Source: Catajapyx aquilonaris (Eukaryota). From it: a stretch of 56,250 bases of DNA. The stretch covers positions 124,001 through 180,250 of the forward strand of contig KZ538013.1 of NCBI GenBank assembly GCA_000934665.2, in the 5' to 3' direction. Both the position numbers and the translations under genes were made by a program. A model generated the notes under the pieces. That model worked only from the letters and a program-made list of their open reading frames with translations. It was not told the origin of the DNA and made no database searches. Each line of letters begins with the position of its first letter. Position 1 is the first letter of the stretch. Positions 1 through 56,250 of the stretch are shown in pieces.

Positions 1-164
1 ACAATCAAAGAAGTTCATATATTCACATAGTGACTGATGTGCTCTACCCTTGGAAGGACAAACTGCAATAGAAGGTAATCTGCAGATAGCCTAATAGTGA
101 ACCAAAATTTGCCCATCACCAGACACACTGTATTTAGTAAGTCAAAAATTAAGGCAATTTTCAC

Positions 165-3100
165 CTTGATGGATGGGTGCAACAGATGCTTTCTTGCTTC
201 CCCCACAGGCTCCAAGTAAGGCACCACCAAACTGTGCAAGATCTGAGGCCAGTTCACACAACAGCCTTAGCTGTGGCAGAGAGGCAGAGATCAACACATC
301 ACTCACTGCATTCAGTTCCAGTGAGTGCCCACAAACCAAAACTTGCTTCAAGAGGCGACGCTGCTCATACACTATTGCTGGAGCTGCCATTACACGCAGC
401 TGCAGTCTGGAAGTAAGCATGATCCATCCTGTACTTCAAAAATATACTTTCAGGTCATAAAGCCATTGCTTATTATTCATAGCATCAATACAGTACAAAA
501 GGTTCTATGATAATTCAAGAAATCTACATTACCAGTCAGTTAACTTCGTGAGATACCATATTTACGCGCATATAAGACGCACCTTTTTTCCGATTTTTGT
601 AGCTCAAAAAGTAGGGTGCGTCTTATACGGCAGGGCACAACGGGTGAAACCCGTGAGAAATCGTCCACACACGCGCACAATTTCGGTGTGACCTTGCCAC
701 CTATACCTTTCAGATGCATAGTATTGTCCCATTTTCCACTTGCCCCCCTCCACACGCACATGCATTGCACACGAGGTTGCTGCCGGCAGCTCGAGGCCAG
801 TTCCCAAACTACGGCAATAAATCTGGGTGCGTCTTATATAAGTCAACAACCGATTTTCCACGATTTTTCGCCTCAAAACCGGGGTGCGTCTTATACGCGT
901 GTGCGTCTTATATGTGCGTAAATACGGTATCTACATAACTCAATCCAGATGGTACTCAGAAACTGATTAAATCCTTTAGTTAATGATACATTTTCATCAA
1001 CAGCAGCCTTTATTGCATACTGCCTCAGTAATATAATGGAAAAATTGTAATTCTACAGGGAGCCCTTATAAAATACTAGGGTTATGTTCCCCAACTAAAT
1101 ATGTATGACGAGAAAAACTTTTGCTAGCAGACTACGCTGAAAATTTTTGAAGTCCCAGCAAGGCAAATTATAAAATACATGACACTGGATATGAAAATAA
1201 CTTGATCACAAATAATCCAGGAGGCAATTGAGTAAAACATAACTTTGACTAAGTATATCAAGACAAACCTGGAAAGAACAGGCAGCAAGAGCACCTCCGA
1301 GTTGAACCCCACTGATGAAGGATCTAGAGAATTCCAGTCCAAGGCTGGGTTTTCCCCCATAGTCCTAAGTGCTGCACTGGGGCTCTGCCTGCTGCTCTGG
1401 TACTCAACCTTCTCCCACTGACCTGTACCAGCACACAACCCAACCACATCTAATTGATACTGCCGGTCTTCCACCTCTGCACCTGGGATTCCCAAGATTC
1501 GGGCTTGTTCAGCTGTCCTGTATATGTCAGGGCGCACAAAAACATGTCCTAAGGGGTTGTCCACCTGAGAAGGAAAGAGTTCAGTTTATGACTTGCATAT
1601 GCAGCCAATCTAACAAGTGTTGTTTCCTGATCACAAACATGTCATATATTCTGAATACCATGTATGTACTCTGGCATCAGAATGTGAAATGACACATCAT
1701 GGGAGGCTACCTGGGATGTAAGGGTGGCAGACTCAAGTTGTACTAGGACCATGTCTGGATTTGTCTCCGCTCCATTGCCTTTGGTTAATGGCAGAAAGAT
1801 GCGCATGCCTTTGGTCTTTAGGTACAGCATAGGGAGAGTGTTGTTGTTGTATGAAAGCCAATCACGATGATGTGTAACAGTTGATGGTGCTACATCTGGG
1901 CAGGGAGATCTGTGGTAAGAAGAATTTGCATAACTATTCACCAACAACAAATAACTAAAAGGCATGTAATGAAGCATTAACCCTTTGATGGGGGAGTTTT
2001 TTTGGCCATTTTAGTCTCTTTATGAAAAAAAATCTAGTAGGAGTAATATTAATGAAAAACAATATGCTCCAATATTTATCATTTCAACTCGTGGTGGTCC
2101 TTTTGAATATAAAATGCCGAAAAAATTCATCTACAGGGTGGTCCAGAAAAAATTTTAACGTGCAATTAACTTGAAACGTAATTAAATTTATTTAAATTTT
2201 TAACGTCACTATAAAATTGTTACTGTGGTTACATAATACTACTAAAACACTGTACTTTGAGAAATTACTACGAGTCCAGACGTCGCATGTTGTCAAAAAC
2301 TTTCAGGCGGGAGGGGGTATGCTTAGCTCCCGCTGGGAGGCGGGAAAACTGATTAGCATACGCCATGATGGTTGAGCCCCCTTCCACGAGGAGGTAGGAG
2401 CAGTTTGAGCCTCAAACTGCGCCATTTTTGTGTAAACTGTAGCGCTCCCAGTTCAAAAACCAGCAGGACATCACATGATGTCCGTCGCCATCAAAGGGTT
2501 AACAGCATAAGAATAAAGATACTTAAATTCAAGGACATATTAATGAACAAATTATTAATAAGAAAATAACATTTCAAATTCCAGTAAAGAAAATTAAATT
2601 ATTATTATAATGCTTGAATTGTGATAACACAATTTTGCCTTACGTTTAGGCAACAAATGAGGTGTCAATAAATAGGTTACACACAGGGATGGAAAAAGTA
2701 CCGCTTCCTTCCAAGAAGCGCCTCTTTTTTCCATGTGCAGGGATAGAAAAAGAACCGCTTACCGCCCAAAGAAGCGGTTCTTTTTCCATCCCTGGTTACA
2801 CAGCATGTAAGAATAATTTAGAGGATAGGGTGTTCAAATTACATGTGAATTGCTTTAGTTATGGCTTATGGGTGACACTAAAGCAAGATCATTTCCACTA
2901 CATCCATGACCCATTAAAGTGTAGTCTGTTTTCCAGTACTTCATTGAGAGGGACATCACACTGAACCAGTAGGCAGATCATTAATATCATTAAACGAAGT
3001 TTTAGAAAACACTATCAAACTTGAAAGGTGGCCCTTCCACCCATTGCTACATGTAAGATTTATTGAATATTCCTAGTGCCTTCTCTAACCATTTTAAATA

Positions 3101-6100
3101 TGAAAGAACTGCAACTTCATAACTTTCAATCCCAAACTTCACAACTACGAACTCAATATGAACATATGAAAGGTCACTGTTTTCCTGTAATATTAACAGA
3201 AACAACATTCACTAAAAGATACAAGTTGTGATACATGCCATCTTTTCTTTGGGCACCTATTGTGCTCTTTCTTGGCCCCTCAACTACATATATAGCAAGT
3301 AAGAAAGAGCAAGTAGGCAAACCTGGATATGGTAAGTCCCTTAGCCCAAGCCTGCAGCACATCTAAGAAGGGACGCATAACTTCAGCTGACAGAATCACA
3401 TCAATGGGACGTAGCTCCACATCCAATTCGCTCAGGTGCCTTAACTGCACCTCACCTCCTGCCTTACTCCCTGCACCACCTTTACTCCCACCTCCGGAGA
3501 CAGATCCTGATACAACCCACTCTTCATCAAGATGGCGACGAAGCAGCTGTTGCCACTTTTCATGGACACTGTGAACCTGCGCCCGTGTAAAGGTCAGTGA
3601 CAAGAGACCTCTGGTTTGGGTTGTGCGGGTCAGTGCGGGATGGGACGGGACACTGCGTATAGGAGGGGGAGGGGGAGGAGGGCCAACACCCACGCCGGAT
3701 CTGGGAGAGTCGTCTGATGGTGTGCCACCACCATCACTCCCAGGGCTGCTTCCTGAGCTACCAATGAGGGGATGCCAGACATGGATGTCACTTGTCACAT
3801 CCTCACCACAGCTTAGGAGGACACCAAGGTGACTTCCAGGTCTCCATCCATCTTTACCCACTCTGCCAAGAACAGAGCAAAGGATAATTGAATTATGCAT
3901 TGCCATATACATAAGCTGTGGATTTGGAGTAAGCACGCATGAAGGACCACATCAGAATAAATTTGGCATGCTTATTGATGTATTCAATCCCTTTTTTCCC
4001 CCCAGAAAGCTGTAAACATGCATATTACACATCATGCAGAGTAGTTACAATTTCACCAGCTTTGATTCCAGTTAACATAACTGCTTGCAATAAACTTACC
4101 TCCTAAAGTGCTGAATGTTAGCTGCAGCCACCTTCAACTTGACCTTAAGAAAGACTTGTTGCAGGTCAATCGATGTTACAATATCCTCAACTTGTGCCGT
4201 AACCTTTGCACGAGGTTCCCCTCGATCTTGCTGGTCTGGGGCACCATACATGGTCAGTATTAAATTTGTCAACGTCCACTGCACCCACAGGGTCATTGAC
4301 TTGACATCATCTCCTCCACATGCTAAAGTGTTTAAAATATCAATATCAATAGGTTAGGACATAAATATAATGTAAAATGTATGGGAAAGGACTAGTTTTA
4401 TTTACATAAACAAGCAATAATTGTAGCCCCTACAAGACTGTGGGCAGTCACATTGTCCAAATAAAGTAACTTCTGCCCAAGCAAATAAGAGAAGACACTC
4501 GTAGTTCGGGTTTTCACCGCATTTGCATTAGGACCCGATTATTGTTGGAAAGTTGCCATCTTTTTTTTCTCACACTTATGAATTGACATTGACAACCTCC
4601 TGATATGTACAGTATATTCAAAAATGAACACATTAATTACATGTAATTTACCTGTTGCCTTAGCAATGTCATCCTCCTCAGTCTCTGTGGTGACTTGTGG
4701 AGTGGTGGGTTCACTCACAGATGCATTGCTACGAAGGGGAATCAATGGAGGGGGTGTAACCAGATCAGCAAGACTAGCGCTGCCAATTTCATGACCAGAG
4801 TGGGGCTCCCAACTGCTGTCGAACAGTTCAAAAGACATGCGCAGCAGGTTGTCCAGAGCATGAGTGAATACCTCAGCCTGGGAAAAAGAGAGAGAAAGAT
4901 GTAGAGATCGCTCCTTTTGCAAACACATGTTTCAAACTCTTGATTAAAAGTGAATCACTCGAGTTTTTTGTCATGGGGTTATGTTCACAGGTTAGATACA
5001 GTATATCTAATTACCCAGATATATCACCTGTCTGCTTCTGCCTATTTTTATCACGGACCATGGTTGGATAGTTGGATAATGTCATAAGCTGCTCCCTCCC
5101 TACTTCATGAGCCTCCTGGTATTACTCAGTTTAAAGATGGAGAGTCAGCCAACATGTGGCTTTTAATGATAATTACGTGACAGCACTTTCTGTGACCTCA
5201 CCTGTTGCATGTTGAGGGAAATGTGCAGAGTCCCCATGTCTGCATGCAGGCAGAGACCAAGTGGGGACTGTGATGGCGGGTCATTCTTCCGATTAGTCAC
5301 AGCCAAAGTGCATGTGGTGGAAATAGGGTGTAGCAAATAGTTTTCCTCTTTTCCAACCTCGCCACCCAAATTATATCCAGCTGAGCAAGAAAAATCGGAG
5401 AGGTTCAGCTTTAAAGGAAAACCCTCTCTTCCTGGAGGCCAAAGATCTCTGGGAAGTCTGACGGGGATGCAAAACAAATGAGCCTCAACAGAACCAGGAG
5501 GAAGGACTGTGTTTCTGACTTCCACCCGTGGCAGGCATAAGACAACTGCACTTTCCCCACATTTGGGGGAAGGAAGGGAGTCTGATGAAATGTTAGCAGG
5601 CAGATGAATGGTCCAGTGCTCCAGATGGATGCACACTAGGGGAGAACCCAGCAAAGGAATCCACCTGTTGGCATAAATATGCAATTACTACTTATGTTAT
5701 CAATCATGTTCTTGTTGCTACAAAATAATTCTAACATCAGCACTTTACTACAACATGACATTAATTCATGCATAAGGATGCAAATGCATTTTCTAAAATC
5801 TGGTCAACTGTTGTTATTAATGGCATGCCACCGATTGGAAGGTAATATGGTAATAGGAAAGTACAGTACAGTAGAACCTTCATTATCTGACCTCTGATTA
5901 TTATCCGAATGTCCTGCTCCATCAATAAATCTATGCTCTATATTGTAATGTACTCTGAATTTTTTTGTACTGCCTTAGTTAAATAGTAAATACAGTACAG
6001 TTAAGTGTGTATGTAAAAGATAAATGCTTCCCTACTTCTCAGAAAACCAATCTATTTTACATTATTTCCTGTTTTTGTGTCATTTGTGGTGTTTCTTCAA

Positions 6101-9100
6101 AGTTTTCTTCGCGCCTCGGATTATCTGACCCTTTTTGTGTTCTGACCATTCACAGGTCCTGTGGGTGACAAATAATAATTGGAGTTCTACTGTATCTTCA
6201 ATAATAACAGCTCACTTTGCACATATTTCTCTCCATCCATTCTTGAATCCTGCCGACCCTTCTCCTGGAGAGATGTGCCCACCTGAAGGTGCTTCAGCTG
6301 AGCTCTCAACAAGAGCTGGAACTGAAGCACTATCTCGCAATTTGTCAGAACTATGTACTGACTCCCGAGGATGATGGTGACCTCTTGTAATTACTGGAGG
6401 CTGTTGTTGCTGTTTCGGATGATGACGATGGTGATGTTGGTATTGTTGTTGCAGCTGCTGCTGATGATGAATGCGTTGTGAGTCAGATCCAGCTGATGAT
6501 GGACCAGCCGTTGCAGATGTAGAAGATAATGTTCTTTCCAACTTCTCTTTACTTGGTGGTATTAACTGCATAATAATTAAAATAATTGTAGTTGTCAGGA
6601 AATAAATGTTAATTTCCCACACCAAATGGCCAGAAAGTCTGGAAAAGTCAATGGGAATTTCTGTCAGGTTATGAACATATTTCACTGGGTAAGTTTTTCA
6701 AGCTAGCAAGATTTTTGCCTTATTGAAGTTTCTTTTTATAAAGTTCTTACTATGATACAAATACTGAAGTATTACTTCCACTGCTGATGATACAAATACT
6801 GAAGTATTACTTCCACTGCTGATGATTCCCAAAAAAAAAAAACTTCAATTGATAGCATGCTCTATTGAAATGTAAATACCAGCCCTCAATCCAATGTAAT
6901 TAAAACATTGATGCAACCCCCCATTCTAATTACTGATGTTTACTGTGAAAAGCACTCATTTAAAAGCCCAAGTGGAAGTTCGACGCCCCACTACTCCTGA
7001 AAATAACAACTTTGCTGCCTTTTTGCACATAATGTACGCTGATTTCATATGTGATCATGACCTGAACCTAAACATGTGAACAAATTAACTTGTTGTAATT
7101 AAGTGGCCAAATAAATGCTTCTAAATTCGAGAAGTTAGTTCCCTCAACTTCTGGTCACTTTCATATTTTAAAACTTTGTGTTGCTCTACACTCCTCTTGT
7201 GGTATAAGCTGATCAATACAGGCATCCCCCCAACTTTTGTAGACCCTGGCATCCATACAAAAAATTTCAAACATACCAAAAATTCCATGAAATTGACATA
7301 ATAAACTGTTAATGTTTAAAATGTTGCCAAATATGAGAAAAATCATGAGCCAAGACTCATACCCTCACTTAGTGTACATGTGACAAACATTTGCAACCCA
7401 CTTCTGGTTGTCATGGGGAGTCCCTTCCTGCTCTCAAGGGACTCTACGACACTAACTTCAGGATTTCTGTATAAGATGCAGTACAGTATTGGATAATATA
7501 AAAATCAGGTTATAAGTCACGTAAAATTTAACTTCCGTATGACATCACAGAACAACCGACTTACATTAAGTTGGGTACTGCCTATATACTGCATTGGCAA
7601 CATTTCCTACCTTTGGCTTATAAGCCATCCAATTATAGAGCCCATCAGCCATATAACAAGAAACTTGTTTAGTGGCCAAATACATCACAGCAACTGCACT
7701 TCCTTCCTTGTCTGGTAGTTGAACTAATGCTGTTACTAAAGGGCCCATTCCTGCAGCCAGTTGATCCCCTTCTTCAGATGGCCCTGCCAGCAAAGCCACC
7801 TGGTGATCTGACCCAGGCCCTCTGCCCCTCACCACAGATGATACTTCAAGTTCTCCAACTGACAACTGATAACTTGTGGAGTCAGCTGTCACAGTTGCCT
7901 GGAGGTCTATTGCTCGAATCTGAAGCTGCAGCGAAGGGCGAGAGGTGTCTGAGGAAGTCAGGTCATGGACAAGACTGGAGTTGGAAAATAAGAGGCAGTG
8001 GTGAGGAGGTGTCAGAGATGTAAGGATCTGCCATGCTGTCAACGTATGTGGCTTGCTGCCGGTCAGTGTCAAGCTGCCTGCATAGAAAATGTTCTCGTAA
8101 GGCATTTTCAAACCAGATATCATTGCTGTCTTTATATTCCATATCATGTTGAATCAGTGTTGAATGCATAGTGTATGAAGAAACAAGGTTACAACACTCG
8201 CATAAATTTCTGACACACATGTTGCCAGAAATGTGTTGTTTCCAACATGTACATTAACCTCTTTATTGAACTGGCTAAAAAGGGAAGCAGCACTTCAACA
8301 AGTTGGGCTGTAAAATAAGGCTAAAATCAAGAACCCAAAGGATGTGATGTTTTTCTCAAAACCTAATGGTAACTCCAGGGTAAAAAATCAAAATAGGCCA
8401 GAAATCCATCATCTGCAACATGGGAAGTGACAGGAAAGCAACATCATACATTATTTACACTTAACCTGCCACCCCCCCCCCCCCCCAGGCCTCAAATGCA
8501 CATTAAGGCCTCTTCTCCCACAAGAAAAATGTCTGGTTTGCATTTTTGCTGATCCTTTACCTAATGAAAGCATTGAAACAGAACACATTTTTCTGGACTT
8601 CGACCTCTTGCCCTGGCCTCACCTTTTAGTTCTCATAAATATAACCTGCCTCACTGAAATTGAGCATCTGCAGCAGAGTCTGTAATGCAAGGCCTACTAT
8701 TTTTAACCCTGGAACCGTGCCGTGGGGTCTTTTTGGACCCCTAGGAAAAAAATACATTAAAATGATAATTACAATGAACTTTTGCCATTTTTTTTTACAG
8801 TATATAACAGGAAGTGCATGTTTATTTTGAATCGGCGATCCTTTTAGGCATTGTTCAAAGAATGATTGTATATAATAAATACATTGACAAGTATTACATA
8901 ATAATTAATAAAAATTAAAATATGGTGGGGTCCGAAAAGACCCCAAGGTACGGTTGCCGTAATACTCGTAGGCACGGTACGGTTCCAGGGTTAATGCATT
9001 GTGAACAATGTGCTAAATGCATTTATAGTATATAGTATATGCATAAAACATGGGACTGGATGAACCCGTATTAAATAACTCATGCAATTCTATTGACCAT

Positions 9101-12100
9101 ACATAGCAATGCACCAGCCATTCATTGTCACTATATCCTTCACCTGAGAAAATTTTTAATTATCTTTTGACATGCACATGGATTTGTCATTTAATGTTAC
9201 ATACTATGACTGTCATAGTTCAATTTACACTACCAAAAAATTACTCCTCTAATCTAGTTGGCCAGTAGATTAATACTGGTGTAGCAGGGCTTTTCAAGAC
9301 ATGTTACAAACTTCCCCATCCAAATGATCCAGATTAACAAATCTGACTGGAGTCTAATACAATCATAACTTTGAATGATGCAATGTACAGAACCATGTGA
9401 TGTAGTACCTACGTACTGACGAAGCCAAATAAATGTTCATTTCTTAATAGCCTCAGTTACTCTTACATTTTACACAGCTTGAACCAACAGCAACACTAAC
9501 ACACTGGCCTCTTTTCTTTAAACTCTCAATAACAAGAAGGAAATCATCCGCACCTGCTTCCAAGGTAAATTCCCTGCGAGTTGCATCTTTGTGCGGAGAT
9601 CTTGTCCAGTTGTCCCACCTGAGCAATTCCTTCAGGGAGACATTGACATTACAAGGCAGCAGCACAGGAGCCTGCCACTCATCACACCTCAGTCTGCTCT
9701 CTGCTCCAAACACTTTCAGGTCCAAATCTAGGTGGCATCGTTGCATCAGAGTTGGGCTTGGTTTGAGAGCATCCAAATTGGTTGAAAAATCAGATGTCAA
9801 TGCCCTAATCAACCTTTCAGGGTACATTGGTTGGGTGAGGCGAGCATCAAGGCACTCACATTCTAGGCTTAGAGTGGGTAAAGGGGCAGTAAGTATAGGA
9901 GGGAAAGGGGAGCGTCCACCACCACCCCATCTCTTGCGTCTGGTGGATGGATCAAAGGTGGGGTGGTCAGCAAGAGGAGACAGAAGGACCACAGGCTTGA
10001 AAACAGTCACCTGATACACTCGCACAGGGCAATTGGACTCCAGCAGACGAAGCTCCTCTTCCAAGGAATGCTCATCTAACTGGGAAATCAATGAACCTGC
10101 AAAAAAAAGTCAAATATTTCATTTCTTGCTCCATGATTAATCCCAGGAAGTAGCCATATTTGAAAGGGCTGTGACACACAATAATTGGAAGACAATAATT
10201 CAGTTTCTACAAAAAAATATTATTTTCAATTGGGAAAACAATTGTTTTAGAACAATTTCAACTGATGTCAGACGAGTTTTCTTGATTATATGGAAAATAT
10301 ATTATTTGATAGCGGAATTCATACAAGTGATGCAACTTATCCTATACATATACGAACAAAACTGGCAAACCTGGCAGCCTAGGTCTCCCATATGGTGCAT
10401 AGTCATATGCACTGGCTGAATGGGCTGCCATCTGACAGGCATGCAAGAAGTTGCTGTCAACCCGCACCTGGGCAGGTCCAACCACAACCCTGCAGAGTGC
10501 CCTTTCTGGAAGGTTGCTGAATTCCAGATCAGACTCCAGGTCTGAATCATACTCATCTGGGAGATCCAGTACATAGAGGTAGTCCAGTGCAAATGCTGGG
10601 GAGCGCTCCAAAAGGGATGCCTCTGTTACAGTGTGGAGGTGTGAATCCCAGGTAAACTCGTAATGAAAATCAGGAAGTGGAGTAGTAGAAGTTAGATCAA
10701 AGAGAGAGCCCCTCCGGAAGTCATCAGCTGACTGGGGTAAGCCAGAGGTCACAAATGACTTTCCCCACAATTTGTCACGAACTCCACACAGGCATATGTC
10801 ACCCATACGGTCGAGTGATACATGCCCCACCCCAACCTGCAATGATAAGAAAAGTGTAAGGGCATTAAAAGGAACTGAAATTAAAAGTTTTCCTTTCACA
10901 TAATTATTGCACGTAATATACATAGACCAAATCCCACACCCTGCCTTGTAACTGTATGGCCACCAGCAAGCATTTGCTAACTGGTCAGATTTTACTAATA
11001 ATGATGCTTTATAAGTGGTAATATCCACATCTGAAGGCAGGGTCTGATTTCCCCAGGCCTAAAAAATTCACCTACTCCCTTTACCCAACTAGTCTACGTT
11101 GCTAGCCTCAGTCTTCCTATGATTAACCTAAAAAGACAATTTCCAATAGCAATAATGAACAATTATTGTGGCTAAGGGTGGGAGGGCTGGTTTTCCGGGG
11201 TTAATGAGCACATATTTGGGACTGGAGAAAAACTGGTACTTTAGCAGTGGAATGAACTGCAGACACTGCTCTGGAAAGAAGCCAGACATGAACATTCTAA
11301 ACTTGAATGCCACCTTGTAACATCGCATATAACAGGGAAAGAGGACAGGAATCCCAAGTGACAGTTCTATTTGACACCAATTACGGCAACCCCAAGGCAT
11401 TCCTATTTGTCCATCAAAAAAATTAAAATCAGCATAATGAACATAACATGTTAATTTTTACATGAATACATGAATTCAGTGACTCAAGCAGATTCACATA
11501 AACTGTAAACAAATAAATTTAAATTACATGCAAAAAATTCATATAAAATATACTGTATGTAAGCATAAGGCCACATTCACATGCAAGATATTTGATCAGC
11601 AATGTGCAGTGATGAGCGATGAAATCAATTGTTTGGGAGTGAAACATGATTGTTACTTGTGCCCCAAACAATTGGTTTCATCGCAGAGTGAAGCGCTCAC
11701 ATGTAAATGTGCCACAGCGCCTGTTTCACTAACTCGTTGTTGTGAAAGCGGGGCATGTGGGCCTCCGGCTAATGGCATGCAGAAATTCCACCCAGTTGGA
11801 AGACAACGCAACTCCCGCACTTGACCATCACACACAGCATTTGTGAATAGCCCTTCGCAAGTTTTCTGCGCTCCACAAGCCCCACTCTCGCAACACTGAG
11901 TTGGTGAAACAGGCTTAAGTGTCACATGTCAGCTAAAAAATTGCTCTAAAAACCAAGGTGAGAAACCTTTGGTCCACCACAGTGCATATTAAGGACCACA
12001 TCACATGAACAATTACCTGTGCCAACACAGCATCTTTGGCCCTACAGATGACTTCTGTTCTAAGTCCTTGCAGATGCAGGCATGCATATGGCGTAAATCT

Positions 12101-14744
12101 GAGCTTGGACCCTGATGAACCACCAACTGGTTCTGTCCCTGGGGAAGTCACACCTACTGAAGCTACACCTCCTGATCCCACCCCAGATGCTGTTGCAACA
12201 CCACCAGAATCAGTGACTTTGAGAGTCAGTCCAGCCTGATGTATGTAGCAGCCAAGGTGCAGAACATTGGTAGGGGGACGGATTTGGGCCCTGCCAGTTC
12301 CCTGTGCATCCTCAGCCCTTCTCTCACATGCACCCTCTTCTTCAGTCTCCTCCTCCCAGTATAAGGGAAGCAATGTAGGCACCCAGCTCATGGCCCAGCC
12401 TGTCCAGCTCTCACTTTGCACTGCATCAGACTCTTCTGGAAACAGGATTATAAAATTTAGTGTTGGCATTGTCAAACTAACATGCTGCATTCCTGAACTG
12501 ACATGTACATTACACAAAATGACTCACCAGCAACTTCTTGTGAAGTCCCTTCCTGTTCAGGTGATCCATCCCTTGACGCTGTGTCTCTTACCAACTCTTT
12601 AAGATAAAGTGCCAGAGCTAATCGGATCAATCGGATAAGCATAGGCAATTGAAGGTCGGTCAGCGAGAAATCCATTTTGGAGCAACAAACATCTATTCGG
12701 GTCAACCGTGGCCTCTTTGCCAGCAAACTGTGGTAGCATTGGGCTAGGTGGAGACTAAGTGAGCACCGGTATAGCAAAGGTTCCTGATATGCTTCAATCT
12801 TTCCTGATGCACCACGTCGATCCAAACACACTGTCAAATCTGACAATGAAGCCAACTTGCGAAGAGTTAAATCAGGGGCAGTTAGTTCTGAGAAAGCAGG
12901 CTGCCATGATGAGTCAGCTGACACCATGGAGACAGTCTTGACATTGACTGAAAGGACAATGTCCTCCTCCACATACTTCAGGATCAAGTTGTTGCACACA
13001 ATACTTATGTTGCTCACCACCTTGCTGATGAGGCTTTGGATGTAGCCTGGAGGAGCATTCATTTCATAGCTAGAAAATAATCAGAATTGAGAGGAAAGTT
13101 AACATAACAGTACATAAAATGATGTATCGACTGCAATTCAAGTAAATTGTCGTCATTCTGACAAAAGGATGAATTCACCATTTTCCTAATTTTACAGGAG
13201 ACAAAAGATACTTGCAAACCGCTATACAAGTACATAGGATGGCCTTCTTATTTTCCGTTATAACTCTGACGCCACTTGTCCGACGTGTTCCCTGTTTGTC
13301 TGAACGTCACCCAACACTTGAAGGTGCTGGCAGAGGCCATAATCCGATTTTAGCAAAAACGTCGAATTCGTCCTTTTGTCAGATTAACGACGAAAGGAGC
13401 ATCACGTTTCAAAATTTAGCATGCATCCATAATGGTAAAAATGTCACTGACCCTAATTTTCACTTGCTCCTGTCACCTCACTTTCCATTTTGGAACTGAG
13501 ATGCACCCATCTTTAGAAAGTCCATGTAATTGGATTTCCAACAGTATGTTCCACTCAAAATTGAAATCAAGGTCACAGGGGCAAACTTCCAGTATGTGAG
13601 ATTTTTAACAAAGCAGATGTGAGCTACCGGTAACTTATGAAACACCCAGTGTGCATATCATTTTCAAACTGCTACCATTCACTGAACTAACCTGCTTCTT
13701 TTTTTCTTCGCATCTTTTTTGGACTCCCTTTTGTAGCTCCCACCACTGCTACTATCTGAATCACTTTCATCATGTAGCTTTAGTGTACATTCTGCAAAAC
13801 AACAAGTCCAAATACATGAGAATTTTGAACATTATAAGCTAAACAATATGCAACATTTAAAAAAAGTGACCTATGGTGTTTATGGTGACTACAATAGGCT
13901 CCGAAGCCAGCTTGGTCCATGGAACAAGTATCCTGAGTTCATGTATGTGGCCACTCACAAATGTGAATGGCAGATGAAGCTCCTGCTCCAAGACCTCCAG
14001 GCGAAGATCCAAGTTGGAAAATGCAGCCTCACCACCCCATAAAGACACCTGCAAAAATGAAACCATTAAAATTTTGGTATTTGAAGAAACCTGCAAACAA
14101 CTGTACATATACATAGGATGGCCTTTCTATTTTCCGTTATAACTCTGATGTCACTTGTCCCATGGGTTCACTGTTTTGTCAGAATGTGACCCAAACTTTG
14201 ATGATAGTGGAAGAGGCCATAATTCGATTTTATCACAAATGTCGAATTCGTCCTCTTGTCAGATTAACGAGTTACTCGCTCATTGATATTTGGAATTATT
14301 GACAGCTGTCGGACAACTGAAACCTGGATTTCTTACAATAAATTGCATTAATTTTTATATGCAAAGTTTCAGGAACATCTGGTGCCAAATTGTTATTATT
14401 GCTAATTATTGCTAATATGGCTACATTTCTGAAATTGATAGGAGGCTTTCAGGCAGTCATTTTGGGAGCATGTGGGTTTTTCGTAGCTTTCCCTCGTTGC
14501 ACAAGTGAATTTCAAGCTAAGTAGTGTTCCACAGCCACTTTCCTATCCTCCCTACCATGCTCCTTGAATATGCAACAACATGAACCCTCAGGCAGCAAAT
14601 CTTTACAAGCAAGATCCCCTTCAGATAGATACCAAGCTCCCTTCCATCCTCAATCACCTGCGAGTCCTCCGGCCGGAAATTCTTGATGTATTTGTCAACA
14701 TAGCTGAAGAGCAGGGGGGTGACATATGACTCGAGCTTGAACAT
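165..14744 (-). CDS. VPS13B: Vacuolar protein sorting 13B (VPS13B/COH1) lipid-transfer protein, 5' portion; gene continues beyond position 1
   Basis: Chorein-N start MFKLESYVTPLLFSYVDKYIKNFRPEDSQ|VSLWGGEAAFSNLDLRLEVLEQELHLPF...HELRILVPWTKLASEP, plus VPS13B-like blocks YQEPLLYRCS, DNPLGHVFVRPDIY...EVEDRQYQLD and LVCGHSLELN. Frame-consistent GT-AG exons: 14744-14658, 14048-13871, 13791-13692, 13069-12528, 12435-12017, 10836-10371, 10096-9554, 8077-7611, 6565-6216, 5664-5202, 4877-4652, 4322-4100, 3862-3323, 1909-1711, 1564-1269, 406-165. Confidence 0.93.
556..927. mobile_element. Tc1/mariner (Tc2-type) MITE in a VPS13B intron
   Basis: 27-bp TIRs (CCATATTTACGCGCATATAAGACGCAC / GTGCGTCTTATATGTGCGTAAATACGG), TA on both sides (554-555, 928-929), and repeated internal GGTGCGTCTTATA motifs; CCGTA termini are typical of Tc2-like elements. 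Confidence 0.85.
1981..2498. mobile_element. piggyBac-type MITE
   Basis: TTAA at 1977-1980 and 2499-2502; 11-bp TIR CCCTTTGATGG / CCATCAAAGGG. Confidence 0.75.
2684..2794. mobile_element. 111-bp hAT-type MITE
   Basis: 8-bp TSD GTTACACA at 2676-2683 and 2795-2802; TIR CAGGGATGGAAAAAGTACCGCTT / AAGCGGTTCTTTTTCCATCCCTG; internally two related hairpin half-units. Confidence 0.85.
5869..6192. mobile_element. Degenerate Tigger/pogo-like MITE
   Basis: TA-CAGTAGAAC ... GTTCTACTG-TA termini with internal TTATCTGACC repeats. Confidence 0.6.
6752..6825. repeat. 35-bp tandem duplication
   Basis: ATGATACAAATACTGAAGTATTACTTCCACTGCTG present twice in tandem. Confidence 0.9.
8707..8990. mobile_element. 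piggyBac-type MITE
   Basis: TTAA flanks (8703-8706, 8991-8994); 17/18-identical TIR CCCTGGAACCGT(G/A)CCGTG; asymmetric internal repeats GGGGTCTTTTTGGACCCC / GGGGTCCGAAAAGACCCC, as in piggyBac ends. Confidence 0.85.
11569..11713. mobile_element. PIF/Harbinger-like MITE, same family as 20762-20904
   Basis: Imperfect TIR GGCCACATTCACATG / CATGTAAATGTGCC; shares GCGATGAA..CAATTGTTT and CGCTCACATGTAAA with the element at 20762. Confidence 0.55.
11719..11914. mobile_element. PIF/Harbinger-like MITE
   Basis: About 40-bp imperfect TIRs GCCTGTTTCACTAACTC...GCGGGGCATGTGG / CCACAAGCCCCAC...GAGTTGGTGAAACAGGC; abuts the previous element. Confidence 0.65.
13148..13393. mobile_element. MITE with about 28-bp TIRs; partial second copy at 14110-14270
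   Basis: TCGTCATTCTGACAAAAGGATGAATTC is inverted relative to GAATTCGTCCTTTTGTCAGATTAACGA; 13231-13390 aligns by eye with 14110-14270. Confidence 0.7.
14110..14270. repeat. Truncated second copy of the 13148-13393 element
   Basis: Shared TACATAGGATGGCCTT...TTTTCCGTTATAACTCTGA...GTCGAATTCGTCCT.TTGTCAGATTAACGA. Confidence 0.75.
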
Positions 14745-16130
14745 GTCTTGGCTGGCAGCCTCCCTTCCAGTGGGACGAGGCTCATCAAGCTACGTGGACG
14801 TTTCCTCCAGCCGCGTACCCCCCACCCTGCAGCATCAAAGCCATCCTGAGGAGCCTGTTGTACTGCGTGTGTACCGGCGTGTCATTGCCCACCAGCACCG
14901 CCACTGGCCTGCCAGTCAGTTGCAACAGGTGTAGGTCCCCATGCCTAGGCCAGGGCACTGCAGACGGTCCGAGCCCGGGTGGTGGTACACGTACCAAACA
15001 GGCGGTACGTCACCAGCACGGGCCGATCGGCCGCCGAAGCAGACAGGAAAAAGCACGATAAAAAGGAACCACGGAATGTTGCGGTGGCTGCCAACTACTG
15101 GGATCGTCATCAGCTGATATTGCCACGCTCCAACTCGAATGGCTTCTCTCCGGGTACATACCGCGCCACCTTCAACATGCAGTCAACCTACATCTACATT
15201 CATTAAAAGGTGATCTTCTTTGCACCAAAATGTAGTGTGGGAATACATGCCACATGTCCTGTACGCATAAATGTGACAATAATACAATCAAGCCATAACT
15301 TAGCAACTGTTGAGAGACCCAGGACAGCTGATTTTTTTCTTGGAATTTAGCAAAATTTTAACGTCATTCCCTGCAAACAAATGGTAAGGCTTCAGATATA
15401 ATCTCAAGCATGGAGTTATAACATCCATATTCTAGAAAAACGATGCTAACCTATTTTGCAATTCAAACTACGATGTCCAACTAAAGCACAATATGGCTTT
15501 GTACAAGAAGTCGTATGAAGCAGCTTGGGATCAAATTTCTAGTTGACTTTGTGTGTTTTGGCTTCTTGTAATTTAACCAATCGGTCATACAAGGGGCTAT
15601 TCATCATCTATACTGTACCAGTGTATCCCCATGTCTGGGTCCAATGCCATTATGGCAGTTGGGCCTCATTAAGTCAGGAAGGTGTCCTATCATAATATGT
15701 TCAGGCTCTCCTACGAGTCCTACTACCACTCTGATGTCAACCAAATGGTGAATGGAGTGTGTTCAAAGTTCCTGGGTCTTTTTGTATTCTCAAATTTCAC
15801 CTAATATTGTTGTTATTTTTTGTGTCCACCTGGATCGGGATGCAACAAGCTATACTCAGATAACTTCAGGCAAAATTTGAAATGACTAAAAGGACCCAAG
15901 TACTTGTAATAATTCAGTGTAAATATGACTTCTTGGAGATAGTAGCATTTGCTCCAGAACTTAACAACAGTGATTGCAATAGGGATTATTGGTCCTGTTT
16001 CACCTAACTGAATATTGTAAGGCAGATCTGTTCTTTGCTAACTTTTGTGATTTTATTCAGAATTTGAATATGTGAATTTTAACAAAAGTTTCTTGCAATC
16101 CTCTTGACATGATACAAACCTGCAGAAGCT

Positions 16131-17372
16131 ATGGCGTCTATGTCAGAAGTTGTGGCAGCCATGACAGCCAGTGCGGACGCCATGAGGGCAAGCGCACAAA
16201 TCATTAACACTGTAACAGCTAAAGAAGCTATAAACATGGGCATCCAGGCCATGCAAGCAGGCATAGAAGCATTGAGTGGGTCACCACGCCAAGTCATGAA
16301 GGCAGGTGCAATTGCTATGCGAGCAGGTGAAGTGGCCATGAGAGCAGGTGCAGAGAACATGAGTGATATAGCTGCAGAATCCATTAGGGCAGGTGCAGAA
16401 GCTATGAGGGCTAGTGCTGAGATCATGAGAACAGGAGCAGAAGAAATGTGTGCGTCATCTGCAGACCAAACAAAAGATCCTGAGATCAAGACAGCCGCTA
16501 TAGAGGTCATGAAGGCTGGCGCTGAGGCCATGAGGGCAGGCGCTGAGGCCATGCAAGCAGGTGCAGGGAATATGAGTGGGACAAATGCAGAAGCCATGAA
16601 GGTAGGTGCTGATGCCATTAAGTTAGCGGCAGAGGCAATGCGAGAGTGTGCAGAATACGTGAGTGCAACATCTGCAGTTGAGGTGCCAAGAACAGATGGG
16701 GGCATAATGCACACTGTAAGGTCAGGCACTGCAACTGTGAGATCGTACGTGCAGGATATCAGTGGGAAAGCAGTCGAAGCTGTGAGAACCGGAGCAGAAG
16801 TCATACGATCAGGTGCATCATGTGCAAAAGCAAAAGCTGAAAGCCTAGCAGCAACAACCACCCAAGCAGTTAGAACAGGTGCTGAAACCATCAGGACAAC
16901 AGCAGAAACCTCTAGGGCCAGAGCTGGAAACTTGGGTGAAGCAACCGCTCAGGCTGTGAGGACGGGAGCTGAAGCTATCAGGACAAGAGCAGAAACCACT
17001 AGGGAAAGAGCTGAAAGCTTGGGTGCATCAACAACTCAAGCTGTGAGGACAGGAGCTCAAGCCATAAGAGCAGGTGCTGAAACTGCAAAAGCAAAAGCTG
17101 AAAGTCTGCGAGCAACAACTAGCCAAGCAGCAAGGACAGGTGCTGAAGCCATAAGGAGAGGTGCAGAAACCACTCGAGAAGCAGCTGAGCGCTTGGGTTC
17201 AACAACAGTCCAAGCTGTGAGAACAGGCACTGACACCATGAGAGAAGGTGTAAATGTTATGAGAACCGGAGCAGGGAACTTAGGTCGGAAAACCGTGGAA
17301 GCTGTGCGGGCAGGAGCCGAGGCCATGAGGACAGGTGCAGAAGCTATGGCAGCTGGCATGCAGATAACTTGA
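16131..17372 (+). CDS. Uncharacterised 413-aa Ala/Met/Thr-rich protein made of 29-aa helical repeats (LEA/apolipoprotein/coiled-coil-like architecture)
   Basis: Uninterrupted 1242-nt ORF in AT-rich flanks; start context GCTATGG with an in-frame TGA upstream; exact 87-nt periodicity (units at 16836, 16923, 17010, 17097, 17184, 17271) with conserved residues encoded by different codons; possible upstream acceptor TTTTATTCAG at about 16060 and ATTAAA at about 17459. Confidence 0.8.
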   Translation: MASMSEVVAAMTASADAMRASAQIINTVTAKEAINMGIQAMQAGIEALSGSPRQVMKAGAIAMRAGEVAMRAGAENMSDIAAESIRAGAEAMRASAEIMRTGAEEMCASSADQTKDPEIKTAAIEVMKAGAEAMRAGAEAMQAGAGNMSGTNAEAMKVGADAIKLAAEAMRECAEYVSATSAVEVPRTDGGIMHTVRSGTATVRSYVQDISGKAVEAVRTGAEVIRSGASCAKAKAESLAATTTQAVRTGAETIRTTAETSRARAGNLGEATAQAVRTGAEAIRTRAETTRERAESLGASTTQAVRTGAQAIRAGAETAKAKAESLRATTSQAARTGAEAIRRGAETTREAAERLGSTTVQAVRTGTDTMREGVNVMRTGAGNLGRKTVEAVRAGAEAMRTGAEAMAAGMQIT

Positions 17373-18005
17373 TGGAAACGAAGATTTTATGATCCACATC
17401 AGACAAATTAACAATTTATTCATTACTGAATATGATGAAATTATCAATGGATGGAAAAATTAAACATTGGTCAAAAAGCTTGATTCCAATTTTTTGTCAT
17501 ACCTAGAGCTAAAATAAGTTTCACTAATTGTAAGCTACAAGTAGGACAGGGCCTGCGTAAAGATGGTGGCACCCCTTCAAGCATGCTCCTAGTAAAATCA
17601 TGTAGCTCTTTGCTCTTGTGAACATGAGAAAAATGCTGCCTAAGGTGGAGAAATTCACTGTTTGGGATGCCACCTTGGATGTGTACCATACCTGACAGCC
17701 ACATGATTACAATGTTTCATTTAGCCACACAGGCATAATTGGGCACCTGAATCAGGGCACAACACAGAAGTTACACAAAAATTACTTCAAGCAATACTAG
17801 CAATAACCAAATATACCCTGAAACTTGGAACACCCTACATTGAAGCACTTGCTGTATGACTCATACTTCACCTATTGTCCTGAAAGTATGATTATGAATT
17901 TATGATTACCATGTAAGTCAGCAACAGTCACTTGCAAGTGGCATCCCAAGCTGCACAAGCCAGGATGAAGGAAAGACTAGGTCTGGTTTGGCCTAAATTA
18001 CTTGG

Positions 18006-18449
18006 AATAACGTACGGAAAACGCGAGAACGTTCTGACGTCATCGTTTCTTCCACTGTTGCTTTTTGGGATAGAGTTGGCCTTACTGGCGTGCGGGAGGT
18101 GGGAGGCAGTAGTCGGTGGGGGCAGGGGGCTGTGGCGCAAAGGCAAGGATCAAGGATAGGCGTGTATCCGCTGAAGATAGGTCTGTATCAACAAGGAAGG
18201 AAGGTTAGGCTTGGTTAGGTTGGTACAGCATATCCCTTCCAAAATCCAAAAAAAATCAATCCTTGCATCCTTGCCTTTGCGACACAGACAAGCTGCCCCC
18301 AGCCACCACTCACCCTGCCGCCTCCGGCACGAGAAAAAGGCCTACTCTTCCCGCTTTTTGTTGACACGGTTTACTCATATTGTTCTGTGAGGGTATTTCC
18401 ATGGAAACCTTGATGACATTAGATCATTCTCTCATTTTCCACACATTAT
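18006..18449. mobile_element. Foldback/MITE-like element with long diverged inverted arms
   Basis: AATAACGTACGGAAAACGCGAGAACGTTCTGACGTCATC pairs with GATGACATTAGATCATTCTCTCATTTTCCACACATTATT; inner arms GCGCAAAGGCAAGGATCAAGGAT / ATCCTTGCATCCTTGCCTTTGCG; central GGTTAGGCTTGGTTAGGTTGG. Confidence 0.7.
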
Positions 18450-18535
18450 TTAGTACCTAAGTGGCATGAACAGAATGAAAAGCAAGTTTTAGAGACCTTG
18501 GCATGATTAATTCCAAGTTATAATATGTACATAAC

Positions 18536-18541
18536 TTTATT
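18536..18541 (-). terminator. Probable poly(A) signal of RPB2
   Basis: AATAAA on the minus strand about 65 nt after the RPB2 stop codon. Confidence 0.55.
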
Positions 18542-18605
18542 ACTCGTTTAATGTCAGATACTTCTAACAAATACACCGGTTTTCAGTCTTGGTCTTCAAT
18601 AACTC

Positions 18606-27833
<9,228 letters not shown>

Positions 27834-28194
27834 CTTGGGCGTCTACCCCAGAGTCCTGGGGTCTCCCGGGTCGAACGCGGATCACGGATGGCGCACAAAA
27901 CTGCAGATGAAGCCAGATTCAGCGGATTCAGAACTCCAACGCCGGCTTCGGCCAGTCCTCCGCCATCCGCTTCACTTCCCAACTTCGGCCTCTTCTTCAT
28001 CCATCGGGGTGGTGGTGTTTGAAATGGCCGTCGTTTGAAGGCGCTGGCTGCAAATGGAAGGCAGGACGACATCTGCCGGCCAATAGTTAAACCACTTGGA
28101 CACCATTCTTTTTTTCTTTTTCTCTGGACCCGCTCTGACGTAAGGAGAGAGCGAGGTTGCCAATATGACACATCTGATATGGTTGACAATATGA

Positions 28195-28410
28195 CACAGC
28201 GGAAGTGCTGTGACATCGCGATTTATCTGTCTTTCTCCCCATTCCCCGCCCTTTTCTGTTTATATCGGTGAGATCATTGGCATCTAATCACATTTTATAA
28301 ATACAGTGTGGTATCAGATATTTCACTCGTGCACTCAACTCTCTCCTGCTTCCTTTGTACAGTACAGTACTGCAATATAAAAATAACACCGGAAAAAATA
28401 CCGGAAGCGT
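28195..28410. promoter_or_regulatory. Likely RPB2 promoter region with ETS-like motifs
   Basis: CGGAAGTG at about 28200, CCGGAAA at about 28389 and CCGGAAGC at about 28401, upstream of a CpG-rich leader; TSS not determinable from sequence alone. Confidence 0.35.
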
Positions 28411-29291
28411 TTAGCTGTATTTGAACCGCATTTTAATCCATTTTGGCTCGTGTATCAAGTCTGTAAAAATGTAACTTTATGTTATGTATGACAACTACAT
28501 ATACGACATTATTATGTCGAACACATATATTGCGATTTCTTTTTCTACTTGAAATCAGAGTGCTTTACTATGTTGCCAGGGCTTCTTTCATCTCAATCGT
28601 TCAATCAATGATGATTTGTTTTGTTGTTGTTTCCAAATTCATATTGGCAGGAAGCAGAAAGATGTATATAGCCTGCCGGAGCAAAGATTGGGTTTTCTGC
28701 TACGTGCGGTATACGTATAAAAATGGTGAGATATGATAATGTTTAATATCAATATGTTATTGTAACTCATCAACTTTGTAGGCCTATGCAAATTAATTCC
28801 GCGGCTTACTGCAATGTAGCCTACAGTGTGTTCCAAATACCGGTGAGCCTATATATTAGAGTACTATTTTTTTGCGGGAGGTTAGGGCAACAAAAACTTC
28901 AGATATGGTTTGTGGGGGTAAACGTTTCGGTTATTTTTAACCACAAGTCAGTCATACAAGAAACATCAATAAAATACTGTATAAAATAGTGTTGCTCAGT
29001 TTTGTGAGATCACATTATGTACAATTCTTTAACAAATATTGCAAATAAAATTACAAAGTTCTGAACTCACTTCCAACACTTCGTACAACACGTACAACTG
29101 GTGCAGCTAGGAACAATAGGAATGACTGTAAATAGCCCAATGTACACTTATTGTCCTCAAATAATGAGGCGGATGTGATTGTCAGGCATAATATGTGATC
29201 CAGAATAACTTATTGTCTCGTCCTCACTGATGTGCTACACAATCATGTGCACTCCACATTTGTCACATATCCCATCATAGACCGAATAATA

Positions 29292-32200
29292 TCAAGGCGT
29301 CAGCTGCTGGTCCTGCTGCGATTGTTGCGAAGATTGCTGTCCTTCCGATTGCTTCTCTTCCTCATCCTGGCCGATGGTGCCGAAGTACCTCTGGATCTCC
29401 TCCAGAGTCTTTCCCTTGGTCTCAGGAACAAACATGAGCACAAAGAAGATACCCGCGAAGCAAATGCCTCCAAATATTATGAAGGGAGGTCCCGTATGTA
29501 GCGCCTTGTCGATGCCAGGATAAGCCATGGTGACGGCAAAGGCCAGTGTCCAGTTGAAGGAGGTTGCAATGGACGAAGCCAAGCTCCTGACACTTCCAGG
29601 GAACACCTCGCCCATCATCATCCAGGGGATGGGACCGTACCCGATGGAGAACATTGCGATGAAGAGGACCAGGGAGACGACGGGGAGCCACCACAGTGTG
29701 TCATTCGCCAAATCTGGATTGCGCTGAAAAAATTACATAAAACAAATACTTTAAGACATGTGCGCTGCGCCATTATTTTAAAAACAATTTTGTAAACAAA
29801 CTGCGCATAATTATGCTACTCATCATGCCCTACTATTATTCAATTTCATGTGACTACTAAGCGAGGATATGAAATAAGCGGCCCCATGCAAATGAGGTTA
29901 TTATGAAGTTGACACTGCTCAATAAGTTTATGGAGCTAACATACCTCCTGGATGATGAAGAATGTCCCCAGACTGACGAGTGACACTCCCATGAAGAGAT
30001 CTGACAGCACCAGCAGCACTCGCCTTCCAACAATATCCATGATCAGTGACGCAATGCCTGTGACAACCACCTGCACTCCGGTGACAATGATGGCCTGCAC
30101 AGTCGATGACATCTGTTTGAGTCCAGCAGCCCCAAAGATCTGTGACGTGTAAAAGATGACCGCGTTGACACCCGACAGCTGCTGCAGCAGCATGAGACCC
30201 ATGGAAACAATGAATGGTCGGAGGTTTTGTGGTAGCAGCAGGTCTCTCATGGTGGCAGAATTGGCCATGCTTTCCTCCAGTGCATCCTTGATCACCTGGA
30301 CCTCTGCTCCAACGTCGACCCCTTTCTCTCGAAGCCATAGAAGCGACTCTTTCGCCTTCTGGTCCTCGCCCTTCTTCAGGTAATAGGCGGGTGACTCAGG
30401 CATCGGCAGCATTATAACTATCAACGCCTGCAAGAAAAACCATCAGGTTATAACCCTCTTTATCACCACCATCTAAATACGAATAAAAATGTGTACTGAC
30501 CACCGGCATGGCGAAACAGGTCCAGTTCAGTACATCCCAATTTTCCGCAATGCCCAGAATATTGACCAAGAGTATTCCAATGGTAATAAGCAATTGGAAT
30601 CCGGCTCCTACCATTCCTCTAACCTGGGCCGAAGCACACTCTCCAATATAGATAGGAATGGCCAGCGAATAGATCCCGCTGGACAGTCCGGTGATTATCC
30701 TGCCAGCGATCAACATTGCCACATTCTGAGCAAAGATGATCAGCAGCCAGCCAAGGATGCATGGGATCGAGATGATTTTGATCATTCCCTTTCGGCCAAA
30801 CCGTCCTATTAGACCACCTCCAATCAGGCCTCCAATCAAGGCACCCACATTCATCAAGGAGCTGACCAGGCTGAATTCTACGTCTGAAACTTTGATAGTT
30901 GTGTCTTCCCTGAGAAGCCTTTGAGCAGGAGAGGACCATCCTAGGGTGGTGCCCATAACCAGAGCGCCCATGGTTGCTTTAAAAAAAAGTTCAGTAGATT
31001 AGTCACATGTTGAAAAATAGGCACAGTATATGTACTGTACGATATGTGTGTACATGCAGTATGTGTACAAAGCCGAGAGAAAAACGAGCAAATGCACAAT
31101 AATATTGTGTCCGGTCCGGTTTCCTTTCGCGTCAATACAAGAGTTTTTCAACCTTCCGGTGTGGCCTTTTCCTGTTTCGCAGGGAAATGCGACATAAGCA
31201 GGAAATAACGCAAATCCTCTTGTTCGGAAATGGTGCCAAGGAAAGTCCGAAATATTGCGTAACAGGAGCCATGGAATAAAAAGTGCATCTAATTTCATGG
31301 TGACAATGGGATTATTACGTTACATCTACGTAGCGGACAGCATGAGCTCGTTTAACAATAAATGCTCGGTAACAGACAAGGTCTTATAGTATCAAATTAT
31401 ATTTCATTTGTTATAGAAAAAGTTGGGAGAGATACCGGTACGTCATTTCACATGCACGCTCTTTCCAAAACTCATCGTCTTTAAATGAGACATATTTCTT
31501 TCTAGCAGGGACATAAAATGAAAAGATTCCTCTCAAGTTCTATAGCTTGTCGCTGTGCACCATAATTTACCGTGCAGATTGTACTATACCTATCATCATC
31601 AGAAGCAAAATTGAAACAACTTTTCTCCTATCGAATTTGGGAGTTGTGAATATCAGGGTTTGACATTCACAAATGTCTTATTTTTCCATTTTCAACTGGC
31701 CACAGGAAGAAAGTGGAAGGTGCACGAATTTTTATATCAATTTTTACACCAGTGAGATAAAAATTCCCAATTTTCTAATCAAGCATTATAATGTGTGAAA
31801 ACTATAACATTTAATGAAATCGACGCTGAGAAAAAGGCAAGAAAAAGGTCATTGTGGCAACTTCAATGTTACTGTTCGCACACGAATTCATTGACCTACA
31901 AGTTTTAGTGAATAATAATATAATATGTACGGTAACTAAAATATTGGGCGGGATCTACCATTACACTGTAAAAACTGCAATAGGTCTACAAATTTCTGAC
32001 CATCCACTTTCCTGCTGGGGCCATTTGAACGTTGGAAAACTGCAAATTCTTCCACTTCTAACTCTGCTTTCACAACTCTCAAACCTGACAGGAAAACACC
32101 GATGTTGTTAATTAATAATTATTGCATTCTCCGCTAAAAATTACACAGCAAAAAAATCGATCCAGCAGGCAATGATCCTTTTCACATAACTCAGGCACAT

Positions 32201-33132
32201 TTGGAAGTAAAACTGTTTTGAGATAATCCCGATAAACATTTGTCAATTAAGCTTGTGATATCGAGATTACAGAGTAAATGGTTCAATATTTGTAGTATGA
32301 TAAGCAAAACATCGTCCATTCTTCCCTAGCCCTACCAGGAAAATATCACCTTTTGCTATTATCAAGGTTGATGTACACTGTACATACTGTAACTGACAAC
32401 AACAACACCTGACATCGGTTGTGGAATTTGCTTGATTTTCTTGGTATAAGATATGAGTTCATTGTATAGTTCACCGAGATAAAGAGTTCTGATTAGTGTA
32501 TTAGAACTACTCGAAGTTTAGCCATGAACCTGCCATGAACAGAGTTAACACTTGCTTACAATATGAATACATTTGAGTTATTATGACAGCAACCTTCACA
32601 CATATTCCAGAGGGATTACTGTGCTTTATTGCAGTTACTGATCTTATTTCTGTAAACAAAAATACGTACGCAATAGCCCACGCACAAAAGAAATTATAAA
32701 ATAAGCCCGAGGATAATTCCTCTCGACAAGAGATAAATAAAGTACTTACGCGGTAAAGATATTACAAGTACTGCATGATGTACTACCGGTATGTATGTTC
32801 AAACCATCAGTATTTTTTTACGTAGCCTATACGGATCAAATTATCACGTGTAAGTTAAATGTATCTAGTTAAATATATTTGTATAATTTATCACTCTGTA
32901 CGAGCAACTAATGATTGAATACACTGCATGTTCATCATTCCATCCAAAACTCTAAGGACATTGCCCTTGAAATCGCAACTGATCCTGAGCCCTCCAATTC
33001 CATTCCATCGCAACCCACATACTGCACACACAGTGATAATAATTCAAACAGTGCATATTTACCTGCCAGGCATGCCGCTATTTCCCTCCACTTGGCCGTG
33101 AGACCCACAAACGGTGATAAAACACGAGGCAT
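29292..33132 (-). CDS. Tret1: MFS sugar porter, facilitated trehalose transporter Tret1-like
   Basis: Sugar-porter motifs GWSSP, GRFGRK, PIYIGE...RG, PESP, QQLSGVNAVIFY, D..GRR, GYGPIPW and VPETKGKTLEEI. Exons 33132-33063 (MPRVLSPFVGLTAKWREIAACLA), 30976-30501, 30427-29945, 29723-29292. Substrate and exact orthologue are uncertain. Confidence 0.88.
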
Positions 33133-35324
33133 CCTAAGTTCCTAAGATAGCACCACACTATTCCAGCTGCAGGTACGTGCAGGACGAGGAACAAAATGCA
33201 CCGCGACTCTTGCAGGCGTCTATCCGAACCCACTGATAAGAAGATAGAAAAACTCCCACAGCTCGAGGGCAAGTCAACAGCCCGTGCAGCGAGGAATGTA
33301 GATTTGCCAACCTGAAAAAAAAGAGCACTTCTTATCAGGCCCTTTATACCATATGACGCCGCCTGGTAATATAAAACCTGAATATACATACGGTACAATA
33401 TGTGGAGTGTGTGGACTCCACTGGCGTCGTCCTTGGTTACACTGAATGCCGGCTCTTCCTCCTCGTGCATTTTATGGGGTTTACCCCTGCGATGGGGGCA
33501 ATGCTAATTCATATGAACATGTGTTACGTGCGTCAAAAAAAGGGGGGCGGGGGGAGAGGAAACCCAGTAGTTTGGGGAAAACTAGTTGTGGGAAGCCCGG
33601 AAAAGAAGGCCAGAGTCACGGGTCAGAGTCCTCTTTGGTCAAGGCAGGTTGTCATTACTTCTGGTAATCGTATTTGACCCAGGGGCAGGGGTGGCCATTG
33701 TGGTTGGAGAACTTTAGTAGTATAAAAACTTATCGTACAATGTGTAGATGTCGCGTATCAGGGCTTGATAAGAATAGTCTGACAGTTATGGGGACAGGAT
33801 GCTAGGAAAATGGGGGCGTCGTAATTTGAGTTTTATTTTAAAAGCAGACTGCAGTCAATCTGTTATGTAGTATGTTATTGGATGTTGTAAATTTATGTGT
33901 GTAATATATTATTAGGCCAATAATTATTTTTGACTTGTTGTTTGACATTGCGGACTTTCCTCTTTTGTGGAGAAAAATCATTATCCCCCCCGTTGTTGTT
34001 GTCAATCAATTACAAGAAACTTATTGAATCATCACAAGCGTTTAATTGCTACTTAATTCTTGACATTGTTGGAAGTCTTTGTTTTCCATTGTGACGTTAG
34101 TACTACAGTATCCTCTGGTGCAGTAAGAATAGCTACTAACATATTTTTGTCGATTGTGTGACCCTGTAATTTGTTTGAGACGTAGTGTGAATTACTTGGA
34201 GTGCTGTAAAGATGTTATCAGTCATTTCTACAGATGCATAATGCAACGCCTCGCTGTAAAAAACAGTCTCAAAACAACCTCGCCATGTGCAATATCATTC
34301 TGCCTATAACCAGTGATGCGGTAACGCGTAATAGCAGTTACAAATATGCAATGATTCGCTCCTTTTTTTAAAAAAATCATTCGAAAATTATTTATAGGTT
34401 GATCTCTGGAACATGATGGCTAGAGGGTATCATCACAGATGTCCGACAAAAAACTTGATATGATAGATTTCCTAGACTTAATCACAGGGAACTTTCCTTC
34501 CTTCCTTGAAGTTTCCAAGCAGAAACCAAATGGGGGAAACCCCCTGACAGAGGCAATGACGTAAGTTTTGTTATGGTGCACGTCATCATTAATCATCATA
34601 TTGTCTCACTTTTCTCCTTTCCAATCCGACAAAGCTGTGAGTGGACGTGCGCACACAAATGGAAAGGATATACACTTATCGCGTCTACCTATATAACAAA
34701 GAGGAGAAAGTCGGTATCTACATGCGTCAGTCTGGCCGAATCCAGTTTTGCTCACCACCTTTTCAATATATGTCACACATGCAGAAGTTGATTACGTGCC
34801 GCATATACCGCAGTGTACATACTGTTCGATAATACATTTAGATAAGTTAGATAAATCAAGTGATAATCCTGATTGTTTATACTTGTACAGGTTGTACTTG
34901 CAGTTTTGCAACTTTGTTGCACAAGAAAATAATGGCAAGAGCAGATAAGAAGGGCTTATTTCGGAAGAATTTATGGTATACAACTACTGTCTCAGACTAC
35001 ATCATTTGTATTAACTCTTCATGTAGCAACCTTGACAAGTCTATATTCTGTTCAAAGGCATGTCAAACTTCCGGGACAAACGGCAGAATACCCCATATGC
35101 TTTTATTGCTTTGGGCCCCATTAACGTTAGAACCAGTTACACCAGAGGTGGTCTAGACTGGGTCACTATGATGATGACGCAGGCATAACTCCTACTCGCT
35201 TCATGTATAGCCTACAGCCGAGTTGATGAACGCATACGTCATTAGGTCTTCCTTTGTTTTGTGACTCTTCTAATAAGAATTGGCAAAATCTTGCTTACCG
35301 GTATGACTTGGGGAGAGGTCAAGG

Positions 35325-35698
35325 CAGTGACGTATTACCAAATAGGCCGAGTAGGCACGGGCCTATAGAGCGGCAAATTTTAGGGCGCGGCAAAATAATG
35401 TCATGGAGGCGGAAAATTTTATTGAGGTGAAAATTTTGACGCGTGCGAAAATATGTAATACATGGCGTCACCGTTCATGTCCCGCCCCAAGATGAATCGC
35501 CCAATACCAGAGACCAGTAAGGGCGAAAGCCGATTCACCTTGGAGGGACATAAAAGTGTTAAGTGTAAACCCCAAGATGAAATCCACTGGATTTTTCTAC
35601 GTACTAACTTTGTAGGAGTATCCATGACCAAAATTTCACATATTTTGAAATTACAATTTTCGAGATATTTAGCCTTGAAAAACCTAAATACGTCACTG
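35325..35698. mobile_element. hAT-type MITE
   Basis: 8-bp TSD GGTCAAGG (35317-35324, 35699-35706); TIR CAGTGACGTATT / AATACGTCACTG. Confidence 0.85.
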
Positions 35699-35740
35699 GG
35701 TCAAGGTGTTGTGCTGTCTTGAAAACTTGTTCTTCAGTGC

Positions 35741-36319
35741 AGCTCTGACGCCCCAAGCAAAAACCATGTAAAGGCAACGGATTCCTTAGAGTGAACTGCT
35801 GGGCCCATGGCCCCGCCCCCAAACAAACCTCTATATTATTGTCTCTATTGTATTATATGTATTTCGCCTGGCAACCTTACTGTGACCCACGGTTACAGCG
35901 ACCCCATTGGTTCGCCCGGGGGGGCGTGTCTGTTCACTCTAAGAAGTCCGTAGCCTTTATTAAAGGCTACGGACTTCTTAGAGTGAACAGACACGCCCCC
36001 CCACGCCACACATATAATACAATAGAGACAATAATATAGAGGTTTGTTTGGGGGCGGGGCCATGGGCCCAGCAGTTCACTCTAAGGAATCCGTTGGCTAT
36101 ACAGTATGTGCAGCTAAGCATACCACTGTAATCCCCTTTATGCGGCCTACGTAATGGTACAAACCGCGTTTCTCTACGAGTCTCCGTTGCAATAAAGTTA
36201 GGGGCATAGTTAAGCCATGTATGTATATCCTTTTCAATGGAAAGTGAAAGCTTCAAATGCGCTTATCTCGAAATGATAAAAACCACACATACTGGGTTTT
36301 TGCTTGGGGCGTCAGAGCT
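35741..36319. mobile_element. Nested palindromic MITE cluster: two inverted copies (35773-35955, 35965-36097) inside 25-bp outer inverted repeats
   Basis: 42-bp perfect arms around 35960; 86-bp arms 35775-35860 / 36010-36095; outer IR AGCTCTGACGCCCCAAGCAAAAACC at 35741-35765 / 36295-36319. Confidence 0.85.
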
Positions 36320-37069
36320 TATGTGGCACAATATTGATGGCTAATCTTTTGGGATCACTATGAAAGCTAATAAAAGTATTGACAATTCCTCTTTGATGAA
36401 TTGCAAATCCCTACGTACAGGCATACAAAATGGTAATTGTTAAAACGTAAGGCTCTCCCATAACTGACATTGTGTTTTATTCACTTCTTCCATTTTGCAG
36501 GAGCAAAGCAGGAAATAATCATTATCTTACTGAATAATAATATTGTTTTCTATTATTAAAGAAGATCCTTATCAAACAGTTGCAAACAGTTGTCCTAGTC
36601 ATCTAGTTACGACGAATTTGACTTACGACATTGGATAAATCCACCCCTAGTATTCCAAATTTCACATTATTATTTTGTCCCTTCCTTCATAAGCTAACAG
36701 GTTTTTAGGATCCTTGTTGTACTGTATGATACAGGCTATCTGCCATGGGGAAAAATCTTTGTGAAATGTATCCTGAAGTTATGCAACCAGGAGCGCCCTT
36801 CTGTTTAATTCTCGTTAATTCCACTGGACTTTACCTCGTTCTAGTTCTGATGGCTGCATTGCGCAAGATGACCTACTATCTATCCTACGATTGGGTCAAA
36901 ACTTTTTTTTTTATGGCAGAGAGTAGATTACTTTTGATGTGGTAAATCCCAAACAGAAGATCTTTGACAGGAAAATAGTTCAAGTGATGACAACTCTCAC
37001 ATCTGTCATTTCCCCCCTTTATGACATTTCAATTAGTTTTAAACTATGCAGCATTCTCCATACATCACA

Positions 37070-37100
37070 CATAGATTAATAAGGTACTTATTAATCTATG
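37070..37100. mobile_element. 31-bp hairpin micro-element with apparent 8-bp TSD (P-superfamily-like CATAG termini)
   Basis: CATAGATTAATAAG-GTA-CTTATTAATCTATG flanked by ACATCACA (37062-37069) and ACATCACC (37101-37108). Confidence 0.6.
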
Positions 37101-38055
37101 ACATCACCATTCATGACCAAAATTAACTGATTTTGTAAAAAACATCAAAACCATCCACACAAAAATTAGTAGTATGGTACTTGCCAATATGGCCCAAGAA
37201 AAATTCGGGAGAATTTTGGTGGAAAACAACCACCTGGCCCCTGCCTTTCATTTTTTAAACATTTTTTTCCAGATAGGCCTAGTATACAGTACAATTATTA
37301 CATTGCCAACAGAATCTAGGTAGATATCAATACGTTGGTTGTCATTGGCAAGTGAGTGTACCAAATGCTCTGATTTAGTAAATGAAGTTGTTTGAAATTG
37401 AAACATATGTCCCAATAATCCTAATGTATGCTTACACTTGTCAGCAGCGTAACAGTTAGCAAGCATGAACAGTGATATCATGGGTCAGCTGATCTGGTGG
37501 CCCATAGTGGGTTTTCTGGTTATTAATTTAGACTGCCACCAACTATTTAGCAGAATTATTATGAAGCAGATCAGGCTTGTTGCTTCTCTTCCAATATTTC
37601 TTGTATATTACAAAATACAGATCTACTCCATTCCTGATTACTGGAAGGGCAGAAAAACTAGAAAATGTCATGATAAGGTGCATAATAAAATTGAAACAAC
37701 TGAATAGAGGACAGTACTCATTGCTTGGCTGAAAAAACTACCATGAGTGAAATGGTAACACCCTCTTTACTCTCCAAATCAATGTCAGTGGTAATTTGGA
37801 GGTGACAATCAGTCACATCAACTCTACAGCACCCCATGGCATCCTGCCTCACCCTCTACAAAAAATTGGAGCGAAAGTCAATATGAATCAGGAATTCATA
37901 TATGGGATCACACTTATTGCCATACTGATTAGGAGACATGCCCCTTCAACCCTTTCTATGACCGAGACATTTATAGATCAGTGACATACTGAGGGTAACT
38001 TAGATAAGAGGCAGGAAAGTGAGGACAGTGGGAGCTAGCATTACATGTTAGACGA

Positions 38056-38264
38056 GTGAGGGTGTGGTCTGTGGAGCCTGTGCAGTAATCACTCCAACTC
38101 TGGCAGTAGAAGATGGGCCTCCTCGTGAGGGTGTGGTCTGTGGAGCCTGTGCAGTAATCACTCCAACTCTGGCAGTAGAAGATGGGCCTCCTCGTGAGGG
38201 TGTGGTCTGTGGAGCCTGTGCAGTAATCACTCCAACTCTGGCAGTAGATGGGGCTCCTCGTGAG
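38056..38264. repeat. 69-bp minisatellite, 3 copies
   Basis: Units start at 38056, 38125 and 38194; the third copy is 3 nt shorter. Confidence 0.92.
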
Positions 38265-38564
38265 TATGGTACGCAGCACTTACAAGTGGTTGGACACACC
38301 TTAAGTCCTTGGAACATAACAGAGTTGTTATCCCAGCAGGCTTAGGAAGCCTGACCACTACTGATTGAGTTACAGGGGTGCAAAGTCATAACTGATGGAC
38401 CCCTCACAAAGCCCATGAGAGAATCTCACCCCACAGTCAAATCCTTAAAAAAGGGACTAACAAAAAACAAAAGTCACAAATCCTGACTCTTGCCCCTCTT
38501 ATGAACAGGTCTAATGAAGCACAAGTACAAAATGATAATAAAATAGTTTGGCTCAAAAAACCCC

Positions 38565-38570
38565 TTTATT
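38565..38570 (-). terminator. Probable poly(A) signal of TACC
   Basis: AATAAA on the minus strand about 400 nt after the TACC stop codon. Confidence 0.45.
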
Positions 38571-38966
38571 GATTCTGAAACACTCTCAGTGCAACAATTC
38601 AAGATTTACTTTTAAATATGACAAAACATTACTTCCAATGCCTGGGCAGGGGAAATAAACAATTGTGGAATGCAAGTTCGCCTTTTGACCATGCTGTGCT
38701 AACATCTGAGTCTGATTTTGAACTGCCTTAAAACTCGTTCACTTTCTACAACATTTGGAATGGCAACAAAAAGGCGAAAACAAACCTTTCATTTTCATGT
38801 GGGGGGGAAGAGGAAACAAATGGAGGGAAGGTGGGGGCAGTCAAACTGCCAACGCTTTCATGATAAATCTACATTAAGTTAGTTTGGTTATGGGAGGAGG
38901 CCTCCTTTTTCTTTCTTTCTTCTCCCTATATATACACGTGAAGAATTAGTTGCTATGGAGATCAGG

Positions 38967-40050
38967 TTAGCTCCCCACTTTGTTGATGAGCTCATCGCAT
39001 ATGGCTGCCAGTTCCTGATTCTCCTTCGTCTTCTGGTCCAAGCTCAATTCAAGTGAGCTTACCTTCATCTCAGCCTTCTTCAGGAGAATCTTCAGCTTGG
39101 CAATCTCTCCTTCCATGGTGCGCTGCGTACTCTCCAACTCTGATTGAGCACTGGAAATAAAAAGCATGTCTGTTAGTTATTTATTAACCGCTGGCAGAAT
39201 ATCCCACGTGCCCACAAAGTGGGACTTACTTTTTGCAACGTCAAAGACAATCCAAGCAATTAACTAAAATGCATGCCCAGTATTAGGTGGTCTGAAGCAG
39301 GGGAAAATGCTGTGACGTATCACTAGACTGACTTTCACTTAACTCAGAAATGTGACAATTTTTACAATATTTATGCCTTGTTATCATAAACAAACAAAAT
39401 GGCAGAAACTACTGCTCTTGGATTGGACGCATTCCAATACCCTAATTACCACACATTAACATACTACATTAGGTGTTACCAAGGCACACAGTATTGTAGG
39501 TTTTGAACGTATTCAAACAGAAATAATAATTACACCAATTCAGAGTCTAAACATTAAGAAAAGCACTTACGATAGAAGCTGCTTCTCAGCATGGGCCTTC
39601 AGCTTCTCATACTTTTCTTCCTGGTTCTTAATCTGCATCCTATAATCAGCTACACAGTTCTTCAGGGTCCCCTCATTCTTTACAAAGGCTTCCACTGTTG
39701 ATTTGGTCCGTTCATACTTCCTGCAAGTGTTAAATAGTGTGTAAATACATGAACAAAAAGGTATGGTACCAAATACCTACCTGTGCACATTGGTGAATGC
39801 ATTCTCAACATTTCGCAGGTCTTCCAAGGCTTGGTCCCTTTCCCTAACCAAAGCCGCCTCCCTGGTTTCATATTGTGACTTCTGCCTCTCCTTCTCCTCT
39901 ATGAGAGAACCTATAGTCTGCTCATACTCCGTTACAACCAACCTGAAAGGTTCAAAAGAAATCAAGAAATCATTTACCACATATTATACTGCTGTGCATT
40001 ACTCACAGAAAATCCAGCGCCCCCCCCNCCCCCCCCCAAAAAAAAAAACC

Positions 40051-40091
<41 letters not shown>

Positions 40092-42658
40092 CTGCAATTA
40101 ATTGGCACGGGTGCTAAAAAGTGAGATGCAATTAAAGGTTCCTTCTTTAGCTAGTGCAGAAATTATACACTAGAAAAATCAGCAATGAAGTTGTGAAGCA
40201 AGAGTCCCAATTATTGTTAACTGAGAATACAACATGACCATTTTCATGCAGGAAGGCAACTGTCATTCAGCTCAGTCATGATATCATGATTTTAAAGTCT
40301 GAAATTCCACTGGAAATCTATTATCATAAGGTAAAGCCACGGACTTACCCCATTTGCTTCTCTGACTTTTCGAGCTGTGAGAGCTTCTGCTGAAGGCTAT
40401 TCCTCTCCTGCTGCAGAGTGCTCATTTCCTGGTCCTTGACAAGCAACTTCTCCTGGTAATGCAGCTGTTGCCTCACCAGTGCCTCCCTAAGAGTTCCTTC
40501 ACTTCCTGACGCACCTCCAGAAGTCACTGCAGTGGCTGCCGCCACCATGGATGATGGCTCACTGCTGCTGGTGCCCCCACTGGGTGCACCATAGGAGGCA
40601 CTTCCTCCTTTTGGAGCACTAGGTATACTGCTGCCCGACTCAAGGCTTCTTGACTTAAGAAGATGAAGCAATAAAAGGTGTTATAACAAAATTAATACGA
40701 GAACATTGCTTGAAACATTTCCTAACTATTCAACCTACAATAATGCAATGGGTGACATGTGTTGAAAATACATTCAACAGCAAACAATAAGTCTATTTTA
40801 CCTCCATTTATTAATTTAGTTCATTTGAGGGCACCATGAGCTGCATCTACTTTTACAAAAATGATAACCTATCTCATTCTATCACCTCAGGCAAAAGACA
40901 ACTAGCTTCTGGGTAATGTTCACCAGTTGTGGAGTAATCATTCAATGTGCAATATCTGCCAAAAAGGCAAGAAGTCCCCTTACTGATTTCATGCCAATGA
41001 ACATCCTAATGATCTGTTCCATGTCACTTCTTTTTCATAAGATAGCTTTAAAAGTCAGTTATTGTTATTTACATGATAAATAACTGCTAGTCTGCTTGTG
41101 CAAAAAAGTGTCTGCATAGGCAGACCACAAGACATGATGTGCCATTAACCAGGAAGTATTGTTTCTCTAATGCTCACCAATTTTTTTGTGAAACCTCGAT
41201 TCATCATATTTTTAAGGACTCCTGGGGGAAAAGGCCAATGGATAAGATAAAACAATGAATATCGGGTTTGTTATTAAGTACAGGGTGGACGGAAAATTTC
41301 TCCCCCACTTACTGTAGTTCACTCATTGTGTTGTTGTGATCAGTGATGGTGTTCTAAATGCTACAGAGAAGTACTACTAGCCCTTCTGCTCCACATTCCC
41401 ACCCACCATTTCCCCCCAGTTCCTTTCTTCTTAAGCCCACACAAATCAGAAGTGGTGCTGTCAATAAGATCCACTAAACATTGGTGTAGGAAGAAGGCCG
41501 GCTCTGTGAGACTGCCACTAACAATATCGAGCATCTGTGGGCAAGGCTGCAAAATAGTGTATTCAAAAAGCACATGCTAAGAAACAGGAAGCAACTAATT
41601 GAAAAAGTGCAAGAGGAATCCTCAATAATAGGAGACTCCCACGCTTGCCATGAGTTTTCCTTACACGTTCAGATGTGTCATGACAATAATGGGTGGCACA
41701 CAAAATACTGACACTGTACAGAAATGTCCACATATGTGTTCAAATCAATTTTGAGATGTAAAATTGATGTATTTTGTTTCTTTTATTGTCAGTGATCATT
41801 CATGTGAGGGGAAAACTTCCCATTCACCCTGTAGGATATGATCCCGGATCCCATGAATTGAACAGTGGATCCGGGAAAAAGACACATCTGGAAATGATAT
41901 ATCGAGGTTTCACTGTGTCTCACAAATAATATATATACATGGAGAAATTCAATTTCGCATTGTCATGTCACAATTATTCGTTGGTGGTCAGGCACATGCA
42001 AGACCTTACTCATCCCTGACAATGTGTGTTTTAAAATATTGTTATGAAATAACCTTTTAATAAGAGAAAACTCACCTCTGATTTCCTGGGAGATGGACTG
42101 AAGCTGATGAGCTTCTCGTCCTCACCCTTTGCCTGGCTTGCATTGAGGTCGTCAGCACTAGAAAGAAGAAAAAAAAAGAGCAGATGTTAGTTAAACAGTT
42201 AGTTGTCCTTCCCACTAAATGTTGTTAGATCTGCAAACCAAGAATCTTCCTTTGGGCGATTTCATTCTCGATTGTGAGGACAGAAGCAAGGTACCCAAAT
42301 CCGGTAGTCTATGCGTGCCCCAAAAAAGTGGAAGGGTGGGGTAGTAAGCAAAATGTAATAAAAAATCTCCGTTAAGATTATCTGGACTTTAGAATTGATA
42401 ATTATTGGCCACACGGTGGCGGAGTGGTTAGCGCCACAGCCTTCCACCTCTAAGGTCCCGAGTTCGATCCCCAGATCTGACGGAGGATACTTATGTGGAT
42501 AGAGTTTCAATGGGTTCTCTCCGTGTTCGAGTGGGTTTTCTCTGGGTTCTCCCATTTCCTCCCACAATCAAAATCCATCACAGCGCAGGCAATGATTAAA
42601 GATGGTTCACAAAAAGATGATCCCCTAAAAGGCCCAAGGAGGCCTATCACTGGGTTTC

Positions 42659-42711
<53 letters not shown>

Positions 42712-45700
42712 GATAATGATTAATCGTAACAATGGAGCTAGGATGGCACCAAAGTTCAAGTTAATTTGACAGTTAACAACTGAAACAAATGTGATTACAC
42801 TTTGGACAGTGAATTTCTGTGGGGTCTGGTAATTATTGATGTCACTATGTTAATTTGTTACGTAGCATGGCAGGATTTGGGTAAGGGATGTGAATGAAGC
42901 CAGGATGCAGAATTAGGGGAGCTGAGAATATAATTAAGGGTGGGACTATGCAATAAGGAAGCTGGAGAAATCGCCTGGAGCAGGACATGTTGGTTCACAG
43001 ATTTTTGCAACATGCTGTAATGTCACTTGGAGGTCACATATTTGAGAATCATACAAAGGAACAATCATCCGGTGATTCCTAGTTGATTTAATGAGTAAAT
43101 TGATTAATTGGATTTCTATTACTAAGCAATTAGGTGATAAGCACACAGTACACTTGAACTGCAGCCAACTGCAATCATTCAATACACACAGTATACACCC
43201 TCTTCTCCTTGCCTTCCCCACACCAAAAAAAAGGCAGCCAGAAGGTATCCTTGTGCTATACAACCATCAACACTAGCCCAAGGTGAAGTTGCATAGTTTC
43301 AAAATAGGTACTTGAGGCAGCATAAGTAAACAACAAAGAATATTCACACTGAAGACACAGGAAACAAAAATTCAGCAATTTTTTCCAGTTAAAATAGTGA
43401 CATCGTATGCTATAAAGCATCAGTTTTCACAGCAATTATTTCCATGTCTCAAAATCTTTTTATTGGTACATAAACTGTACTTTCATTTGATTGAATTTCA
43501 GTTTACCCCTTTCCAATGACTGATTCACAAGTTATTATAATATTCAACAGCAAGCAAAATGACAGTCACAAGTTATTACAGTATTAAACAGCAAGGACAA
43601 TGACAATCATTATGTAAAAGTGGGTAATGTATCTCTAACATTTGTTACAAGGAAATCATTTATCCACAACACAGAGGTAAAATCCCTTCCTTTCCAAGTA
43701 ACCTGCAACTCACCCCTTCTTCTTCCACTTTCCAAATGATACTTTGCGAAATAGTTTTTCCATGGCACTCCCAGTGGCCTCCTCCCCAGGCCCTCACCCA
43801 CTCACTTCCACCTCCCCTTACTCCCCAACACCCCACTTGAATCACACCTTCCACCCACTATCTAATCCCACGCAAATGCTAAGGTGAGGTCTCTTCACAG
43901 GTAGGGCACTTCACCATTGTTTACCATCACACAGAATTAAAAAGTGAGAAAAACAAGGGATGCTTGCAAGGCAAACAACAATTCTTTTCGCAGAATGGAT
44001 GTGCACTGCAGCAGCCTTGCTACACTTCATGAGCACTCTAATTGGCATCCTTACTCCTCCCCCCGCCCTCAACCACTCACCCACGCCCACCCATCCAAAG
44101 TAGGGATTTCCTCTTCTGTCCTTCCCCCAGGGACAAAAACCTCATAAAAAAGGAGGAGAGCTATATGAAGGTCACTTCACCCCCTGCTGAGCACTCCTAA
44201 GGGTTCACAACCCTACTTGAATTTCATTGCTTCCACCTGTCACTGGCACATTTCACACCAGCAATGGACAGAGAATGATGAAACACCACATCCTGCCCAA
44301 CAGCCTGATAACATACATGATGTACAATCTGCCACTTGTATGAGATGTAAACATCCAAATAGGCCTACTTAAGATACGCTTCCATGTGATTTGAGTACTC
44401 CGGGATCATAGTCTCATATGTACCTTGCATTGTGCCTACCCATCCCTGTAACCAATATCAGCATATCTGGTGTTACCTTTAAAATGCAATTTTTAACTGT
44501 CAAGGTATCAAGATCGATAATAATAATTAAGTGTCAGCATGACGTATGAGTCAGGCTTTTATCATCATACCATTAGCTAGTAAATCCCTTACCAATTTTT
44601 ACCTGGAAGGATTTCCACTGTACATCTAGACAATACTGTAAATCATTAGGTATGTTATTAGTGCCTGGCTTTGCCAACAAGAGTAATTATTTGAAATGCT
44701 TCCTACAGATTGCCAACATAATCTTTTAACACACACAGGAGGAAATTAAATTAAAATGAGCACTAATTGGTAGTCATCCACCAAGATTTGCTAGGACTAT
44801 TATGATCAATGAGCCTTTCTTGGGTTTCTAGGGTTGATATGGGGTATACAATCAATTAAGGGTGGGATAAAGGTCCCAGCGCTTATGGAGGTTGACATGT
44901 TAAATGCGGGCCTAATAACTCCGTAATTACTGAACAGAATGACATGAAATTTTTGACACAGCATGACACAACAACCCTTGTCATGGCTAGGCTGAGTGAA
45001 ACCTGTTTGAGGAATTCAGTTCATTATGAAAACCACGAAACTAAGAGGAATTTGAAGGCATGTGAGGAAATAATGTCCTGTGAAGAATATGGACCAAATG
45101 AGCAAAATCGCTCAACATAGCGGTGACAAGGGTTGTTGCATCGTGTTGTGTCAAAAATTTCATGTCATTCTGTTCAGTAATTACGGAGTTATTAGGCCCG
45201 ACATTTAACATGTCAACCTCCATAAGCGCCGGGACCTTTATCCCACCCTTAAACCTGAAGATTCCCCCTGGCCTAAGGTATTGGCCTTTTCTGTGACTAT
45301 GAGATTGCCTTACCTTTCACCTCCCAAGGAATCCCTCTTCTGCATAACACCAGCAGCCTTTGCAACTGCCATGAGGGCAGCAGCAGGCGACTCCACCAGT
45401 GGGTCAAACTTTACATAAAGGGACTCCCTAGTCAGAGAGCTCAGTTGGTTTGGGCACCCCTTCTGAGCCAGAAAGTCAAATGATGATGGATCCTTGAATG
45501 CTGCCAAAGAGAACAAACCTCAATGAATCTCAAAAAGTGTGTGGTCTGGAATTAATAAAAAAGTATTAAGATTTCCCTGAACCTTTCATTCTATTGATAA
45601 AATGTGACTTAATTCTTTACATCATATTACATGGGATAACTGAAATTGCCTTCAGTTCACATTAACTTATCTGAAAAGAGCCTTTAATACAATGGAAGCA

Positions 45701-48700
45701 AGTCTGGCTGCAAATGTCTCACCTTCGTCAGCTTCACGAAACTCCTCCTTTGTCAGACCCTCTGCAATCTCAGGACCAGCCTCACTATGATTCAGGGATG
45801 CCACGAAGTCATTAGCTTCACCCTTGAGTAGCAAGAAAAGAAAAGTCAGGATCCAATAGGCAATCAGCAGCACAACAATGAAAAGCACACAGGTTCATTT
45901 CTCTCTTGCACGTGACCACTTTTTCTCAATTGGGGGTGCAATGAAAATAATTTCAAAACAACTCACATACCAAACAAGATAAATAAATGAAGCATTCAAA
46001 ATACAACCTGTTCTCTTTTTTTCCAAGCCAATATAAGCTCAAACAAAAGCAAATGGTGGCAATATGCAAAAAAATCAACTCAAAAATAATTCCAGACTGC
46101 CAATCGAACAAGTGATAAGTGAAAGGAATATTAGGGAAATAGGAAAAGACAATTTATTTGCGCGCGTTTTGTCAAACAGCCTTTGGGCTGCCTTACCTGC
46201 AGAAAGGGAGGGCATGAGAGAGGGTACAGACACCCACTATGAAGCCATTGTTCCGTTTCCTGCAAATTATAGGCTCATTACGTACAAAAAAATTCACAGA
46301 GTGGTCCCAAAACGCCACTTTTTAAAAGTCACGTAAATTCTAATGCAAATGTTCATAAATCTCTGGCACTGTTGTTGCATACGGAGTCAAGTATTAATCA
46401 CAGTATTGAGGCACATAAATGACAAATTCCCATTTGCATTAACAAAGGAGGGACACACAAACTGATGTTGCTATGCCACCAGGCAATATATTCTCAGTGC
46501 AGGTAGTTCCTGACCATTATGAGATTTGAATGTTACACGCAGATTTTTCCTTATTGTGTGTTGTGAAAAAGTGGACTTGAAAGTCATGCATATGCAATAA
46601 ATTTGCCTCAAAAGGGACTGGAAGTCTTCAGTGCTATTTTAAATTTTCTATCACTGGCAGATAATGCTCCATTTTGAAGTGGCATAATTCTCACTAAATG
46701 GATGGACTATGGACTGCTATTAGCAGAGTGAGTATCCCTTCAGTGGGGTTACTGTAAGGCACAACCAGTAGCATAAAATACCCGGGTAATTAACCATCAC
46801 CCTGAAATCAACACTGTAATTGATTTGCAGCTTGGGTGTATAAATTAGGCAAAATATCCCGAATCCAATGATGCAATATTTTAAAAAATCAAAACTGAAT
46901 GGTAATCCTCATGCAAGAAAGTTGGCCCAGAAGCATTACCTGCTGCAGACCCAGTATTGTATGTAAGCAGCCTTTAATTGATGAAATGTTGAAAATAATT
47001 GTTGACATGAAGTTCAGATGCTGCTGTTTTACAAGGGCACCTCAGATGAGGAGACAACCCAGATCACCACCATAGATGAATTTTTTACAAATGCAACCGA
47101 GTGTGCATCCACACTTGCGCAAGTCCGTTGTTCCAATAACAACGTTGCTACAGTTACTCCTCAGGTAGCCTCTACGGTTTCGTTCCAGAGCCTTGGCAAC
47201 ATTGCAAAAGTTGACCATATTGTTACCCCCTCAATCTTAGTGTTGGAAACAATTTACGCGAACTGTGTTGCACACTTGGTTGCACTCTATCACCTCCTGT
47301 GGGAATTTATAATTCTAGTCCCCGTTATTGTTGTATGTCCAGAGAAGTATATAAAGAGCCTTTTCGATTGCCAATCAATGTGAACCATTATCAGTCTTTA
47401 CGTTACAGCCTTTCCCTTGGTGAATAATTTTTCGCGTCCATATTACATTGCTTAAGAAGACAAAATTGATAAAAAAAATAATTACTTTGAGCAACATCTT
47501 AAAACAAAAATTACACACTTGTAGGAAATTCAATAATGCAACTTTACTCTATAACAGTCACTGACCTGCCCATGTTCTAAATTCATCCCCCTGTTTGCAT
47601 TCTTGGTCCTTGGAGGTGGTGATGGCCCACCTTTCCCGATCTTGGCCTCCATGCTGTTGAGCCTTCTCTTTGGGGATGGATTGGCCTCCCTTCTCTCTGG
47701 AGACAGACCCTTTGATCCTCCTCTGTTTGGTGACCGACTCAATTTGTTTCTTGACTGGAAAGGGTTCACGTTCTCATCAAGTCTGGCAGTTGCATTGTTC
47801 GGTGGAGTGCTTTCATTTCCCTCTTCATCTGCCATTTCAGGCTTCATGGGATCATCAGACGGTGGCGGGGTGCCTTCTGGTGATGACTCCTGCTGGGAGA
47901 AGGCGCTGATTATGCGGGCAGCGTCACAAGCAAACTGATCAAAGAGGTCCACAGGTGCAAGAAGGTGGTCACCCTCTCCGTGATGCACAAGACGACTCAC
48001 TGATTGGCTGGGTGATGTACTGTCTGATTTGTTCTTTACTTCTGTGATAGGCTCTGGTCTTGTAATGTCCTCAGGACAATTTAGATCAACTTCAAGCTTG
48101 CCTTCAGAATCAAAGTCAGCCTCTGTACCTTGTCTAGGCTCAAGCTCCAAGTCAGCGTCCTTTATGGCAACCTTAGGATTGACCTTGGCCTCTTGGTCAA
48201 CCTCTGGAATGACCTTGGATTTTAGGCACACCTGGGAAGACTTAACATCCTCATCATTGAGTTCTAGTTCTTGAATAACACTTTTGGTATTTTCTAATGT
48301 GGAACATTTTTCTGGCAATTCCTCAAATGCAATCTCAGGCTTGACACTTTGAGGAGAATCACAAGATGAATCAACCTGTGGCTCAGTCAATTCTTCAAAT
48401 TCTGAGTCACAAACTTTGCCTCCGTCAACTTCTTCTGTAACTTTTATCCCAGTGAGTTTGGCTTCGATGTTTGAATCTTCACGGAGAAAATCATCTACTT
48501 CAACTTTGGTCTTTAAGCATTCAACAACCTCTGCAGTGTCCTCTGCCTTGGACTGTTCCTTCACCTCAACTACAACATCTGGTTGATCTTCAGCCTTGTC
48601 AAATGTTGTATTTAGCACCTGAGACTTCTTTGCCTTCTCAAATGTGGTGTTATGAATGTGCCGTCCTAAGGGTGGTGGGGGTGCTTTTTTGGCTGAAGAA

Positions 48701-51700
48701 ATCGACTGGAATGGGTTGAAGCCAGGATCATCCAAAAAGTCCAAGTTGTACCCTTTGCTCTTTGGGATGGGAACCTCGTCATAAATTCCAGTTTCCTTTG
48801 GTTGTGCCTTTTCAGATATGCTCTCACTCAGAGACTGAGCTGATGCATACTCACTGATGGATATATTCTCACTCACTGAAACATTCTCACTGACTGATAC
48901 ATCAGCACGTGATGACAAATCCTCTTCAGGTTCAGTGGAATTACACTGATCAACAACCACAGTCAAATTACTCAGTGAATCTACTTGGCACCCATGCTCT
49001 TCTTTCTCGTGGTAAACAACAGCAACAGACTCCTCTTCTTCGGTGTGGGCAACAGTGACTTCTTTATCCTCAGCTGGAATGGGGCTGAAGTCGTCAGGTA
49101 GGTTGTCACTAAGCGGGTCAGTCTCAACAGCACTCTCGTAGTCAGTTGTGGTGTCTGTGTCTGAGAAGGTGAAAGAGAAGTTCAAAATTAACTGCTTCTT
49201 TAACAAATTGCTGTATTACACATTATAATACCATAGAAATACAGGGAGACTTCCACATCAGAACCAGATGCCAGGTAATACTTCAAATTTTACCAAGTAT
49301 CAGGATTCCCTGCTTTCCTTTTCATAACAATAATAATATACTGCCCTCTGAGTGATAGATATTTACCATACTCCTTTACACCACAAGCAGTGATGACAAT
49401 GAAGCCCCAAAAAATTTCTTTTTGCATGCATGAAAATCATGCTACATTCCCTACACCCATTATTACTAAGCTTTAAAAACCTACCAGTGTCAACCAGGGA
49501 GTGCCTCCGCTTGCAGACAAACTCAGGCTGCAGCAGAAGATCCGGTAACAGTGAAGACGCGGGGCCACCGTCGACGGTGGTGAAACTGTCGTCGGAGAGA
49601 TAGGTGTTGCCAACTCCAAACAAGGAGTCAGATTCCACCTGGTGCTTCAGGGCAGTGCACAAGCTAAAAACCCAAATGGGATGGGCAGGAAGGATGCAGG
49701 CAGGTGCATGTAAAGGTAACTCAATCAATAAGCAAGAGGTTCAAATCATAAACCAAAGTTTCGGAATGAGTTTACCAAACTAAACAAAAATTAGGGTGTC
49801 ATATGATAAAAACATAATCCTATTTTTCCTGTGAGGGTTGAGCTACATCTTAGACCAATACATTGTTTGTCATTTTAAAACACAAATTAGGCAATTTTAC
49901 ATTTCTTATTAATGTATGCTTTGAGAGCGTTCAATTCCAGTGCTTCCACTGCAGAAAATATTGCATATTGATGTAACCAAACTGACAACAGGAAAATTTG
50001 TGCAGGGGGTGTGTGAGCACTCACGGCAGTGAAACATACATCACACGTTCTGCTACACTATTTACTAATTTTAACAATTATACTGTGCATAAAACATATG
50101 CCTATGGCAGTTCCTGACTGACCTGTGCTGCGGAACCGCCTCCACGATCTCTTCCACAAACTCCCGTGCCAGCAAAAAGTACTGTTCGTGGTCAATTTTG
50201 GTGATAACTGATGTCCGCTCCTCCCACTCGTCGTCAGTTGTTGATGAGGGTGATGCTGCAACAATGGTAGTCCCAGCAAATGACTGATTGTATGGGGTTG
50301 TTGAAGAGAAGCTGGATTTGTCTGGAGAACCCTCCTGCAAAAATGCATTGGGTCACACTGATGCAGAAATCCTTGCACATGAGAATAAATTTTAAAAGAC
50401 AGAATATTTTAAGACCATTATAATGTAGAACAACATGCCTAAGGGCCGGTTTCACCGAGCTCAGTATATGATAAAACCAGGGTATTTCTCAAAATCCCTA
50501 TCTATTTGTATGGATTTTCCTAAAGAAACCTGGTTTTATCATATACCAAGCTCGGTGAAACCGGTCCTAAGTGAGTCAGTGTTCTGAGCCTAACAGAGAA
50601 CGAAGTGTTTCATCGTCATGAATTCATCATGATATTTCTACTCTGTTCCTCCACACCAAAATTGACTTCTACCATTGGTGCTACAACTTCCAAATTGCAT
50701 GCTAAAAGGTTCTTTCTACATCTCACCCATCCCCTCCTGAAAGGCACCACATCCTCACACTGTCACTGCAGATATGTGTTACATTTTATGTCCATGACTT
50801 TACCTCAAGCTCAGAACAGACTAACCCACACATAGTGACATCACCTTGTACGGAAATTTTCCTGCAGGAAACTATTCAAATCCTTTTATAAATAATGCCC
50901 TACTGATTTATAAAACCTAATACACAAAATTAAAACTCCCCATAAAAGCATAAATTCGATTATGCAACCTTCTTTGTAACTGTGCCAAATAGAAGCCTTG
51001 TGAACATGCCAAAATACATCCAACATTTTCTGACAGCTATTATTTTGCATTTAACAGACCTCCATAATTGCACTCGCAACTACAGATGGGCTCACTGGGG
51101 ATGACTCTCGGGTCCCCTTGATAAGTTTTCGGAAAAAATTCATCGCTCCAACCTCAGAGTCACACTTCTGCATGTGACATGCAACTTTCTAACTGCAGCA
51201 CAGATGGTTATGACGTTTCAAGGGAGGAACACACCACTACTGGCTAAAAATATTCTTCCCCACCTCTCTCAGAACTACATCTAGGTTGCCTAATATTGGC
51301 TGCTGGCCCAATGCAAAAAAAAAAAAAAAGGGAGGTGAAGGGGGAGGGGGAGAGAGTATGACTTTGTGGCAAGAAGGAAGAGGTAGGTGTGACCGGGCAT
51401 AAAGTAATGCACATTATTTATGCCAAACAGTCGGAAGGTCAACAACCGGATAAATGCTTGTCAGGAAGATTGTGGAAATGCATGTGACAATAATTGACAC
51501 AATTTTGTACTAGGATAATGATAGCTCGCAATTTGACAAATTTCAATAAAACTTATGCCTAATTGCTTTTGCAGTGCCACATCTTGCCTCCTTCCTTACT
51601 GTCTTGCCTCCTTCCTTACTGTCAATGGTGAAGCGATATTGACCTTCCAGAACATTTACTCTAAATTCTCACTGCTGTCTTTCTGCAAAATACCACAACC

Positions 51701-54700
51701 TAAAATGTAAACACCAGGAGGCCAGACACCCTGACACACATTCTTGCCCAATGTTGTTTTAAATGCACTTCACCATGTGAAAAGTTCTGTTGGTGCAACT
51801 ACCAACTGGCAACGATGTCCCGCCCCTGATAAGCCCTTATCTCCATGCACCACGTAAGTGCCATCACTCAACACCACCCAAGCCCCTTCACATGCAATCA
51901 CACCTTGCCTTGTTTATCCTCTTTTTTTTCTCTCTCTCTTCTTTTTCTTTGAATTGTGGTCCTTATCAGGAAGGAAGTTGATAAGTGCAGCTCAGTTGCC
52001 AGGTCTGCTTGGCAGAACGCCAGCTCAATTTACCTTTCCCCATGGAATGTTTACTGTGTCGGCAGTGTCTCCCTAACGTCAGCACTGGTTCCTTTGACGG
52101 TCTTTTTCGGAGGGATGGTATGAAACGACGTAAGCGTGGGGCGCTGTTGCCAGATTCCCGCCCAAAAACCTATCGACCCATCGGGAGATGCCCGTATTTT
52201 AAAGGGGAAGTGATGAAAGGATGGGTGAAGGAGGGGGAAGAGGAAGAGAAATTTGCTGTCTTTTTTCCCAACAATTTTCATAACTGCAGGAAGTGACACA
52301 TTTGTCACTTTCCGCACCCTCTTTTGGTGCCGACGCGGCTCCCTTGAGAGTGCATTTCCAGATGGTTTATCCCTACCAGTAATAGTCGCCAGTGATTTGT
52401 CACGGTTAGGGGACACCCTCTGTCACAACTGCCTGTTGACAACGCACGTGACTGCGTAGTCGGCACAAGAATGAGCTAAAATTTAACTGCTGGCTCCTGG
52501 CCAGACCATGTGTTGCTGCGCACTCTTTAACGGTGTTTACAAACTGTTACTGTGGCTTGGTGCACCATGGCATTGAGCATGGTGCACCACATGCCAAACT
52601 TATAAGCCAAGGATTTATCTATCCCATGTGACTGATCCAGTAAAAAATTAGCTGTACAGGGCTCTAATTACATCAAACTGAATCAAGGCCATGCTTACCT
52701 TCACAACATTTTTCCCTGCAAAATTCCCCATACTTCAACCCACACCGAGGCAAAGTTGTGGCATTTGCACTGTGCACATGCACTCACATCCCGCACCACC
52801 AGCCATTCCTGCTTGTACTGTCATGAAAATTGTCAATACCACCCAGTCCCAGTTGCAGGCTCCTCTGCAGCATTTCCCCCACCCACTCCCATTCACCCCC
52901 TTGCAAACTGTAACCTCACACCTGAGTTCCTGAACACCAATTGAAGCATAAAATACCTTATCTCACTCTGAGCACAACTCAGAATCTGATATAAATGTGG
53001 CTCATGCTCTGTGGGCAAGGTCCAATTTCATGGCATCGAGTTGCATTAGAGTGCATTGACAGCACATTTTGCATTAATTTATGCAGGTAATCGTGGAGTC
53101 TATTCATGAGCGATAGCGCTAACAGGTTAATATTATCCTACCTGATTTCATTTCAATAACTGGACATGAGGTGCAGGAGCCTGCAGCAGATCAATACCTA
53201 GAGCAGATGCTCTGTTTTCCAAATACCGTTCTATTGGGACACATTATTGGCACTGTGAGAAATCACTATCCACTGTTTTAGAAATCTGGCTTACCCAATT
53301 AGAGGCACTGGATTGACATGCATTGTAACAGGATTGGAAAAACCATTACGTGTGTCTACATTGAGCAAAATCAAGTTCAAATCTAACTCGAGGTTTTTCC
53401 CCCGGTCCTTTGGAGATGCGATCTACAAATGTTTCACTCTATGTGCACAATTAGACCCTTCTGGCCTACTTACGAGCCTAGGAGCACTACACATTTTGAA
53501 AAAAATATTAGATGGCTGTTGGTTAATAATACCAACTCATAAGCATTCCTTGCAAGACATTGCCCTAGTAACTTTCTATAAGCATTCTAAAACTAGAAAA
53601 ATGGTTAATTTGGTAAATTGCATTTCTGACCTCAGGAATCAGATTCTGCACTATCAGAACGGATGAGAGTGGATGAAAAGTTTCTGAGCCAGTGGATACA
53701 GCAAATGCAAAAAAATATATATTCCAATTTTCGGTCTCACCCGAGTTATTGACCATCCTATTGCTGAGTCTATCAAGGGATATCGTAATTCAAGATATGC
53801 ATATCATGACAATTGCTGTATCTGTCAGGTCTCATAAACCCCAGTAGTGTGAGTTTATTTGGTGACAGGTTATCCTTATGCGCTTATCTAGATTGTGGTT
53901 GTTTAGGATTTACCAAGTTATTTTTTATTTATGTAACAGAATGTGTCTGTTTATACATGTCACATTATTTTACAACCCACATTTGTTAATGAATGTCAGT
54001 CTCCTTCATCGCAACCATTAAATAGGGAAATGTCTAGTTGTTATTGCACATTTTTCTATTCCCTGGTCACAATTTTTACACACACAAAATCTGCAAAAAT
54101 AATTTCGGTTCCAAATACCATACAATTTTTCTACTACTTAGGAAAATTCATTTCATTTCATAACTATGACAAGGTCTTGAAATAAGTGCGTCAGTAATTG
54201 CAAGAATTGGGGAAAGTAATCAATAATGGGTATGGCAATGGCATGCTGTTGCCTTATTATTGTTACAACATAAAATCACAAGCCATGTTGCCCATGTCTA
54301 AACAGCACTTTTATGCATTTCAGTTTTCAATGCGCGCCCCCCCCCCCCCCCTCCCCCCCCCCCCACTTCCNTATTCCATAATAAAAATATTCAGTATTAG
54401 ACAACATCTGCTGTCATATTGCAGCTGCAATAAAATTTCACTGACAATAAGTTGGTCCCAAGCTTTCATTTATTAAAGTTAAGCTGTCAATCCACTTAAA
54501 ATCCTGAATGTTCAATACAAACTAAATAGTGGACTGTACGTACCACTTGAAAATTCCTAGCACCAATCATCTCTGCATTCCAACCACCTGTGTTCACAAT
54601 CTCAGTGCACTTGACTTCTCAATAAATCAGAAGCCCACTCAGCTGACCTTTTTGTTACGCCCAAGACAGGGAGTAAGGATAATGGGAGTGGGCAGGAGGT

Positions 54701-54990
54701 TTTGATAGGTTGATGCCCTTGAGTGGCATTATTTGAATCCCTCTCATCAAGGTTGGCATGAGTTCCCTAGCCCAAACAACACTATATTCACATGTAGGTG
54801 TGACAAAGCACTCACCTTTCCAGGTGTGGTGGCCCACTCGTTTTTCTCTCTCAGGACAAATCTCTGCAGGGAAGGGTCTGACTCGCCTGCTATCAGAAAT
54901 GCCTTTGCAGGAGTAGAACTTTTGGGCGGGCTGCCTTGAACTAGTGGAGGCACGTTCTCATCCCCTGAGTCACCATGGGATGAAATGGAC
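38967..54990 (-). CDS. TACC: Transforming acidic coiled-coil (TACC) family protein; first coding exon(s) not identified
   Basis: C-terminal TACC coiled coil (KKAEMKVSSLELSLDQKTKENQELAAICDELINKVGS), RESLYVKFDPL motif, SDP-like GYNLDFLDDPGFNPF and N-terminal DENVPP. Frame-consistent exons: 54990-54816, 50334-50123, 49663-49485, 49160-47566, 45822-45723, 45500-45314, 42157-42076, 40653-40349, 39942-39781, 39720-39571, 39150-38967. Confidence 0.9.
40050..40092. repeat. (CAA)n microsatellite
   Basis: About 14 CAA units after C and A homopolymers. Confidence 0.9.
41188..41915. mobile_element. Degenerate Tigger/mariner-like non-autonomous element
   Basis: GTGAAACCTCGAT.CATCAT is inverted relative to ATGATATATCGAGGTTTCACTG; TSD not clean. 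Confidence 0.45.
42407..42711 (+). mobile_element. tRNA-derived SINE with V-domain-like core and (TTA)n tail
   Basis: A box TGGCGGAGTGG, B box GAGTTCGATCCC, central GTTCTCTCCGTGTTCGAGTGGGTTTTCTCTGGGTTCTCCCATTTCCTCCCACA resembling the V-SINE conserved domain; (TTA)n tail at about 42660-42710. Confidence 0.85.
43525..43609. repeat. Imperfect 41-bp tandem duplication
   Basis: TCACAAGTTATTA.A.TATT.AACAGCAAG.A.AATGACA present twice. Confidence 0.7.
44860..45248. mobile_element. Kolobok-like MITE with about 135-bp TIRs
   Basis: TTAA flanks (44856-44859, 45249-45252), GG...CC termini, long near-identical inverted arms beginning GGGTGGGATAAAGGTCCC. Confidence 0.85.
50443..50567. mobile_element. PIF/Harbinger (Tourist-like) MITE
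   Basis: TAA TSD at 50440-50442 and 50568-50570; about 39-bp TIRs GG(G/A)CCGGTTTCACCGAGCT..GTATATGATAAAACCAGG. Confidence 0.85.
51582..51623. repeat. 20-bp tandem duplication
   Basis: TCTTGCCTCCTTCCTTACTG present twice. Confidence 0.85.
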
Positions 54991-55198
54991 CTGCAAGGAG
55001 AGATCACATTTTCATCTTCACTTGACTGCTACAAGCACTCCCTCATTAGCAGAAGTGAAAACTGAACCAGCCTGAATCACGAAAGCAATACCAAAAAGTC
55101 AAAAATATTTGTGCTTCCATATCAAACCATAAAACTTTTTCCTATCAAAATTCTTGAATCTTGCAAGTCACAGCCATAATATCTACTACCGTGGTATA

Positions 55199-55540
55199 TG
55201 TAGGGGAGACGAAGTGGCACTGCGGTAATGTATGCGCCCACGGATGTTACGGTCCCGGGCTCGATCCCATCCCGGGGTTCCCCCCTTCACCTCGTGCAGA
55301 GTTGGGTCGTCTCTGGCTTCGTCTCGGGTGGAATTTCCGACAGACTAATCCACCCGGGGGAGTTCACAAAATGTACCACTATTGAGACATTGCACTTGCA
55401 CTTTGCACATCCCCTCCTGTCATCCCCTATCGCTCGCGGTACCCGGGCATTATGGAAAAGGACCAAAAATGTAGCTGTACACCTAAAAGCAAATAAAGGT
55501 ACCATCCCAGATGCCCATCAATGGGCGGTGCACTAACCAC

Positions 55541-55606
<66 letters not shown>

Positions 55607-55633
55607 TACTACTACTACTACTACTATTACTAA
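55199..55633 (+). mobile_element. tRNA-derived SINE with (TAT/TAC)n tail and 9-bp TSD
   Basis: A-box-like TGGCACTGCGG (about 55215), B-box-like GGCTCGATCCC (about 55258), microsatellite tail at about 55540-55632, CGTGGTATA at 55190-55198 and 55634-55642. Confidence 0.8.
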
Positions 55634-56250
55634 CGTGGTATACCTCCAAGTAAACATTTCACTTGACTCAAAGCTTGGGTCTACCTGTTGGTAGCTGGTT
55701 CACTTACTCACTTGACATTAGTGGCATTCCCATCAAAACCTTGTGTACAATAGGCGCTACTATCAACACTGTAGTGTAGTTGGCATAGAGACACTTGTGT
55801 GGTTTTTTAAAATCCCCCCCCCACCCCCCCCCAAACNAGCTACTGTTGTTTCTCTATTACTTGGCATAGAGAAGGCCACAATGGCTACCTTTACCAAAGA
55901 GTTCTGCTATAATATATAATATACCTAGAGGAAGCACTCCCTATCCTTTCCTATTTGCCAGGCTGAAGCAGCCGCCAACTTTACTCAGGTAATATTGTTG
56001 TCCTAGCAGTTGTCTAGCAACAGGGACAACAACCAATAATGACAACACTGGGACAAACAATGAGTCCAATAATGTTATCTTTAAATATTAATATTTAATA
56101 TTGTTGCCTGCATCACATTTCACCCCGAGCAGACCCCGAGTGCTCTCTCTAGGCAGGGAGCATATACTACATAAGAGGCGCAAACATTCGATTTTTTTCG
56201 TCTCTCTGTTTATGGCGTTGTCAAGGCTGGCGGCCATCTTGACGTGTGTG

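Follow-up and report, generated by a model that had tools for sequence, protein, structure and literature searches.

A selected protein built from a 29-residue helical repeat beside VPS13B in an arthropod genome, and its possible action on lipid surfaces

The window (the whole 56,250-nucleotide stretch of DNA that was analyzed) carries a single-exon coding frame whose product we call P0001 (Table 1). It lies head-to-head with a VPS13B gene and tail-to-tail with a gene that we take from its translation to be RPB2. The frame translates without an internal stop, as the initial annotation had it, and an in-frame stop codon lies seven codons upstream of its ATG. The gene had also been called intronless; this is correct for the coding frame but may not hold beyond it, since a candidate splice acceptor at 16060 suggests an intron in the 5′-UTR. 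With a matrix trained on 12 acceptors from neighboring genes, this site ranks 38th among 3299 plus-strand AG sites, and the chance of finding one as good within 100 nt of a random position is 5%. Two candidate donors lie further upstream, and a non-coding exon may thus precede the coding exon. The presumed leader holds two upstream ATGs, one of them in fair context, which count against efficient translation. An open frame of 270 codons runs antisense over the gene (16079-16891, minus strand) and is most likely a shadow of the codon use of the repeat.

Table 1. Features of the P0001 gene and its immediate neighbors (positions in the window)
Feature	Position	Strand	Remarks
VPS13B first coding exon, head-to-head neighbor	14655..14744	-	first codon 14744
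Candidate shared VPS13B/P0001 promoter	14800-15400		suggested by a GC- and CpG-richer stretch
Candidate donors for an upstream exon	15210 and 15384	+	both in top 3-4%
Candidate branch point, pyrimidine tract and splice acceptor	16037..16060	+	70 nt upstream of ATG; motif-based
Coding frame of P0001, single-exon	16131..17372	+	413 aa, 42 kDa, stop-free translation
N-half, Met/Ala-rich 29-residue units (residues 16, 45, 74, 116, 145)	16176..16649	+	acidic
Linker of low predicted order (residues 174-206)	16650..16748	+	pLDDT <50 at 176-198
C-half rod, seven in-register 29-residue units	16749..17357	+	Thr/Ala/Arg-rich, basic
Candidate polyadenylation signal ATTAAA	17459..17464	+	motif only
RPB2 last exon and AATAAA, tail-to-tail neighbor	18541..18695	-	named from translation

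It is plausible that the P0001 gene was born by divergent transcription from the VPS13B promoter. The gene is flanked by two MITE remnants (15827-15909 and 17736-17836), which are same-orientation halves of one roughly 230-bp palindromic family; they form no capsule around it, and its flanks share just a 12-nt inverted match (E 0.15). A transposon-borne frame was rejected, as no second copy of the coding DNA appeared among the 40 candidates scored of 115 and no inverted repeats enclose it. Several other features of the window deserve mention. A MITE-like palindromic element of roughly 290 bp lies at 18065-18355; of 1045 candidates 40 were scored and every one matched, the other 39 at 82-90% identity. 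In the VPS13B introns an inverted-end element of roughly 190-240 bp occurs twice (13149-13391 and 14084-14270; 83-84% identity), and an RPB2 intron at about 20295 (minus strand) appears to begin with GC rather than GT. Exons at 29292-30971 (minus strand) belong, judging from their translation, to what is presumably a sugar-transporter-like gene, and three near-identical 69-bp tandem units (97% matches) lie at 38056-38264.

The P0001 gene is single-copy in its host: the whole protein and two 58-residue pieces of it match this locus alone in the genome, and the coding DNA is single-copy among the 40 scored of 115 candidates. The host is an arthropod, probably on the hexapod side, judging from a tree of one VPS13B exon (49 rows, drawn from proteins of 294-2000 residues) that places it beside insect rows (95/89). 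That exon is at most 62% identical to any protein found. The orphan status that had been ascribed to P0001 is therefore weak, because at VPS13B the host shares only about 60% identity with its nearest relatives in the database, and in a host without a close database relative a fast-evolving repeat gene would look like an orphan at any age.

The repeat architecture is as first described. Six units start exactly 87 nt apart (16836, 16923, 17010, 17097, 17184 and 17271), a degenerate seventh precedes them at 16749, and Tandem Repeats Finder (TRF) returns a period of 87. The three Met-rich units quoted from the N-terminal half were found at residues 45, 74 and 145, and there is an additional one at residue 116 and a weak one at residue 16. 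In the C-half, identity autocorrelation reaches 0.52 at lag 29 (maximum of 300 shuffles, 0.22); in the N-half it is 0.25 against a shuffle limit of 0.24, and there lag 7 dominates (0.32). The 29-residue unit may have arisen when a heptad of the form A-E-A-M/I-R-x-G was expanded. The described composition holds as well, with no Trp, no Phe and three Pro, and Ala, Thr and Gly make up 24%, 11% and 9% of the residues. The claim that there is no obvious signal peptide stands, the best 19-residue Kyte-Doolittle mean being 1.05, and the hydropathy profile shows neither a signal nor a membrane segment. GRAVY is -0.19 for the whole protein and +0.05 for the N-half; residues 1-175 have a pI of 4.8, and the rod has a net charge of +9.

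It had been argued, from codons that vary beneath conserved residues, that selection acts on the protein, and the substitution counts agree, with dN/dS among units of 0.24-0.61 depending on the method. Pooled pairwise values are 0.24 for units C1-C4, 0.35 for C1-C6 and 0.41 for all 12 units, versus 0.64-1.79 when the units are read in shifted frames. A stricter count that takes distinct changes only (34 synonymous and 45 non-synonymous) gives 0.61 (p = 0.02), and the third-position excess of changes per column, taken alone, is not significant (p = 0.10). The units have diverged to a dS near 1, yet the 413 codons contain no stop or frameshift. P0001 has thus been under selection as a protein. 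In simulations of neutral decay by substitutions only, a frame of this length stays stop-free in 18% of runs at 5% divergence, 3.8% at 10% and 0.05% at 25%; selection therefore lasted until recently, though the gene might be a very young pseudogene. That a once-functional gene has gone silent or is decaying, or that the frame is not translated at all, seems quite improbable to us. The upstream ATGs, the lack of an orthologue for comparison and the survival at 5% divergence would suit such a history, but the intact frame in spite of the divergence among units, the low survival at 10% and 25%, and the candidate acceptor and polyadenylation signal speak against it.

An undistorted straight helix has 3.63 residues per turn (PMC8016460, PMC4786415), and 29 residues over eight turns give 3.625. 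Any repeat of 29 residues must produce a spectral peak at this value, as peaks can fall at 29/k only, and so the peak does not by itself show that the helix is unbroken. For residues 207-409 the hydrophobic moment is 0.285 at 29/8, 0.127 at 11/3 and 0.019 at 7/2. On a 29/8 wheel the apolar face comprises A1, L4, T8, A11, V12, G15, A16, I19, G22, A23 and M/T26, with Arg at 13, 20 and 27 along one edge and Glu/Gln at 10, 17 and 24 pointing away from it. This broad face consists of small residues, with Ala at unit positions 1, 11, 16 and 23, large hydrophobes at just 3-4 of the 29 positions, and in its middle a Gly (position 15) that is kept in 11 of 11 units. Basic residues lie mostly on one flank (22 of 31 in the rod, 13 of 13 in four N-units), and Lys/Arg at position 29 in four of the seven rod units makes a second basic flank. 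The rod has 35 possible salt bridges at i,i+3/4 spacing where 13 are expected, prefers Arg to Lys (25:6) and Glu to Asp (20:2), and has a very low mean hydrophobicity (0.04-0.08).

AlphaFold2 run on P0001 without an alignment (mean pLDDT 63.7) gave one helix over residues 191-412 and six N-terminal helices of 20-32 residues each. Given nine aligned two-unit pieces, it returned a best model with a single helix through the unit junction (pLDDT 85), and the remaining four scored 63-69. The long, unsupercoiled amphipathic helix of the initial annotation therefore agrees with the 29/8 moment and the models of the C-half, which is predicted to be one continuous amphipathic helix, about 30 nm long if straight, but not with those of the N-half, which is predicted as separate helices and no straight rod. 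The Met/Ala-rich units, predicted as helices of 25-30 residues, are modeled at low confidence as a four-helix bundle; residues 48-185 pack like a generic one in a model with a pLDDT of about 60. Segmentation of the rod helix at the unit junctions is possible, where Leu-Gly is followed by Thr-x-x-Gln, which presumably resembles a helix cap (as may Pro52 in one N-unit). A Foldseek search with the P0001 model found no match at E 0.001 or better, and the highest VIA-align Z (14.9) was to generic and designed four-helix bundles, a level common for helical models.

The period of 29 had been set apart from the 11-mer class of repeats, and this distinction was not supported. P0001 was rejected as an 11-mer (3-11 helix) repeat on its period and on the lower moment at 11/3; its core spacing is nonetheless 3-4-4-3-4-3-4-4, or 11+7+11, and tails within one bacterial family (below) have best periods of 11, 22 or 29. 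The hydrophobic spacing can equally be written 8-7-7-7, four heptads plus a skip, and the segmented coiled coil of SF-assemblin also uses 29 residues (PMC2119799).

The suggestion that P0001 belongs to an unrecognized family was borne out, in that Pfam, protein, PDB and contig searches returned no homolog. Searching 8000 candidates of similar length with the full protein found none, and from 8000 longer candidates a two-unit profile picked out two heptad stalks and nothing else at E up to 0.1. There was no match among PDB sequences, no usable match in the Atlas for either the whole protein or the C-half, and no relative in phage records; none of 412, 49 and 595 pattern matches in prokaryote, viral and metagenome contigs, respectively, was confirmed, and the exact sequence is not in the protein collection searched. 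Among 1.84 billion representative proteins, 36 matched at E 0.001 or better and two at 1e-10 or better. Together with one match from the two-unit profile these make 37 weak matches, which were ruled out as kin because the best lag is a multiple of 7 in 36 of them. All are arrays, of mucin-like, fluke, phage-tail-like and xxxLxxG type, and the two best are a zonadhesin repeat from a fish and a fluke sequence of perfect 7-mers. A reversed P0001 query loses them (at most 8 bits), so that they reflect a common directional heptad pattern and not composition alone. The 59 bits that P0001 scores against the phrog_17134 profile are not specific, as the zonadhesin repeat scores the same, and the TIGR03057 (xxxLxxG) profile does not match P0001 to E 10 though the controls P0010 and P0020 score 107 and 130 bits. 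Phage-tail-like stalks (phrog_17134, phrog_23208) and TIGR03057 share with P0001 a directional heptad with Ala, Glu, Arg and Gly, but these stalks and the xxxLxxG repeats have a pure period of 7.

The sole period-29 case among the 37 is P0033, a bacterial PRC-barrel protein whose tail has the same period and register as P0001 and a similar wheel. Their alignment (phmmer E 5.8e-4; 26% identity across 134 residues) has no gaps and keeps the 29-residue register throughout, and it is better than column permutations that keep the helical angle (p 0.0003-0.004). If the likeness meant homology, the repeat would have come from such bacterial tails by horizontal transfer, for which we see a very slim chance, since P0033 was singled out as the strongest case among 1.84 billion proteins and P0001 has no PRC barrel. 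The relatives of P0033 also tell against transfer. Its nearest relative retrieved 28 loci from 201 genomes, and of the 14 examined (L018-L031) three have a best tail period of 22, three of 11 and two of 29, and six have another or none; the closest has a period of 22, and against the rod none of the 14 exceeds 20 bits. The one other tail with a clear period of 29 prefers the reversed rod (18 versus 11 bits), and a direct search of the 201 genomes of the phylum gave five weak places that are heptad-like or broken by stops. These tails differ from P0001 in being prokaryotic, Lys/Glu-rich and joined to a PRC-barrel head, with a period that is not kept among relatives. Convergence is the better reading of the likeness, and the bacterial family suggests that periods of 11, 22 and 29 are interchangeable for amphipathic tails. 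The P0033 tail also has a weak score, under the cut-off, against a phasin profile, which counts in favor of the lipid-coat reading given below. These Armatimonadota-type PRC-barrel proteins, with their variable amphipathic tails, form a natural series for helix periodicity.

Our tentative interpretation, which we hold with less than even confidence, is that P0001 is a single-copy, lineage-restricted intracellular protein that coats lipid surfaces by means of its helix. We give it most weight because the values of the rod and its one-sided basic edge match descriptions of the perilipin-4 helix. For moment, hydrophobic fraction, aromatics and charged residues the rod has 0.27-0.30, 0.36-0.38, 0 and 0.26, which fall among the values tabulated in PMC5889406 for Plin4 (0.257, 0.35, 0.002, 0.15), Plin3 (0.35, 0.37, 0.01, 0.23) and alpha-synuclein (0.30, 0.47, 0.02, 0.24). 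Plin4 is there described as Thr-, Gly- and Val-rich and nearly free of aromatics, with its basic residues on one side, and as needing more than 66 residues for droplet targeting (PMC5889406, PMC8064757); the P0001 rod has 203. The rod is such a long, low-moment, aromatic-free helix with one-sided basic residues. The perilipin-4 giant helix (PMC5889406, PMC8064757) is likewise a long repeat helix without indels, rich in Thr, Gly, Ala and Val, net positive, and joined to a helix bundle; it differs in having 33-residue (3 x 11) repeats over about 970 residues, where P0001 has a period of 29 over about 200. P0001, chemically like the perilipin-4 and synuclein helices, also differs in using Arg/Glu in place of Lys/Asp and in that its bundle is predicted at the N-end.

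As a lipid coat, P0001 would act in the manner of the very long, weakly amphipathic helices found in perilipin-4, synuclein and exchangeable apolipoproteins. Its basic C-half would be largely unfolded in water and would become a straight helix of about 200 residues on meeting a neutral-lipid droplet or an anionic membrane. It would rest flat on the surface, attached by numerous weak contacts through Ala, Thr, Val, Ile and Leu, and pack laterally with its neighbors through the one-sided Arg edge and the Glu back; the Met-rich N-half, a loose helix bundle, might open on the same surface. The expression, disorder, lipid binding and location of P0001 are inferences, and several observations weigh against the coat. 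Its preference for Arg and Glu is the reverse of that of Plin4, in which Lys-to-Arg changes almost abolished droplet targeting (PMC8064757). The invariant Gly15 fits close helix-helix packing at least as well, the excess of salt bridges favors a helix that is stable without lipid, and the mean hydrophobicity is very low. Furthermore, most same-heptad matches are phage-fibre-like stalks, the presumed leader holds two upstream ATGs, and the genome already has two ordinary perilipin genes. The latter, found with the PF03036 profile, lie in tandem on the minus strand of another contig (C388:17420-21057, L014-L016) and are clearly similar to each other. P0001 was rejected as a perilipin, as it has no PF03036 match to E 10 and the profile finds nothing at the locus. 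Perilipins have a four-helix bundle at the C-terminus; in P0001 one is predicted at the N-end alone, in a model with a pLDDT of about 60, and it matches TIP47 with a Z of 11.2, no better than many unrelated bundles.

The reading that competes most directly, possible but on balance unlikely, is that the same helix assembles with others into a small-core, non-supercoiled coiled coil or bundle and so forms a thin fibre or spacer inside the cell, that of sperm or of the cytoskeleton, for instance. The core would have Ala at a, Ile/Met/Leu at d and Gly beside it, and at a period so near that of the undistorted helix (PMC8016460, PMC4786415) the bundle would be straight. The invariant Gly15, the four Ala positions, the many intrahelical salt bridges, the stalk-like heptad and the best two-unit model all suit it, and Ala-rich cores make tight bundles in honeybee silk (PMC12284834). 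However, in units C1-C4 only three of eight core positions have large hydrophobes, some units have Arg at flank positions 5, 22 and 29, the other four two-unit models score poorly, and P0001 has no globular anchor or head domain. The precedent is the filaments of SF-assemblin and beta-giardin, which consist of a segmented coiled coil whose 29-residue repeat, four heptads with one residue added, makes a long helical rod (PMC2119799). P0001 was nonetheless rejected as a member of that family, as it has no sequence match to it and no Pro-rich head; its acids are spread over positions 2, 10, 17 and 24 rather than clustered at the unit end, and it has a small-residue face. SF-assemblin forms protist microtubule fibres, and P0001 is an arthropod orphan.

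We consider it improbable that P0001 is an LEA- or CAHS-like stress protectant, disordered when hydrated and helical on drying or freezing, that shields membranes and proteins. Its small-residue, aromatic-free composition is of the right kind, and in LEA proteins of invertebrates there are long stretches, predicted to form amphipathic helices, that protect liposomes (PMC6164224). Like P0001, both group 3 LEA proteins and the coiled-coil silks of insects are Ala-rich, repeat-built and helical when folded. Group 3 LEA proteins are strongly hydrophilic and LEA-type protectants usually occur as families, but P0001 is single-copy and only mildly hydrophilic, less so than group 3 LEA. Its GRAVY, the absence of any LEA family among Pfam matches to E 10 and the lack of an 11-mer motif led us to reject it as a group 3 LEA protein. 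Coiled-coil insect silks carry a signal peptide, and type I antifreeze proteins have Thr spaced 11 residues apart. The Ala content, a host on the hexapod side and the Thr spacings of 11, 11 and 7 along one rod flank could also indicate a secreted silk, glue or helical antifreeze whose signal is encoded in a distant exon. This seems very improbable: 81 pairings of donor and acceptor between 14760 and the frame were tried without gaining a convincing signal peptide (best 8-residue hydropathy 2.45), a stop codon lies in frame before the ATG, and the moment at 7/2 is very small. P0001 shares an Ala-rich helical core with insect silk (PMC12284834), and was rejected as one for want of continuous 7/2 heptads, a signal peptide and a paralogue set.

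No description of P0001 or of a lipid-coating helix with a period of 29 was found in the mostly open-access literature covered. Within it, P0001 works like a known kind of protein, the long repeat-built amphipathic helix, in a period and chemistry that are new for animals. More doubtful is the larger idea that it is a second kind of animal lipid coat, in which a heptad microrepeat beside the VPS13B promoter grew into an untwisted 29/8 giant helix of Arg/Glu type, joined to a Met-rich bundle. Such a protein would have arrived at the design of perilipins and apolipoproteins by convergence, without common ancestry or the 11-mer period. The weight of any such conclusion is limited to one gene in one genome, with no relatives found. 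If P0001 is a lipid coat, it would be a natural test of what droplet binding demands of a helix: it may be enough to be long, rich in small residues and charged on one side, or the 3-11 period and Lys/Asp preference seen in perilipin-4 may be indispensable. If it is a fibre, it would be a straight 29/8 bundle with a core of Ala and Gly, of a kind rarely seen in animals, and of use for coiled-coil theory and design. On either reading, it shows how a repeat of seven residues can grow into a selected protein.
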